From: Faecousia sp.
Lineage (GTDB): Bacteria > Bacillota > Clostridia > Oscillospirales > Oscillospiraceae
Length of the DNA stretch: 64,000 bases
Assembly: GCA_045537165.1 (NCBI GenBank)
Contig: JAZSPA010000027.1
Coordinates: 67-64,066 of the forward strand
Reading direction: 5' to 3'
Shown: in pieces, positions 1 through 64,000 of the stretch
Layout of the letters: the number at the start of each line of letters is the position of its first letter
How positions within the stretch are numbered: position 1 is the stretch's first letter
Program-made: the position numbers and the translations under genes
The notes under the pieces: model-generated
Told to the model about the DNA's origin: nothing
What the model saw: only the letters and a program-made list of their open reading frames with translations
The model's database searches: none

Positions 1-936
1 GGAGGTCTCAGACACGTTCAGGTTGTTCTCGAAGAACTTGTTAATGGTAAACAAAGTTTCCTGATCCAACGCGTCGATGGTATTCTTCTTAAATACTTCC
101 GTCAGGAAAATATCGCACAAGGTAGTGGGCAGCTGATAGATCAGACGGCCGATGCCCAGGTTTTCGTAGTTAATAATGCTGCGCTCGGTGTCGAACACCT
201 TGCCCACATCAATAGCAGTCTGGGCTTCCTTATAAGAATCCGCCAGCTCCCGCAGATGCTCCGCCACCGTACCGATACCAATAACAGACTTGACAAACAG
301 CTCGCTCTTGAGCACATCCTCCATCTTCTTGGCGATACGCTCCAAATCCCCAGCGGTATACTTGGCAGGCAGCTGCTTGACAACAGCAATATCCGTTTCG
401 TTGATGGAGATCACAAAATCCTGCAGCTTATCGGGGAAATGGGCGGCCAAAACATCTACCGCCGCCACGTCGCTGCGACCCAGCTGCCGCACCAGATACA
501 CCGCTCTGGGGGCATCGGTGGCGAAGTGCAGTTCTTTTGCCCGGATGTAGATATCGCCAGGCAGGATGTTATCCATAATAATGTTCTTAACGAAAGTACC
601 ACGGTCGTGCTTTTCTTCGTAAAAGTTCTTGGCATCGTTCAGGCATATGTAAGCAAGACGGCAGTAATTCTTCGCCTGCTCATCATCGCCGGTGCAGAAC
701 ACCGCATACTCAAAAACGCCGGTGCTGCTCATAATACCCCGGAAGGTCTTCTGATTAAAGGTAACGGTACGCTCAGCGCTGGAAACCACCTTTACCACCG
801 CATCCGCCCAATGCTCACCCAACAAGGAAGGATCGGTGCTGGAAATCACGTGACCATCGGTATCAATAACACCAAAAGTGCGGTCAGTAGCCTCACGCAG
901 TTGCAAAATCACGCTTTGAAACACACTGTTAGACAT
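1..936 (-). CDS. CdaR/PucR-family transcriptional regulator (3'-truncated by window edge)
   Basis: Manual translation from ATG at 936 (RBS AAGGAG): MSNSVFQSVILQLREATDR...LADSYKEAQTAIDVGK...YENLGIGRLIYQLP...FFENNLNVSETS, leading into the PucR C-terminal HTH. Absent from the ORF track because it runs off the edge. Confidence 0.8.
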   Translation of the reverse strand, partial: MSNSVFQSVILQLREATDRTFGVIDTDGHVISSTDPSLLGEHWADAVVKVVSSAERTVTFNQKTFRGIMSSTGVFEYAVFCTGDDEQAKNYCRLAYICLNDAKNFYEEKHDRGTFVKNIIMDNILPGDIYIRAKELHFATDAPRAVYLVRQLGRSDVAAVDVLAAHFPDKLQDFVISINETDIAVVKQLPAKYTAGDLERIAKKMEDVLKSELFVKSVIGIGTVAEHLRELADSYKEAQTAIDVGKVFDTERSIINYENLGIGRLIYQLPTTLCDIFLTEVFKKNTIDALDQETLFTINKFFENNLNVSETS

Positions 937-1125
937 AATTTATGTTCTCCTTAAGTATTTTGCACAAATACATATTTCATAAAATTGCCCTATTAGTATA
1001 CACCTGTTTTCAGCATTTTGCAAGTGGCTTTTGTCATTTTTATGCAAAAGTGCCTCTCCGTTTTGTGAAAAATCCCGAAAAGGCAGGAAAAAAGCCGCCC
1101 GCAGGCGGCTATGCTTTCCGTTTTC

Positions 1126-1830
1126 TTATACAAAACCTTTGTGCAAAAAGTCCAGTTCCTCGTCTGTCAGCTCCCGGACCTGCCCCCTGGGCAGATCTCC
1201 CAATGTAAGGCCGCCCTCCTGAATGCGCTCCAAATAGGTCACCGGCATTCCCCGGCTGGCCATCATCCGACGCACCTGATGATACTTGCCCTCCCGCACG
1301 TGTACCATACTCTCTCCTGCGCCCAGCGGCTTTAACACCGCGCTGCGGCAAACGGTGCCGTCGCCTAACGTAAGGCCGGCAGCAAAGGCCTCCACATCCG
1401 CTTGCCCCGCACATCCCTCGTGGCGGGCATAGTATACCTTTTCCACACCCTTACCCGGACTTATCAGCTTATGCAGAAGTTCTCCGTCATTGGTAAAAAG
1501 CAGCAGCCCTTCCGTTGCCTTATCCAGCCGTCCCACCGGCTTTACATCCAGCCGGCGGTATTTGTCCGGAATCAGCTCCATCACCGTTCTTTCCTGCTTA
1601 TCTTCCGTAGCGGTTACGAAGCCAGCCGGCTTATTGAGCATCAGCACCACCGTTCCCACAGCATTTACCGGCTCACCATCTAAAAGAATCTTATTTTCCG
1701 GGCCGATTTTCCGGGCGCCGTCCTTTTCGGTTTTCCCGTCCACCGTCACCCGGCCAGCCTTCAAAATGCCCTTGATGGCGCTTCTGGTGGCAATGCCGCA
1801 ATTACACAGGAATTTGTCCAACCGTTCCAT
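1126..1830 (-). CDS. rsuA: RsuA-family rRNA pseudouridine synthase
   Basis: S4 domain (RLDKFL), LNKPAG and catalytic VGRLDKATEGLLL motif, EGKYHQVRRM. Confidence 0.85.
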   Translation of the reverse strand: MERLDKFLCNCGIATRSAIKGILKAGRVTVDGKTEKDGARKIGPENKILLDGEPVNAVGTVVLMLNKPAGFVTATEDKQERTVMELIPDKYRRLDVKPVGRLDKATEGLLLFTNDGELLHKLISPGKGVEKVYYARHEGCAGQADVEAFAAGLTLGDGTVCRSAVLKPLGAGESMVHVREGKYHQVRRMMASRGMPVTYLERIQEGGLTLGDLPRGQVRELTDEELDFLHKGFV

Positions 1831-1902
1831 AATTTCTCCGTTCTATCCCCCATAAGACAGGCATAGCCTTATAATGCCAATCAACTTCTGGAGGGATCTA
1901 TC

Positions 1903-2361
1903 ATGATGTTTCTGACCGCAAAGGTAGATATGAAAAAAATACTCATCGCATTGGCCGCCCTGGCAGGGGTCATTGTGGGAATCGTCCTGATCTTCAGCAA
2001 CACCGGCTCTGCGCCCACCGCTGCCCCCGGGGCTTCCGACAACGCAGCCCGGGTACAGTTTTTGGAAAATTACGGCTGGCAGGTCAATGCATCTCCCACC
2101 CAGTCCGGTCAGGTTAAGATTCCGGATAAGTCAAGCGAACTGTTCGACCGCTATAACGCCCTGCAAAAATCCCAGGGGTACGACCTGAGCCAGTATGCCG
2201 GCAAGACGGTTATGCGCTACGTTTACAAGGTAAACAATCTGCCCGGGGCAACCGACCCGGTGTACGCCACCATTTTGGTATACAAAGACCAGATCATCGG
2301 CGGCGATGTCACCGACACCTCCCCCAAGGGCGTGGTGCGGGGCTTCACCTTTCCGAATTGA
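1903..2361 (+). CDS. DUF4830-like membrane-anchored protein
   Basis: N-terminal TM; FLENYGWQV...YNALQKSQGYDLSQYAGKTV.RY.Y...IIGGDV pattern. Confidence 0.65.
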   Translation: MMFLTAKVDMKKILIALAALAGVIVGIVLIFSNTGSAPTAAPGASDNAARVQFLENYGWQVNASPTQSGQVKIPDKSSELFDRYNALQKSQGYDLSQYAGKTVMRYVYKVNNLPGATDPVYATILVYKDQIIGGDVTDTSPKGVVRGFTFPN

Positions 2362-2471
2362 CAATGGACAGTGGACAATTGACAATGAAGGTGTCGGCAA
2401 AGCCGACAAAATTTAATGTATTGCGGAGCAATACCATAATTGTCAATTATCAATTGTCAATTGTAAATTAA
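2356..2471. repeat. Heptamer-flanked twin-hairpin intergenic element, copy A
   Basis: (AATTGAC)n - TGTCGGC AAA GCCGACA - GTATTGC GGA GCAATAC - (AATTGTC)n; related copy at 7361-7475. Confidence 0.75.
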
Positions 2472-2492
2472 GTATACCACATTCCCATTGAC

Positions 2493-2521
2493 TTGACAAC
2501 CGCTTCCAGCCGTGCTATTCT
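2493..2521 (+). promoter_or_regulatory. Sigma-A-type promoter of riboswitch/ribU
   Basis: TTGACA-17 nt-TATTCT with TG extension, just upstream of the riboswitch. Confidence 0.6.
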
Positions 2522-2534
2522 TGTTAAAAATAGC

Positions 2535-2642
2535 TTTTCAGGGCAGGGTGAGATCCCCGACCGGCGGTAAAGTCCGCGAGTGCTTTTGCACTGAACTGGT
2601 GTGATTCCAGTACCGACAGTAAAGTCTGGATGAAAGAAAAGC
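2535..2642 (+). promoter_or_regulatory. FMN riboswitch (RFN element)
   Basis: TCAGGGCAGGGTGAGATCCCCGACCGGCGGTAAAGTCCGCGA...CTGGTGTGATTCCAGTACCGACAGTAAAGTCTGGATGAAAGAA matches the RFN consensus; followed by terminator GCGCCCTGAG..CTCAGGGCGTTTTTT (2661-2691). Confidence 0.95.
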
Positions 2643-2708
2643 GTGGCTTTGCCATCTTTTGCGCCCTGAGTGTATGCTCAGGGCGTTTTTTACAGAAAGG
2701 ATATGCTT

Positions 2709-3359
2709 ATGAAGAAAGAAGCTTCTGTCAAGCAAGTGGTTTTGCTGGCTATGCTCTGCGCCGTCAGCTTCCTGGCAGTTGCCACCATCCGCATTCCGGT
2801 GGTGCTGTTTTTGAATTACGAGCCCAAGGACGTGGTAATCACCGTAGGCGGCTTTTTGCTGGGGCCTATGGCCAGCCTGGTCGTGTCCTTGGTAGTGTCC
2901 TTAATTGAGATGTTTACCATCTCTTCCACCGGCCCTATCGGCGCTGTGATGAATATGCTCAGCACCTGCGCCTTTGCCTGCACCGCCAGCTTGATCTACA
3001 AGAAAAAGCACACCCTTGCAGGCGCTGTACTGGGATTGCTGACCGGCTCTATCCTGATGATCGGAGCCATGCTTTTGTGGAACTATCTCATCACCCCCCT
3101 TTATATGACGGGCACTTCCCGGGAATCGGTAGCAGCTATGCTCATCCCGGTGTTTCTGCCCTTCAACGCCCTGAAAGCCGGTCTGAATACCGCCTTCACC
3201 CTGGCGCTCTACAAGCCCCTTGTAAGCGCTCTGCGGAAAACCGGCCTGATCCCCAAAAGCGCAGCGCCTTCCAAAAATAAGCTTGGCGCTTATATTTTTG
3301 CCGGCATCCTGCTCATCACCTGCATTTTGCTTTTGCTGGTATATCGGGGTATTCTCTGA
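2709..3359 (+). CDS. ribU: ECF transporter S component, riboflavin (RibU)
   Basis: FLNYEPKDV...PFNALK motifs, hydrophobic, directly downstream of the FMN riboswitch. Confidence 0.85.
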   Translation: MKKEASVKQVVLLAMLCAVSFLAVATIRIPVVLFLNYEPKDVVITVGGFLLGPMASLVVSLVVSLIEMFTISSTGPIGAVMNMLSTCAFACTASLIYKKKHTLAGAVLGLLTGSILMIGAMLLWNYLITPLYMTGTSRESVAAMLIPVFLPFNALKAGLNTAFTLALYKPLVSALRKTGLIPKSAAPSKNKLGAYIFAGILLITCILLLLVYRGIL

Positions 3360-3368
3360 TCCTATTTC

Positions 3369-3401
3369 GACGCTCCTTACCCAAAAGGAGCGTCGTTTTT
3401 T
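3369..3401 (+). terminator. Intrinsic terminator
   Basis: CGACGCTCCTT...AAGGAGCGTCG followed by a T-run. Confidence 0.7.
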
Positions 3402-3559
3402 GCCCCATAATCCCAGATACTGTCAATACGCACAGAAATTACAAGAATTTTTTAGACAAAATTGCTCTTTCGAAACGATCGAAAATATGGTATGGTATTT
3501 ATGGCAATATATTTCTATTTATATCCATGTATATCATTTTAACATAAGGAGCTGTGACC

Positions 3560-4747
3560 ATGTACTTCCAGAAAAAACGCTGCATCGCCATGCTCCTGGC
3601 CGGAGGCCAGGGCAGCCGTCTGAAAGTTCTGACGGAGAACACCGCAAAGCCTGCCGTTCCCTTTGGCGGCAAATACCGCATTATCGACTTCCCCTTAAGC
3701 AACTGTGTCAACTCCGGCATCGATACCGTGGGCATTCTAACCCAGTATCAGCCTTTGGAGCTTAATGAGTACATCGGTAACGGCCAGCCCTGGGGTCTTA
3801 ACAAGAGCCGCTGCTGCGCCCAGGTGCTGCCCCCCTACGCCCAGGCTGCCAAGAGCGAATGGTATAAAGGCACAGCCAACGCTATTTATCAGAACATCCC
3901 CTTTATTGAGCGCTTCGATCCGGAGTACGTGCTGATCCTCTCCGGCGACCATATTTACAAGATGGATTACGCTGCTATGATCAATCACCACGAGAAGACC
4001 GGCGCTGACTGCACCATCGCCGTCCGTGACGTGCCTATCGAGGAAGCCAGCCGCTTCGGCATTATGAACACCAACCCTGACGGCACGATCTATGAATTTG
4101 AGGAAAAGCCCAAGGTTCCTAAGTCCACCAACGCCTCCATGGGTATTTACGTATTTAACTGGAAGGTGCTGCGTAAATTCCTCATTGACGACGAAGCCGA
4201 TCCCACTTCTGAAAACGACTTCGGTAAGAACATCATCCCCAGCCTCTTAAACACCGGCCACAAGCTGATGGCCTATGCCTTTAACGGCTATTGGAAGGAC
4301 GTGGGAACCATCGATTCTCTGTGGGAAGCCAATATGGAGCTTCTGGGCAAAAATCCGGAATTCAACATCCGGGGCGACGAAGCTACCCGTATTTATGCCC
4401 GTAACAACGCCCACCCCTCCAGCTACATCGATCCTAAGGCCAAGACCGTCAACTGCTTCATCGCCGAAGGCTCTGAGGTTTACGGCAGCGTCCGCCACAG
4501 CATCGTTTCTACCGGCTGCTACATTGGCGAGGGCGCATTGGTGGAAGATTCCGTTATCATGCCTGGCGCTGTTATCGAATCCGGCGCCATCGTCCGCCAC
4601 GCTATTTTGGGTGAAGGCAGTAAGATCTGCAAGGGCGCTGTTGTTGGCGGCGCGTTTGCTGCCGGCGAAACCAAGAAGATCAGCGTCACTGCCAAAAACG
4701 CTGTATTACAGCCCAACGCCGTGCTGCTGCCCGGCGAAATGATCTAA
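3560..4747 (+). CDS. glgC: Glucose-1-phosphate adenylyltransferase
   Basis: [44 protein letters not shown]. Confidence 0.95.
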
Positions 4748-4763
4748 GGGGGTAAGAAGTATT

Positions 4764-5885
4764 ATGACAGCAATGGGAATTATTTTTGCAAATATTTATG
4801 ACAGCTCTTTAGGTCAGCTTACCAACAAGCGTACCATGGCCAGCCTGCCCTTTGGCGGCCGTTACCGTCAGATCGACTTCACCCTTTCCAATATGGCCAA
4901 CTCCGGCATCCGCCGCATTGGCATCATCTCCCGTTACAATTACCAGTCTCTGATGAACCACATCGGCTCCGGCGCGGAATGGAACTTAGAGCTGGAAGAG
5001 GGCGGCCTGGAATTTATGACCCCCTATGCTTTGGGCGACAGCGTTGCCGGCTACCGGGGCAAGCTGGAGGCCCTCCATTCCGTTCGCGAGTACTTAGACT
5101 ATGGCCGTCAGGATGACTATGTGATCCTGTCCGATTCCGGCGTGCTTTGCAACATTGACCTGAACAAGGCTTTGGAGGCTCATATCGCCAGCGGCAAGGA
5201 CGTGACCGTCATCACCGCAGAAGGCGTTTCCAACGGCAAGAAGCGGCTGGATATGGCCTTTAAGGTAGACGAAGCCGGTGAGATCACCGATGTGGCGGTG
5301 GACTACGTTGCCCCCGAGGGCTACCTGGCCTCCACCGGTATGTTCATCATCGCCCGGGATCTGCTGCTGCACCACGTTAAGGAAGCCGTTGCCCGCAGCT
5401 TGTATCGCTTTGAGCGGGATTTCCTGCTGCGCCAGTACCAGGCCGGCAACCTGACCATGAATATCTACCGTTTTGACGGCGTTACCCTGTATAACGAATC
5501 CACAGAAGAATACTACGCCAGCAACCTGGCTATCCTGGACGAAAACGTACGTCAGGGTCTTTTCAAGAAGGAGCACCCCATTTACACCAAGGTCCGTGAC
5601 CGTGTTCCCTCCTACTACGGCGAAGATTGCCATATCGAGAATTGCTCCGTTGCCGACGGCTGTATGCTGGAAGGCACGGTACGCAATTCTGTCCTGTTCC
5701 GTCAGGTCACGGTAAGCGCAGGCGCTGAAATCGACGATTGCGTCATTATGAACGATACGGTAGTCGGTGAAAACTGCCAGCTCAAGTGCGTCATCCTGGA
5801 CAAGGACGTTGTGGTTCGCCCCGGCGCACGGCTTATCGGCACACCCAGCGCCCCTGTCATCATTAAACGAGGTGAGATCGTATGA
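4764..5885 (+). CDS. glgD: GlgD subunit of ADP-glucose pyrophosphorylase
   Basis: RTMASLPFGGRYRQIDF, IYTKVRD; follows glgC. Confidence 0.92.
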   Translation: MTAMGIIFANIYDSSLGQLTNKRTMASLPFGGRYRQIDFTLSNMANSGIRRIGIISRYNYQSLMNHIGSGAEWNLELEEGGLEFMTPYALGDSVAGYRGKLEALHSVREYLDYGRQDDYVILSDSGVLCNIDLNKALEAHIASGKDVTVITAEGVSNGKKRLDMAFKVDEAGEITDVAVDYVAPEGYLASTGMFIIARDLLLHHVKEAVARSLYRFERDFLLRQYQAGNLTMNIYRFDGVTLYNESTEEYYASNLAILDENVRQGLFKKEHPIYTKVRDRVPSYYGEDCHIENCSVADGCMLEGTVRNSVLFRQVTVSAGAEIDDCVIMNDTVVGENCQLKCVILDKDVVVRPGARLIGTPSAPVIIKRGEIV

Positions 5886-7324
5886 GAATTGCCATCTTAG
5901 CCTCCGAAGGCGCGCCCTATGTAAAATCCGGCGGTCTTGGGGACGTGATGGAAGCGCTGCCTGCGGCTCTTTCCCGGATCGAAGGCAACGAAGTCGTTTT
6001 GATCCTCCCCTACTATAAAAAGATCTTAGAAAATCCCGCTTACGAAGTAGAACTGGTTTCCCAGTTCCACGTGGCTTTGGGTTGGCGGCAGCAGTATGCC
6101 GGTATTTACCGCCTGAAAAACCGGGCGGACAAGGTGCAGGTGTATTTCATCGATAACCTGTATTACTTTGGTGGCCGCACCGGCCCTATCTACGGCGATA
6201 TGGACGACGGCGAGCGGTTTGCTTACTTCTCCAAAGCCTGTCTGGATGCCCTGGTGTGCTTAGATTTCATCCCCGATGTGATCCAGTGTAACGACTGGCA
6301 GACCGCCCTTGTTCCCACCTTCCTGAAGGCTCGCTACAGCGCCCTGTTCCCGGGTACCAAGTGCATGTTCACCATCCATAATGTGGAATATCAGGGCTGG
6401 GGACACGGTGATTTCTTTGACGATGTGCTGGCGCTGCCCTGGGATTACCGTGGCTGCCTGGATATGAACGGCGCAGTGAACGTGATGAAGGGCGCTATCG
6501 AGTGCGCCGACCTGGTCACCACCGTTTCGGAAACCTATGCTAAGGAACTGATGTATCCCTACTATGCCCACGGCCTGGACGGCGTCCTGAGCGCCGCCGC
6601 CTGGAAGCTCACCGGCATCACCAACGGTATTGATACGGGTACCTTTAACCCCAATACCGACCCGGCGCTCCCCGTCCACTACAGCCTGCGAAACTACCGC
6701 AAGGGCAAAGCCGCCTGTAAAGCCGCTTTGCAGGAGGAAGTGGGTCTTCCCCTGCGGCCTGACGTACCGCTGATGGTTATGGTCACCCGCCTTGCCGGCC
6801 ACAAGGGCTTGGATCTGCTGTGCCACATTGCCCGCCGGCTTATGTGGGAGGAAGATTGTCAGCTGCTGATTTTGGGCACAGGCGAACCCCAGTTTGAAAA
6901 CTTCTTCCGGGATCTTTCCCGGGAATTCCCCGACCGGGTGGCCGCCAAGATCACCTTCAATTTGGGTCTTGCCGCCCGGATCTACGCAGGCGGTGACATC
7001 TATCTGATGCCCTCTAAATCCGAGCCCTGCGGCTTAAGCCAGATGAACGCCATGCGCTACGGCACTGTGCCGGTTGTCCACGCCACCGGCGGCTTGAAGG
7101 ATACAGTCCCTCCCGCCAACGAAAAAGGCGAAGAGGGTCTGGGCTTTACCTTCCAAAGCTACAATGCCGACGATTTTATGGGCGCTATCAAGCGTGCGCT
7201 GCACCTGTACCGGGATGATCCGGATGCCTTCCGCGCTCTGCAGCGTCGGGGTATGCAGCAGGACTTCAGCTGGGATAAGCCCGCCCAGCGCTATATGGAA
7301 CTGTTTAAGCAAATGCTTAACTAA
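5882..7324 (+). CDS. glgA: Glycogen synthase
   Basis: KSGGLGDV, NDWQT, LMPSKSEPCGLSQM. Confidence 0.95.
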   Translation: MRIAILASEGAPYVKSGGLGDVMEALPAALSRIEGNEVVLILPYYKKILENPAYEVELVSQFHVALGWRQQYAGIYRLKNRADKVQVYFIDNLYYFGGRTGPIYGDMDDGERFAYFSKACLDALVCLDFIPDVIQCNDWQTALVPTFLKARYSALFPGTKCMFTIHNVEYQGWGHGDFFDDVLALPWDYRGCLDMNGAVNVMKGAIECADLVTTVSETYAKELMYPYYAHGLDGVLSAAAWKLTGITNGIDTGTFNPNTDPALPVHYSLRNYRKGKAACKAALQEEVGLPLRPDVPLMVMVTRLAGHKGLDLLCHIARRLMWEEDCQLLILGTGEPQFENFFRDLSREFPDRVAAKITFNLGLAARIYAGGDIYLMPSKSEPCGLSQMNAMRYGTVPVVHATGGLKDTVPPANEKGEEGLGFTFQSYNADDFMGAIKRALHLYRDDPDAFRALQRRGMQQDFSWDKPAQRYMELFKQMLN

Positions 7325-7325
7325 A

Positions 7326-7360
7326 AAGACAGCCTGTTGCTTCACGCAACAGGCTGTCTT
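7326..7360. terminator. Terminator hairpin after glgA
   Basis: AAGACAGCCTGTTGC-5 nt-GCAACAGGCTGTCTT, perfect 15-bp stem. Confidence 0.7.
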
Positions 7361-7475
7361 CAATTATAAATTATAAATTACAAGTTACAAATGAATATGT
7401 CGGCTTTGCCGACTATTTTAATATATCGCGCAGCGATACAACAATTGTCAATTGTCAATTGTCAATTATCAATTC
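7361..7475. repeat. Heptamer-flanked twin-hairpin intergenic element, copy B
   Basis: (AATTATA/AATTACA)n - GTCGGC TTT GCCGAC - TATCGC GCA GCGATA - (AATTGTC)n. Confidence 0.75.
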
Positions 7476-7546
7476 CCCTTGTTCTTCCCTTGATTTTTGG
7501 GGCAAAATCCAGTATTCTATAGGCAGTAACAATTGGGGAGTTTTAT

Positions 7547-9391
7547 ATGCGTATTCTTTATAATTCCAAAGAGCTTTTTCATAAAGATCCTTTCGGTACG
7601 TTAGTGCCGGGGCAGGATTGCCGGCTCAGCATCCACGTGCCTTGTAGTGTGGGCGCAACCGGTGTGCAATGCATCTTAAGCCACGAAGACGGCACTGCCG
7701 CCCTGACGGTGGATATGCCCCTTTCCGGGCAAAAAGGCGCTTACGATGTATTTACCGGCACATTCTCCTTTGACGAGCCGGGTCTTTATTTCTATTATTT
7801 CTCTGTAATTAAAAAAAGCGGCGCATTCCGCCTGTTTAAGCAGGGTAGCGAAACCAATATGGAAGCCGGCGATCTGTGGCAGGTCAGTTGTGTGCCTGCT
7901 GATTTCACCACCCCGGACTGGGCCAAGGGCGCAACCATTTATCAGGTGTTCCCCGACCGGTTCTGCAAAGCAGGAGATTGCGACTTAACCGGCAAGCTGC
8001 AGCCCTATACCGTCCACGAAAAATGGGATGAGGAAGTTTCCTGGCGGCCTACGGAAGAGGGACTGGTGCTGAATAACGATTTCTACGGCGGCAATTTCAA
8101 AGGCATTACCCAGAAGCTGCCCTATATCGCCTCTTTGGGCGCAACGATTTTGTACCTGAATCCCATCGGCAAGGCCTTTTCCAGCCACCGGTACGACACC
8201 GGCGACTATAAGACCCCCGACCCCATGCTGGGTACGCTGGAAGATTTCCGTCAGCTTTGTGATACGGCTCACCAGCTGGGCATAAAGGTAATTTTGGACG
8301 GTGTGTTCTCCCACACCGGTTCAAACAGCCTGTATTTTGACAAAAACCGCAGCTTTGGCGGCGATGGCGCATACTGCTCTAAAAACTCTCCTTACTATAG
8401 CTGGTACACCTTCCACCAATGGCCAAATAGCTACGTTAGCTGGTGGGACTTTGATACCCTGCCTACCGTTAACAAGCACGACCCGGCATTCCTGGATTAT
8501 ATTATCCGCGCTGACGACAGCGTAGTTGCCCACTGGCTGAATAACGGCGCTGACGGCTTCCGCCTGGACGTGGCTGACGAGCTGCCTAACGAATTTATGG
8601 ATATCCTTAAAAAACGGGTGCGGGAGATCCGCCCCGATGCCCTTATAATGGGCGAGGTGTGGGAGGATGCCTCCAACAAGGTGGCCTACGACGTGCGCCG
8701 CCGGTACTTTGTGGACGGCACGCTGGACAGCTGTATGAACTACCCCTTCCGCACCGCTATTTTGAATTTTACCAAAGACCGGGACGACGGCAGCAGCCTG
8801 AAAGAAGCGGTTATGACCATTGCGGAAAATTACCCCGCTCAAGTCCTTGCCTGCAATATGAACCTGCTAGGCAGCCACGACACTCCCCGCATCCTCACCG
8901 CATTGGTGGACGATTATGACGGTCCCCGGGAGGTACGAGCCACCCGGAAACTGTCCAAAGCTCAGCGGCAGATCGCCCAGGATCGGCTGTATTTGGCTAC
9001 CTTCCTGCAGTATACCCTCCCCGGCGCCCCCAGTATCTACTATGGTGATGAAGCCGGTATGGAAGGCTCTAAAGACCCCTTCAACCGCCGCACCTTCCCC
9101 TGGGGAGAGGAAGACCCCGACCTGCTGCGGCACTATCGGCAATTAGGCCGCCTGCGTCAAGAGCAGGAAGCTTTGCGCCTTGGCGACATCCGCTTTTTCC
9201 AAGCCCAGGACGGCCAGCTAGGCTTCACCAGAAGCTATCGTGGCAAAACCCTTCGGGTGTATATCAACCGCGCCCCCGATGCCTGGGCCATCCCCGCCGG
9301 CAAGGTGGTCTTTGCCCAGAATCTGCGCTCTGTCGCTCCGGAATTTCTAGAGCTTGCCCCTATGGGCCTGTGCGTCACAGAGGACGAATAA
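7547..9391 (+). CDS. GH13 glycosidase (neopullulanase/amylopullulanase-like)
   Basis: YQVFPDRF, HRYDTGDY, DGVFSH, DGFRLDVADEL, GEVWEDAS, LGSHDT. Confidence 0.9.
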   Translation: MRILYNSKELFHKDPFGTLVPGQDCRLSIHVPCSVGATGVQCILSHEDGTAALTVDMPLSGQKGAYDVFTGTFSFDEPGLYFYYFSVIKKSGAFRLFKQGSETNMEAGDLWQVSCVPADFTTPDWAKGATIYQVFPDRFCKAGDCDLTGKLQPYTVHEKWDEEVSWRPTEEGLVLNNDFYGGNFKGITQKLPYIASLGATILYLNPIGKAFSSHRYDTGDYKTPDPMLGTLEDFRQLCDTAHQLGIKVILDGVFSHTGSNSLYFDKNRSFGGDGAYCSKNSPYYSWYTFHQWPNSYVSWWDFDTLPTVNKHDPAFLDYIIRADDSVVAHWLNNGADGFRLDVADELPNEFMDILKKRVREIRPDALIMGEVWEDASNKVAYDVRRRYFVDGTLDSCMNYPFRTAILNFTKDRDDGSSLKEAVMTIAENYPAQVLACNMNLLGSHDTPRILTALVDDYDGPREVRATRKLSKAQRQIAQDRLYLATFLQYTLPGAPSIYYGDEAGMEGSKDPFNRRTFPWGEEDPDLLRHYRQLGRLRQEQEALRLGDIRFFQAQDGQLGFTRSYRGKTLRVYINRAPDAWAIPAGKVVFAQNLRSVAPEFLELAPMGLCVTEDE

Positions 9392-9568
9392 ATGGAAATA
9401 GAGCAGTTCTTTTCCGGCTATTGCCGTGTGCTGGATCATAGCCGCACCGTTTGCGCTGTTAAGGAAAACGATGCGCTTCTGGAAGCGGATTGCGACTACC
9501 CCTCCTGCCCCCATTTTAAAGAATGCACCATCGCCCAAAGCATTACTGCATTTTTAGAAAAGGAGTGA
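9392..9568 (+). CDS. Small Cys-rich hypothetical protein (58 aa)
   Basis: MEIEQFFSGYCRVLDHSRTVCAVKENDALLEADCDYPSCPHFKECTIAQSITAFLEKE; abuts the GH13 stop (TAAATG) and fills the gap to the next gene. Confidence 0.65.
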   Translation: MEIEQFFSGYCRVLDHSRTVCAVKENDALLEADCDYPSCPHFKECTIAQSITAFLEKE

Positions 9569-9572
9569 TTTT

Positions 9573-10298
9573 ATGCTCAAATATGAAATCGAAGGCGGCA
9601 GCCTGCCGGTAGTGATCTGCTACCCGGAGGCAGGTCAAACGCTGTGCACCCAGTCCGGCGCTATGAGCTGGATGAGTCCCAACATGGAAATGGCCACCAA
9701 TGCCGGCGGCTTCAAAAAAGCCTTTGGCAGGCTTTTCTCCGGAGAATCCATCTTTTTGAATGAGTACACCCCTCAGGGCGGCAGCGGCATGATCGCCTTT
9801 GCCTCCACTTTCCCCGGCTCTATCATCCCCTATCAGGTCACACCCGGTCACGGTATCATCGTGCAAAAACGGGGTTTTCTGGCTATGGAAAAGGGCTTGG
9901 AGCTTTCTGTTTACTTCCAAAGAAAACTGAGCAAGGGTTTCTTTGGCGGTGAAGGCTTCATTATGCAAAAGGTGCAAGGCAACGGTCTTGTATTTTTGGA
10001 GATCGATGGCTATTGCAAGGAATATGAGCTGGGTGTAGGCGAAAGCATTATCGTGGATACCGGCTATTTAGCCGCTATGACCGATACCTGCACCATGGAT
10101 GTCCAAACCGTAAAGGGCGCAAAGAACATCTTCCTGGGCGGTGAAGGTCTGTTCCACACCCGCATCACCGGCCCGGGCAAGGTGTACATCCAATCTATGC
10201 CCCTTTTAAATACTGCCCAGGCCCTGTCCCCCTATATCCAGGTGCAGAGCGATAACGACAACAACGGAGGCGGCTTCAGCATCCGTTTGGGCGACTAA
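9573..10298 (+). CDS. AIM24/TIGR00266 family protein
   Basis: GAMSWMS, FSGESIF, FFGGEGFIMQK, VDTGYL, GPGKVYIQSMP. Confidence 0.85.
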   Translation: MLKYEIEGGSLPVVICYPEAGQTLCTQSGAMSWMSPNMEMATNAGGFKKAFGRLFSGESIFLNEYTPQGGSGMIAFASTFPGSIIPYQVTPGHGIIVQKRGFLAMEKGLELSVYFQRKLSKGFFGGEGFIMQKVQGNGLVFLEIDGYCKEYELGVGESIIVDTGYLAAMTDTCTMDVQTVKGAKNIFLGGEGLFHTRITGPGKVYIQSMPLLNTAQALSPYIQVQSDNDNNGGGFSIRLGD

Positions 10299-10319
10299 GG
10301 CCACCAACCCCACTATATC

Positions 10320-10361
10320 AAAAAGAGTGTCCACTTTTTAGTGGACACTCTTTTTTCTTAT
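10320..10361. repeat. Bidirectional terminator palindrome, direct-repeat copy 1
   Basis: AAAAAGAGTGTCCACTTTTTAGTGGACACTCTTTTT is identical to 11060-11095. Confidence 0.85.
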
Positions 10362-10431
10362 CTGCAAACCAGCGCCTTTATATGTTAACAGATTAACATC
10401 ACAGATCTATTTTATCCCTTCACTTTGGACT

Positions 10432-10677
10432 CTATAATTCAGCGTTAAAAGGCAACCTACCATACGGACCAATTCGGTCAATATACGCAAAAAACTCTTC
10501 TACTGTTACCTGCTTCCCTTTATGCGGTATCGATTTCCATCTGGCCTGTACAATTGGATCTGGATCTTGCTGTGCAGCATTGATCGTGTCTTGTAATCGG
10601 TCATATGCCTGTTCCACAGAAATACCTTCAAATTGCGCCACATCCTTAAGCATTTTTTGAAATTTACGGTTCTGCAT
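10432..10677 (-). CDS. Small protein resembling stand-alone Spo0A C-terminal-like domain
   Basis: VAQFEGISVEQAYDRLQDTI...WKSIP.KGKQVTVEEFFAYI resembles the end of Spo0A_C; RBS AAGGGG and upstream TATAAT. Confidence 0.5.
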   Translation of the reverse strand: MQNRKFQKMLKDVAQFEGISVEQAYDRLQDTINAAQQDPDPIVQARWKSIPHKGKQVTVEEFFAYIDRIGPYGRLPFNAEL

Positions 10678-10779
10678 AACGTCACCCCTTTTTCTATTAT
10701 AGCATATTGTGGTTATCTCCACAATACTGAATCCAATCTTTTTTGCCTATAATGTAAAAAAGAAAGGGTGGTGAGGAAT

Positions 10780-10974
10780 ATGCTGGATTATAGTCCCCTG
10801 TGGCAAACTATGGAGAAAAAAGGCATATCCCAATATGCGCTTATCAAGGCCGGTATTGATAATAAAACCCTGGATTCCCTGAAAAAGGGCAAGAACATCA
10901 CTTTACTGACCCTTGAAAAACTTTGCTGCATATTATCCTGCACGCCCAACGATATTATCCGCTTCATCGACTAA
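10780..10974 (+). CDS. Cro/C1-type HTH protein
   Basis: YSPLWQTMEKKGISQYALIK...TLEKLCCILSCTPNDII; own terminator at 10974-10998. Confidence 0.8.
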   Translation: MLDYSPLWQTMEKKGISQYALIKAGIDNKTLDSLKKGKNITLLTLEKLCCILSCTPNDIIRFID

Positions 10975-11023
10975 AGCACCTGCTGTTGCAGGTGCTTTAT
11001 TTTATCCATCGTGTTAGCGATCC

Positions 11024-11058
11024 CTTCATTCAGCATTCTGCATTCATCATTCAGCATT
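11024..11058. repeat. Heptamer tandem repeat (CNNCATT)x5
   Basis: CTTCATT CAGCATT CTGCATT CATCATT CAGCATT. Confidence 0.75.
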
Positions 11059-11059
11059 G

Positions 11060-11096
11060 AAAAAGAGTGTCCACTTTTTAGTGGACACTCTTTTTC
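11060..11096. terminator. htpG terminator, direct-repeat copy 2
   Basis: Same palindrome as 10320-10355, directly after the htpG stop. Confidence 0.85.
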
Positions 11097-12986
11097 TTAT
11101 TTCATCAGCTTGCACACCAATTCAGCAAACTCTGCCGGGTTTTCCAAGGGCAGCTCTGCCATCAGCTGTGCCTGGGCGCACAAAAGCTTAGCATAGTCCT
11201 TTGCCTTGTCCGGGTCTTCCGCGGTAGCCAGCTCCATGGCCTGCACCGCCTTATGCTCCGGATTCAGCTCCAAAATCCACATAGAGGGCAGGGCGTAATC
11301 CGGCTGCATCCGCTTCATATACTTTTCCATCTCGAAGCTCATACCGTTAGCGCTTACAAGATTCACTGCCTGTTCACCCAAGTCAGCAGACAGACGCACC
11401 TCGGTAACCTTTTCACCCAAAGCTTCCTTGACGAACTCCAGCATCGCCTTTTTCTGCTGTGCCTTTTCTTCCAGAGCTTTCTTTTCGTCCTCACTCTGCA
11501 GGCCCAAGTCTTCGGTGGCGCAATTGCAGAAGTTCTTTTCACCGTAGGACATAAGCATTTGAGGAACGAACTCATCCACCTCATCGGTCATAAACAGCAC
11601 GTCATACCCCTTGTTTTCCAGCGCTTTGACCTGCGGAGCGGCAGCCATACGCTGGATGCTCTGACCGCTTAAATAATAGATCTTCTGCTGCTCTTCCGGC
11701 ATTTTCGCCACATATTCTGCCAAAGTGACCAGTTTTTGCTCCTTGTGAGAATAATACAGCAGCAGATCCTGAGTAGCTTCCTTGTGAGCGCCGTAGGCGG
11801 CAACGCAGCCGTATTTCAGCTGACGGCCAAACTCCTTAAAGAAGGTCTCATAGCTTTCCCGGTCATTTTCCAAAAGATCCTTAAGTTCTGCTTTGATCTT
11901 CTTTTCCACATTCTTAGCAATGATGCTCAGCTGCCGGTTATGCTGCAAAAGCTCACGGCTAATGTTCAAAGACAGATCCTGACTATCCACCACGCCCCGG
12001 ACAAAGCTGAAATATTCGGGGATCAGGTCTTCGCAGGCCTCCATGATCATCACACCGGAGGAATAAAGCTGCAGACCGGGCTTAAAATCCTTGCTGTAGT
12101 AATTCATAGGCGCTTTTCCGGGAACATACAGCAGCGCCTTATAAGACACCGTACCCTCTGCGCTGGTATGCACCGTACGCAAAGGCTTATTATAATCGAA
12201 GAACTTTTCCCGATAGAAGCTATTGTATTCTTCCTCGGTCACATCCTTCTTGGCTCTCTGCCACAAAGGCACCATGGTATTTAAAGTCTTTACTTCCTGA
12301 TAGCTTTCATACTCCGGCTTATCCTCAGGGCTACCCTCCTTCACACGGGATGCGCTGACCTCCATTAAGATGGGATAGCGGATATAATCGGAATATTTTT
12401 TCACCAGACTGCGGATCTCATACTCCTTGCAGAAACGGGAGTACTCCTCTTCCTCGGTATCATTTTTCAGGGTCATGATCACATCGGTGCCGGGGTATTC
12501 TCTCTCGGTTTCCGTAATAGTATAGCCATCTGCGCCGTCGGAGACCCACTTATAAGCGGTGTCCTCGCCATACTTCCTTGTAATTACAGTCACAGAGGAT
12601 GCTACCATAAAGGCCGCATAGAAGCCAACGCCGAACTGACCGATAATATCGATCTCGTCAGTTTCTTCCATATTTTCCTTAAAGCCCAAAGAACCGGATT
12701 TGCAGATCGTACCTAAATTTTCTTCCAATTCTGCCTTATTCATACCGATGCCCCGGTCAGAAACGGTCAAAATTCCGTTCTTCTCATCCCGGGTAATGGT
12801 GATGGCCAGGTCATCCCGGTTGATGCTCACCTTATCATCAGTCAGGGCGGTGTATGCCAGCTTATCCATTGCATCGGATGCATTGGAAATGATCTCCCGC
12901 AGGAAGATCTCCTGATGGGTATAAATAGAATGAATCATCAGATCCAAAAGCCGCTTGGACTCTGCCTTGAACTGCTTTTTTGCCAT
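11097..12986 (-). CDS. htpG: Chaperone HtpG (Hsp90)
   Basis: IFLREIISNASDA, DRGIGM, IGQFGVGFY, LNISRE; start chosen from RBS AAGGAG. Confidence 0.95.
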   Translation of the reverse strand: MAKKQFKAESKRLLDLMIHSIYTHQEIFLREIISNASDAMDKLAYTALTDDKVSINRDDLAITITRDEKNGILTVSDRGIGMNKAELEENLGTICKSGSLGFKENMEETDEIDIIGQFGVGFYAAFMVASSVTVITRKYGEDTAYKWVSDGADGYTITETEREYPGTDVIMTLKNDTEEEEYSRFCKEYEIRSLVKKYSDYIRYPILMEVSASRVKEGSPEDKPEYESYQEVKTLNTMVPLWQRAKKDVTEEEYNSFYREKFFDYNKPLRTVHTSAEGTVSYKALLYVPGKAPMNYYSKDFKPGLQLYSSGVMIMEACEDLIPEYFSFVRGVVDSQDLSLNISRELLQHNRQLSIIAKNVEKKIKAELKDLLENDRESYETFFKEFGRQLKYGCVAAYGAHKEATQDLLLYYSHKEQKLVTLAEYVAKMPEEQQKIYYLSGQSIQRMAAAPQVKALENKGYDVLFMTDEVDEFVPQMLMSYGEKNFCNCATEDLGLQSEDEKKALEEKAQQKKAMLEFVKEALGEKVTEVRLSADLGEQAVNLVSANGMSFEMEKYMKRMQPDYALPSMWILELNPEHKAVQAMELATAEDPDKAKDYAKLLCAQAQLMAELPLENPAEFAELVCKLMK

Positions 12987-13002
12987 TTTATTTTCGCTCC
13001 TT

Positions 13003-13029
13003 TTAGCACTCAATTTATGCGAGTGCTAA
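13003..13029. promoter_or_regulatory. CIRCE element (HrcA operator)
   Basis: Perfect TTAGCACTC-N9-GAGTGCTAA between the htpG -10 (TATAAT on the minus strand, 13031-13036) and its RBS. Confidence 0.95.
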
Positions 13030-13199
13030 AATTATAACACACCTGCAGAAAAAAGCAAGTAGTTAGAAAAAAGTTCTTTCTTTATTTACAATTTTGTGGT
13101 ATTCTTAAAATGTAGAAGTATGCGCCCACGGAAATGATGGGTGGCAAGAGAGCAACTGAGAAAATTTGGAATATGTTTTGAAAGAAGTAAGGAGTAACT

Positions 13200-14804
13200 A
13201 TGATCACAGTTAGCAATTTAGGTATGCAATTCGGCGGCCAATGGCTGTTCCAGCACGTAGACCTGCAGTTTTTGCCCGGCAACTGCTACGGCATCATCGG
13301 CGCCAACGGTGCAGGCAAGTCCACCTTCCTTCGCCTGCTGTATGGCGAACTGGATTCCACCACCGGCTCCATCTCCATCCCCGAAGAGCTGCGGGTATCT
13401 GTCTTAAAGCAGAATCAGAATGCTTATGACGCCTATTCCATTATGGACACCGTCATTATGGGCAACCAGCATCTTTACGATGTGATGAAAGAAAAGGACG
13501 CCATTTACGAAAAGGAAGATTTCACCGATGAGGACGGCCTGCGGGCATCCGAATTGGAGGTAGAATTTGCGGAAATGGGTGGCTGGGAAGCAGAATCCGA
13601 CGCATCCCGCATGCTCCAGGGTCTGGGCGTTCCCACCGAGCTGCACTACGATATGATGGGCGATACCGACCCCCGTTTGAAGGTAAAAGTCCTGCTTGCC
13701 CAGGCGCTGTTCGGCAACCCTGACATCGTCATGCTGGACGAGCCTACCAACAACTTGGACATCGAATCCATCAACTGGCTGGAGGATTTCCTTTTGGACT
13801 TCCCCGGCATGGTCATCGCCGTGTCCCACGACCGGCACTTCCTCAACACCGTCTGCACCCACACCGTGGATATTGACTACGGCAAGATCAAGATGTACGT
13901 AGGTAACTACGACTTCTGGTACGAATCCTCCCAGATGGTGCAGGCTATGATCCGCAACAAGAACAAAAAGAATCAAGAAAAGATCGAAGAGCTGCAGCTG
14001 TTCATCCAGCGCTTCTCCGCCAACAAATCCAAGGCCAAGCAGGCTACCGCCCGCCGGAAACTGCTGGACAAGCTGACGGTGGAAGAAATGCCCTGTTCCA
14101 CCCGCCGCTATCCCTTTGTCGGCTTCCAGCCGGAACGGGAGCTGGGTAAGGATATCCTCACCGTTAACGATGTTTCCGTGACGGTAGACGGGGTCAAGCT
14201 TCTGGATAAGGTCTACTTCTCCGTAGGCAAGAACGATAAGATCGCCTTTGTAGGTGAAAATGAGCTGGCCCAGACCGCTCTGTTCCAGATCCTGATGGGT
14301 GAGCTGCAGCCGGACGAAGGCTCTATCAAGTGGGGCATCTCCACGGTACGCAGCTACCTGCCCAAGGATAACACCGAATATTTTGAAGGCAACAAAATGG
14401 AGCTGGTAGACTGGCTGCGGCAGTACTCCGCCAAAAAGGACGATGTGTACCTCCGGGGCTTCCTGGGTCGTATGCTCTTCTCCAACGAAGATGTATTCAA
14501 GCCTGTGGATGTGCTTTCCGGTGGTGAAAAGGTGCGCTGCATGCTGTCCAAAATGATGCTCAGCGGCGCCAACGTGGTGCTGTTGGACCAGCCTACCAAC
14601 CACCTGGATATGGAATCCATTCAGGCCGTGAACAAGGGCCTGGAGGCCTTCCCCGGTGTTGTATTGCTGGCAAGCCACGACCACGAAATGCTTTCCTCCA
14701 CCTGTAACCGTGTCATCGCTTTCCAGCCCGATGGCACCATTGTAGACCGCTACGGCACTTACGATGAGTACCTGTACTGGATGGAGCAGCAGAAAGGTAA
14801 TTAA
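13200..14804 (+). CDS. ABC-F family ATPase (YbiT/YkpA-like)
   Basis: GANGAGKST, LDEPTNNLD, QATARRK linker, LSGGEKVRCML; no TM segments. Confidence 0.9.
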   Translation: MITVSNLGMQFGGQWLFQHVDLQFLPGNCYGIIGANGAGKSTFLRLLYGELDSTTGSISIPEELRVSVLKQNQNAYDAYSIMDTVIMGNQHLYDVMKEKDAIYEKEDFTDEDGLRASELEVEFAEMGGWEAESDASRMLQGLGVPTELHYDMMGDTDPRLKVKVLLAQALFGNPDIVMLDEPTNNLDIESINWLEDFLLDFPGMVIAVSHDRHFLNTVCTHTVDIDYGKIKMYVGNYDFWYESSQMVQAMIRNKNKKNQEKIEELQLFIQRFSANKSKAKQATARRKLLDKLTVEEMPCSTRRYPFVGFQPERELGKDILTVNDVSVTVDGVKLLDKVYFSVGKNDKIAFVGENELAQTALFQILMGELQPDEGSIKWGISTVRSYLPKDNTEYFEGNKMELVDWLRQYSAKKDDVYLRGFLGRMLFSNEDVFKPVDVLSGGEKVRCMLSKMMLSGANVVLLDQPTNHLDMESIQAVNKGLEAFPGVVLLASHDHEMLSSTCNRVIAFQPDGTIVDRYGTYDEYLYWMEQQKGN

Positions 14805-14807
14805 GTT

Positions 14808-16555
14808 ATGAAAAAGATTTTAGATATTATTTCTGAAAAAATGGCTCAGGCTTTCGCCGATGCCGGCTACGACCCTGCCTACGGCAAGGTCACCGTGTCC
14901 AACCGGCCTGACCTGTGCCAGTATCAGTGCAACGGCGCGCTTTCTGCCGCCAAGGCCTATAAGTGCGCGCCCATTGCCATTGCACAGGCAGTTGCAGAAA
15001 AACTCTGCAAAAACGATTTTTCCAAGTGTGACGCAGTGATGCCCGGCTTTATCAACCTGAACCTTTCCGACGCATTTTTGCAGGATTACCTGGAAAATAT
15101 GCGTAACGAAGCTGATTTTGGTATTGAAAAGTTTGGCAAAGGCAAGACCGTTGTTGTAGACTACGGCGGGGCAAATGTTGCCAAGCCTCTGCACATCGGC
15201 CACCTGCGCCCTGCGATCATTGGCGAGGCTTTAAAGCGCATTTACAAGTTCTTCGGCTATGAGACCATCGGCGATATTCACCTGGGCGACTGGGGTCTGC
15301 AGATGGGTCTGATCATCGCTGAGCTGCAGGAGCGGCAGCCTGACCTTCCTTACTTTGATCCTGATTTTACCGGCGAATATCCTGCCGAATCTCCTTTCAC
15401 CCTGAGCGAGCTGGAAGAGATTTACCCCACCGCATCTTCCAAGAAGACCGATCCCGTATTTGCAGAAAAGGCCCACGTTGCCACCTATGAGCTCAGCAGG
15501 GTCGCCGGGGCTACCGGGCGATCTGGAATCATATTATGGGCATTTCCCTGCCCGACCTGCGCCGCATTTATGACGCCCTGGACGTACATTATGAAAAGTG
15601 GCTGGGCGAAAGCGACGCCGACCCCTATATCCCCGCTATGGTAAAGGATCTTAAGGATCGGGGCATTGCCGTGCTCAGTAATGGCGCCTGGGTCATTCCT
15701 GTTGAAGAGGAAACGGACAAGAAGGAAGTTCCCCCTATGATCCTCATTAAGTCCGACGGCTCTGCCATCTACGCCACCACCGACCTTGCTACCATGGTGC
15801 AGCGTATGCAGGACTGGAATCCTGACAAGATGCTCTACATCACTGACAAGCGGCAGAATCTCCACTTTGAGCAGGTCTTCCGCGCCGCTAAGAAGAGCGG
15901 CATTGTAAAACCGGAGACCGAGCTGGAACACGTAGGTCATGGCACTATGAACGGCGCTGACGGCAAGCCCTTCAAGACCCGTGACGGCGGTGTGCTGCGT
16001 TTGGAGCAGCTGATCGCCGATATGACCAACTTTGTCCGCAGTAAGGTTGTGGAAAACAAGATCGTTGCGGAAGAAGAGGTGGAAGCTACCACCGCCAAGA
16101 TCGCTTTGGCAGCGCTGAAATACGGCGATCTTTCCAACCAGCCCACCAAGGACTATAACTTTGACTTAGAGCGTTTTGCTGCTTTCGAGGGCAACACCGG
16201 TCCTTATATCCTGTATACCATCGTGCGGATCAAGTCTATTCTGAACCGCTACGGCGCTTGGGAGAATCTGCCCATTACCGTTCCTGCGGGCGACTACGCC
16301 CGGGAGCTGATGCTCACCATTACCCGCCTTGGCCCGGCTCTGGAAAGCGCTCTGCGTACTTCCAGCCCCAACCTGATCTGCGCTTATATCTATGAGCTTG
16401 CAGGCGCTGTGAACAAGTTCTACCACGAGACCCGTATTCTTACCGAAGAAGACAAGGCTCTGCAGGCAGGCTACATCAGCCTGATCGCATTGGCCAAGAA
16501 CATTCTGGAAACCTGCATTGACCTGCTGGGCTTCTCCGCTCCGGACAAGATGTAA
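14808..16555 (+). CDS. argS: Arginine--tRNA ligase, split by a 1-nt deletion near 15493
   Basis: KPLHIGHLR (HIGH), GDWGLQMG, YATTDLA, KPFKTRDG, FEGNTGPYILY; the two ORFs join if one base is restored in GAGCT^CAGCAG. Confidence 0.9.
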
Positions 16556-17394
16556 TGAAACGATTCCGTAAGGTCTATGTGGAAATTTCCAATGTGTGCA
16601 ACTTAAGCTGCCGCTTTTGCCCCGGCACAAAGCGGCAGCCCAAAATAATGGACACAAAGGAATTTACCCAAATTCTAAGCAAGCTGCGCCCTTACACCGA
16701 CTTTGTATATTTCCACCTGATGGGCGAGCCGCTGCTGCACCCCAAGCTGGAAGAATACCTGGCTATCGCCGGGCAGCTGGGCTTGCAGGTGATCCTCACC
16801 ACCAACGGCACGCTGCTAAAGCGGCAGCAGGAAATGCTTCTTAATTCCCCTGCCCTGCACAAGGTAAATATATCTCTGCACGCCTTTGAAGCCAATGATC
16901 TTGCCGTTTCCTTTGAAGATTACCTTGCCGCCTGCTTTGCTTACGGCAAGGCAGCCGCAGGCAACAAGCTAACGGTATTCCGGCTTTGGAATCAGGGCGG
17001 TGAGGAGGAAAAGAACAGCCAAATTTTAAGTGCTTTAGAAAAGGCTTTTCCCAAGCCTTGGGAAGAAAGCCGAAAAGGTATCCGCCTGGCAGACAAGGTG
17101 TACTTAGAATACGGCGATAAATTCGACTGGCCGGATATTAATTTGGAAGAAGGCTCCCAGCAGGTTTTCTGCTACGGCCTGAAAGATCAGATGGGCGTGC
17201 TGTGCGACGGCACAGTTGTCCCCTGCTGCTTAGACCACGAAGGAGACATTCCCTTGGGAAATCTTTTACAGCAGGAGCTTTCTGAAATTTTAGAAAGCAG
17301 CCGGACAAAAGCCATTATGGAAGGCTTTGCAAAGCGGCAAGCTTCTGAACCCCTCTGCCGCCGCTGCGGCTACGCCAAACGATTTGTCAAATAA
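16555..17394 (+). CDS. Radical SAM/SPASM protein
   Basis: CNLSCRFC, MGEPLLHP, TTNGTLL, C-terminal FCYG...VVPCCLD...CRRC. Confidence 0.9.
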   Translation: MKRFRKVYVEISNVCNLSCRFCPGTKRQPKIMDTKEFTQILSKLRPYTDFVYFHLMGEPLLHPKLEEYLAIAGQLGLQVILTTNGTLLKRQQEMLLNSPALHKVNISLHAFEANDLAVSFEDYLAACFAYGKAAAGNKLTVFRLWNQGGEEEKNSQILSALEKAFPKPWEESRKGIRLADKVYLEYGDKFDWPDINLEEGSQQVFCYGLKDQMGVLCDGTVVPCCLDHEGDIPLGNLLQQELSEILESSRTKAIMEGFAKRQASEPLCRRCGYAKRFVK

Positions 17395-17441
17395 AACAAA
17401 GTGGGCTTTCCGCAACAAATGCGGGAAGCCCACCTTTTTAT

Positions 17442-18377
17442 TTAGGGATGCAAGGTAATTACTTCATTTGCAAAATCATCTGCGAGCCAATCATCACTAT
17501 TGTATGCCCGGAATGCAAACTCAATTTCCTCAATTTCCGTAATGCCGTTTTCCTCCAACGTGCTATTGCTCCACCGCATAGAACTGAATTTACATTTCCC
17601 GGCTACTACAGATGTTGCATAGAAAGGATCAATCATAAATCCGTTGACAGAGGCTTCATTGGCACTGAACATTACGTTTTTATCCGTTTTATTCACCAAA
17701 AACAGGTTAACAGTATAACCCCAAATAGGATCTTCTTCGTAACCTGTCACGATTACCGTGACAGAGCCGTTATCAATGATCACATTATCAGAGGGTTGTG
17801 CTTCTCGAACGAATGGAACTGCCTTATCTTCTCCATAGGGATAGATATGAACGGTTTCGATTGCGACTTCATCCGCCATCCAGTCGTTACTGTCATAAAC
17901 ACGGAAGATCAGCTCAATATCGGTAAAATCACCAACACCGTATTCTTCAAGTTCATCTTTCGCAAAGTGGATTTGCTCATTTGCCTTTTTCCCCGCTGCC
18001 ACTTCACTAGCAAAGAAAGGATCACATTCCACACCGTTAATTGCCGCGCTCATAACAGAGAACATATAAGTTTTATCTGCAGATTTATTCTCAAGCTGCG
18101 CCTTCAGGGTATATCCCCACATATTATCAGGGTCAATCCCTGTAATTTTAATCAAGCACTCAGCGTTATCAACCACCATAACCTCGGAAAACGAGATTTG
18201 ATTGTTTTCTGTTTTTCCACTATCGTCATTATTGTCGTTGTTGTTATCGTTGTTGTTAGTGCCTCCACCTTGCGGCAAATTCGTTTGATCATTGTCACTT
18301 TGGGTTGTTCCCCCCGCACAGGCAGCAAGGGATAATGCCAGCGCCAGGGCAAGCATTAGGGCGATCATCTTTTTCAT
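17442..18377 (-). CDS. Lipoprotein with two tandem beta-rich domains
   Basis: MKK...LSLAAC lipobox, Asn/Asp-rich linker, two repeats (DN...WGYT...NK..K..MFS...NG...DPF...V.AGK). Confidence 0.8.
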   Translation of the reverse strand: MKKMIALMLALALALSLAACAGGTTQSDNDQTNLPQGGGTNNNDNNNDNNDDSGKTENNQISFSEVMVVDNAECLIKITGIDPDNMWGYTLKAQLENKSADKTYMFSVMSAAINGVECDPFFASEVAAGKKANEQIHFAKDELEEYGVGDFTDIELIFRVYDSNDWMADEVAIETVHIYPYGEDKAVPFVREAQPSDNVIIDNGSVTVIVTGYEEDPIWGYTVNLFLVNKTDKNVMFSANEASVNGFMIDPFYATSVVAGKCKFSSMRWSNSTLEENGITEIEEIEFAFRAYNSDDWLADDFANEVITLHP

Positions 18378-18398
18378 TTTTGTGTACCTCCAATAATT

Positions 18399-18600
18399 AA
18401 AAAGTGTGTGCAACCGAAGTCGCACACACCGAAAAACGCGACTCCGATTGTCGCCAAACAAATCTTAAACGCAAAAGGTAGCCCTTTATGCAATTCAAGT
18501 GGAATCACGTTTTTACCGAATTCAAATTGAATTGCACCGTAAAGGGCATAGCATCCCCATAAAAGCGGCTCTTTTAACTATATTAAGATTTGTTTGGCAT
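18399..18600 (-). ncRNA. Candidate structured 5' leader/attenuator of the lipoprotein gene
   Basis: Perfect 16-bp IR 18453-18468/18583-18598, nested IR 18481-18498/18527-18547, terminator-like hairpin with T-run before the RBS, extended -10 TGTGGTATAAT at 18605-18615. Confidence 0.5.
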
Positions 18601-18718
18601 AAGGATTATACCACATTGCCGCAAAAAAGAAAAGGGATTTTCGTATTTTTACAAATTTTGCAATTCATACTACTCTTTCCCCACCCCTGCATTTTTATTC
18701 ATTAGCTGCAAGATGTGC

Positions 18719-18751
18719 TGTCGCCGCTGCGGCTATGCAAAAAGATTTATC
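18719..18751 (+). repeat. Diverged duplicate of the radical SAM gene 3' end
   Basis: 28/33 nt identical to 17356-17388; encodes CRRCGYAKRFI versus CRRCGYAKRFV. Confidence 0.8.
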
Positions 18752-19583
18752 GAACGTTTACCTTACAGGTACTTTCTATCACCGAGTCTTCCCAGATCAC
18801 CTGACCGATGGAATCGGCGGTGATAGATCCGGAAGCCGGATTTTTCACAGAATCAATATGACCGGTTACGGTTGCCTCTACCTGAGAATACTCAAAGCTT
18901 AGATCGGTTGCTTCCATGGTGCAGTCGATCAGCTTCAGATTTTTGCAGTAGCACAGCGGCTGTGTGCCGATAATGTGGCAGTTTATGAGGGTCAGGCCAT
19001 CAGAATACCAGCCTAAATATTCCCCTTTCAGCACCGTATTTTTTACCGTAACATTTTTGGCGTGCCAAAAGGCATCCTTGGTATAAAGCGAAGAATCTGT
19101 AACGGTTACATTTTCTGTATACTGAAAAGAATATTTGCCATTGAGGGTAAAATGGGAAAGGCTCAGATCCCGGCTGTCAAAAAATATGTACTGGGCCTGG
19201 GCATCGCAATGCTCCATACGAATGTTTTGACATTTCCAGCCAAATTCCTCCGATTGGATATGGCAGTTTTCCAGGGCAATATCCTCACATTCCCGCAGAC
19301 ACTTAATGCCGCCCAAAGCGCACCCAGCAATTTCTCCCGTTTGGGCGTACCAAATCGCTGCCCGGGTCTTATCATCCATGGTGCTGTTTTTAAGGTTAAA
19401 CCCTACCGTATGCCACAATGGATAGCGCAGGCTGAAGGTGCAATTTTCCACATTGACATTCCGGCTTTCCTTCAGGGCAGATTCACCGTCAGCCGGGCCT
19501 GCAAAGCAGCAATCCCTAACCGTGGCATCCTGCAGATTATATAGCGCTCTTTCTTCATCAAAGGTCTTTGCCTTTATAATCAT
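18747..19583 (-). CDS. DUF3737 family protein
   Basis: FDEERALY, DGESALKE, LRYPLWH, GKYSFQY, TKDAFW, GEYLGWYS, QPLCY. Confidence 0.85.
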   Translation of the reverse strand: MIIKAKTFDEERALYNLQDATVRDCCFAGPADGESALKESRNVNVENCTFSLRYPLWHTVGFNLKNSTMDDKTRAAIWYAQTGEIAGCALGGIKCLRECEDIALENCHIQSEEFGWKCQNIRMEHCDAQAQYIFFDSRDLSLSHFTLNGKYSFQYTENVTVTDSSLYTKDAFWHAKNVTVKNTVLKGEYLGWYSDGLTLINCHIIGTQPLCYCKNLKLIDCTMEATDLSFEYSQVEATVTGHIDSVKNPASGSITADSIGQVIWEDSVIESTCKVNVR

Positions 19584-19629
19584 ATATATCCTCTTTTCAA
19601 AAGCCGGGAGGGCTATGCCCTCCCTTAGC

Positions 19630-21537
19630 TTATTCCTCTGCAAAATCCGATTCCTCGGCATTCACAATGCTTTCTTCCTGTTTCTCTGCATTCACAAAAG
19701 CCATCAGCTCATCACCGGTGATGGTTTCTTTCAGCAGCAGATGCTCCGCGATCTGATCCAGCAAATGCCGGTTATCCGCAAGCAGCTGTTTGGCTTCCGC
19801 AAAGCTCTTTTCCAAAATCGCCTTGATCTCCCGGTCCACCGCAGCGGCGGTCTCCTGAGAGCAATCCAGGTATGCCTGGCCTTCCAGGTAGGCGTTGCTG
19901 ACAGAAGCGGGAGCCATCAAGCCCAGCGCTTCGCTCATACCGTACAGGGTCACCATATTCTTGGCAAGAGAAGTTGCCCGCTGAATATCGTTGGCAGCGC
20001 CGGTGGTCTGCACGCCGAATACCAGCTGCTCCGCTGCCCGGCCGCCTACCAAAGTACGCAGCTCGGTACGCAGCTCTGCTGCAGTATGCAAATATTTTTC
20101 TTCCTCAGGCATCTGCATGGTGTAACCCAGCGCACCGGAGGTATGGGGTACGATGGTGATTTTAGACACAGGCTGGGCATGCTTTTCCAGCGCCGCCACC
20201 AGGGCGTGACCCACCTCGTGGTAAGCGATGATTCGCTTTTCCGTATCAGTCAGCACGGTATTCTTCTTTTCTGTTCCGGCGATCACCGTTTCAAAGCTCA
20301 CCAGCAAATCTTCCTGGTTGACCGCTTTTCTGCCCTGACGCACCGCCCGCAAAGCAGCTTCATTTACAAGGTTCGCCAGGTCTGCACCCACCGCGCCTGC
20401 GGTGGCCTGCGCCAGTTTCTTCAAATCCACATCCTCGGCAAGCTTAATTTTCCGGGTGTGTACCTTCAAGGTATCCAGACGGCCCTGCATATTAGGGCGG
20501 TCGACAATGATCCGCCGGTCAAACCGACCGGGACGCAGCAGCGCCTTATCCAGAATCTCCGGGCGGTTGGTTGCCGCCAGACATACGATACCCTTAGAGC
20601 TATCAAAGCCGTCGATCTCACCCAAAAGCTGATTCAGGGTCTGCTCATGTTCGGAATTACCGCCGTACCGGGAATCCCGGGAGCGGCCCACCGCATCGAT
20701 CTCATCAATGAAAATAATACAGGGAGCTACCTTAGCCGCCTGCTGGAACAGATCCCGCACCCGGCTTGCGCCCACACCAACGAACATCTCCACAAAGTCA
20801 GAGCCGGAAATGGAGAAGAAAGGTACGTTCGCTTCACCGGCAACTGCCTTGGCAAGCAACGTCTTACCTGTACCGGGAGAGCCTACCAGCAGCGCGCCCT
20901 TAGGCAGCTTTGCGCCGATCTCTGCATACTTCTGGGGATTGTGAAGAAAATCAATGATCTCCTGCAAGGATTCTTTCGCCTCATCCTGACCGGCCACATC
21001 CTGGAAGGTAACACCGGTCTGCTTTTCCATATACATCTTGGCCTTGCTGGCGCCGATACCGCCCATCATACCCTCGCCGCTGAAGCGCTTGGTGACAGAA
21101 CGGATCAGCAGGAAGAAGATGGCGAACATACCCACATAGTAAAGGATCATAATGATAAAGGAATTATCTTCCTCGATCACTTCATTGACCTTGATACCGT
21201 CAGCCGCCAGCTGTCTTGCCAGGGTCAGCATATCGCCGCCTCTGGGCAGGCCTGTAAAGCAAGCTTTTTGCTGAGAACCGGGCTTTGCCGCTTCCTCCCG
21301 CGTCAGATATACCACCCGGTCAGCCTGCAATTCCACTTCTGCCAGGTTGCCATTTTCCCAGGCAGTGAGGAAATGATTGAAGTCCGTCTGGTTATACTGA
21401 GAGTTGCTGATAAAATTATAAACAACACTGACCACCAGCACCAATATCACAGTAATAATCAGGGCCATCCATATACCCTTAGGCTTTTTATCCTCGTTTT
21501 TCGGATTCTTTTTGGGATCTTCCCGTTTGGGATCCAT
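19630..21537 (-). CDS. ftsH: ATP-dependent zinc metalloprotease FtsH
   Basis: 2 [33 protein letters not shown]. Confidence 0.95.
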
Positions 21538-21749
21538 AAGCTTTACCTCGCTTTCATCCGCATTTTTCCTATCATATCACATTTTTTCGCTAAGGGCAAC
21601 GAAAGATACCCCCAAAGCAGGTAAATTTTCTGTTAATTTCTTCCGCAAAAGGGTTGCCGTTCGTGATTTTTTTGTTGTGCAAGAAAGAAAACTTTGCTAT
21701 AATAGATTTAATATGAGGAAACTGTATCCTTTAGCAAGGAGATTGAACT

Positions 21750-22535
21750 ATGAAAGATAATTACCGCCGTAAAAACGATGTGCGCCCCGTAGAGGAAAAC
21801 GAAGGTCAGCTGGAGGGCCGCAACGCCCTGACCGAGGCGCTGCGCAGCGGCCGCACCATTGATAAAGTATTCATCGCCACCGGCGATATTGACCGGGGCT
21901 TGCAACGTCTTGCCGCCCAGGCAAAGGAGGCCGGCGCTGTTGTCGTGCCGGTAGACAGAAGAAAGCTGGACGCCATGAGTACCACCGGCGCTCACCAGGG
22001 TGTGATCGCTCTGGCCGCCGCCCGGGAATACTATTCTATCGACGATCTTTTGCAGGAAGCTGCCGACCGGGGCGAAGCGCCCCTGCTGGTGATCTGCGAT
22101 GAGCTATCTGACCCCCATAATTTGGGTGCGATCCTCCGGTGCGCCGAATGCGCCGGCGCGCATGGCGTGATCATTCCCAAGCGTCGAAGCGTAAGCCTCA
22201 CCGCTACCGTAGCCAAGGCTTCCGCCGGCGCTGTGGAATATATGAAGGTGGCACGAGTCACCAACATCACCGCCACTATGGAAGAATTAAAGCAAAAAGG
22301 CGTTTGGATCTTTGGCACAGCTGCCGAGGGCTCTGTGCCTATGTACCAGGCTGACCTGACCGGCCCTACCGCCATAGTTATTGGCAACGAGGGCGAGGGC
22401 ATGAGCCGCTTGGTGCAAAAAACCTGCGATGTAACGGTGCATATCCCTATGAAGGGCAGGATCTCCTCCCTGAACGCATCTGCCGCCGCATCTATTTTAC
22501 TGTACGAAGCCGTCCGTCAACGCCTTGGAAAGTAG
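21750..22535 (+). CDS. rlmB: 23S rRNA Gm2251 methyltransferase
   Basis: HQGVIA, DPHNLGAILR, IGNEGEGM, SLNASAA. Confidence 0.92.
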   Translation: MKDNYRRKNDVRPVEENEGQLEGRNALTEALRSGRTIDKVFIATGDIDRGLQRLAAQAKEAGAVVVPVDRRKLDAMSTTGAHQGVIALAAAREYYSIDDLLQEAADRGEAPLLVICDELSDPHNLGAILRCAECAGAHGVIIPKRRSVSLTATVAKASAGAVEYMKVARVTNITATMEELKQKGVWIFGTAAEGSVPMYQADLTGPTAIVIGNEGEGMSRLVQKTCDVTVHIPMKGRISSLNASAAASILLYEAVRQRLGK

Positions 22536-22545
22536 GAGAACGCCT

Positions 22546-24651
22546 ATGACAAAACGAGAATTCGACGATTTTGATTTAGAGGATATTATCCGGGAATTCG
22601 GCTCTGCATCGGAAGAAGAAACTGCCGAAGAACCTGTCCAGCCGGAAGCGGATATGGACAGCACCGTAGTTCTGCCCGACTTGAGCCAACTGGAGCTTCC
22701 CCAAGAAGAAACGGCAGGAGATGCCGATACTATGGTGCTGCCCGACCTGACGGATTTTACCATTGACGAGCAAGCCATTGAACCGCCCCAGGAAGAGCTG
22801 GAGCTTTCCCAGGAGCTGTTCGAAGACCAAAATACCCCGGATGACGATCCGGAGGCAGATACCATCCGTTTGGACGATGAACTGCCTAAGGCTGTCGCCC
22901 CGGAACAGGCGACCAACGTGGAATTTACCCAAAGCTGGGATCCGGAAGAAGTAGAGCAGGCTCAGGAAGTCAAGCCGGTCGAGCCCATACCTTTCCACCC
23001 CCAATCCCGGTTAAAGGAGCTGAAAAAGCAGCTGGTAAACGGCCCGGAGCGTCGTTATTATGCGCTCTTGGAAAAAGGCACTGGCAAGCTGCAGGCTGCC
23101 ATCTTCGGCAGCTGCGCGGTCACCGTTTTAAGCGCAGGCGCTACCATCCTTCATGCGTTGGGGTGGGTGCCGGAAGACCGGCTGCGGCTGATGATCTTCG
23201 GTCAGATCTTCTTTATGCTCCTCAGCGCCCTTTTTGGCAGCTTCCAGCTGATTCAAGGCGCAGCGGATCTGCTGCGCAAGCGTTTCTCCCTGAACACCCT
23301 TTTGGGGTTCGCTTTCCTTGTATGCTGCGCTGACGCCGCATTCTGTTTGCAGGATCTGCGTATCCCCTGCTGCGCCGCCTTTGGTTTGCTCACCACCATG
23401 TCCCTGTGGGCAACCTACCATCAGCGCACCACCAGGCTTTCCCAGCTGGATACCATCCGCAGAGCCACCTTCTTAAACGCTATCGGTACCGGCAGAAACG
23501 AGGACGGCACCGATGTGATCCTGCGGGGCGAAGGCCAGGTTTCCGACTTTATGGATACCTACACCGATCCCCACCCCGCCCACAAGCTGCAATCTATTTA
23601 CGCCCTTTGCGCGCTAACGCTTTCTGTAGCCATTGGCGTTACCGGCGGTGTGCTGCACGGTCTTTCTGCTGGCTTCCAGGCAGCCTCCGTTTCCCTGCTG
23701 GCTGCTGTGCCCGCCGTATCCTTCATTTGTACCACCCGTCCTTTGGCCATACTGCAGCGCCGTCTGCATAAGCTGGGCTGCGCCCTCTGCGGTTGGAAGG
23801 GCATCCAGGGACTGAAAGATAAGATCATCTTCCCGGTGCTGCATCAGGATCTTTTCCCCGCCGGTACTGTGCGCTTAAACGGCGTTAAGTACTTTGGCGC
23901 TTGCCCTCCGGAGCATGTAGCCGCCTATGCAGCCTCTATTGCTGCTGCCACAGAAAGCGGTCTTGCAGCCTTGCTGGACGGGCTTTTGGAAAATCAAAAC
24001 GGCCGCCACTACGCTTTACAGGAGCTGCAAGCCTACGAGCGGGGCTATAGCTGCAAAATTGCCGGCAATACCGTTTTATGGGGCAGACCCTCCTTTATGA
24101 AGGAAATGGACATCCCCATGGAAGAAAACAAGAACCTGGCAAACGCCCTTTGCGTTGCCGTCAACGGTGAGCTTTCCGGTATTTTCGCTATCTCCTATGA
24201 AAAGAATCGGGCAGCCGCCGCAGGCTTAAATACGCTTTGTTCCTACAGTAAGCTCTCTCCCGCTCTGGCCGCCAGCGATCCTATGCTCTCCGGCAGCTTC
24301 CTGCGGAGCAAAATGGGCGCAAATCCCAAGCACATCCTGTTCCCCGACCAGGATACCCGTACCGCTCTGCGGCATTTAGAAAAGGACGCCGATACCCCCA
24401 CCCTGCTTATCACCACCCAGGCAGGCCTTGCCCCAATGGCCTTTGGTGTCACCGGCGCCCGCTCTGCTTGGACCGCCACCCGGCTGGGCCTTTTGATTCA
24501 GCTCATCGGCGGCATCGTAGGTCTCGGCGCCATGCTGACTCTGACGATTTTAGGCGCATTTTATTTGCTGACCCCCTTTAGAGTGTTCCTCTATCAGCTC
24601 ATCTGGCTGGTGCCGGGTCTGCTCATTACTGAGTGGACACGCTCCATCTGA
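22546..24651 (+). CDS. Membrane protein with acidic N-terminus and degenerate P1B-ATPase-like region
   Basis: About 150-aa Asp/Glu-rich N-terminus, several TM segments, then a segment resembling the P-type TM-to-P-domain junction but lacking DKTGT and GDGxND. Confidence 0.5.
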   Translation: MTKREFDDFDLEDIIREFGSASEEETAEEPVQPEADMDSTVVLPDLSQLELPQEETAGDADTMVLPDLTDFTIDEQAIEPPQEELELSQELFEDQNTPDDDPEADTIRLDDELPKAVAPEQATNVEFTQSWDPEEVEQAQEVKPVEPIPFHPQSRLKELKKQLVNGPERRYYALLEKGTGKLQAAIFGSCAVTVLSAGATILHALGWVPEDRLRLMIFGQIFFMLLSALFGSFQLIQGAADLLRKRFSLNTLLGFAFLVCCADAAFCLQDLRIPCCAAFGLLTTMSLWATYHQRTTRLSQLDTIRRATFLNAIGTGRNEDGTDVILRGEGQVSDFMDTYTDPHPAHKLQSIYALCALTLSVAIGVTGGVLHGLSAGFQAASVSLLAAVPAVSFICTTRPLAILQRRLHKLGCALCGWKGIQGLKDKIIFPVLHQDLFPAGTVRLNGVKYFGACPPEHVAAYAASIAAATESGLAALLDGLLENQNGRHYALQELQAYERGYSCKIAGNTVLWGRPSFMKEMDIPMEENKNLANALCVAVNGELSGIFAISYEKNRAAAAGLNTLCSYSKLSPALAASDPMLSGSFLRSKMGANPKHILFPDQDTRTALRHLEKDADTPTLLITTQAGLAPMAFGVTGARSAWTATRLGLLIQLIGGIVGLGAMLTLTILGAFYLLTPFRVFLYQLIWLVPGLLITEWTRSI

Positions 24652-24679
24652 TATCAAAACCGTTTTTGGAGGGTTTCTC

Positions 24680-25714
24680 ATGGAAACCTTACGTTTATTC
24701 CCCCAAGAAGAAAACTGCGCTGAAATTGCCGCCCGGATCATTCGGGAAGGCGGCTTGGTGGCAGTACCCACAGAAACTGTATACGGCCTGGGTGCGGACG
24801 GATTAAATCCTGCCGCTGTTGCCAAAATATTTGCAGCCAAGGGCCGTCCTCAGGATAATCCTCTGATCCTTCACGTAACAGGCGCAGAGCAGATCGAACA
24901 GTTCTGCCATCATATCCCCGAAAGTGCCTACCGGCTGGCAGAAGCCTTTTGGCCCGGCCCGCTGACTATGGTGCTGCCGGCACGCAGCGCCGTTCCCAAA
25001 TGTACCACTGCCGGTCTTCCCACCGTGGCGGTGCGCTGCCCGGATAGCGATATTACACGTAAAATCATCGCCCTTGCCGGTGTGCCGATTGCCGCTCCCT
25101 CTGCCAATATCTCCGGCAAGCCCTCCACCACCACAGCCCAGCACGTGCTTCACGATCACGACGGCAGGATCGATGCGGTGGTAGACGGCGGAGACTGCCG
25201 TGTAGGTGTGGAATCCACCATTGTGGACTTAACGGAAACCCCGCCCCGGCTGCTTCGCCCCGGTGGCATTACCCCGGAGCAGCTTACGGAAATTTTGGGA
25301 GATCTGGTGATCGACAAAGCCATCACCTCTCAATTGAAAGCCGACGAGGTGGCCAAAGCGCCGGGTATGAAATACCGCCACTATGCTCCCCAATGTCAGG
25401 TCATCATCGTTTCCGGCAGCCGGGAAGCCGCAAGTCAGTACATTCATAAGCATTTTCAGGAAAACGACCGGGTGCTGTGCTTTATGGAAGAACTGGAGCT
25501 GTACAGCGATTGCAGCCCTTTAAGCTACGGCAGCGAGCAGGATGCAGAATCTTTGTCCCACGGCCTGTTTGCCGCTTTGCGGCTGCTGGATGAACCCAGC
25601 GTCGGCACGGTCTACGCCCGATGCCCCGAAGGCGGCGGTGTCGCCTATGCCGTGCAAAACCGGCTGAAAAAAGCAGCCGCTTTCCAAGTTGTAAATGCGG
25701 AGGAAATGGTATGA
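24680..25714 (+). CDS. sua5: L-threonylcarbamoyladenylate synthase (Sua5/YwlC)
   Basis: PTETVYGLG, KGRPQDNPLI, FWPGPLT, APSANISG, APGMKYRHYAP. Confidence 0.93.
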   Translation: METLRLFPQEENCAEIAARIIREGGLVAVPTETVYGLGADGLNPAAVAKIFAAKGRPQDNPLILHVTGAEQIEQFCHHIPESAYRLAEAFWPGPLTMVLPARSAVPKCTTAGLPTVAVRCPDSDITRKIIALAGVPIAAPSANISGKPSTTTAQHVLHDHDGRIDAVVDGGDCRVGVESTIVDLTETPPRLLRPGGITPEQLTEILGDLVIDKAITSQLKADEVAKAPGMKYRHYAPQCQVIIVSGSREAASQYIHKHFQENDRVLCFMEELELYSDCSPLSYGSEQDAESLSHGLFAALRLLDEPSVGTVYARCPEGGGVAYAVQNRLKKAAAFQVVNAEEMV

Positions 25715-26280
25715 TCATCGGTATTACCGGCTCAAGCGGCTGCGGAAAGACTACCGCCCTCAACACGCTGCAGCAGCTGGGCGCAACTATACTGGACTGC
25801 GATGCCATCTATCACCGGCTGTTAAAAGAGAATAATGCTTTGCTCAGCGCCATCGGCAACCGCTTTCCCGGCACAGTAAAAGACGGCGCTTTAGACAGAG
25901 CCGCCCTGGCTACCACCGTTTTTTCTGACCCGGCTGCCCTGGAAGATTTGAACAAAATCACCCACGGCGCTGTTGTTAACGAGGTGAAACGGCAGCTCGC
26001 CTCCGCTCCCACACTGGCTGCCATCGATGCCTACGCCCTGTTTGAAAGCGGCCTGGATAGGCTTTGTGACATAACCGTAGCCATCACAGCTCCGGAGGAG
26101 CTGCGTATTGCGCGCATTGTAAACCGGGATGGCATCACCCCGGAAAAAGCAAAAGAGCGGATTTCCGCCCAACGCCCCCAGGAAGAGATTTCCGCTTTAT
26201 GCGACTATACCCTGTGTAACAACGGCACACAGGCAGAATTTGAAGCAAAATGCCTTGCCTTTTGGAAAGGCTTTGTATAA
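25711..26280 (+). CDS. coaE: Dephospho-CoA kinase
   Basis: IIGITGSSGCGKT, LDCD, LNKITHG, LFES, RIVNRDG. Confidence 0.9.
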   Translation: MIIGITGSSGCGKTTALNTLQQLGATILDCDAIYHRLLKENNALLSAIGNRFPGTVKDGALDRAALATTVFSDPAALEDLNKITHGAVVNEVKRQLASAPTLAAIDAYALFESGLDRLCDITVAITAPEELRIARIVNRDGITPEKAKERISAQRPQEEISALCDYTLCNNGTQAEFEAKCLAFWKGFV

Positions 26281-26310
26281 TGTAATTATTCCACGAAAAG
26301 GAGAATCATT

Positions 26311-27696
26311 ATGACCAACGAAGAATTGCGTGAAAACCTGCTGCGCGCTCCCAAGAACGGCTACAATGTGCTGAATGAGGAGCAAAAGGCAGAAATGGAA
26401 GCTTACTGCAAGCGCTATATGGCCTTTATGGATGCCTGCAAGACCGAGCGGGAGGCTACCGCCTGGACTGTAGAAGTGGCTGAAAAGCACGGCTTTAAGG
26501 CGCTCGTCCCCGGTATGGAATTAAAGCCCGGCGACAAGGTATATAAGAACAACCGTAATAAGAGCATCCTGCTGGCTGTTATCGGTGAAAAGAGCCTGGA
26601 CGAGGGCGCAAACATCTGCGCCGCCCACGTGGACTCCCCCCGTATGGACTTAAAGCCCAATCCCCTGTATGAAGATAGCGAAATCGCTTATTTCAAGACC
26701 CATTACTACGGCGGCATCAAGAAATACCAGTGGACCGCTGTTCCTCTGGCCCTCCACGGCGTTGTGTGCCGCAAGGACGGCTCTACTGTGACTATCACCA
26801 TCGGTGAAGATGAGAGCGATCCCATTTTGTATGTTTCCGACCTGCTGATCCACCTGTCTGCCGACCAGATGAAAAAGACCCTGGCTGAAGGCATCGTAGG
26901 CGAGCAGCTGAATGTGATCCTGGGCACTGAGCCCCTTTCCGGCGAAGGCAGCGACCTGGTAAAGCTCCACGTGATGAAGCTGCTGAACGAAAAGTACGGC
27001 ATTGTGGAAGCAGACTTCCAGTGCGCCGAGCTGACCATCGTACCTGCCGGCAAGTGCCGTGAGGTAGGCCTGGACCGCAGCTTGCTGGGCGCTTACGGCC
27101 ACGATGACCGGGTTTGCGCTTACGCAGAGATCGAGCCCCTGCTGGAGATGGACGTTCCCGCGCACACCGCTGTGTGCATCCTGGCAGACAAAGAAGAGAT
27201 CGGTTCAGTGGGCATTTCCGGTATGCAGAGCCAGGCATTTGATACCTTTATGCAGGATCTGTGCGATTCCACCGGCGCTAACCTGAATCGCTGCCTGGAA
27301 AATTCCTTCTGCCTGTCCGCTGACGTTTCCAACGCCTTCGACCCCAACTTTGCCGAAACCTGCGACCGCCGGAACAACAGCCTGCTGAACTACGGCGTTT
27401 CCATCTGCAAGTACACCGCCTCCCGTGGCAAGGGCGGCGCATCCGACGCTTCTGCTGAAGCGATGCAGCACGTCCGCAGCACCTTTGATAAGGCCGGCGT
27501 TCTGTGGCAAATCGCTACCCTGGGTAAGGTTGATCAGGGCGGCGGCGGCACAGTTGCTGCCTATATGGCTAACCGGAACATCGTTACCGTGGATGCCGGT
27601 GTACCTGTACTGAGCATGCACGCACCTATGGAACTGGTAAGCAAGCTGGATTGCTATATGACAATGCTGGCCTGCAAAGCTATCTACCTGGCCTAA
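26311..27696 (+). CDS. M18 family aminopeptidase
   Basis: AHVDSP, HYYGGIKKYQW, GHDDR, DKEEIGS, SMHAP. Confidence 0.9.
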   Translation: MTNEELRENLLRAPKNGYNVLNEEQKAEMEAYCKRYMAFMDACKTEREATAWTVEVAEKHGFKALVPGMELKPGDKVYKNNRNKSILLAVIGEKSLDEGANICAAHVDSPRMDLKPNPLYEDSEIAYFKTHYYGGIKKYQWTAVPLALHGVVCRKDGSTVTITIGEDESDPILYVSDLLIHLSADQMKKTLAEGIVGEQLNVILGTEPLSGEGSDLVKLHVMKLLNEKYGIVEADFQCAELTIVPAGKCREVGLDRSLLGAYGHDDRVCAYAEIEPLLEMDVPAHTAVCILADKEEIGSVGISGMQSQAFDTFMQDLCDSTGANLNRCLENSFCLSADVSNAFDPNFAETCDRRNNSLLNYGVSICKYTASRGKGGASDASAEAMQHVRSTFDKAGVLWQIATLGKVDQGGGGTVAAYMANRNIVTVDAGVPVLSMHAPMELVSKLDCYMTMLACKAIYLA

Positions 27697-27723
27697 AGAC
27701 GAAGTCATAGAAGCCCCAAAGCA

Positions 27724-27756
27724 AAAGAGCCGGAGTGCATTTGCACTCCGGCTCTC
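27724..27756. terminator. Terminator between convergent genes
   Basis: GAGCCGGAGTGCA TT TGCACTCCGGCTC. Confidence 0.7.
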
Positions 27757-27767
27757 GTCTTCACTTT

Positions 27768-29474
27768 TTATACTTCCACTAACACCTTTTTCTTCCTCGT
27801 AGCCAGCAGAACTGTCAACGTGACGATCAAGGCGATCACCAGTAAACCGGCAACACCTGCTAAAACCATCAGCTCCACAGGCACCTGCCAGGACTGCACT
27901 TGCAGAGCCGCACCGCAGCTGGCGCAGACCTTACGGGAAATATCCCACTGATGCTCCTCAGGGCCAAAACTGGCGCCGCATTCACAGCTGCCCCAATGCT
28001 GATTTGCGTTATACTCCAGGGGCATAAAATTATGTACGTGTACTACCTTAGGGGCGATCTCATAATCACACACCGTGCAGGTCTGCGCGGCTTCTTCCGT
28101 AGCCTCCGGGCCGGGAATGTGGGCTTCCACCGTTTGCCGGTAGCCACAAGTCGTGCAAGGGTAATAATGGCCCTGTTTATCGCCGACATATTCCACACTA
28201 AAGGTGTGGGGCATAAAACCCACCTGCTGCAAGCAGGCGTCACAGCCGTAATAATGACCGGTTTCGCTCATATCCCAGCTGGTATGAAGCTTATGTCCGC
28301 CTTCCCGGATATAGCCGCAGATTTCGCAAGGATTTTCGCAGCTATCATTAAAATCGTGATCGCCCAGGTTGATAAGCTCCTGACAGTCGGCGCATTCGAA
28401 CCAGTGTTGGGCATCGCTGGTGGACCATTCTTCCGGGCAGTTGTGCGCCTGGCTTTCCACCTTATCACACACAAGACACTTGCGGCTGTGCGTTTCCTCA
28501 TCTACCTTTTCCCAAGCGGTATACGTATGGGTCTGCAGCTTGGCGATCTCCACCGTGCGCTGGGCGCCGCAGCCGGCGCAAGTCTGCTTTTTCGAGCCAG
28601 CTTCCTTACAGGTTGCATTCTTTGTAACCGTTCCGGCATCCCAGCTGTGGTTTGCGCCCTCCACCTTGCCGCAAATGCTGCAAATATGCTGATGCTGGCT
28701 ATCCCCTGTGCTGGCCCAACTGCCGTAGCTGTGGGCGCAATTGGCCTGAATACAGGCAGTACAATCCGCCACCGTTTTCGTATTACCAGTGTATTGCTTA
28801 GCATTACAAATGGAACATTGCTTGTACTCTTTATGGGGATGGGCACTTTCAAAACCGGTATTAAACTGGTGGGCGTGATCAGAAGTATAATTGGGAGAGC
28901 CAAAGGTATACCGACTATCGGTAAGAGCGTGATACCGGATAAATACACCGATGCCATCCCAACCGCTGTCATTGGTATTGCCCTCAATGGTAACAAAGGT
29001 ATTGTTGGCAACATCCACCTGATACACGATACCTGCGTGCTGGCCCTCTCTTGTAAACAGGTCGCCGGGCTGGGGAACTCTGCCGGAACTGTATTTAAAC
29101 GTATCTGTAATGCCGAAACCACCAAGATCCGCAAAGCTGCAAAGCTTCAATGCGGAAGTAGGGATTCCCGCCTGATTGGCGCACCAGCTGATAAACATAG
29201 CGCACCAGGGCTGATAGTTCATACTCCAGCCTACGGCGGTACTGTACCAGGCGCCATACTTGGTATCGTTGTTCCAGCCTTCCCGATAGCCCACCTGGGT
29301 CAAGGCAACACCAATGATGTCCTGCCGCTGGTTGCCGGTATTGGTATATGTATTCTCGTGAGCTGCATAAGCCTGCAGCACCGGGATTGCCGTTATAAAC
29401 AGCAAAACCGCCAAAAGCAAACCGCCAATGGCTTTATATATGGTCTTTTGTTTCATTGGCCGATTCGCCTCCAT
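27768..29474 (-). CDS. Secreted CHAP-domain protein with Cys/His repeats and C-terminal TM anchor
   Basis: Signal peptide; NDTKYG, PWCAMFISWC, HAGIV, TIEGN; many H..CxxC..H units; C-terminal TM followed by RKKK. Confidence 0.75.
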   Translation of the reverse strand: MEANRPMKQKTIYKAIGGLLLAVLLFITAIPVLQAYAAHENTYTNTGNQRQDIIGVALTQVGYREGWNNDTKYGAWYSTAVGWSMNYQPWCAMFISWCANQAGIPTSALKLCSFADLGGFGITDTFKYSSGRVPQPGDLFTREGQHAGIVYQVDVANNTFVTIEGNTNDSGWDGIGVFIRYHALTDSRYTFGSPNYTSDHAHQFNTGFESAHPHKEYKQCSICNAKQYTGNTKTVADCTACIQANCAHSYGSWASTGDSQHQHICSICGKVEGANHSWDAGTVTKNATCKEAGSKKQTCAGCGAQRTVEIAKLQTHTYTAWEKVDEETHSRKCLVCDKVESQAHNCPEEWSTSDAQHWFECADCQELINLGDHDFNDSCENPCEICGYIREGGHKLHTSWDMSETGHYYGCDACLQQVGFMPHTFSVEYVGDKQGHYYPCTTCGYRQTVEAHIPGPEATEEAAQTCTVCDYEIAPKVVHVHNFMPLEYNANQHWGSCECGASFGPEEHQWDISRKVCASCGAALQVQSWQVPVELMVLAGVAGLLVIALIVTLTVLLATRKKKVLVEV

Positions 29475-29678
29475 TTTACAGTATCAGCACTAAATAATAA
29501 CAGTTTTGTAACCAAAAATCAAGAGGAATTTTGCATTTTTCCGGTTAAAACAAGAAAAAACGGCATTTTTTTACAATATATGTGCCGTTTCCCAAAGATT
29601 AACGTCATAAATATTTACCGGAAAAGCGGTTTACTTTTTCATTCCTTAATGGTAGAATACTAGAAAGGAGGTGACACT

Positions 29679-30848
29679 ATGCGTCGATTCGCTCAATATT
29701 GCTGGCAGACTTTCCGTAAAAGCGACCTGATCTTGCTTTTGCTCTGTATCTGCGCCTCTGCCTTCGGTGTGCTGGTCATCGCCAGTGCCACCGGCTATAC
29801 CGGCAATCCCCGATATGTGCCTACCCAACTTTCTGCGATCCTCATCGGCATCGTCGCTTATGTAATCACCTCCAACGTGGATGTGAACTTCCTTTCTGAG
29901 CACCGCCGTTTCTTTTTTGGCGCGAACCTGTTCTTCCTGCTGCTGCTTATTCCTTTCGGCACGGATAACGGCACCGGCAACAAGAGCTGGCTGGACATCC
30001 CCGGTGTTCCCGTTGACATCCAGCCTGCAGAAGTTTGTAAAGTATTATATATCCTGGTCACCGCATCCGTGATGGCCTCCCATCAAAGTAAGCCCTCCTC
30101 TCCCAAGAGCGTGCTGCACAGCTTTTTTCATCTGGCGATCCTGGCCGGTCTGAATATGTTCCTCTCAGGAGACCTGGGTGTTACCATGATCTTTGTCGCC
30201 ACCTTCGTGTGCATGGCGATCACCGCCGGCATCAACTGGCTGTGGTTTATTGCGGGCGGTGGTCTATGTGTGGCAGCATTCCCTGTATTGTGGTCTTTCC
30301 TCAGCCAGTATCAGAAAAACCGTATTCTGATCCTTTTTGATCCGTCTATCGACCCCAACGGCATTAACGAACGTTATCACACGGTGCAAAGTATCCGCAC
30401 CCTTACCGGCGGCGGTATGACCGGTCAGGGCTTATTCCAGGGCATCCGTACTCGCAGCGGCTCTTTGTACGCCCAGCATACCGACTATATCTTCTCCGTT
30501 ATCGGCGAAGAGCTGGGCTATCTTGCCTGTATTGGCGTAATTTTGCTGCTTTTCCTCATCGTTGCCCGGTGCTTCTGGGTAGGTATGAGAAGTCCGGACT
30601 ATATGCGCCGTCTCATCTGTTTCGGCACAGCCTCCGCCCTCATTTTCCAAATCGTCATCAACGTGGGTATGTGCTTTGGCGTTATGCCGGTTATCGGTCT
30701 GACCCTGCCCTTTATCAGCTACGGCGGCTCTTCCATCATATCCCTGTTTGCCACGGTGGGCTTTGTGTCCGGTGTCTACGCCCGACCATCCCCCGCCAGC
30801 CACGAACGGTATATAAGGCCGCCTTATATGTCCCGTTCTTTAATATAG
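29679..30848 (+). CDS. SEDS family protein (RodA/FtsW/SpoVE)
   Basis: NKSWL, IQPAEVCK, DLG, HTDYIFSVIGEELG, GLTLPFISYGGSS. Confidence 0.9.
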   Translation: MRRFAQYCWQTFRKSDLILLLLCICASAFGVLVIASATGYTGNPRYVPTQLSAILIGIVAYVITSNVDVNFLSEHRRFFFGANLFFLLLLIPFGTDNGTGNKSWLDIPGVPVDIQPAEVCKVLYILVTASVMASHQSKPSSPKSVLHSFFHLAILAGLNMFLSGDLGVTMIFVATFVCMAITAGINWLWFIAGGGLCVAAFPVLWSFLSQYQKNRILILFDPSIDPNGINERYHTVQSIRTLTGGGMTGQGLFQGIRTRSGSLYAQHTDYIFSVIGEELGYLACIGVILLLFLIVARCFWVGMRSPDYMRRLICFGTASALIFQIVINVGMCFGVMPVIGLTLPFISYGGSSIISLFATVGFVSGVYARPSPASHERYIRPPYMSRSLI

Positions 30849-30979
30849 AACAAAAATATGTCCCCAATTGTGTAAATGCCGCAATTGGGGCATTCTATTT
30901 GTGTGCTGCGCCCCCTATTGACGGCTTAATCAAAATAAAATATAATAAAACTAACCATACAACCCTAAAGGAGTGTCCT

Positions 30980-31756
30980 ATGGATCCGGTAAGAATCATA
31001 TTTTTTGATGTAGACGGCACATTGATAGACCCTGCCACCGGCTGCATTTCCCATAAGACCTTTGAAGCCCTGCATCGGCTGCAGCAAAAAGGCATCCTGA
31101 TCTGTATTGCCACCGGCCGTCCCACCGCCAGCCTTCCGAATCTGAAAGATCTGCGTCCGGATGTCATCTGCGCCTTTAACGGCTCTCTATGCTACACGGA
31201 TAGCGCCATTATTCATTCTGTCCCCATTAACCGGCAGGATGTAGCCACGGTAATGGAAAATGCCGCCCGTATAGGCCGTCCGGTTTCCCTGGCGACAAAA
31301 GACCGATTGGTTGCCAACGGCATTGACAAAGACCTATCCGACTATTATCGGCTTGCCGACCTGACCTTAACGGTTTCCGAAGATTTTGATAAGGCCAGTC
31401 AGGAAGATATTTATCAAATTATGCTGGGTTACCGGGAAGGCGACCGGGCGCAGCTGCTGCAAAATACCAGGCAAGTAAAAATCGCTCTGTCATGGGACAG
31501 AGCAGCGGACGTAATCCCTTCAAAAAGTGGAAAAGGCAATGCCATCAGCAAAATTCTTTCCTATTTTGACCTGCAGGTATCGCAGGCTATGGCCTTTGGC
31601 GACAGCTACAACGATATCCAGATGCTCCAGGCAGTAGGCCACGGTATTGCTATGGGAAATGCTCCGGAAGAACTAAAAGCAGTTGCGGCAGAGGTATGCG
31701 GCTCCGTATCCCAGGATGGCATCTATCACTACTGTCTTACAAAAGGTCTTATATAA
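30980..31756 (+). CDS. Cof-type HAD-IIB hydrolase
   Basis: FFDVDGTL, ATGR, KGNA, AFGDSYNDIQML, AMGNA. Confidence 0.9.
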   Translation: MDPVRIIFFDVDGTLIDPATGCISHKTFEALHRLQQKGILICIATGRPTASLPNLKDLRPDVICAFNGSLCYTDSAIIHSVPINRQDVATVMENAARIGRPVSLATKDRLVANGIDKDLSDYYRLADLTLTVSEDFDKASQEDIYQIMLGYREGDRAQLLQNTRQVKIALSWDRAADVIPSKSGKGNAISKILSYFDLQVSQAMAFGDSYNDIQMLQAVGHGIAMGNAPEELKAVAAEVCGSVSQDGIYHYCLTKGLI

Positions 31757-31827
31757 TGTGACCTTATCACAGATATTCTTGCAAGCTGTGTTATAATAAA
31801 GAAAAACAATCTAGGGAGGTTATTTAT

Positions 31828-32958
31828 ATGTTCTATAAAAATGCCCGAATCTTTTGTAACGACTTTTCTTTCCATAAAGGCGCTTTTGAAGTAGTAGACG
31901 GCAAGTTCGGCCAGATCTTGCCGGAAAATGTGCCTGCAGATGCCATCGACCTGCAGGGCGCTACCGTGATCCCCGGTCTTGTTGACGTGCACAGCCACGG
32001 CAACTCCGGTTTTGACTTTTCTGACGGCGATTACGAAGGTCTGAAGGCTATGGCAGCCTACTATGCTTCCGTTGGCGTTACCTCTTTTGCCCCCGCTTCC
32101 ATGACCCTGCCTTACGAAGTGCTGGAAAAGGCCTTTGGGAATGCAAGACGATTGGTAGACGAAAACCTGGAGGGGCTGAGCGTACTGCGGGGCATCCAGA
32201 TGGAAGGCCCCTACTTCTCCTACAAAAAGCGGGGCGCGCAGAACCCCGATTACCTGAAAGAACCGGACTTTGAAGGCTTCAAAGCTTTGCAGGATGGCTG
32301 CGGTGGTCTGGTGCGGATCGTGGATATCGCCCCCGAGCTGCCCGGCGCTGAGGAATTTGTAAAGCAGGCCAAGGAGCTTTGCACCGTTTCCATCGCCCAC
32401 ACCGATTCTGACTATGACCACGCCAAGGCTGCCATTGATGCCGGTGTGACCCACCTGACCCACCTGTATAACGCCATGCCCGGCATCCACCACCGCAACC
32501 CCGGTGTGATCCCCGCCGCGGCAGAAAACCCCAATGTGCGGGTAGAACTGATCTGCGATGGCTTGCACGCCCACCCTGCTATGGTGCGGTTTGCCTTCTC
32601 CATCTTTGGCGGTGAGCGGATGGTGCTGGTTTCCGATTCCGGCCGCTGCTGCGGCATGGATGATGGTAGTAAGTTTGAACTTGGCGGCCAGGATGCCTGG
32701 CTGCGAGACGGCATCGCCCGCCTGGCCGACGGCACTATTGCCTGCTCTGCAGTAAACCTTTATGACAGCATGGTCAATGCCATCAAATTCGGTATCAAAG
32801 AAGAAGACGCCGTTCGGGCCTCTTCCTATAACCCCGCCTGCGCCATCAGCGCCCAGGACAAGGTTGGTTCTATCGAAACCGGCAAGGTGGCAGACTTCCT
32901 GATCTGCTCCCCGGATTACGCCCACAGACGGGTATTCCTGGCAGGTAAGGAACTGTAA
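31828..32958 (+). CDS. nagA: N-acetylglucosamine-6-phosphate deacetylase
   Basis: PGLVDVHSHG, MEGPY, IAPE, THLYNAM, ICDGLH. Confidence 0.93.
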   Translation: MFYKNARIFCNDFSFHKGAFEVVDGKFGQILPENVPADAIDLQGATVIPGLVDVHSHGNSGFDFSDGDYEGLKAMAAYYASVGVTSFAPASMTLPYEVLEKAFGNARRLVDENLEGLSVLRGIQMEGPYFSYKKRGAQNPDYLKEPDFEGFKALQDGCGGLVRIVDIAPELPGAEEFVKQAKELCTVSIAHTDSDYDHAKAAIDAGVTHLTHLYNAMPGIHHRNPGVIPAAAENPNVRVELICDGLHAHPAMVRFAFSIFGGERMVLVSDSGRCCGMDDGSKFELGGQDAWLRDGIARLADGTIACSAVNLYDSMVNAIKFGIKEEDAVRASSYNPACAISAQDKVGSIETGKVADFLICSPDYAHRRVFLAGKEL

Positions 32959-32976
32959 TAATTGGGAGGTTTCCCT

Positions 32977-33726
32977 ATGGCAAACCTATTGGAAGTGTGT
33001 GTGGATTCTTTGGCTTCTGCCAGAGCAGCCATCAAAGGCGGCGCTGACCGGCTGGAGCTTTGCAGCGCCCTGGCCGTAGGCGGCCTGACCCCTTATACGG
33101 AATTGCTAAAACAAATCCGCGAGGAAAGCAGCATTCCGATCCGCTGCCTGATGCGTCCCCGCGCCGGTGATTTCCTTTATACGCAAGAAGAAATCCAGCT
33201 GATGGCCGGGCAGATCAAAAGCCTGCGTAATGCAGGCGCCGACGGCTTTGTGATCGGCTGTTTAACCGCCCAGGGTGAACTGAATGCGGCTGCTATGAAG
33301 CCTCTGCTGGAGGCAGCGCAGGGCTGTGGCGTCACCCTGCACCGATGTGTCGATGTATCCCAAGATCCCTGCAAGACCTATTTGGATGCCAAAGCAATTG
33401 GCATCGACACGGTGCTTACCAGCGGCGCAGCAAGCTCCTGCCTGGAGGGATTGGAAACCATTCGCAAGCTTTTGCAGCTGCGAGATAGGGAAAACGGCCC
33501 GGAAGTGCTCATTGGTGCAGGTGTAAACGCTGCCGCCATTACTTCCATTCGCAAAGCCTGTCCTCAGGCCCGTGCTTTCCACATGAGCGGCAAAGCCGAT
33601 ATAGAAAGCGGTATGCTTTTCCGTCGGGAAAACGTGCCTATGGGCATCCCCGGCCTGGATGAATGGCATATACAGCTTACCAGCGCAGAGAAAGTCCATG
33701 CCGCCCGACTTGCATTAGATACATAA
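32977..33726 (+). CDS. cutC: CutC family protein
   Basis: LEVCVDS, GADRLELC, GGLTP, RPRAGDFLY, TLHR, VLTSG. Confidence 0.9.
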   Translation: MANLLEVCVDSLASARAAIKGGADRLELCSALAVGGLTPYTELLKQIREESSIPIRCLMRPRAGDFLYTQEEIQLMAGQIKSLRNAGADGFVIGCLTAQGELNAAAMKPLLEAAQGCGVTLHRCVDVSQDPCKTYLDAKAIGIDTVLTSGAASSCLEGLETIRKLLQLRDRENGPEVLIGAGVNAAAITSIRKACPQARAFHMSGKADIESGMLFRRENVPMGIPGLDEWHIQLTSAEKVHAARLALDT

Positions 33727-33831
33727 AAAAACACCGCCAACGGGCGGTGTTTTTTTAAAAAAGCTGCCCCTGCGTTACCGCAGGGGCAGCACCGTTATTT
33801 ACCGCGTGGGCCGCAGCTTTGCAGTTAAGTC

Positions 33832-35304
33832 TTACTCAGCGATCTTCTTGAACTCTTCGTAGACGAACTGTACCTTAGGTCCGATAACGACCTGCACAGC
33901 GGTCTTACCGGGACGGATTACGCCGGAAGCGCCGGAGGACTTGATCTTCTTCTCGTCAACCAGCAGGCGGTCCTTAACTTCCAGTCTCAGACGGGTGATG
34001 CAGTGATCGACAGAAGCGATGTTCTCCTTACCGCCCAGGCCTTCCAGAATGATCTGGGCCATAGCGGTGTAGTCGTCGTTAGCCAGCTCGATCTTCAGCT
34101 CGCCTTCCTGATCATCTTCACGGCCGGGGGTCTTCAGATCCCACTTGGTGATGGCGAAACGGAATACGAAGTAGAAGACAACAAATGCAGCGATGCCCAG
34201 GGGGATGATCAGCCAGGTGTTGGCTGCTGCGGGCAGGGATGCAGAGAACAGCAGGTCAGTTGCACCGGCGGAGAAGCAGAAGCCAGCGCGGAAGCCCAGA
34301 GCAACGGTAATGGTAGTGAAGATACCGTACAGCAGAGCGTAAACAACGTACAGGGGGAATGCCAGGAACATAAATGCGAACTCGAAGGGCTCGGTAACGC
34401 CGCAGATGAATGCACACAGAGCAGCGGAGCCAACGATACCGGCAGCGATCTTACGCTTGTTGGTCTTAGCAGTCTGGATAATAGCCAGAGCAGCGCCGGG
34501 GATACCGAACATCATGCAGGGGAAGAAGCCTGCCATGTACATACCAACAGACCAACCCATATCAGCGGAGGTCTTGCCAGCCCAGTAAGCGCCCAGGTCG
34601 CCCAGACCGATGGTGTCAAACCAGAACACATTGTTCAGAGCGTGGTGCAGACCGGTGGGGATCAGCAGACGGTTCAGGAAAGCGTAGATACCTGCGCCAA
34701 CAGCGTCGATGCTGACGATAGCCTGACCCAGAGCATACAGGCCCTTGAAGATCAGAGGCCATACGAACAGCAGAACTGCGGAAACAACAATGGAAACCAC
34801 AGCGGTCACGATAGCGACGGAGCGCTTGCCGCTAAAGAATGCCAGAGCGTCAGGCAGCTTGGTGCCCTTAAACTTGTTGTAGCAAATACCGCCGATGATA
34901 CCAGCCAGAATGCCGATGAATGCGTTGCCGGCAACCTTGGAGAATGCCACTTCATTAATCTTTTCAGCAATCATGCTGGGAGCGATAACGCCCACGGAGC
35001 CGGGAGCCAGCAAAGTGGTGATCATCAGGTAAGAAACGATACCTGCCAGACCGGCAGTGCCATCGTTGTCCTTAGCCAGGCCAACGCCAACACCAACGGC
35101 GAACAGGATTGCCATGTTGTCGATCAGGGCGCCGCCTGCCTTAACCAGGAAGAAGCCGATGATCTGAAGAATGCCTTCGGGAGTACCACCCTGCATGGTG
35201 GAGGGACACAGTAAGTAGCCCAAGCCCATCAGGATACCGCAGATGGGAAGTGCAGCGACGGGAAGCATCATAGCTTTGCCCAATTTCTGCAGAGTTTTCA
35301 TCAT
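33832..35304 (-). CDS. nagE: PTS GlcNAc-type EIICB
   Basis: LQKLGKAMMLPVA, FFSGKR, GLHHALN, GVTEPFEF, KTPGRE, HCITRLR; adjacent to nagA. Confidence 0.85.
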   Translation of the reverse strand: MMKTLQKLGKAMMLPVAALPICGILMGLGYLLCPSTMQGGTPEGILQIIGFFLVKAGGALIDNMAILFAVGVGVGLAKDNDGTAGLAGIVSYLMITTLLAPGSVGVIAPSMIAEKINEVAFSKVAGNAFIGILAGIIGGICYNKFKGTKLPDALAFFSGKRSVAIVTAVVSIVVSAVLLFVWPLIFKGLYALGQAIVSIDAVGAGIYAFLNRLLIPTGLHHALNNVFWFDTIGLGDLGAYWAGKTSADMGWSVGMYMAGFFPCMMFGIPGAALAIIQTAKTNKRKIAAGIVGSAALCAFICGVTEPFEFAFMFLAFPLYVVYALLYGIFTTITVALGFRAGFCFSAGATDLLFSASLPAAANTWLIIPLGIAAFVVFYFVFRFAITKWDLKTPGREDDQEGELKIELANDDYTAMAQIILEGLGGKENIASVDHCITRLRLEVKDRLLVDEKKIKSSGASGVIRPGKTAVQVVIGPKVQFVYEEFKKIAE

Positions 35305-35384
35305 AATGAAATATCCTCCTTAAAAATCTCTTTTGCCTTTATATAAGACCGTCGGCCCACGACAGTCATTTGGCCAAAAATAAG

Positions 35385-35642
35385 TTACAGATTGGCACTG
35401 AGGAAAGCCTGCAGTTCTGCAGCAGCCTTCTCTTCGTCGGCGCCGTCTATGGTAATGGTCAGCTCCATGCCCTGCTTGGCAGCCAGCTTCATCAGAGCCA
35501 TCAGGCGGCGTGCATCAGCAGTGCCGGTGGGAGCGGTGACGGTGATCTTGGATGCGTAGGGAGCCACAGCCTTCACCAGCATACCGGCGGGGCGGGCGTG
35601 CATACCAAGGGGATCAGTAATGACATATTTGATTTCTTTCAT
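35385..35642 (-). CDS. ptsH: HPr phosphocarrier (His15 present, Arg at position 46)
   Basis: LGMHARPA; ADARRLMALM in place of the usual KSIM. Confidence 0.88.
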   Translation of the reverse strand: MKEIKYVITDPLGMHARPAGMLVKAVAPYASKITVTAPTGTADARRLMALMKLAAKQGMELTITIDGADEEKAAAELQAFLSANL

Positions 35643-35669
35643 TTGGTTATTTCCTCACTTTCGTGATTT

Positions 35670-37283
35670 TTAAACATTAGAATCGCAAACCAGCTTCCGG
35701 GTTTCCAAGATCCGGCCGGCGGCCATACTCAGCTCGGTGTAGCCCATTTCAATGAACTTCTCCTGCAGCTTGGGGTCAGCGCCCAATTCGCCGCAAATAC
35801 CGGCCCAGATGCCATTATCCTGAGCAGCCTTTGCGATATGGGCCATCAAAGCCAGCAGCGCCGGATGGTAAGGATCGTAGAATTCACCCAGCTTGGCATT
35901 CTGCCGGTCAACCGCCAGGGTGTACTGGGTCAAATCGTTAGTACCAACAGAGAAGAATGCGGCTTCCTTAGCCAGCTCGTGGGCAAGAACAGCAGCAGCA
36001 GGGGTTTCCACCATCACGCCGATGGGCACTTCCTTGGTGGGGCAGCCCTCGTCCTCCAGCTCCTTACGCACCTTGGCACACAGGGCCTTAGCCGCCTTCA
36101 GCTCCCAAACGGATGCCACCATGGGGAACATCACGTGAAGGTTGCCGTAAGCAGAAGCCCGATAAATCGCCCGCAGCTGAGGGCGGAAGATCTCCTCCCG
36201 AGTCAGGCAAATACGCAGGCCACGCAGACCCAAAGCAGGGTTTTCCTCTGCTTCCAGGCCCATATAGCTCACTTGCTTGTCAGCGCCAATATCCAAGGTG
36301 CGGATAACCACAGGCCGATCGCCCATCGTCTGGGCAACCTTTTTATAAGCTTCAAACAGCTCATCTTCTGTGGGCAGGGAATCTCTGCCCAGATAAAGGA
36401 ACTCACTACGCATCAGGCCAACGCCCTCAGCATCTGCCTTAATGGCGTCCTCTGCATCCTCAGGGCAGCCGATGTTTGCCACCAGCAGCACCTTCTTGCC
36501 TGATTTGGTAATGCTTTCCTTGCCCCGGTAGGCTTCCAGGGCACTGCGCTCAGCAGCAGCTTCTGCCTGCTTGACGCGGAGCATTGCCAAGGTTTCTTCA
36601 TCAGGGTCAGCATACCAAGTGCCGGTAAAGCCGTCAACGGCCAACACTTCACAGCCCTCGGCATCTTCAAAGGTGATGTCAGACTGCACCAAAGAAGGGA
36701 TATTCAAGGTTCTTGCCAAAATAGCGGTATGGCTGGAAGAAGAACCCTGCCGGGTCACAAAAGCCATGATCCGATCTCTGGGCAGCTGAATAGTCTCACT
36801 GGGAGCCAGATCCTCCGCTACCAGCAGGAAAGCGCCCTCCGGCAGCTGGAAGCCGGTGTTTCCGCAGAGGATATCATAAAGCCGGTGGGACATATCCCGG
36901 ATATCCGCGCTTCTTGCATTCATGTACTCATCGTCCATAGCAGCAAACACCTGGGCAAATTCTTCGCCGGTGTCCAAAGCTGCGATGGCAGCGGCTGCGC
37001 CATCTTCGATAGCCATATTTACGCCGTCTAAGTAATCCAAATCGTCCAGCATCAAAAGCTGCACTTCCACAATCGCTGCCTGCTCTTCACCGATCTCTAC
37101 CTTTGCCTTTTCAAACAAAGCGGTGAGCTGCTCACGGGCAGTTTCCAGGGCAGCTTCGAACTTTGCCTTTTCTACAGCCACATCGCCGGAGGAAACAGGC
37201 AGGGTACGCTGCGCCTTACGGTAAACAACGGCAGGACCGATGGCTACGCCGGGAAATACCGGCAAACCGATACCTTTTTTCAT
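35670..37283 (-). CDS. ptsI: PTS enzyme I
   Basis: SHTAILAR, GVGLMRSEFL, RTLDIGADK, EENPALGLRG, FSVGTNDL, GICGE. Confidence 0.95.
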   Translation of the reverse strand: MKKGIGLPVFPGVAIGPAVVYRKAQRTLPVSSGDVAVEKAKFEAALETAREQLTALFEKAKVEIGEEQAAIVEVQLLMLDDLDYLDGVNMAIEDGAAAAIAALDTGEEFAQVFAAMDDEYMNARSADIRDMSHRLYDILCGNTGFQLPEGAFLLVAEDLAPSETIQLPRDRIMAFVTRQGSSSSHTAILARTLNIPSLVQSDITFEDAEGCEVLAVDGFTGTWYADPDEETLAMLRVKQAEAAAERSALEAYRGKESITKSGKKVLLVANIGCPEDAEDAIKADAEGVGLMRSEFLYLGRDSLPTEDELFEAYKKVAQTMGDRPVVIRTLDIGADKQVSYMGLEAEENPALGLRGLRICLTREEIFRPQLRAIYRASAYGNLHVMFPMVASVWELKAAKALCAKVRKELEDEGCPTKEVPIGVMVETPAAAVLAHELAKEAAFFSVGTNDLTQYTLAVDRQNAKLGEFYDPYHPALLALMAHIAKAAQDNGIWAGICGELGADPKLQEKFIEMGYTELSMAAGRILETRKLVCDSNV

Positions 37284-37768
37284 TACTTTGCCAACTCCAT
37301 CACCACATCGTCATTGGTAACGTCTTTACCGACGATGGTATTGAAAGTAGAATAATCGTCTGTATTGCAAACCACCATAGGGGTGATGGTGGGAAGGCCC
37401 GCAGCCTTAACGGCTTCCAGGTCTACTTCTATCAGTAGCTGACCCTTCTTGACCTTATCGCCATTGGCGACGTGAACGGTAAAGGGCTTACCCTCCAGAC
37501 TGACGGTCTCCAAACCAACGTGGATCAGAATCTCAGCGCCGCAATCGGCAACCAGGCTCACTGCGTGGCCGGTGGTAAACATCATATCCACAGTGGCATC
37601 ACAGGGGGCGTAAACCTTGCCCTCTGCCGGCTCAATGGCGATACCGTTGCCCAGCATACCCTCTGCAAAGGTGGGATCCGGCACTTCGGTAATGGCTACA
37701 GCCTTACCTGCCATAGGCGCGTAAAAATCGTCTGTGTTCTTACCAAACAGTTTCTTAAACAAGCCCAT
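37283..37768 (-). CDS. PTS glucose-family EIIA
   Basis: VPDPTFAEGMLG, TGHA, EILIHVGLETV. Confidence 0.9.
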   Translation of the reverse strand: MGLFKKLFGKNTDDFYAPMAGKAVAITEVPDPTFAEGMLGNGIAIEPAEGKVYAPCDATVDMMFTTGHAVSLVADCGAEILIHVGLETVSLEGKPFTVHVANGDKVKKGQLLIEVDLEAVKAAGLPTITPMVVCNTDDYSTFNTIVGKDVTNDDVVMELAK

Positions 37769-38005
37769 AAAGAAACAACATCCTTTCTGTGTGCAGACAA
37801 TGTCTCACAGTTATCATATATGTAAAGAATATCAAAAATACCCACTTATGTCAATCAGCCCAGGCGTTTCCTTAGCCTCTACGGCGCATTTTCGGCGAAA
37901 GCAACATTATTTTCAAACACTTTTTGTGCATTGTGACAATAATAAAAATTTTTGCCCCAAAAGTTTAATTTTTGTGATATACTTAATAAAAAAGGGGGTT
38001 ATTTT

Positions 38006-38932
38006 ATGAAAAGAATATTAGATTGTCAAGCTTCCGATTTTCGCAATATGTCCCGGCAAGAGCTTCTGGATGCCATTTCCGGCAGCGAGGGTCGCACCGT
38101 AGCCTGCGAAACCATCGGCTCTATTATGCCTATGCTGGGAGATATCACCAACGCAGAATTTGTTTCCGCTATGGGTGCGGATATTCTGCTGCTGAATATG
38201 TTTGACGTGCAAAATCCCAAAATTCTAGGGCTTCCCAAGGTAGAACCGGAAAATGTGATCCACAAGCTCAGGGAGCTCACCGGCCGCCCCATCGGCATTA
38301 ACTTAGAGCCTGTGGAGCAAGTGCTTTCTTCCCAAGACCCGGAAGAGAATATGTGGGCTATGACGGGCGGCAGAAAAGCCACTTTGGAAAACGCCAAAAA
38401 GGCTGCCGATATGGGTGTAAACTTTATTCTGCTTACCGGCAACCCCGGCATCGGTGTCACCAACGAAGCCATTGAGCAGACCCTTCGGGTATATAAGGAA
38501 GCGCTGGGTGACCGGCTCATCCTTGCCGCCGGCAAGATGCACGCCTCCGGCATCCTTACGGAAGGCGCAGAAAAGATCATCACCAAGGAAGACATTTCTG
38601 CCTTTGCCGCCGCCGGCGCAGACATCATCCTCCTCCCTGCCCCCGGCACAGTGCCCGGCATCACCGTAGAATACGTGCGGGAGCTGGTAAACTATGCCCA
38701 CAGCTTAGGGTGCCTGACTATCACCGCCATCGGCACTTCCCAGGAAGGCGCAGACGTTGCCACCATCCGACAGATCGCCCTGATGTGCAAAATGACCGGC
38801 ACGGATATCCACCATTTAGGCGATGCCGGTTACGGCGGTATGTCGCTGCCTGAAAATATCCAGGCCTATTCCATCGCCATCCGCGGTATCCGCCACACCT
38901 ACCGCCGCATGGCCGGCTCTGTTAACCGCTGA
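38006..38932 (+). CDS. Conserved uncharacterised TIM-barrel-like protein
   Basis: SEGR, GADILLLN, GINLEP, LTGNPG, AGKMH, PAPGTVPG, GTSQEGAD, RGIRHTY: motifs of a conserved Firmicutes family; function unknown. Confidence 0.6.
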   Translation: MKRILDCQASDFRNMSRQELLDAISGSEGRTVACETIGSIMPMLGDITNAEFVSAMGADILLLNMFDVQNPKILGLPKVEPENVIHKLRELTGRPIGINLEPVEQVLSSQDPEENMWAMTGGRKATLENAKKAADMGVNFILLTGNPGIGVTNEAIEQTLRVYKEALGDRLILAAGKMHASGILTEGAEKIITKEDISAFAAAGADIILLPAPGTVPGITVEYVRELVNYAHSLGCLTITAIGTSQEGADVATIRQIALMCKMTGTDIHHLGDAGYGGMSLPENIQAYSIAIRGIRHTYRRMAGSVNR

Positions 38933-39091
38933 GCTATATATTGCAAAAGCCCCGTAAGAATATCTTACGGGGCGTTTTTTCCATTTTTTGCGTATATTTG
39001 CAAAATGATACAATCATATATCTTGCATTTCCGGTAAAGCTATGTTTGCGGCGGAACTTTCCGTCAAAAAAGAAAAAGAGGTGTAAAGATT

Positions 39092-39286
39092 ATGAAAAAC
39101 AACAATCAGATCAATGTGCCCCAGGCTCGTGAGGCAATGGACCGTTTCAAGATGCAGGCTGCTTCCGAAGTTGGCGTTAACCTGACCAACGGTTACAACG
39201 GTCACCTGACCTCCCGTGAGGCTGGCTCCGTTGGCGGCCAGATGGTCAAGAAAATGATCGAGGCTTACGAGCAGGGCATGCAGTAA
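39092..39286 (+). CDS. Alpha/beta-type small acid-soluble spore protein
   Basis: VPQAREAMDRFKMQAASEVGV...LTSREAGSVGGQMVKKMI. Confidence 0.93.
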   Translation: MKNNNQINVPQAREAMDRFKMQAASEVGVNLTNGYNGHLTSREAGSVGGQMVKKMIEAYEQGMQ

Positions 39287-39401
39287 ATCCCAGGAACTAC
39301 CAATCGAAGCACTGCCTCCGGTTTTCCGGCGGCAGGTACATAGTTGCATTTTCCTGTGCAGTGTGTTAAAATAAATCTACACTTGCTAAGGGGGCGATAT
39401 C

Positions 39402-39767
39402 TTGGCCATTCAGGAATCCGGAGAAATGTATTTGGAATCCATCCACGTGCTGCTGCAGCAAAAGAGCGCTGTGCGTTCTGTGGACATCAGCGAATATATG
39501 GGGTATTCCAAGCCCAGTGTCAGCCGGGCTGTTGGTCTGCTGAAAAACGGCGGCTATATCCTTGTAGATAAAGATGGCTATATCACCTTAACAGAAGATG
39601 GTCTTGCCATCGCAAACAAAATTTATCAGCGGCACACCCTGATCTCCAACTTACTGGTGCAGCTGGGTGTTGACCCGGAGGTAGCCGCAGAGGATGCCTG
39701 CAAAATCGAGCACGCCATCAGCGACGAATCCTTTGAAGCCATAAGGAAATATGCTGAAAGCCTATAA
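39402..39767 (+). CDS. DtxR/MntR-family metal-dependent regulator
   Basis: ESGEMYLE, SKPSVSRA, YQRH, EDACKIEH. Confidence 0.9.
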   Translation: MAIQESGEMYLESIHVLLQQKSAVRSVDISEYMGYSKPSVSRAVGLLKNGGYILVDKDGYITLTEDGLAIANKIYQRHTLISNLLVQLGVDPEVAAEDACKIEHAISDESFEAIRKYAESL

Positions 39768-39804
39768 CAAAACGAGCAGATGCTAAGCATCTGCTCGTTT
39801 CTAT

Positions 39805-40731
39805 TTAAACTTCAACCGGAGCTTTTACCTGCCAGGAAAGGGCCTTGGGATAGAAAAACCGCAGTTTTTCCTTGGCTATGGACATTTCAATGACCTGGGC
39901 TTTCCGCAATTCACCGTCCAGGTTGATGCCGGTAGGCTTATCGCATATAATCTTCAGCTTGTCAGTACGGAAATAACGGATCAGCTTAGAAAGCTTTTTA
40001 TACTGTCCGTTTTTATATTTTCCAATAACACCGGCCACCTGCAGCCGGGAGACCTTTTCTACCAAAAGCACATCCAGCAGGCCATCGGTGGGATCAGCTT
40101 CCGGAACGGGGTTAAAGCCGCCGCCGTAGAACCGGCCGTTGCAAGCGCAGATCATGGTCTTATCCCCGTCAATCCGCTCTCCGTTTATCTCCACCACATA
40201 ATGCTCCGCAATACCCCGGATCACATTCACCACCGCAGACACAGCATAAGCCCGGAAGCCGCTGAGCAAAGGGATGCGCTTATAATTGGCAACATCGTGA
40301 CCAATGCGGGCATCCAAGCCCACAGAGCAGATATTCAGGCTGATGTCATCATTACACCGGATTAAATCAAAGGTAACTTCCTTGCAGTCCAAAAGCTTTT
40401 CCAAATCCCGGAAAGCATCCGGATCATCAAAAACCTTGGCAAAATCGTTGCCGCTGCCGCCGGAGAACACCGTCACCGCCACGTTATCAAAACCGGCAAC
40501 TCCGGACACAACTTCATTCAGCGTACCGTCGCCGCCGCAAGCATAGATGCGGTATTCCTCCCCTGTTTCAGCAGCTGCCTTTGCCAGCTCCCGACAGTTA
40601 CCCGGTGCCTGAGACACCTTGATCTCATAGTCCAGATCTCTTTCATGACAAATGGTATGGATCTGCTCAGAATACTTAGCCGTTCTGTCCCGGCTGCCCG
40701 CTGCGGGATTGATGATAAACAGATGCTTCAT
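39805..40731 (-). CDS. Diacylglycerol/lipid kinase family protein
   Basis: INPAAG, GGDGTLNEV, GSGNDFA, NGRFYGGG, NLDGE. Confidence 0.9.
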   Translation of the reverse strand: MKHLFIINPAAGSRDRTAKYSEQIHTICHERDLDYEIKVSQAPGNCRELAKAAAETGEEYRIYACGGDGTLNEVVSGVAGFDNVAVTVFSGGSGNDFAKVFDDPDAFRDLEKLLDCKEVTFDLIRCNDDISLNICSVGLDARIGHDVANYKRIPLLSGFRAYAVSAVVNVIRGIAEHYVVEINGERIDGDKTMICACNGRFYGGGFNPVPEADPTDGLLDVLLVEKVSRLQVAGVIGKYKNGQYKKLSKLIRYFRTDKLKIICDKPTGINLDGELRKAQVIEMSIAKEKLRFFYPKALSWQVKAPVEV

Positions 40732-40740
40732 AAAAGCCTC

Positions 40741-41862
40741 CTATTTCTTTCTATGGCTTTCGGTAAACATATAATAATCGCACTTGATCATGCCATTATA
40801 AAGCTTGCGTTTTTTATCTGCTCTGCGGCCAAAATAATGCTCAAATTCCGGCTCAGAAGTGATAATGAACTTCTTCCAGCCATCAGCAAATTTCAGATGT
40901 CTGCCCAATGCGCCATAAAGCCGCTGGGCGCTTTGCTGTTCCAGCATCCGCTGACCGTAGGGCGGGTTGCACACCAGAATGCCGCTGTCACAGGGCAGGC
41001 TCATTTTGGTAGCATCCCCATCGGCAAAACGGATACAATCCGCCACCCCGGCTTTCCGGGCATTGGCCATGGAAAGGGACACGCACTTAGGGTCGTTATC
41101 TGAACCTAAGATGCGATACTCACCCTTAAACTCTTTATCCTTTGCCTCCTGGCGCACCTGCTCCCAGGTTGCCTCCTTGCTCCAGGCAAAGCTTTGTGCG
41201 GCAAATTTCCGGTTCAAGCCCGGCGCCCTGTTCTTGGCGATCAAGGCCGCTTCAATAGGAATGGTTCCCGAGCCGCAGAAAGGATCCCAAAAGAACTCTC
41301 TGCCCCGGTAGCGGGTCAGCTGCACCATGGCCGCCGCCAAGGTTTCCCGCAATGGCGCTTCGTTACCTACCGCCCGGTAGCCCCGCTTGTGCAGACCAAC
41401 GCCGGAAGTATCCAGATACAGCGTCACCTTATCCTGCATAATGGAAAACTGAAGCTGATATTTGACTCCGGTTTCCGGCAGCCAGTTGACCCCGTATTTT
41501 TCTCCCAGCCGCTTGGAAGCCGCCTTTTTGATAATAGCCTGACAATCCGGCACACTCATAAGGGTACTGTTCAGACAATGCCCCTTTACCGGGAACTGAC
41601 CGTCTTTCGGGATAAATTCTTCCAGCGGACTTCTATAAACGCCCTGAAACAGCTCTTCAAAAGTTTTCGCAGTAAACTCTGCCAGTACAATAAGCACCCG
41701 TTCACCGGTACGCAGGCACACGTTGGCCTTGGCCATAGCATAGTCGTCACCGCTAAACAGCACCCGTCCGTTTTCCGCCCGCACATTTTCTATATTCAGC
41801 CGCTTTAATTCATCCGCGGCGATGCCCTCCAAGCCAAACAGGCAAGGCACAGCAAATTCCAT
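40741..41862 (-). CDS. THUMP-domain RNA methyltransferase (RlmL/YpsC-like)
   Basis: LDTSG.GLHKRGYR, APLRETLAA, DPFCGSGT, NPPYG. Confidence 0.9.
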   Translation of the reverse strand: MEFAVPCLFGLEGIAADELKRLNIENVRAENGRVLFSGDDYAMAKANVCLRTGERVLIVLAEFTAKTFEELFQGVYRSPLEEFIPKDGQFPVKGHCLNSTLMSVPDCQAIIKKAASKRLGEKYGVNWLPETGVKYQLQFSIMQDKVTLYLDTSGVGLHKRGYRAVGNEAPLRETLAAAMVQLTRYRGREFFWDPFCGSGTIPIEAALIAKNRAPGLNRKFAAQSFAWSKEATWEQVRQEAKDKEFKGEYRILGSDNDPKCVSLSMANARKAGVADCIRFADGDATKMSLPCDSGILVCNPPYGQRMLEQQSAQRLYGALGRHLKFADGWKKFIITSEPEFEHYFGRRADKKRKLYNGMIKCDYYMFTESHRKK

Positions 41863-41873
41863 AGGTTTTCCTC

Positions 41874-42419
41874 CTAAGGGATAATTTTCTTTGCTTTCAA
41901 ATAGCGCTCTTCTTCGGAAAATACACAGCCGCAGTATTTCTGCATATAAAAGCCGTGTTCCCGGGCAAAATTCTGCCCGTCCTTAAAATAGGGCCTAAAA
42001 TCCCGATACAAAAATTCCACGCCGTATTCATCCGCCGCACGTTGGGCAACGGCAGCCATCAGCTCGTGATTTTGATAGGGGCTAATGAACAGGCTGGAAG
42101 TAAAGCTGTCGAAGCCACCCTCTTTTGCCTGCCGGGCAGTTTCAAACAGCCGCATTTCATAGCACTTCACGCAGCGACCGCCAATATCCTCCGCCACCGC
42201 CCTTACGAAGGGGCGCAGGGCATAATCGTTCTTTTCAATAAGGGGCAAGCTAATCTCCTCAGCATACTGCCGCAGGCAGTCCCGCCGAGCCCGGTATTCG
42301 GTAAAAGGATGGATATTGGGATTATACCAAAAACCGGTAACCCCGATCCCATCCGTGCGCAGCGCTTCAATGCATTGGTTGGCGCAGGGCGCGCAGCAAA
42401 TATGCAAAAGGGTATTCAT
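41874..42419 (-). CDS. queH: Epoxyqueuosine reductase QueH
   Basis: LLHICCAPC, YNPNIHP, RCVKCY, YMQKYCGCVFS. Confidence 0.92.
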   Translation of the reverse strand: MNTLLHICCAPCANQCIEALRTDGIGVTGFWYNPNIHPFTEYRARRDCLRQYAEEISLPLIEKNDYALRPFVRAVAEDIGGRCVKCYEMRLFETARQAKEGGFDSFTSSLFISPYQNHELMAAVAQRAADEYGVEFLYRDFRPYFKDGQNFAREHGFYMQKYCGCVFSEEERYLKAKKIIP

Positions 42420-42574
42420 CCTAAGTTCACCTACTCCCCCAATTTTATTCCATTATAACACCAAAAGTAATGCTTGGCAATATTCTCTTTGTTTTGCGTT
42501 TTTCTTTTGTTACCATATAAGCACTTGACGCCCCAGTTCCTTTTGGGTATGATAAGAAAAAAGGGGGCGCTACT

Positions 42575-43057
42575 ATGGAACACGAATTTTATATGGACCG
42601 GGCGCTGGCCCTGGCAAAGGAAGCTGCCCTGGATGGTGAAGTGCCGGTAGGCTGCGTCATCGTCCGGGATGGCGTGATCGTAGGCGAAGGCCGCAACCGC
42701 CGGGAAACCGGGCGTACCGCTTTAGGCCATGCCGAAATTGAAGCTATCCGGCAAGCCTGCGAAAATTTAGGCGGCTGGCGGCTTTGGGATTGCACCCTGT
42801 ATGTAACCTTAGAACCTTGCCCTATGTGCGCCGGCGCCATTATCAACGCCCGGATCCCCACGGTGGTCTTCGGTGCAAGTGATGCCAAATGCGGCGCCTG
42901 CGGCTCGGTGTGCGACCTGTTTTCCATGGAGTTTAACCACCATCCCCAAGTAATCCAGGGTATTCGGGAGGCAGAAGCCTCCGCCTTGCTCACTGAATTT
43001 TTCCAACAGCTGCGCCTGACGCTTAGAACACGCCCCAAATGGCAAAAAGATAAATAA
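42575..43057 (+). CDS. tadA: tRNA adenosine deaminase
   Basis: EVPVG, HAE, WRL, TLEPCPMCAGA. Confidence 0.9.
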   Translation: MEHEFYMDRALALAKEAALDGEVPVGCVIVRDGVIVGEGRNRRETGRTALGHAEIEAIRQACENLGGWRLWDCTLYVTLEPCPMCAGAIINARIPTVVFGASDAKCGACGSVCDLFSMEFNHHPQVIQGIREAEASALLTEFFQQLRLTLRTRPKWQKDK

Positions 43058-43118
43058 AACGTCCCGATGGGCTACTGCGCAAGCGGCAGCCCATCTTTAT
43101 TTTTAAGGGGCGTTTTAT

Positions 43119-44081
43119 ATGAAATTGGAAGAAAAGACTTTGCGTATGGGCGCAGCCGCTGTGCTGATTGCCGTAGTTTTGCGAATATTTGCCCCCGCCG
43201 ATTTTGGGTATCTGTTTTCTAAAGATGGTCTTTTTTCTGTTATGACCTTTCTGGGGACAGGCCGCTGGGTGCAAAATGTGCAGCCCCCGGAAGCCCAAAA
43301 CCCCAGCTTTATTCCGGAAGAACCGGCCCAGGCGGTATTTTCTTTGCAGGAGCTGGATGCCATTTCTTTACATAATCCCAACGGCTATACCGCCGACCTG
43401 CAAAGCGCCCTATGTACGCCCCTGGGCTGGCAATTGGCTAACGGACAACCGGCGGTGCTCATCGTCCATTCACACGCATCAGAAGCTTTTTCGGGTTGCG
43501 CCGGTTGGCGCTCTGAGAACACCGCCTACAATATGGTATCCATTGGTGACCGGGTGGGGGCGCTTTTGGAACAAGCCGGTATTCAGGTCATCCATGACCG
43601 GTCTATTCACGACTCTCCCTCCTATGATGCCGCCTATGGTAACAGCCGTACATCCATCGAAAGCTACCTGACCCAGTACCCCTCCATCCGCCTGGTGCTG
43701 GATCTGCACCGGGATGCAGGGGAAGACGGAAACGGCAATCAGGTAGGCTACACCGCTGACTACAACGGTCAGGACGCCGCCACCATGATGCTGGTGGTCA
43801 GCGCCTACGATTATGGTGGGAACGCCACCTGGCAGCGGAATCTATCCTTTGCCACCAAGCTGCAGTTGCAGTTAGAGCAGCTCAGCCCCGGCATCTGCCG
43901 CCCCTTAGTCCTGCGGTCTTACCATTATAACCAGGACATCTGCCCCACCGGCCTGTTAATTGAAATGGGCTTTGCCGGAAACGAACAGGAAGAGGTGCTC
44001 CGCTCCGCGGAAGCCCTGGCCGAAGCCATCATCGCCCTGCAAAACGGCAGCGAAGTCATCACCGCTGTCAGCGCCGAATAA
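43119..44081 (+). CDS. spoIIP: Stage II sporulation protein P
   Basis: VLIVHSHASEAF, LDLHRDA, YNQD, LLIEMG. Confidence 0.8.
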   Translation: MKLEEKTLRMGAAAVLIAVVLRIFAPADFGYLFSKDGLFSVMTFLGTGRWVQNVQPPEAQNPSFIPEEPAQAVFSLQELDAISLHNPNGYTADLQSALCTPLGWQLANGQPAVLIVHSHASEAFSGCAGWRSENTAYNMVSIGDRVGALLEQAGIQVIHDRSIHDSPSYDAAYGNSRTSIESYLTQYPSIRLVLDLHRDAGEDGNGNQVGYTADYNGQDAATMMLVVSAYDYGGNATWQRNLSFATKLQLQLEQLSPGICRPLVLRSYHYNQDICPTGLLIEMGFAGNEQEEVLRSAEALAEAIIALQNGSEVITAVSAE

Positions 44082-44378
44082 ACAAACCTGCTGCAGAGGC
44101 CATAGAAGGCCCAAAGGCAAACAAAACGAGCCTGTCGGCGTACATAGGTACGGTAAGGCTCGTTTTGTGCAGCAAATCAAAATTCTTGATCTGTTGAAAC
44201 CTTTCGTTTTTTACAGGACTAATATCATCAGCCCACATACCAAATCTTCGGCAATCCGATTTAATAAAAGATTTTGATGTTTTGGGTCTTATTATGGCAT
44301 CTGAAACCCCCCGGGGGGCTTACCCTGGGGGATTTTCTATGGTAATATGCGTTCATAAAGAAAAAGGAGCGCAAAACT

Positions 44379-44927
44379 ATGAAAATGAATTACACAAAAC
44401 GTTTGGTATTTACCGCTGTATGCGCCGCCCTGTGCGTGGTGCTGCCTATGGCTTTCCATGCGGTGCAAAATGCCGGCCAGGTCTTCCTGCCTATGCACAT
44501 CCCTGTGCTGCTGTGCGGCCTTGCCTGCGGCTGGCCCTTCGGCCTTGTGGGCGGTATTTTAGGTCCGGTGCTAAGCTCCTTGCTCACCGGTATGCCCCCC
44601 GCCGCTATGCTGCCCTCTATGGCGATTGAGTGCGCTGTCTACGGCGGCGCCAGCGGTCTGCTGATGCAGCTCGTACGCACCAAAAAGACTTATCTGGATC
44701 TTTATATCAGTATGACCGCGGCTATGATTTTAGGCCGTGTCATCGCAGGCCTTGCCAAGAGCCTGATCCTCTCCCCCGGCACAGCTCCCTTCGCCTGGGT
44801 CACCACCTCTTTGGTATCCGGCGTTCCCGGCATTATCATTCAGCTGATTCTGATCCCCACGCTGGTATATACCATGATGCGGGCCAAGCTGCTGCCCCAG
44901 CGGTACGAAAAGGAAGAAACCAAATGA
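44379..44927 (+). CDS. ECF transporter S component
   Basis: LPMHIPVLLCG..CG, MPP, PGIIIQLILIP. Confidence 0.85.
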   Translation: MKMNYTKRLVFTAVCAALCVVLPMAFHAVQNAGQVFLPMHIPVLLCGLACGWPFGLVGGILGPVLSSLLTGMPPAAMLPSMAIECAVYGGASGLLMQLVRTKKTYLDLYISMTAAMILGRVIAGLAKSLILSPGTAPFAWVTTSLVSGVPGIIIQLILIPTLVYTMMRAKLLPQRYEKEETK

Positions 44928-45502
44928 ATAAAACTGACGTCATCGCCTTTTTTGACCGGCTCGCCCCCGGTTGGGATGCAGATATGATCCGCAGCGATGC
45001 CATCATCGGCAAGATCTTGGATAACGCCGGTGTAGCTGCCGGCAAGGATGTGCTGGATGTGGCCTGCGGCACAGGCGTCCTGTTTCCGGACTATCTGGCG
45101 CGGAAGGTAAATAGCCTGACCGCTATCGATATTTCCCCCGAAATGGTAAAAATCGCCCGGGAGAAATTCCCGAAAGTAACGGTGCTTTGCGGCGATGTGG
45201 AAAGCGCAGAATTTGACCGCAAGTTCGATTGTATCGTGATCTACAACGCCTTCCCCCACTTCCCCGACCCGGAAAACCTCATCCGTGTGCTCAGCGCCCA
45301 CCTAAAACCCGGCGGCACGTTAACCGTTGCCCACGGTATGAGCAGAGCCGCCATTGACCGCCACCACGAAGGAAAGGCCAGTAAGGTCAGCATCGGCCTG
45401 ATGCACGAAGACGACCTTTCCGCCATCTTTGAAAACTACTTAACCGTAACAACCAAAATCTCCGATGACCATATGTATCAAGTCACAGGCCAACGCAAAT
45501 AA
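44924..45502 (+). CDS. Class I SAM-dependent methyltransferase
   Basis: FFDRLAPGWD, VLDVACGTG, DISPEM, NAFPHF, LKPGG. Confidence 0.88.
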   Translation: MNKTDVIAFFDRLAPGWDADMIRSDAIIGKILDNAGVAAGKDVLDVACGTGVLFPDYLARKVNSLTAIDISPEMVKIAREKFPKVTVLCGDVESAEFDRKFDCIVIYNAFPHFPDPENLIRVLSAHLKPGGTLTVAHGMSRAAIDRHHEGKASKVSIGLMHEDDLSAIFENYLTVTTKISDDHMYQVTGQRK

Positions 45503-45539
45503 AAATCCGCTGTCCGGTTGGACAGCGGGTTTTATTATT
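45502..45539. repeat. Terminator palindrome, left direct repeat of TIR islet
   Basis: CCGCTGTCCGGTTGGACAGCGG (45507-45528) is identical to 51146-51167, with shared AAAA and TTTTATTATT flanks. Confidence 0.85.
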
Positions 45540-46252
45540 TACTTTTTCGCCTTACACAGCTCATTTCTATTCTGTAGTAATACGTGAATCATATGCGCTT
45601 TTTGAACAATACTATCAGCGTCTCCAGACATAACTAATGTTTTTAGCGCTGTTAAAGCAACAGCAATTTCTCCCTCGAGTTTTTCTGTTGCAGCACTGGA
45701 AATAGGATCGCTATACTTGAAAGCATCGTTTAAGGCCAACAGCTCTTCCTTCACTTCTTCTACTTCACAGAAATTTACAATCGCAGACATAGCAAGCTGA
45801 AGTTGCATCATCATTCTTGTGGCGCCTTGCGCCTTCGTTTCCACGCCCAAAACGGTATCTCTAACATTGTCTGTAACTATTAAACCAACAATCGCTGTAC
45901 CAAGCATCAACGCAAATAATACTAACGGTATCCAATAAGACACAGGCACAAGGCAGCCAATAATACAAATTACCACACCGCAAATCAGCTGAAGCACTGC
46001 GTATATAAGACCTACACGAAAAACGGGATAACTATATACCGCAGAGATCGCGCTATCACAGTTTCTATATGCCACCCAGCAAGAATAAAGGCTAAATAAA
46101 AATGCAATTAAAGTAAATGCAAAGCTTATCCAAGCTGCAATGCCCTTAGAAAACGGAATTGTCAGAAACAACAACAAATATATGCAAAAAACTATCGCAT
46201 ATATTGCAATTACCGACCTTGCCTTCTTATCTTTCAGCATATCCATAATCAC
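45539..46252 (-). CDS. 4-TM membrane protein with C-terminal helical domain
   Basis: Four hydrophobic segments, then FKYSDPIS...RNELCKAKK; overlaps the SPFH gene stop. Confidence 0.75.
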   Translation of the reverse strand: MIMDMLKDKKARSVIAIYAIVFCIYLLLFLTIPFSKGIAAWISFAFTLIAFLFSLYSCWVAYRNCDSAISAVYSYPVFRVGLIYAVLQLICGVVICIIGCLVPVSYWIPLVLFALMLGTAIVGLIVTDNVRDTVLGVETKAQGATRMMMQLQLAMSAIVNFCEVEEVKEELLALNDAFKYSDPISSAATEKLEGEIAVALTALKTLVMSGDADSIVQKAHMIHVLLQNRNELCKAKK

Positions 46253-48012
46253 ACCTCTCGCTTAGTGCCGCAGTCAGGGCAGAATTTTGTAGCTATCCCT
46301 TTACGGCCGCAAGCACAATCCCATGCCGCATCCACTGTTGCAGGTTTGGCAGCACCGCAATCCGGGCAAAAACGGGTCATGATATTCTTTTTGCCACAAA
46401 CACAAGTCCAACCGATTTCCGTAGGTGCAACCGCTGTTGCGCCCATATTCATCATAGGCGTCATGGCTTCCTTAGTCATATCAATAACACTGCCCATTGC
46501 GCCCAACGCAACGCCCAATCCAGCTACATCGCCCAACATACCACCGCCGGTACCACCACCATTAGCGCCCATCTGCCCCAATGCATTGGCATACGCCTTC
46601 TGTACATCCGTCTGCAGCACATCTTTTTGGCTATAACCCTTCAAGTGCATTTCCTCTGCCTCAGCCATCGCCTGAGCTCGATAAACATCAGCTGAAGCAC
46701 CGCCCTCCAATTTAATGCGCTGCGCTTCTCCCTGTGCAATAGTCGCAGTGGAATCAGCCACACCAAGGGAAGAAATTCTTGCACTCTCCGCTTCGACCTG
46801 TGTTTCAAAAAGATTTGCCTTAGCCTTTGTTTCCAATTCGGCCATTGTTCTCGCACGCACGGCCTCCTCTTTAGCAACCGCCAATTTTTCTCTATGAATC
46901 TCCAAAACAGCTGCTGTATCCTGCTCTATGATCTGCTTATAATTTTCATCATCATTGAGAATATCCGTAACATAGAACTGCCCTTCTGGAATATGTAAGC
47001 CAAAGGCTTCCAGCTCCCGATTAATTGCAGCTGCTAATATAGCCGAAATCTGCGGCTTCATAATGTCAATGGTATACAACCTAAGATTGTTCTCCATAAT
47101 AACACGCGCCAGTAAAGAAGTAACATGCATAGCAATCATATCCGAGAACTTGCCACGCATATATTCCACACTATAACCCTTACCGGAATCCACCACATCT
47201 GCTGTCCCAAAAGCAGATGCCGTACCAACCAGTTTTAAAATCAGTTTTCGAGCGTCACTGATCTCCAGGTTAAATGTACCTCTAGCACCGATCTCAACAG
47301 GCATATTCGTCACAGGCTCTATAATACGTACTCTACTGGGCGTGCCCCATTTAATACCTGTCTGTACTGTTTTATTGAAAAAATATACTTCAGAATGAAG
47401 CGACCTGTCTGCATCCGGCGGCAGCTTATATATTTCGCTGAGCATAGGTATCTTCTGCGTTTCCAGTGTATATCTGCCTGCTCCAAAAAGGTCTAAGGCG
47501 CGGCCATCCCGGAAAAACAATGCCTCCTGTGATGCATGTACCGTCAACTGCGTCCCCATATTAAAATCTTCAACGGGATGTTTCCACACCAAAACACCTT
47601 CCGAACTATCCCATTTAATATCACTTACTGCATTGCTGTTTTTAATTTTCTCCTGTGCAATACGTTTCTGCACATCGATTTCAGACCCACACAAAACGCA
47701 CGTGATTTTTTCCGCATTCTTATCCGTTGTCAGCTCACATGCGCAAGAAGGACAGGTTATTTTTATCAATCCAACCTTATCCGCTGAAGCATTGATTTTC
47801 TTGTGACACACGGGGCAAAGCGCTTCCTCCCCCTTGCTTTGGTCATACACAACTTCATTTCCGCAATGAGGGCATTTTTTCTTACTCATTTTAGTTTGGT
47901 TTACATCAATTTCGCACCCACAAGCACAAACAACCTTCTTCTTTGCAAAAACGCCTGTAGAAGCCTCTACATAACTACCGCACTCAGGACAAGTGATAAC
48001 AAACTTTTTCAT
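46249..48012 (-). CDS. SPFH (YdjI-like) protein with multiple zinc ribbons
   Basis: Three N-terminal Cys-pair ribbons; LVWKHPVEDFNMGTQLTVHASQEALFFRDG...GRYTLET...IKWGT core; coiled coil; two C-terminal W.C.CG...FCPDCG ribbons. Confidence 0.85.
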   Translation of the reverse strand: MKKFVITCPECGSYVEASTGVFAKKKVVCACGCEIDVNQTKMSKKKCPHCGNEVVYDQSKGEEALCPVCHKKINASADKVGLIKITCPSCACELTTDKNAEKITCVLCGSEIDVQKRIAQEKIKNSNAVSDIKWDSSEGVLVWKHPVEDFNMGTQLTVHASQEALFFRDGRALDLFGAGRYTLETQKIPMLSEIYKLPPDADRSLHSEVYFFNKTVQTGIKWGTPSRVRIIEPVTNMPVEIGARGTFNLEISDARKLILKLVGTASAFGTADVVDSGKGYSVEYMRGKFSDMIAMHVTSLLARVIMENNLRLYTIDIMKPQISAILAAAINRELEAFGLHIPEGQFYVTDILNDDENYKQIIEQDTAAVLEIHREKLAVAKEEAVRARTMAELETKAKANLFETQVEAESARISSLGVADSTATIAQGEAQRIKLEGGASADVYRAQAMAEAEEMHLKGYSQKDVLQTDVQKAYANALGQMGANGGGTGGGMLGDVAGLGVALGAMGSVIDMTKEAMTPMMNMGATAVAPTEIGWTCVCGKKNIMTRFCPDCGAAKPATVDAAWDCACGRKGIATKFCPDCGTKREV

Positions 48013-48056
48013 ATTGACCTCCTTCTACGCTCACGAATAATGTCCATTTTAGTATT

Positions 48057-50519
48057 TTATACTCTATCCCTAGTGACATCTTTTACGCCATCTTCTTCCA
48101 ACTTACTTAGCTCTCCACATACAACAGAAAGACGTGTCGATAAATTTCTCTCCCGTTCTCTATTCTCTTTAATGTTTGCTTCCTCACGCATACAGTCTAC
48201 AGAAAATTTAATCAACCAACCCCCAATCACACCAGCAATTATCACGAGGGGCGTCAATCCTTTAAGGATGAGCAAAATCAGTCCCATAACACAGAAAAGA
48301 AATCCTATGATTGCTACAAACCATACTACTGCCATTCCAGCATAACCATATCCAGTCATTTTCCCAGTATGCGCAGGTATTTTTGTGAGTTCTTCCTCTA
48401 AACGTTCCTTTTCCCGCTTTAGTCTGGTTAACTCTTTCTCATACTTATCTTTTTTGACTCTTTCCTGCTGTCTTTTTGAAATAGATATACACTGCTTTTG
48501 TCTGCGGTCATCTACAAGAGACAAATACTTATTAAACTCAGGTACATCCTTCAAAAGATTGTTCTGTGCTATAATCGCATCTTCTGAGGACGCCTTTACC
48601 CGCATAAGGCAGAGCAACCAATATATATCCGGGTTCTGTGCATCAAAAGACACTGCTAAATTCAGAAAATACTCTGCTTCAGCAAACAAGCGCATCTGTA
48701 TGATCTTCTTGCATAAAGATACAAGCTGTGCCTTAAGTGTTGACAATTCCCCTGTGTAATATTGCAAAACCCTTTTCGCAAACGCACAATGACCAGAATC
48801 CGCAAGGTTTTTACCCAACCATGATAAACAGCTACGGATTTCCTCACTAATATCCGGCGCAAATTTTAAGAGATTTTCAAAATCCTCAATTCTTTTATTC
48901 GCATACTTTGCGCTGATTAAATCGACCGCTACAATCTCACGCAGTGCCGCAATATTTCCTTCATCTACCGATAGAACTCGCTGCAAGCATTCTATCTTTT
49001 CCCCAACATCGTTTGCCGCAACTGCATATCGATAGTTATATGCTATATATTTATCCACATCGTCAGGCTGTAATGTATCCAACAATCTTTTAAAGGGCTC
49101 CAGCTTGCTTTGGGCGATCGTTTCAGAAAACGCCGTATCAATACAATTCTGTCGCTTACCAAAAGAAAACGGCAAAACCACATCCAGTATTCTTTTATAT
49201 GTGGCTGCTGTCACTTTTCTGGTCGCTCCGTACAGCAAAACCAGCAAAGTTTGCGCAAGGCTTTGAGAAGCATAATTAAGCACCTTTTCAACGTTCGCAA
49301 AATCGGTAGCTGAAAATTTATCCAGCCTATCGATTAATTTCTCATTGTTCGGCACCTGATGTGCGACCAATAGCTTACACCAAATTGCCTCAGCGCAAGT
49401 AGGATTGTCGAAAAGAACATCACTTACCAGATTGGACGCCTCCTGCCATTGATGCTCTGACAAATATGCGTAAACTAGATTGATCGATTGCTTCTCACTC
49501 AAGCTTGTTTCCGCAATAGCTCCCATTCCGACTTCTCGGGTCTTTACAGCATTTACGGATATAGCTGTAGCCTTTTTTGCTATTTGTCCGCTGGCTATCT
49601 CGATCTTCTCGAGATGAACATTTCTCTTTGTTTCGTCGATCACCCGTTTAACATGAGCAATAAGATCAGAAAGAAACGTTATATCGGCAGCATTTAAACA
49701 CTGTTTTTTAAGAACACTGGGAAGATCACCGGGATTCATATTTTTAAAAGCAACAACCAAAGAATTCTTATGCTTTTCCCCTTTCTCAATTCGCGCCTTA
49801 AAACGGCTCCACTCGTTCTTCACCCATATAGCATTAAAATACTCTGCCTTTTCACCAAACACGATCATAACCTTTGCTGTTTTAATCGCGTTATAGATAT
49901 ACGGCTCATACTGTTCCGAAGTTTTATTGCGCAAACTAACATGGCTAAAAAATACCTTATAGCCCTTTTCCACAAGTGCATAGTAAAGATCCTGCGCATC
50001 ATAGCTATCCTGTGTACGTTCGATACCATTCTCTTTATCGCTGTCCTTATAGCTTATAAAAATGTCATAAGCAGGTTCCTTACTGGCTTTCTCCAGCCAT
50101 TCAACACGCACCTTTTCTATGTACTGCGCCTGCTTTCTGTATTCATCTGCTATTTCCTTAGGCGCTAAAGATATTGCCATCTGTACATCTTTATGATTCA
50201 GGAAGGATATTTCTGTAATATTATGACAGGTTGGAACCTTCTTATCCTCTCGCAAATCATTAACATACACAATACCGCTCAAGGCGAGTGCACGTCCCCA
50301 ATATGCCTCATAATTTTTAGATTCTTTTATTATGATCTCTTCAAACAACTCTGCCGCTTTTTCAAAATCGCCATTGCGAAGTGCTTCCCATGCGTTTGCC
50401 CGATGCACAGCATGAATATCGTCAGCACTATCGATTTCCCACTTATGTCTGCAATACTCACAAATATAGTAGTTTCCCGATCGAACAAGCGGGCCTCCAC
50501 AAGTTTGACAAGCTCTCAT
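48057..50519 (-). CDS. Zn-finger/TPR/TIR-domain membrane protein
   Basis: CQTCGG...CEYC; TPR-like helices; TIR motifs YDIFISYK, GYKVFFS, WVKNEW; helical repeats, coiled coil, two C-terminal TM. Confidence 0.85.
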   Translation of the reverse strand: MRACQTCGGPLVRSGNYYICEYCRHKWEIDSADDIHAVHRANAWEALRNGDFEKAAELFEEIIIKESKNYEAYWGRALALSGIVYVNDLREDKKVPTCHNITEISFLNHKDVQMAISLAPKEIADEYRKQAQYIEKVRVEWLEKASKEPAYDIFISYKDSDKENGIERTQDSYDAQDLYYALVEKGYKVFFSHVSLRNKTSEQYEPYIYNAIKTAKVMIVFGEKAEYFNAIWVKNEWSRFKARIEKGEKHKNSLVVAFKNMNPGDLPSVLKKQCLNAADITFLSDLIAHVKRVIDETKRNVHLEKIEIASGQIAKKATAISVNAVKTREVGMGAIAETSLSEKQSINLVYAYLSEHQWQEASNLVSDVLFDNPTCAEAIWCKLLVAHQVPNNEKLIDRLDKFSATDFANVEKVLNYASQSLAQTLLVLLYGATRKVTAATYKRILDVVLPFSFGKRQNCIDTAFSETIAQSKLEPFKRLLDTLQPDDVDKYIAYNYRYAVAANDVGEKIECLQRVLSVDEGNIAALREIVAVDLISAKYANKRIEDFENLLKFAPDISEEIRSCLSWLGKNLADSGHCAFAKRVLQYYTGELSTLKAQLVSLCKKIIQMRLFAEAEYFLNLAVSFDAQNPDIYWLLCLMRVKASSEDAIIAQNNLLKDVPEFNKYLSLVDDRRQKQCISISKRQQERVKKDKYEKELTRLKREKERLEEELTKIPAHTGKMTGYGYAGMAVVWFVAIIGFLFCVMGLILLILKGLTPLVIIAGVIGGWLIKFSVDCMREEANIKENRERERNLSTRLSVVCGELSKLEEDGVKDVTRDRV

Positions 50520-50642
50520 TACTCAATCACTCCGCTTTCTAAAAAAGTGTTTTTCTTCCTATCATTATGCTATTTTTCTTCCTATTTGTCAAGGTAAAAT
50601 GGAAGTATAATTCCTATATAGACCTATACGGGGGGAAGTAAA

Positions 50643-50972
50643 ATGCTGGTATACGATCTTCATATCATAGGAAACAGGCTGCTTGGTTTTCGCAAGCGAA
50701 TCGGACTGACCCAGGCTGAAGTAGCGGAGGCTGCTGGGCTCTCTGACCGCACCTACGCAGACATAGAGCGGGGTACAGTAAATATGCGCATTGAAACTTT
50801 GCTCCACATTTGCGATGTACTGCACATCACCCCCGATGAAGTGCTCACCCAGGACGTCAGCCCCGAGATTCCTCAGCAAGATACCCTGCTTAGCCGTCTG
50901 AACGCCTGCAACCCCAAGGACAAGGAAACCGCCCTGCAGCTCCTCTCTGTCTTCCTCAAATCTCTAAACTAA
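50643..50972 (+). CDS. XRE-family HTH regulator
   Basis: RKRIGLTQAEVAEAAGLSDRTYADIERG; divergent from the TIR gene; terminator at 50972-50997. Confidence 0.88.
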   Translation: MLVYDLHIIGNRLLGFRKRIGLTQAEVAEAAGLSDRTYADIERGTVNMRIETLLHICDVLHITPDEVLTQDVSPEIPQQDTLLSRLNACNPKDKETALQLLSVFLKSLN

Positions 50973-51053
50973 AGCCGCTGCTCACGCAGCGGCTTTTCGT
51001 TTGCGTACCATAAGTATGTATGTTAGCATACTTACTTACACGCATCATATATC

Positions 51054-51075
51054 AGTGTCCACTAAAAAGTGGACA
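51054..51075. repeat. Inverted third copy of the 10328-10349 palindrome
   Basis: AGTGTCCACTAAAAAGTGGACA is the exact reverse complement of TGTCCACTTTTTAGTGGACACT. Confidence 0.75.
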
Positions 51076-51104
51076 TAAAATTCAAACGCATCCCTAAGGG
51101 ATAC

Positions 51105-51139
51105 ATTTATTGTGCATTGTCCATTATGTATTGTGCATT
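51105..51139. repeat. Heptamer tandem repeat (RTNYATT)x5
   Basis: ATTTATT GTGCATT GTCCATT ATGTATT GTGCATT. Confidence 0.7.
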
Positions 51140-51140
51140 A

Positions 51141-51178
51141 AAAAACCGCTGTCCGGTTGGACAGCGGATTTTATTATT
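51141..51178. terminator. Transketolase terminator, right direct repeat of TIR islet
   Basis: Same palindrome as 45507-45528. Confidence 0.85.
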
Positions 51179-51179
51179 C

Positions 51180-52118
51180 TTACTTGCAGAAGTCCTTGGC
51201 CACTTCCACGATATGCTCGGCGCACAGGCCGAACTGCTTTAAGAGCGCTACTGCAGGGCCGGAGTGGCCGTACTCATCGTTTACACCGATGCGGCGCACG
51301 GGAGTGGGCAGCTTCTCAGCCAGGACACCGCAAACTGCTTCGCCCAGACCGCCGATGACGGAGTGCTCTTCGCAGGTGATGACCTTGCCACACTTCTTAG
51401 CGACCTGGAGCACCAGCTCCTCGTCCAGAGGCTTGATGGTAGCCATATTCACAACGCAAGCGCTGATGCCCTCGGCCTTCAAAGCCTCGGCAGCTTCCAT
51501 AGCCTCGTAAACCATCAGGCCGTTAGCGATGATGGCAACATCGGTGCCGTCAACAACAACTTCACCCTTGCCAATTTCGAACTTGTAATCGTCGCCGTGG
51601 AACACAGGCACAGCCAGACGGCCAAAACGCAGGTACACGGGGCCGTTATGCTCGTAAGCAGCCTTAACAGCGGCTCTTGCCTCCACATCGTCAGCAGGGC
51701 AGATCACAGTCATACCGGGGATGACACGCATCAGAGCAAAGTCCTCGCAGCACTGGTGGCTTGCGCCGTCCTCACCAACGGAGATACCGCCGTGGGTAGC
51801 GCCGATCTTTACGTTCAGGTTGGGGTAGCCGATGGAGTTACGCACCTGCTCAAAGGCGCGGCCGGCAGCAAACATAGCAAAGCTGGATGCGAAAGGCACC
51901 AGACCTGCGGAAGCCATACCGGCGGCAGCGGCCACCATATTGCCTTCGGCAATACCGAAGTTAAAATGACGCTCGGGATAAACCTTCTTAAAAGTACCGG
52001 TCTTGGTAGCGCCTGCCAGGTCAGCGTCCAGCACCACCAGGTCGGGATGCTCAGCGCCCAGCTCTACCAGGGCGTTGCCGTAGCTGTCACGGGTTGCGAT
52101 CTTCTTCATTTCAGCCAT
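51180..52118 (-). CDS. Transketolase C-terminal subunit
   Basis: LDADL, GIAEGNM, GEDGASHQ, IKPLD, EEHSVIGGLG. Confidence 0.93.
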   Translation of the reverse strand: MAEMKKIATRDSYGNALVELGAEHPDLVVLDADLAGATKTGTFKKVYPERHFNFGIAEGNMVAAAAGMASAGLVPFASSFAMFAAGRAFEQVRNSIGYPNLNVKIGATHGGISVGEDGASHQCCEDFALMRVIPGMTVICPADDVEARAAVKAAYEHNGPVYLRFGRLAVPVFHGDDYKFEIGKGEVVVDGTDVAIIANGLMVYEAMEAAEALKAEGISACVVNMATIKPLDEELVLQVAKKCGKVITCEEHSVIGGLGEAVCGVLAEKLPTPVRRIGVNDEYGHSGPAVALLKQFGLCAEHIVEVAKDFCK

Positions 52119-52121
52119 TTC

Positions 52122-52964
52122 TTAACCCTCCAGTTCTGCAAGCTGAGCCTTCAGCTCATTCATAGCCTGCTCGTATTCTGCATCATTGGGAGCCTTGCCG
52201 TGCCAGCCAGCCTGATTTTCCATGTAGGAAACACCCTTGCCCTTAACGGTGGTCATCACGATGGCATAGGGAGCGCCCTTGGTTTCACGGGCATTGGCAA
52301 ACGCCTTCTCCAAAGCGTCAAAGTCGTGGCCGTCAACAGCCTCCACCTTGAAACCGAACGCTTCCAGCTTGCCAACGATGGGGTAAGGACTCATAACATC
52401 CTTAACAGCGCCGTCGATCTGCAGGCCGTTGTTATCCACTACGATGCACAGGTTGTCCAGCTTATAGTGGCTGGCAGCCATGCAGGCTTCCCAAACCTGG
52501 CCTTCCTGAATTTCGCCGTCGCCCAGCAGCGCATAGACCCGGTTGGTCTTATTTTGATACTTAGCAGCGATAGCCATACCCACGGCAGCAGAGATGCCCT
52601 GACCCAGAGAGCCGGTAGACATATCCACACCAGGAACGGTGTTCATATTGGGGTGGCCCTGGAGGTAGCTGTCGATGTGACGCAGGGTCTTCAGATCTTC
52701 CACAGGGAAGAAGCCGCGGTTTGCCAAAGCAGAGTACAGACCGGGAGCGGTATGGCCCTTACTAAGTACAAAACGGTCACGGCCGTCCCACTTAGGATTC
52801 TTAGGATCGATGTTCAGTTCCTTAAAATACAAGTAAGTAAATACGTCTGCAGCAGACAGGCTGCCGCCGGGGTGACCCGCCTTAGCGCTGTGGGTGGACT
52901 CGATAACGCCCATACGCACCTTGCAGGCAGTGATTTGCAGCTGCTTCTTTTCGTTCGGTGTCAT
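52122..52964 (-). CDS. Transketolase N-terminal subunit
   Basis: GHPGGSLS, RDRFVLSKGH, STGSLGQG, GDGEIQEG, WHGKAP. Confidence 0.93.
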   Translation of the reverse strand: MTPNEKKQLQITACKVRMGVIESTHSAKAGHPGGSLSAADVFTYLYFKELNIDPKNPKWDGRDRFVLSKGHTAPGLYSALANRGFFPVEDLKTLRHIDSYLQGHPNMNTVPGVDMSTGSLGQGISAAVGMAIAAKYQNKTNRVYALLGDGEIQEGQVWEACMAASHYKLDNLCIVVDNNGLQIDGAVKDVMSPYPIVGKLEAFGFKVEAVDGHDFDALEKAFANARETKGAPYAIVMTTVKGKGVSYMENQAGWHGKAPNDAEYEQAMNELKAQLAELEG

Positions 52965-53047
52965 GGAATTGCCTCCTAATTTAAAATACTCCTGTGAGCT
53001 TATTTCCTACAATATACTACCATCATTTCCCTTTGCTTGCAAGGGGT

Positions 53048-53538
53048 TTATACGTTTTCCGCCAAAAAACGGTTAAGATAATTGAGCACGCGTTTTTATC
53101 CCCTGACCATAGCGGGGCAACCAGCTCCCGTTTGGCTCCGTCACCGGTAATGCGATGCACCACAACATGCTTCGGCAGGCAATCCGGGCGCGTACCGATA
53201 GAAAGCCCTACGATCTGAGGATCTTCCATGGCGCAGCGGTACAGCTGCTCCAATCGGTCAACCGGTTCGTAAGTATTGGTAAAGGCCTGAAAGTAAGCGA
53301 TAAACTTACCGCTCTTGTTTTTCGCCGCCACCTGCGCCTTTGCCAATGTGATTTGAGTCTTCAAGTCCTGACCCCGGTATGTAAACGCACCGCCGCCGGA
53401 GCCGGAACAAAAAATACAGCCGCCGGTAGCAATCGTGCCATCCCGGTTAGGACAGGTAAATCCTCCATCCAGGCTGATCTTATAGACCTTACAGCCAAAA
53501 AACTCCTGATATAAGCTATTTACATTCCGGTAGCTCAT
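53048..53538 (-). pseudogene. TIGR01212 (YhcC/YtqA) radical SAM pseudogene
   Basis: FTCPNRDG...GGCIFC and GTRPDCLP fused directly to the C-terminal KHVVVHRITGD; also a 1-nt deletion in the A-run at 53094-53098. Confidence 0.75.
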
Positions 53539-54488
53539 CCAATGATGCCACCCAGGATCTTCGTTAAATGCCGGGCTACGATCTTATGACCCTCTCTCAG
53601 TGGGTGAAGCGGCTGGGGTTCGATCCAGCTGCCGCCGTTAATAAAGACCACATCTGTACCCTTTTCACGGTTATAATCTGCAACTAATTCTTCCAACTCT
53701 TCGGCAAACGCACCGCAGAAAGGAGAAAGGCAGATGATTTTAACGGCGGGATGATGCTCCCGGATCACATCCAAAAGGCCCTCGTATTCACTCCGGAACA
53801 TATCCTTATGCCCCCGATCATTGGCGCCGTGATTGATCAGTACATAATCCGGGTGATAATCAATGGGCGCGCCCTCAAAGCAGTAAGGATATGCTTCTGC
53901 CGCCTTAGGCACAGCGCCGCAGCCGGATTTTGTTGTGCCCACAGCGCCATAGCCCGTATGATAATGCCGCAAGCCCAATGCTTCCGCCGTCAGCCAGGCA
54001 TAGGTAGCGGTGGAATCGTCCTGATAAGGTCTGTTCTCCATGGCTGTACCATATTCCACATCAATAAGCACGCCCTCGGTGATACTATCTCCCACCAGTT
54101 CGATGATCTTTCTGTTATCGGCAGGCAAAACGCCGGCGTTCTGCGCATCATAGCCCTTAAAGGAGATCTTACCCACCAAGGGGTGGAAGAACCGTGCTTG
54201 CATCTCCACAGCGCTCTTATAAATAATCTGCAAAATATGTTCACCGGGGCCTGCTTCGATCCGCAGGTATTCATCCACCGCAGTCTCCACCTTGATACCG
54301 CCATCCAGACGCAGCCACAAATGGGGCATATTCCGTTCATTGGTGGCCGTATCAAAATTCAGCAGAATATAATCGCCCTGAAAAGCGATCTCGATCTGGC
54401 TGCCGCAGGCCGTGGTGGTCATCGCGCCATCAAGAAGCGCAAACCGACCGGTGTAACGAATAGAGGGGTCATTATAAGAATAATACAT
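53535..54488 (-). CDS. SGNH/GDSL esterase (CE2-like)
   Basis: YTGRF, IELVGDSITEG, NHGAND, LHPLREGH. Confidence 0.8.
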   Translation of the reverse strand: MYYSYNDPSIRYTGRFALLDGAMTTTACGSQIEIAFQGDYILLNFDTATNERNMPHLWLRLDGGIKVETAVDEYLRIEAGPGEHILQIIYKSAVEMQARFFHPLVGKISFKGYDAQNAGVLPADNRKIIELVGDSITEGVLIDVEYGTAMENRPYQDDSTATYAWLTAEALGLRHYHTGYGAVGTTKSGCGAVPKAAEAYPYCFEGAPIDYHPDYVLINHGANDRGHKDMFRSEYEGLLDVIREHHPAVKIICLSPFCGAFAEELEELVADYNREKGTDVVFINGGSWIEPQPLHPLREGHKIVARHLTKILGGIIG

Positions 54489-54905
54489 TTATTTTGCCTC
54501 CTGTTTTTTATTAGTATCCAGGCTCTTGCCAAACACAAAAAAGCGCTGGAAAAGAAACTCAGTCACAAAGTTTAAGAGCATAACCAAAACTTCCACGACA
54601 TAATTGTTCCACAGTAAAGTTCCGGTCAGATAGTTACCCAGCCACAAAGAGGTAGGCGTGTATACCACATAATACCCCAAGGTTTTCAGCATGGCTACCG
54701 GTACATTGGCTGCAGACTGGAAGGTAAACTTCCGGTTCAGGGTAAAGTTCCACAGCACCGACAGGGTCAAGCTGATCAGGTGACTGGGCCACCAAGGCCA
54801 TTTCACAAGTTCATTGAGCAGCGTGAAGCTGCCAATCTGAATAATGCCGGCACTCAAAGAAAACAGGGTAAACTTAACTGCTCTTAAAACCTCTTTTTTA
54901 TTCAT
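54489..54905 (-). CDS. GtrA family protein
   Basis: KFTLFS, LWNFTLNRKFTF, FLFQRFFVF. Confidence 0.85.
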   Translation of the reverse strand: MNKKEVLRAVKFTLFSLSAGIIQIGSFTLLNELVKWPWWPSHLISLTLSVLWNFTLNRKFTFQSAANVPVAMLKTLGYYVVYTPTSLWLGNYLTGTLLWNNYVVEVLVMLLNFVTEFLFQRFFVFGKSLDTNKKQEAK

Positions 54906-54919
54906 AGTAAGTCCTCTTT

Positions 54920-55687
54920 CTATATCTTTTTTAGTATGGGATTTTCTTCCAGAGCAATTCCCAGTGTCTTCAGAAATTCCCTCGCTTGCTGTTCTGTTTG
55001 CGGGTCGTTCAGGCTTTGGGGATCGTGGGCATCCACGCCCAATACCGCAGTACAGCCTTCTTCCGCAGCCATTTCCCAAAATACAGGTACCGGGTATTCT
55101 CGTCCAGCCCGCAGACCCAGCAGATTATATTCCAGCAGCATACCGCAGCTTTTCGCTTCCTGACAAATGCCCCGCATTTCGGTTTTATACAGCGCCGGAT
55201 CGCCGGTAAAATTAATCAGATCCGGATGGGCAAGATAAGTAAATATGCCCAGCTGCATTCCGTCCCGTACCTGCCGGCAATAATTCTTCAAAACCTGAGG
55301 ATCATCGGTAGGCAGCCCGGAGTACTGAGTACCGATCTCGTTTTTCTGATAGTGCTGTCCCAGCAGCAGATATTCCACGCCGTGGTCCTTCAAAAAAGGC
55401 AGCAGCCGGGAAAACAAAGCAGGATAATATTCTACCTCCACGCCGATAGGCAGCTCGATTTTTCCCTTATATACTTCCTGTAATTTTTTGATCGTCGCTA
55501 CATACTCAGGAAGCTCCTCAGGCCGCATACGGAACCAGGAATAATAATCGCCATCAAACAAATAGGGAGAATGATCGGAAAAGCCCAGCACCCGGATCCC
55601 AGCAGCCAAAGCATTTTCCACATACTCTGCCTCTGTGCCTTTGGCGTGATTGCAACGGGTAGTATGGGTATGATAATTGACGCGCAT
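54920..55687 (-). CDS. PHP-family (HisJ-like) histidinol phosphatase
   Basis: NYHTHT..CNHA, GFSDH, LGQH, AHPD, GVDAH. Confidence 0.85.
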   Translation of the reverse strand: MRVNYHTHTTRCNHAKGTEAEYVENALAAGIRVLGFSDHSPYLFDGDYYSWFRMRPEELPEYVATIKKLQEVYKGKIELPIGVEVEYYPALFSRLLPFLKDHGVEYLLLGQHYQKNEIGTQYSGLPTDDPQVLKNYCRQVRDGMQLGIFTYLAHPDLINFTGDPALYKTEMRGICQEAKSCGMLLEYNLLGLRAGREYPVPVFWEMAAEEGCTAVLGVDAHDPQSLNDPQTEQQAREFLKTLGIALEENPILKKI

Positions 55688-56550
55688 CAGGCTTCCTCCA
55701 CCATCCGGGCAAACCGACGGGCAGAAAAAGCCAAATCTTCCATGCCCTTAAGCACCTGCTCCGGCGCAAAATTTTTCAAATAACGGTCAGCTTCCAATGT
55801 GGCATAGCCCTGATAGCCGATCTCCTTCAATGCCTTTGTAATAGCAACAAAATCCATCTTCATAGAAAAGGGGATCTGATGACTGTCATGCACCCGATCA
55901 TTATCGTGAATATGCAGCGCCTGCAGCCGGTCACCCAGCGCCAAAATCATATTTACCGCGCCGTCACCGGAGCCCTGCATTTCTGCGTGACCCAAATCCA
56001 GACAAGCCACAAAATAAGGATCGTTCACTGCATCCAGGTGGGCATTAAAATCCCGGGAAGTAGCGCAGGCAGAAAAGGTGGAGTGATCCCACGTTTTGTT
56101 CCAATCCCACATATTTTCCGTGGCGATCTTAACGCCCATATCCTTGGCAAAAGGCAGCAGCTCTAAATACATTTCGGCATTTTCCTCTGCGCTTTTGTAG
56201 TTATCCGGGTGAATCACACAGATCTCAGCCCCGGCTTCTGCCGCGCATTCAAGCGCCCGTTTCATCATATCCCGAATGGCATCGCAATACAGCGGGAACG
56301 GTGCGTGGGACTGGTTGCAATGAATGCCGTTATCCAAGCCGATTTTCTTAAGCTCCCGGGCAAAGGCCAAATAGTCAGAACCTGCCAAAGGATGATCCGT
56401 AGGGTTCAGGCACTTAGCGCTCCAGTTATAATCGCACATAGCAAACATACTGAAATCCCAGGCATCAAAGCCCGCCTTTGCGCAATATTCCACTGCTTTT
56501 CGCTCGCCTACAATTTTGGCCGCAGACCCGATCTCCGTTGAAATCTTCAT
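55687..56550 (-). CDS. Sugar phosphate isomerase/epimerase family protein
   Basis: QSHAPF, ATENM, CLDLGH, LHIHDND..HDSH.IP, TLE. Confidence 0.85.
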   Translation of the reverse strand: MKISTEIGSAAKIVGERKAVEYCAKAGFDAWDFSMFAMCDYNWSAKCLNPTDHPLAGSDYLAFARELKKIGLDNGIHCNQSHAPFPLYCDAIRDMMKRALECAAEAGAEICVIHPDNYKSAEENAEMYLELLPFAKDMGVKIATENMWDWNKTWDHSTFSACATSRDFNAHLDAVNDPYFVACLDLGHAEMQGSGDGAVNMILALGDRLQALHIHDNDRVHDSHQIPFSMKMDFVAITKALKEIGYQGYATLEADRYLKNFAPEQVLKGMEDLAFSARRFARMVEEA

Positions 56551-57971
56551 TATGCCAACCTCTTTTCATCTGTTTTTTCTATTAACGCCAGAAACAAGCA
56601 ATATACAAACTGATAATTGGCATAGAAAAAGAAATTATCTACCATGGACATGGCCAGGATCATTCCCGGCACCGCTGCCAAAAGCAGCTTTTCTGCCGAG
56701 AATCGGCGAAATGTAGCCTTCCCCAAATCGAATAAATGCTTTGCAAAGGCGCAAATTCCCAAAATACCCATTGCCCCGTAAAACTGAGGAATGATACCGT
56801 GATACATATTGCTAAAAACATTGCCCAGTCGGTTCTCCGGTAGGCGAGCGCCTTCTTCAAAGCCTATGCCGAACAAAGGATTTTGGAGAAAATCTTCCCC
56901 AGCGGCACGCCACAGCACCCACCGCCCATCCTTTCCAATCTGATTCAATCTGGAAAAATCCACGATCCGGGAAATATCCAGCCGTTTCAACACCACCAAT
57001 AACGCCGCCACACATATTCCCAGAATGACCAAGGCAGCCGTCATTCTGCGCATCAATTTTCTGTTCTCGCCCCACACACAACCCAGGATCGCACCAGCAG
57101 CCAAGAACAACACAGCAGCCACCATGGAAGATCGGCTTTGAGGAATCAAAGATGCTGCCGTAATCAGCAGGGCTATCCCATACCATATCCAACCCTTGCG
57201 CGCTGTAGCCGCCAGATACATGGCTGCAGGTACCCCCAGAACTAACACGCCACCCACAGAAGTCGCAATACCCCAGCCAAGGCTGGCAACACCTCTATCC
57301 GGATACCACGGTCCCTGCCAGCCATTCAGCAAATCTTCCTGCCAATGGATCTGACACATAATCAGAAGCTGCATCATCGCCGCAAAAGACATAAATACGA
57401 TGATTTTGCAAACATAACGCCGATCCTCCGGATCTGTGCTTAAGCAGCCTTTAAATAAAGAATAGAAAAATGTCAGTACTGCACCGAAGATCAACCCATA
57501 CAAAAGATTAACCGGCTGATACCGGGCGCTAAACATGCCGTTGAGCAGAAATGCCCCATCTATGGCCAATATCCCCGGCAGAAAGGCTCCCCAGCTGCCG
57601 CCTTGCCGGCTGAATACGCCCATACGAAACAATCGCACAAACAGAAACGCTGCCGCGATCACACCAACCGCACAAATCGCCAAAAAGCCATCCATATCAT
57701 AGTAGCCCAAAAGCTGCTCATAGGAAAGATTAAAACCGTCCCGCTTGTCCACGCCGATACAGTAAAAGCTCATCAGCACCGGAGCAATAAACGACCTTTT
57801 GTTTTTCGCAAGAAAGCAGGAAAGGATGATCATCGTCGCCAGCACGCAGGCCATCGGCACATAAACCGCCTTGCCGTTGACGCCGGAAATCACGCACACG
57901 CCGGCATACAACGCCGGATACCAAGCAGAATCAAAAAATCGGCTCATAGAATCATAAATGCGGCTTTTCAT
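56550..57971 (-). CDS. O-antigen ligase family membrane protein
   Basis: Multi-TM, QSRSS, GRWVLW...NPLFGIG...MYH. Confidence 0.75.
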   Translation of the reverse strand: MKSRIYDSMSRFFDSAWYPALYAGVCVISGVNGKAVYVPMACVLATMIILSCFLAKNKRSFIAPVLMSFYCIGVDKRDGFNLSYEQLLGYYDMDGFLAICAVGVIAAAFLFVRLFRMGVFSRQGGSWGAFLPGILAIDGAFLLNGMFSARYQPVNLLYGLIFGAVLTFFYSLFKGCLSTDPEDRRYVCKIIVFMSFAAMMQLLIMCQIHWQEDLLNGWQGPWYPDRGVASLGWGIATSVGGVLVLGVPAAMYLAATARKGWIWYGIALLITAASLIPQSRSSMVAAVLFLAAGAILGCVWGENRKLMRRMTAALVILGICVAALLVVLKRLDISRIVDFSRLNQIGKDGRWVLWRAAGEDFLQNPLFGIGFEEGARLPENRLGNVFSNMYHGIIPQFYGAMGILGICAFAKHLFDLGKATFRRFSAEKLLLAAVPGMILAMSMVDNFFFYANYQFVYCLFLALIEKTDEKRLA

Positions 57972-57989
57972 ATCATCCCTCCTTCTTGT

Positions 57990-59150
57990 TTACTTCCGGT
58001 CAAACCGGATTACGGTAGTATAGTGAAGATCCTGCTTGGCAAGTTCTTCTTCCAAACGCTTCTTATATTCCTGTCTGCGATTACTTAAATCATAAGGCAC
58101 AGCCAGATCAAATACCAGCTTTCGCTCTTTTGCGCCTCTGGCAATACGGAAATCGTGAACAGACAATTCCGGCTCAATCCCAGTAAGGATCGCCTCCACC
58201 GTTCTTTGCATCTGCAGCCACTCTCCGTCATTTTGCAGCACCGGGTCGTAATGGATCACCAGATGCACATTCAGCTGCTGCAGCACCTGCCACTCGATCT
58301 CGTCGATCATGTCGTGACATTCCAGCAGGTCTTGCTCAGCGCTCAGCTCCACGTGAACGGTGGCGTGGCACTTGCCGGGGCCATAATCGTGGATCAGCAG
58401 ATCGTGAAGGCCCAGCACCCTTTCGTTTTCCAGCACCAGCGCCCGGATTTTCTCTTCCAGCGCCTTATCCGCCCGCTGCCCCAGCAAAGGAGACATCGTC
58501 TCTTTAGCAAGATGAATGCCGGAATAAAGAATAAATGCTGCTACACCCAAACCCATATAGCCATCCAGCTCAAAGCCGGAAAAATGACTGATGAGGCAAC
58601 CGGTAAGCACCGCCGCAGATGTGATCACATCATTGCGACTGTCTACCCCAGAAGCCTTTAAGGATTCTGCGTCGATTTTCTTTCCCAATTTACTGTAAAA
58701 ATACCACAGCCAGCCTTTTACTATCAAAGAAAACACCAATACGCCCACAGTCACAGAGCTAAACAGCACTGGCTGAGGGGCAAATATCCGCTGGGCAGAG
58801 GTCTTTGCCAGCTCGAAGCCAATAAACAAAATGGACGCGGCCACCACCAAAGCGGAAATATACTCATACCGTGCGTGGCCGTAAGGATGCTCCTTATCCG
58901 CTGGTCTTTGGGCAAGGCGGAAGCCAAGCAAAGTCACAATGGAAGAAAAGAAATCGGAAAGGTTATTGAGGCCGTCAGCGATCACGGATACCGCTCCGGA
59001 GAAAACACCCACCGCCAGTTTTCCCAAGAACAAAAGGCAGTTAAATACGATGCCGGTTGTACCGGCCAGCTTGCCGATCGCAGAACGGGTCTGCCGATTT
59101 TCGGTATTCTCATGATCCTTGACAAACAGCTTCAACAAAAAATCCGTCAC
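57990..59150 (-). CDS. Cation diffusion facilitator transporter
   Basis: ADGLNNLSD, PADKEHPYGHARYEY, DSRND, HDYGPG. Confidence 0.9.
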   Translation of the reverse strand: MTDFLLKLFVKDHENTENRQTRSAIGKLAGTTGIVFNCLLFLGKLAVGVFSGAVSVIADGLNNLSDFFSSIVTLLGFRLAQRPADKEHPYGHARYEYISALVVAASILFIGFELAKTSAQRIFAPQPVLFSSVTVGVLVFSLIVKGWLWYFYSKLGKKIDAESLKASGVDSRNDVITSAAVLTGCLISHFSGFELDGYMGLGVAAFILYSGIHLAKETMSPLLGQRADKALEEKIRALVLENERVLGLHDLLIHDYGPGKCHATVHVELSAEQDLLECHDMIDEIEWQVLQQLNVHLVIHYDPVLQNDGEWLQMQRTVEAILTGIEPELSVHDFRIARGAKERKLVFDLAVPYDLSNRRQEYKKRLEEELAKQDLHYTTVIRFDRK

Positions 59151-59310
59151 GGCATTCCCTCCCATTTTACTATTGCTTTTTATTATATCGCAAAATGCTT
59201 CCGGTAGCAAGTCTTTTGTAATCGCACCGCCCCTGCATGTGTCCTTGACATTTCCCTTTCTTATCATATAATAAAAACGTTGTACACCCATTTCCCAAGG
59301 AGACGCTTCT

Positions 59311-60300
59311 ATGCTAGAAACATTTTATGCTGCGCTTACGCCTATCCTAACTCTTTTTATTTGCATCGCCGCCGGCTTTGCTGTGCGGAAAGCAAATATT
59401 GTAGACCGTTCCGCCGGAAAAACCCTGTCCAAGCTGGTACTCTGGATCTTCTGTCCGGCGCTGAACTTTTCAGTGATGGCAAAAAACTGCACCACCGAAA
59501 CATTAAGCACCCACGCTATCAATATCATTCTTGGCTGCTGTGCCGTTGTGATTTCTATATTGATCGCCATTGTCCTTTCCCGCCTTTTTGTCCGCAAGAA
59601 ATCACCTGAGCGGGGCATTTACGCCTACGCGTTGGCCTTTGCCAACAGCGGCTATATGGGCGATCCGCTGATCTTGATGCTTCTGGGGGAGCAGGCCTTT
59701 GCTTTCTATAAGCTTTTCACATTACCCATCACCTTTGCCATCTATTCCTGGGGATTTATCCAATTAGCACCCCAGGGAGCAGAAAAAGGCCGCCTCCTGA
59801 AAAATCTGTTGAATTTCCCTATAATCGCAACCCTTCTCGGCGCTATCTTAGGCATGAGCGGGCTGGGCGCGCACCTGCCCACCTTCGTGGGACAGGCTTT
59901 GGATACTCTAAAGGTCTGCATGGGTCCCGGTGCTATGCTGGTAGCCGGATTTACCATTGCCAATTACCCCTTTATGGAAATGCTCGCAAAGCCCAAAGTA
60001 TATGCGGTATCCCTTTTGCGCCTGACCCTGATTCCGGCAGCGGTGATCTGCGCAGTATTTATCATTAAGGAGCTGGCAAATTCCACTTTTGGATTAAATA
60101 TCGATAACAATGTTTTATATCTGGCTTTCTTTTCCACTGCCTCAGCGATCGGTTTAAACACAGTAGTGTTTCCGGAAGCCTATGGCGGTGACGCAGAAAC
60201 CGGCGCAAGTATGACTATGATCTCCCATATTATGTGCGTTCCTCTTATGCCCTTGATGTATGCCCTCATGACCCTGATCTTCGGCCCGGCGATGTTCTGA
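59311..60300 (+). CDS. AEC family transporter
   Basis: FANSGYMGDPL, about 10 TM, FPEAYGGD. Confidence 0.85.
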   Translation: MLETFYAALTPILTLFICIAAGFAVRKANIVDRSAGKTLSKLVLWIFCPALNFSVMAKNCTTETLSTHAINIILGCCAVVISILIAIVLSRLFVRKKSPERGIYAYALAFANSGYMGDPLILMLLGEQAFAFYKLFTLPITFAIYSWGFIQLAPQGAEKGRLLKNLLNFPIIATLLGAILGMSGLGAHLPTFVGQALDTLKVCMGPGAMLVAGFTIANYPFMEMLAKPKVYAVSLLRLTLIPAAVICAVFIIKELANSTFGLNIDNNVLYLAFFSTASAIGLNTVVFPEAYGGDAETGASMTMISHIMCVPLMPLMYALMTLIFGPAMF

Positions 60301-60305
60301 AAAGC

Positions 60306-60337
60306 AAAATCCCACACCGCTTTGGTGTGGGATTTTT
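60306..60337. terminator. Terminator after AEC gene
   Basis: AAAATCCCACACC-5 nt-GGTGTGGGATTTT; shares the CCACACC/GGTGTGG core with the tRNA-Asn terminator. Confidence 0.75.
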
Positions 60338-60419
60338 ATGCGAAATAGTAACTAAGATCACAAAATCGAGGTAAAAGTAAGCAAAAATAGTGGAACTGCT
60401 CTGTTCGATAAATCGGGAT

Positions 60420-60947
60420 TTATAGACACACTTGTTTAATTTCCAATTCTGTTGCCTCAGTAATCCATTTCCCAAAAGCTTGTGATTCTTTTGATGGAAT
60501 ATAACCTAAATCTTTATATCCTAGTTTTATTAACAACCCCATACTTGCTTCGTTTTTAGGGTCAGTAAAACTAATAAATTCCCAATCCTTAAATTTCTCG
60601 TGAAGAAAATCTATCAAAACAGCAAGCGACTCAAACGCATAGCCTTGTCTATGATGTTTGTATGAAAATGTATATCCCAAAGAAAACGTATTTTCATTTG
60701 GCATTACAACAATCTCACCAATCATTTCGTTTGTATCTTTTAATGCAACTGCCAGCATAAAAGGACTTTCTGTAGAGATTTTATCTTCTTTTCTTCGTTG
60801 AACCAAATCTTCAATCCCTTTATATGTTCTTGTTTGCCCTCTTTGATAGCGAGAACATATCTCATTATTTCTATAGTCAAACATTATATCCACATCATCT
60901 ATTATTACATTTCGGAGTAACAATCGGTCTGTTTTTAAAAAAACCAT
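60420..60947 (-). CDS. GNAT (RimJ/RimL-like) acetyltransferase
   Basis: LKTDRLLLR, LGYTF..HRQGYAFE, NEAS..LL.KLGY; AT-rich; RBS GGAGG. Confidence 0.85.
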   Translation of the reverse strand: MVFLKTDRLLLRNVIIDDVDIMFDYRNNEICSRYQRGQTRTYKGIEDLVQRRKEDKISTESPFMLAVALKDTNEMIGEIVVMPNENTFSLGYTFSYKHHRQGYAFESLAVLIDFLHEKFKDWEFISFTDPKNEASMGLLIKLGYKDLGYIPSKESQAFGKWITEATELEIKQVCL

Positions 60948-61052
60948 ATTTATATCCTCCATCATCGCTATTCAAAAAATCTTATTTATCATACTGATTA
61001 TATCACAGAATAAGATGTTTTTCAATGATATAACACCCGTGCCGGCAGGAAA

Positions 61053-61313
61053 GGATTAACAGTCCGTCTTACTGTTGCGGTATGAAATTAATGCAAAGCA
61101 TTGTATATCGTCAATTCCGCAAGGAATTGCATATCATCAAAGCGAAGTTTTGCATATCATCAAGCCGACAGTTTTTATACACACCTTGCGGTGTGATGAG
61201 ATACAACGGCGGCTTGCCGCCGTTGATAATATACACGCTAACGCGTGATGATATGCCAAGCTTTGCGGCTTGGATAAAAAAAGAACGAAGCAAATGCTTC
61301 GTTCTTTTTTTGG
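61053..61313. repeat. Hairpin-array repeat with tRNA-Asn anticodon-arm fragment, copy 1
   Basis: Starts with GGATTAACAGTCCGTC (identical to 63343-63358); homologous to 62919-63159. Confidence 0.85.
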
Positions 61314-61358
61314 GCCGACGTTCAAAATGGAACCGATCTAAAAACTTGATTGTATTTA

Positions 61359-61820
61359 TTATTCAGCATCCAAACTGGCAAAAAACTGCTTGTTTCCCAT
61401 AACATAATTTCTTATTGCAACAAAATAATATATAGAACCAACTACACCTATCACGCCACCGATAAGCAAATTATAGACAAGGGTGATCACAGGGCCTGCC
61501 AATGGCTCAAACTTGGCAACAATACCGGTAGGATGATCCGTCAGGGTCTTGCTGTAATTTCGATCCTGAACAGAAGAAATTATATTCAAGACTCCAACTA
61601 TCAGCAAAAACCAGTTAAGGAAAACTCCACCTATTACCTGCAGAATACCAATTATCAACCAAATAACGCTGTTTGTGTTTAGTCGCTGCGCCAAGGTATT
61701 GATCTTCCCCGCCCTATCATTAGACGAGTAAAACGGCCGTTGGCCAACTGCACATCCACAGTTAATGCACAGCACCGCTTCATCAACGAGCTCTTTGCCA
61801 CATTTTTGACAATATTTCAT
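61359..61820 (-). CDS. Zinc-ribbon membrane protein
   Basis: MKYCQKCGKELVDEAVLCINCGC followed by TM segments. Confidence 0.8.
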   Translation of the reverse strand: MKYCQKCGKELVDEAVLCINCGCAVGQRPFYSSNDRAGKINTLAQRLNTNSVIWLIIGILQVIGGVFLNWFLLIVGVLNIISSVQDRNYSKTLTDHPTGIVAKFEPLAGPVITLVYNLLIGGVIGVVGSIYYFVAIRNYVMGNKQFFASLDAE

Positions 61821-61842
61821 AATTTGTCTCTCCCTCTTATTC

Positions 61843-62205
61843 TCAAATCATTAGCGAAATAACCAGAATAATATAAAAGACTAATACAAGGGAAGAAAGG
61901 ACTGTTGATATAATCCCGCAAACGTAACCCACTTTTGCCGAGGAACACATTTTCCCCTCTGTATCTTCTTTACTGATGTTTGCTAAAACAATAGCAGTTA
62001 TTCCCAAAGCAAGCCAACCGAAGAAAAAACTAACAATTCCACAAATCTTTGCCCAAACTGCAAGCTGTGGCTCACGATCTTCAACGATTACTTTTGTTGT
62101 AGGTACAGCGTTATATGCATTCGGTTGCCCCGTTACGCATCCACAGTTTAAGCATATTACAGCCTCATCCACTATTTCCTTTCCGCAATGCGTACAGTAT
62201 TTCAT
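61843..62205 (-). CDS. Zinc-ribbon membrane protein (DUF4190-like TM)
   Basis: MKYCTHCGKEIVDEAVICLNCGC followed by CGIVS...AIVLA...AKVGYVCGII. Confidence 0.8.
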   Translation of the reverse strand: MKYCTHCGKEIVDEAVICLNCGCVTGQPNAYNAVPTTKVIVEDREPQLAVWAKICGIVSFFFGWLALGITAIVLANISKEDTEGKMCSSAKVGYVCGIISTVLSSLVLVFYIILVISLMI

Positions 62206-62206
62206 A

Positions 62207-62527
62207 TTAAACGCCACCAAACAGGCTCAGCAGGCAAATACCCCACCAACACAAACCAATAATGCCACACACAAAACCAGTCTTTGCCTGCTTGCACATC
62301 ACACCGGCAGTCTCTGCCTTGCTCTGATTCGCAAGGATAATTGCAGGAATTCCAAAGGGCGCAAGCAAGAGAATGCTCAGAATGCCAAAAACGGATGCTG
62401 TTTTTGCTTTCTTTGGCGTTTCCACAGTTTTAATTGTGCTCTGTTCTTTTTCGGTTGCACAGCCGCAGCCGGTACAAATCACAGCATCATCCACCAATTC
62501 TTTTCCGCACTTTGCACAGTATTTCAT
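62207..62527 (-). CDS. Zinc-ribbon membrane protein (DUF4190-like TM)
   Basis: MKYCAKCGKELVDDAVICTGCGC followed by FGILS...AIILA...AKTGFVCGII. Confidence 0.8.
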   Translation of the reverse strand: MKYCAKCGKELVDDAVICTGCGCATEKEQSTIKTVETPKKAKTASVFGILSILLLAPFGIPAIILANQSKAETAGVMCKQAKTGFVCGIIGLCWWGICLLSLFGGV

Positions 62528-62602
62528 AATCGTTTTCCTCCATATAACGAATTTTGTTCTTAGATATCAGAAAAATTTTGCATATTCGACATCTATAAGC
62601 AA

Positions 62603-62654
62603 ATAATATGACATCTTGTCATAATTGTCAAGTGAAAATATGACAAAATGTCAT
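62603..62654. promoter_or_regulatory. Leftward promoter with two ATGACA-N3-TGTCAT operators
   Basis: Palindromes at 62608-62622 and 62640-62654; minus-strand TTGACA (62631-62626)-17 nt-TATTAT brackets the first. Confidence 0.65.
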
Positions 62655-62666
62655 TGGGTGATATTT

Positions 62667-62879
62667 ATGAAAACCAATCTCAAAAAGCTGCGGAAAGAGC
62701 GGAAGCTAACGCAGATCGCGCTACAAATGCAGACCGGAGTAGAGCAAGCACTGCTTTCAAAATTTGAAAACGAAGAGCGTACACCCCCAACAGAGACTCT
62801 TATGATTTTAGCCGACTTCTATAATGTCAGCATCGACTATATCCTCTGCAGAACAGATAACCCTCGTATAAATCAGTAA
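62667..62879 (+). CDS. XRE-family HTH regulator
   Basis: LKKLRKERKLTQ...LSKFENEERTP...LADFYNVSIDYIL. Confidence 0.88.
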   Translation: MKTNLKKLRKERKLTQIALQMQTGVEQALLSKFENEERTPPTETLMILADFYNVSIDYILCRTDNPRINQ

Positions 62880-62892
62880 CTGTGTATCTAAA

Positions 62893-63159
62893 CTGTTGGA
62901 CTTAAGGGGCGACCTGCAGATTAACAGTACGTCTTACTGTTGCGGTATGAAATCAATGCAAAGCATTGTATATCGTCAATTCCGCAGGAATTGCATATCA
63001 TCAAAGCGAAGTTTTGCATATCATCAAGCCGCAGTTAATACAGCCTTCGGCTGATGATATGCGCCTACGGCGATGATATACACGCTAATGCGTGATGATA
63101 TGCCAAGCTTTGCGGCTTGGATAAAAAAAGAACGAAGCAAATGCTTCGTTCTTTTTTGG
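62893..63159. repeat. Degenerate tRNA-Asn 3' half plus hairpin-array repeat, copy 2
   Basis: CTGTTGGACTT...CGACCTGCAGATTAACAGTACGTC resembles tRNA 63317-63358; followed by the repeat. Confidence 0.85.
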
Positions 63160-63252
63160 CTCCCCCTGTTGGACTTGCTTTTCTGCGGAAAAGCCACGGC
63201 GGTTGCAAGTGTCCACCGGACACTTGCCAAGAGCCGCCTTTCAAGTCCAACA
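63157..63252 (-). repeat. tRNA-Asn 3'-end duplicate fused to a multi-hairpin element
   Basis: 63157-63177 is identical to 63308-63328; TGTTGGACTTG/CAAGTCCAACA closes nested hairpins. Confidence 0.8.
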
Positions 63253-63274
63253 AAATTGGGATCAAATGGCCAAG

Positions 63275-63305
63275 AAAAAACCACACCCAAAAGGTGTGGT
63301 TTTTT
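63275..63305 (-). terminator. Terminator after tRNA-Asn
   Basis: AAAAAACCACACC-5 nt-GGTGTGGTTTTTT. Confidence 0.75.
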
Positions 63306-63307
63306 CT

Positions 63308-63383
63308 TGGCTCCCCCTGTTGGACTTGAACCAACGACCTGCGGATTAACAGTCCGTCGCTCTACCGACTGAGCTAAGGGGGA
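63308..63383 (-). tRNA. tRNA-Asn(GTT)
   Basis: TCCCCCTTAGCTCAGTCGGTAGAGCGACGGACTGTTAATCCGCAGGTCGTTGGTTCAAGTCCAACAGGGGGAGCCA. Confidence 0.95.
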
Positions 63384-63391
63384 ATATTGGT

Positions 63392-63507
63392 GTTCGCGTT
63401 ACTTATTTTCCCGGCCAGTCGCCCGGCAAGTATCGTCAGCGTACATGAGCTTAACTTCTGTGTTCGGGATGGGAACAGGTGGACCCTCATGACAATCAAC
63501 ACGAACT
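63392..63507 (-). rRNA. rrf: 5S rRNA (copy 1)
   Basis: CACCTGTTCCCATCCCGAACACAGAAGTTAAGC core; terminal helix GTTCG/CGAAC. Confidence 0.93.
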
Positions 63508-63570
63508 CACTATGGGTGGCTTTTAACCACCTTTTATATCAAAAGCCATCAGGCTTTTAATAGCATTAGG

Positions 63571-63599
63571 ATTATAGCACTCTCGGCCTTACTTGTCAA
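63571..63599 (-). promoter_or_regulatory. Consensus sigma-A promoter for the 5S-tRNA-Asn unit
   Basis: TTGACA-17 nt-TATAAT with TG extension. Confidence 0.85.
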
Positions 63600-63623
63600 C
63601 ATCTGTTTTTCAAGAAAGAGGAA

Positions 63624-63698
63624 TGGTGACCCATACCGGATTCGAACCGATGTTAACGGCGTGAGAGGCCGCTGTCTTAACCACTTGACCAATGGGCC
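63624..63698 (-). tRNA. tRNA-Glu(CTC)
   Basis: GGCCCATTGGTCAAGTGGTTAAGACAGCGGCCTCTCACGCCGTTAACATCGGTTCGAATCCGGTATGGGTCACCA. Confidence 0.93.
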
Positions 63699-63700
63699 TT

Positions 63701-63776
63701 TGGTGCACCTTCACGGACTCGAACCGGGGACCCACTGATTAAGAGTCAGTTGCTCTACCAACTGAGCTAAAGAGGA
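63701..63776 (-). tRNA. tRNA-Lys(CTT) with mispaired acceptor stem
   Basis: TAGCTCAGTTGGTAGAGCAACTGACTCTTAATCAG...GGTTCGAGTCC...GGTGCACCA; 5' TCCTCTT versus 3' AAGGTGC. Confidence 0.8.
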
Positions 63777-63784
63777 ATATGAGT

Positions 63785-63900
63785 GTTGGCATTACCTATC
63801 TTCCCGGGCAGTCGCCCGCCAAGTATTGTCGGCGCAAATGAGCTTAACTTCTGTGTTCGGGATGGGAACAGGTGGACCCTCACTGCAATCAATACCAACT
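63785..63900 (-). rRNA. rrf: 5S rRNA (copy 2)
   Basis: Same conserved core; terminal helix GTTGG/CCAAC. Confidence 0.93.
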
Positions 63901-63962
63901 CAGTATGGGTGGCTTTTAACCACCTTTTATATCAAAAGCCTTGCGGCTTGTGATGTAACTGG

Positions 63963-63991
63963 ATTATAGCACTTCGTATTCAACTTGTCAA
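63963..63991 (-). promoter_or_regulatory. Consensus sigma-A promoter for the 5S-Lys-Glu unit
   Basis: TTGACA-17 nt-TATAAT with TG extension. Confidence 0.85.
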
Positions 63992-64000
63992 TAATAATTT

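Follow-up and report, generated by a model that had tools for sequence, protein, structure and literature searches.

TIR domains are common to the immunity of animals, plants and bacteria. To our knowledge, all characterized bacterial TIR systems are cytosolic and respond to a phage protein, a nucleic acid or an upstream signaling nucleotide, and bacterial TIR domains with a catalytic Glu have so far been linked to conflict only. In NADases of the SARM1/AbTir type the Trp and the Glu are spaced i, i+4; a purely scaffolding role is also possible for TIR domains. The characterized role of the Band_7_1 family of SPFH proteins lies in envelope stress and physiology, not in immunity. YdjI-type proteins carry C-terminal zinc ribbons (PMC11237479), and in Bacillus subtilis membrane proteins recruit SamI, which has effects on stress and development (PMC8581546, PMC13713150). 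An SPFH 24-mer cage of the HflK/C-FtsH type is cited in PMC10936438. The window analyzed here, a stretch of 64,000 nt from a Faecousia sp. contig, contains a locus in which the TIR and SPFH families meet.

The locus is a tight array of three genes on the minus strand: a TIR gene (P0001, 820 aa; 48057-50519), recognized as an ORF with TIR_2 and TPR matches, an SPFH gene (P0002, 587 aa; 46249-48012) with a Band_7_1 match, and a gene for a 4-TM protein (P0003, 237 aa; 45539-46252) identified by hydropathy. The TIR and SPFH ORFs are 44 nt apart and the SPFH and 4-TM ORFs overlap by 4 nt. A divergent XRE-family regulator gene (P0004, 109 aa; 50643-50972, plus strand; HTH_3 in Pfam, E 1.6e-11), CapH-like by PADLOC (E 2.1e-9), is followed by its own predicted hairpin terminator (50977-50993). 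Between the TIR gene and this divergent gene, a promoter-like site preceding the TIR gene on the minus strand is predicted from its match to the consensus (TTGACA-17-CATAAT, 11/12; 50564-50592). Directly repeated 40-nt hairpins, terminator-like on both strands, bound the islet on the left (45500-45539) and on the right (51139-51178). The copies are identical at 38 of 40 positions and their 22-nt core has two exact occurrences in the 1.55-Mb assembly, both at the islet ends, an arrangement far beyond chance. The left hairpin doubles as terminator of the upstream methyltransferase gene and the right one as terminator of the convergent transketolase gene. GC content is 0.38-0.49 inside the islet versus 0.51-0.58 outside. 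An earlier note on this DNA had described an AT-richer islet with a duplicated terminator and a three-gene operon with these domain layouts, two and four TM helices, five zinc ribbons and a divergent XRE gene; ORFs, Pfam and hydropathy bore out each of these points, and the TIR_2, SPFH and TPR checks that it proposed all gave matches in Pfam (the SPFH match being to Band_7_1). The XRE gene is not conserved beside the module at other loci, and both this gene and the repeat-bounded islet are traits of the present locus, not of the family. The 5.6-kb unit was probably acquired horizontally, as a whole, into a terminator between housekeeping genes, and the XRE gene would hold this copy repressed.

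P0001 consists, in order, of a zinc ribbon, a TPR unit, the TIR domain, a TPR solenoid, a coiled coil and two TM helices. The first part of the head (aa 1-100; 50220-50519, minus strand) comprises a Cys4 zinc ribbon (aa 4-23), whose residues C4, C7, C20 and C23 are invariant across the TIR family in the head alignment, then a single TPR unit at aa 38-81, and a beta-hairpin; strands and helices fill this part in the AF2 model, and the ribbon/TPR head is packed onto the TIR domain. The latter (aa 151-300; 49620-50069, minus strand) is defined by TIR_2, Foldseek and an invariant motif. TIR_2 (PF13676) matches aa 153-267 at E 1.1e-7, its 32.8 bits clearing the cut-off of 28, and a distant family member scores 40.3 bits. 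The motif W232-V-K-N-E236-W lies at 49809-49826, with the E236 codon at 49812-49814; W232, K234, N235, E236, W237 and R239 are invariant among 52 heads of 31-77% identity, and WVKNEW aligns with the WC..E of the solved TLR15 TIR. The fold is flavodoxin-like alpha/beta (AF2 pLDDT 83.9) and Foldseek matches it at probability 1.00 to SARM1, Roq1, TIR-STING, AbTir (TM-score by target 0.76), PdTIR and BtpA, with TIR-1 also among the matches of the head. The modeled domain finds its best PDB matches in the NADase TIRs SARM1, TIR-1, Roq1, TIR-STING and AbTir; as modeled, it keeps the catalytic-type Glu and the enzymatic-TIR fold, and NAD+ cleavage is predicted. A TPR-like alpha-solenoid of about 9-10 helix pairs follows (aa 340-690; 48450-49502, minus strand; AF2 pLDDT 96.6, pTM 0.89), with consensus TPR, OGT, SPY, BBS4 and APC/C subunits as structural matches (Foldseek, VIA). 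Hydropathy delimits a coiled coil (aa 691-722) and a two-helix membrane hairpin (aa 723-777; together 48189-48449, minus strand), and a charged tail of 43 aa ends the chain (48057-48188, minus strand). P0001 is a type-II-like membrane protein whose N-terminal 720 aa are all cytoplasmic.

P0002 matches Band_7_1 at aa 148-362 (E 2.3e-29; 103 bits against a cut-off of 24), a profile that also matches in B. subtilis. The gene encodes, all on the minus strand, three N-terminal zinc ribbons (47689-47991), the Band_7_1 core (46927-47571), an Ala/Glu-rich coiled coil (46603-46926), a Gly-rich, weakly hydrophobic segment (46483-46587) and two C-terminal zinc ribbons (46270-46404; C537/C539/C549/C552 and C566/C568/C578/C581), which gives five Cys4 ribbons. 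The protein lacks a TM helix, and a single weakly hydrophobic stretch (aa 492-510) is all that it has of this kind; it is a soluble SPFH protein of the YdjI/SamI class, in which the coiled coil is flotillin-like and the zinc ribbons stand in tandem. P0003 combines four TM helices (aa ~10-130, by hydropathy) with a cytoplasmic helical C-domain whose YSDP motif is conserved and whose C-terminus reads RN..CK..K. It matched nothing in Pfam or NCBIfam, and in the Atlas it falls in unnamed Bacillota clusters only.

The TIR/SPFH/4-TM trio is a real conserved unit, present in many gut Firmicutes. The earlier note had let its proposal stand or fall, in advance, by co-occurrence in other genomes, and the genes do co-occur. 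Among metagenome loci selected by the 4-TM gene and with at least 5 kb of flank on both sides, 19 of 19 also have SPFH and one or more TIR genes; the TIR genes at these loci number 84, every one of them co-oriented, and in 28 the start lies no more than 100 nt from the 4-TM stop. In 150 genomes of the class, the TIR head was found in 16, the 4-TM protein in 20 and both in 13 (about 2 expected by chance), and wherever both match, the two genes adjoin on one contig. Around TIR-selected loci, the only recurrent families among 927 neighbor genes are SPFH (36 loci) and 4-TM (28 loci), and the TIR tree places SPFH linkage in both deep clades. TIR paralogs are found also without the SPFH/4-TM pair, and since the TIR homologs of five genomes come with no close P0002 orthologue, the SPFH protein is dispensable for at least some members of the TIR family. 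The pair without a TIR gene was not seen at any locus with enough flank. Because TIR occurs without the pair and the pair never without TIR, we regard the pair as an accessory sensor or scaffold for TIR, not as an obligatory antidote.

None of the named systems in the libraries and literature searched corresponds to the module, in keeping with the earlier note's view of the triad. With P0001-P0003 and E values up to 0.1, PADLOC returned no match except two weak, unrelated ones on P0002, and the literature searched held nothing joining SPFH with TIR or with anti-phage defense. P0001 shares with Thoeris, CBASS/Pycsar TIR effectors, SPARTA, TIR-STING, SpbK and AbTir a cytoplasmic TIR with a catalytic-type Glu and a patchy horizontal spread, and several TIR paralogs per locus recall the multiple ThsB genes of Thoeris. 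Unlike in those systems, the TIR protein is membrane-anchored and TPR-fused and its partners are SPFH and 4-TM proteins. As the earlier note had stated, Pfam and PADLOC found no ThsA, cyclase or Argonaute partner among the islet proteins; more broadly, a CBASS, Pycsar or short pAgo (SPARTA) partner or APAZ is absent from the four proteins, STING and SAVED partners are missing as well, and the islet lacks SIR2, SLOG and Macro domains. SARM1 and TIR-1, the top Foldseek matches of the P0001 head, likewise join a W-x-x-x-E TIR and a long alpha-solenoid in one membrane-associated chain. In P0001, unlike SARM1, the order is reversed (TIR, then solenoid), the solenoid is TPR and not ARM, SAM domains are missing, a zinc ribbon and a membrane hairpin are added, and the gene sits in a bacterial operon with SPFH. 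HflK/C-FtsH and stomatin-NfeD resemble the islet in that an SPFH oligomer (a predicted one in the islet) and a dedicated membrane protein are encoded in one operon and may enclose or organize a membrane enzyme. Unlike them, P0002 has no N-terminal TM anchor, and its partner is neither NfeD nor a protease.

The TIR family is large and uneven in its distribution. The head profile collects about 4,700 clusters at 50% identity (E <=1e-30); in the class sample, 12 of 106 genera (roughly one in nine) have the family, which is absent from 40 of 40 relatives of the host, and there are 3-6 TIR paralogs per genome. Mean identity drops from 0.78 in the TIR domain to 0.43 in the solenoid and 0.16 in the membrane part and tail. 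A sister clade, which forms one well-supported group with the islet TIR in the TIR tree, resides in operons that also encode an AAA+ ATPase and a trypsin-like protease bearing a Zn ribbon. These operons encode a short Band_7_1 protein, the AAA+ ATPase bears Vps4_C, and a further protein has its nearest Atlas clusters carrying Snf7; parts of such SPFH/ESCRT-III-like/Vps4-like AAA+/TIR/protease operons were described by Ravi et al. 2024 (PMC11237479). The islet shares with them a Band_7_1 protein and an XRE gene where the operon begins, and differs from them in its long zinc-ribbon SPFH and 4-TM proteins and its lack of AAA+, Snf7-like or protease genes.

What might the three proteins do together? 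We hold it about evenly poised that the islet is an undescribed membrane-coupled TIR conflict module of the defense type. An SPFH oligomer would be held at the inner membrane face by the 4-TM protein, as SamI is by SamG/SamH in B. subtilis, and this platform would signal a membrane-proximal event, for instance envelope damage or the entry or exit of a phage, to TIRs in the same membrane. The TPR solenoid would keep the TIR off in the manner of the ARM solenoid of SARM1. Once the signal allows the heads to come together, the TIR assemblies may cleave NAD+, leading to its depletion or to an ADP-ribose-derived signal. If such a signal is made, the 4-TM protein could be its downstream membrane effector; a receptor of the SLOG, SAVED, Macro or STING kind was not found in the islet. 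Swappable, hypervariable tails (LRR_5, RCC1 or InlB repeats), multiple copies and patchy spread look like conflict-type evolution and favor this reading, as do the low GC and repeat boundaries of the islet, its CapH-like regulator and the AAA+/protease operons of the sister clade. The recurrence of the trio, the enzyme-type TIR and the likeness of P0002 to SamI also speak for it. The defense role of the module is putative, and phage entry or membrane perturbation as the trigger, together with SPFH clustering of the TIR, is something that we, like the earlier note, only infer. More doubtful is a wider proposal, namely that the trio and the ESCRT-III-/Vps4-like sister operons are one ancient family of membrane-integrity immune machines, in which an SPFH platform gates a solenoid-restrained membrane TIR NADase, breach or remodeling of the membrane by phage or toxin is the danger signal, and the outer domains diversify as those of receptors do.

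The alternative that survives best, which we nevertheless deem unlikely, is a module for envelope stress or membrane homeostasis: a SamGHI/Psp-like platform on which the TIR would be a regulated generator of a NAD-derived signal, or an adaptor, tuning physiology after damage and not driving anti-invader suicide. P0002 belongs to the Pfam family of YdjI/SamI, the part of the earlier note's Psp/YdjI analogy that stood, and the stress and developmental effects of membrane-recruited SamI point the same way. As in pspA-ydjGHI (samGHI), a protein built of a Band_7_1 core and C-terminal zinc ribbon(s), itself lacking a TM helix, is encoded next to a small membrane protein (PMC11237479, PMC8581546, PMC13713150), and extra zinc ribbons occur, on YdjG there and on the P0002 N-terminus here. 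The Band_7_1, Vps4_C AAA+ and Snf7-linked partners of the sister clade are also membrane-remodeling themes. The neighborhoods gave no clear sign of the proximity to defense islands raised by the earlier note: the islet's own neighbors (methyltransferase, transketolase, SpoIIP and QueH genes) are housekeeping, and of 149 non-redundant neighbors at other loci about ten, as a raw count, match any PADLOC model (restriction-modification, MADS parts, MzaA, IetA, SoFic, HTH), with GNAT, AraC and methyltransferase families on top of the Pfam ranking. The family is also rare on mobile elements: phage and plasmid records contain no match, and 2.9 million viral contigs yielded just 3 loci. Against a stress module, PspA (PF04012, PspA_IM30) was found neither in the 88%-complete host genome, where control profiles matched, nor in the islet, so the Psp analogy is incomplete. 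Unlike in samGHI, the place of the TPM-domain YdjH is taken by a 4-TM protein from an unnamed family, a YdjG-type protein is missing, and the third, obligate member is a TIR protein. Moreover, a housekeeping stress system would not usually show patchy, horizontal, multi-copy spread and hypervariable tails, and the conflict link of catalytic-Glu bacterial TIRs also counts against it.

Improbable, in our judgment, is a transmembrane receptor of reversed Toll-like layout, in which an outer or membrane part senses an extracellular or membrane ligand (phage, neighboring cell or host factor) and the signal reaches the cytoplasmic TIR by way of the coiled coil and the solenoid, SPFH and 4-TM only organize the microdomain, and P0001 is an ectodomain-less member sensing within the membrane. 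In about 22 of the 120 best homologs the membrane segment is followed by LRR_5, LRR_8, RCC1 or InlB B-repeat domains, the head is N-terminal throughout the family at total lengths from 495 to 3073 aa, and one SPFH/4-TM pair can serve several paralogs with differing tails. Some members thereby have the LRR, TM and TIR elements of animal Toll-like receptors, putatively on opposite sides of the membrane. Unlike in those receptors, the chain order is reversed, P0001 is anchored by a 2-TM hairpin and lacks an ectodomain, and the TIR looks enzymatic, not adaptor-type; for common descent of the two architectures we have no evidence. P0001 exposes nothing outside, because its hairpin loop is a few residues long and its tail is cytoplasmic, which counts against a receptor; this explanation also overlaps the conflict module and does not exclude it. 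Least probable of all is a non-enzymatic TIR head serving, as in TLR adaptors, for assembly of a structural or secretion/vesicle-related membrane complex with SPFH and no NAD chemistry, which would suit the scaffolding capacity of TIR domains, the WC..E motif of non-NADase TLR TIRs and the membrane-shaping genes tied to the sister clade, but sits poorly with a W and E invariant at the NADase spacing and with enzymatic TIRs as closest structural matches.

What would either of the two leading readings imply? In this very large family the TIR is always membrane-anchored, and it is repeatedly linked to SPFH, with ESCRT-III/Vps4-like genes in the sister clade. If the islet is a defense system, bacteria would read membrane events as infection signals and SPFH proteins would have an immune role. 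A stress module would be the first case of a bacterial TIR enzyme at work in physiology and not in conflict. Beyond the scope of the earlier note, the TIR gene proved to be one of a multi-copy family whose outer domains are swappable and which often occurs without the SPFH pair.

Our analysis places the window locus as the compact three-gene form of a widespread family of TIR operons. The TIR protein P0001 (48057-50519, 820 aa), the SPFH protein P0002 (46249-48012, 587 aa) and the 4-TM protein P0003 (45539-46252, 237 aa) are all encoded on the minus strand, with 44 nt between the first two genes and a 4-nt overlap between the last two. These coordinates and lengths agree exactly with the closely spaced ORFs of the earlier note, which had proposed an AT-richer islet bounded by a duplicated terminator. 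Both features are indeed found: GC content is 0.38-0.49 inside and 0.51-0.58 outside, and a 40-nt hairpin lies at 45500-45539 and again at 51139-51178 with 38/40 identity. The core of this hairpin occurs at only two sites in the 1.55-Mb assembly, which are the two ends of the islet. A near-consensus, putative promoter is located 5' of the P0001 gene. The divergent XRE regulator that was said to complete the islet (P0004, 50643-50972, 109 aa, HTH_3 in Pfam) is present, but it is not a feature of the TIR family. An XRE-like ORF lies within 600 nt upstream in only 1 of 153 loci and we reject it as a conserved component of the module.

Is the trio a unit? The three genes co-occur in other genomes, as is borne out by TIR-selected loci, 4-TM-selected loci and genomes of the class. 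At 83 loci chosen by their TIR gene, just two neighbouring families recur, SPFH at 36 and 4-TM at 28, with no other family exceeding 8. The linkage is much stronger from the 4-TM side. Among 80 metagenome loci picked with a narrow alignment of the 4-TM family, 19 have 5 kb or more of flank on each side; every one of these carries an SPFH gene immediately upstream and one or more TIR genes (two or more in 9), and every TIR gene at the 4-TM-selected loci (84/84) is on the same strand. Across 150 genomes the 4-TM protein is present in 20, the TIR head (the N-terminal Zn-ribbon/TPR/TIR part) in 16 and both in 13, invariably as adjacent genes. Two strong 4-TM matches are unaccompanied by a TIR gene, and both are at contig ends. 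Five genomes carry TIR paralogues and no close P0002 orthologue, which argues that it is the SPFH/4-TM pair that needs the TIR family and not vice versa. As such paralogues occur in genomes and loci of this kind, SPFH is also unlikely to be an obligatory antidote to the TIR. Both deep clades of a tree built from the heads contain SPFH-linked members, and P0001 falls within a six-member subclade in which every member is SPFH-linked. A genome that lacks a close P0002 orthologue encodes a divergent 1,617-aa TIR paralogue and, at a distance of about 5 kb, a generic Band_7_1 protein of 346 aa (G077:C87:7478-8269 and G077:C87:13065-14072), an arrangement that may represent a third type of TIR-SPFH linkage, looser than the others.

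The anatomy read from P0001 is supported by profile and structural comparisons. TIR_2 scores above the Pfam cut-off alongside TPR matches, and hydropathy shows the two C-terminal TM segments as a helical hairpin at aa 723-777. In an AF2 model of aa 1-345 based on 52 homologues (pLDDT 83.9), the TIR fold is packed together with a zinc ribbon, a single TPR unit, a beta-hairpin and a long linker helix, and aa 305-340 beyond it are disordered. The best PDB matches of the modelled head in Foldseek are enzymatic TIRs, namely SARM1, C. elegans TIR-1, Roq1, TIR-STING, AbTir (TM-score by target 0.76), PdTIR and BtpA. A comparison of heads of 31-77% identity shows that the four cysteines of the N-terminal CxxC..CxxC finger are invariant, as are D152, F154 and K158 of the beta-A motif and R168, T169, D171 and S172. 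The glutamate singled out in WVKNEW (E236) is likewise invariant, along with W232, K234, N235, W237 and R239. In alignment, the W232-E236 motif corresponds to WC..E of a solved TIR, and its W-to-E spacing (i, i+4) is that of SARM1 and AbTir. Residues 330-705 form a TPR superhelix (AF2 pLDDT 96.6) whose structural matches are a consensus TPR, OGT and SPY (Foldseek; VIA Z 11-12).

P0002 is an SPFH protein (Band_7_1, E 2.3e-29, Pfam) with the five expected zinc ribbons, all Cys4, three N-terminal and two C-terminal, and with no real TM segment by hydropathy. P0003 has four TM helices by hydropathy and no match in Pfam. The 4-TM family also includes longer, fused versions (511-518-aa open frames) and short ones (139-149 aa) reduced to the membrane part; both adjoin TIR genes (variants at G095:C29:2566-3231, G096:C74:8874-9542, G160:C22:30478-31146, G091:C1:41585-41959 and G162:C17:60805-61200).

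The basal branches of the P0001 clade are TIR genes of another operon type (L029-L031, L033, L034, L038 and L040; for example L029:4181-11384 and L038:845-13187). From the first gene to the last, it encodes an XRE protein, a short (217 aa) Band_7_1 protein, a coiled-coil protein of 335-342 aa, a protein of 194-196 aa, an AAA+ ATPase that matches Vps4_C, the TIR protein and a trypsin-like protease with a Zn ribbon. The named Atlas clusters nearest to the 196-aa protein carry Snf7, and a PDB profile search with it gave no meaningful match; its putative ESCRT-III likeness is a lead from the Atlas clusters only. What matters is that two distinct types of operon tie the TIR family to Band_7_1 proteins.

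The family is large and its members diverge along the chain. A word-indexed search returned more than 2,393 relatives, and an exhaustive search with the head profile gave 4,729 clusters at 50% identity (E <= 1e-30). Mean pairwise identity is highest for the TIR (0.78), followed by the ribbon/TPR part (0.68) and the solenoid (0.43), and drops to 0.16 over the coiled coil, membrane part and tail. LRR_5/LRR_8, RCC1 or InlB B-repeat domains follow the membrane segment in about 22 of the 120 best matches. The best 150 proteins range from 495 to 3,073 aa and the head is N-terminal in 149; the sole other case is the 1,217-aa P0124, with its head at residues 383-726. The hosts are gut Bacillota (Christensenellales, Oscillospiraceae, Lachnospiraceae, Acutalibacteraceae), with a few Bacilli and Anaeroplasmataceae, and copies number 3-6 per genome, clustered or dispersed. 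An even sampling of the class shows the family in 15 of 147 high-quality genomes and 12 of 106 genera, and a search of 40 genomes related to that of the host found no member. A search of sequencing runs listed no RNA run, and the DNA runs listed share at most 0.10 of the words, a value with no bearing on expression or habitat. P0001 has no match in phage and plasmid collections, and viral-labelled contigs in IMG/VR hold three family loci only. An SPFH gene stands alongside the family member on two of these contigs: L191 also has a 4-TM gene, and the L190 contig stops inside its SPFH gene.

None of P0001-P0003 matches a PADLOC model, and the islet is devoid of ThsA, cyclase and Argonaute partners, as had been noted, and of SAVED and STING partners. 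P0002 belongs to the same SPFH class as that of Psp/SamGHI systems (PMC11237479, PMC8581546, PMC13713150). However, P0003 is not a TPM protein and PspA was not detected in the host genome, so the module is not a Psp/SamGHI system. The largely open-access library searched yielded no description joining SPFH with TIR or with anti-phage defence. The module is a TIR-based system whose partners and membrane anchoring have no precedent.

To the observed domain layout, topology and co-occurrence we add a mechanism whose steps we infer. The 4-TM protein would tether an SPFH oligomer beneath the membrane, and this platform would sense a membrane-proximal disturbance. By analogy with the SARM1 solenoid, the TPR solenoid may hold the TIR back and then let go. 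Once freed, the heads would come together and either consume NAD+ or generate a signal, which may act on the 4-TM protein. A complex prediction with SPFH aa 130-587, the 4-TM protein and TIR head aa 1-300 scored 0.00, a value with no bearing on binding either way.

What is the module for? We judge a defence-type role in conflict to have an even chance of being correct. Counted in its favour are the catalytic-type TIR, the gradient from conserved head to variable tail, the paralogue arrays, the patchy, horizontally transferred distribution together with the low-GC repeat-bounded islet, the CapH-like nature of P0004 (PADLOC), and the protease and AAA+ partners in the sister clade. Counted against it are neighbourhoods of mostly non-defence genes (about 10 of 149 neighbours have a PADLOC match), the housekeeping flanks of the window islet, the lack of matches in phage and plasmid records and the mere three viral-contig loci. 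A stress-signalling module is a possible though distinctly less probable reading, a receptor family is doubtful, and a TIR that serves as a non-enzymatic scaffold is improbable. A conflict role would give SPFH scaffolds a place in immunity; a physiological one could extend bacterial TIR enzymes beyond it, and either would concern a large uncharacterised family.

The flanking genes are an ECF S component, a methyltransferase, SpoIIP, a TadA-like deaminase, QueH and a split transketolase. The 290-aa ORF from GTG 44630 (window 44379-45502) is an over-call; relatives have two genes there, the ECF S component (44379-44927) and then, from near 44930, a methyltransferase of about 190 aa. Four congeners keep these two genes together without the surrounding synteny: in an empty-site comparison no SpoIIP or transketolase gene was found within about 9 kb of the pair, so the congeners offer no uninterrupted terminator for comparison with the islet. 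An AT-rich stretch (51000-51138) separates the XRE terminator from the right repeat. It has hairpins of its own (GTCCACTAAAAAGTGGAC and ATCCCTAAGGGAT) and two copies of a short direct repeat, ATTGTGCATT; it may be the remnant of a recombination site. No integrase is encoded within the islet. A close relative of the trio has a gene for a 281-aa tyrosine recombinase directly 5' of its TIR gene (L004:6838-7683), which hints at the way the module moves.
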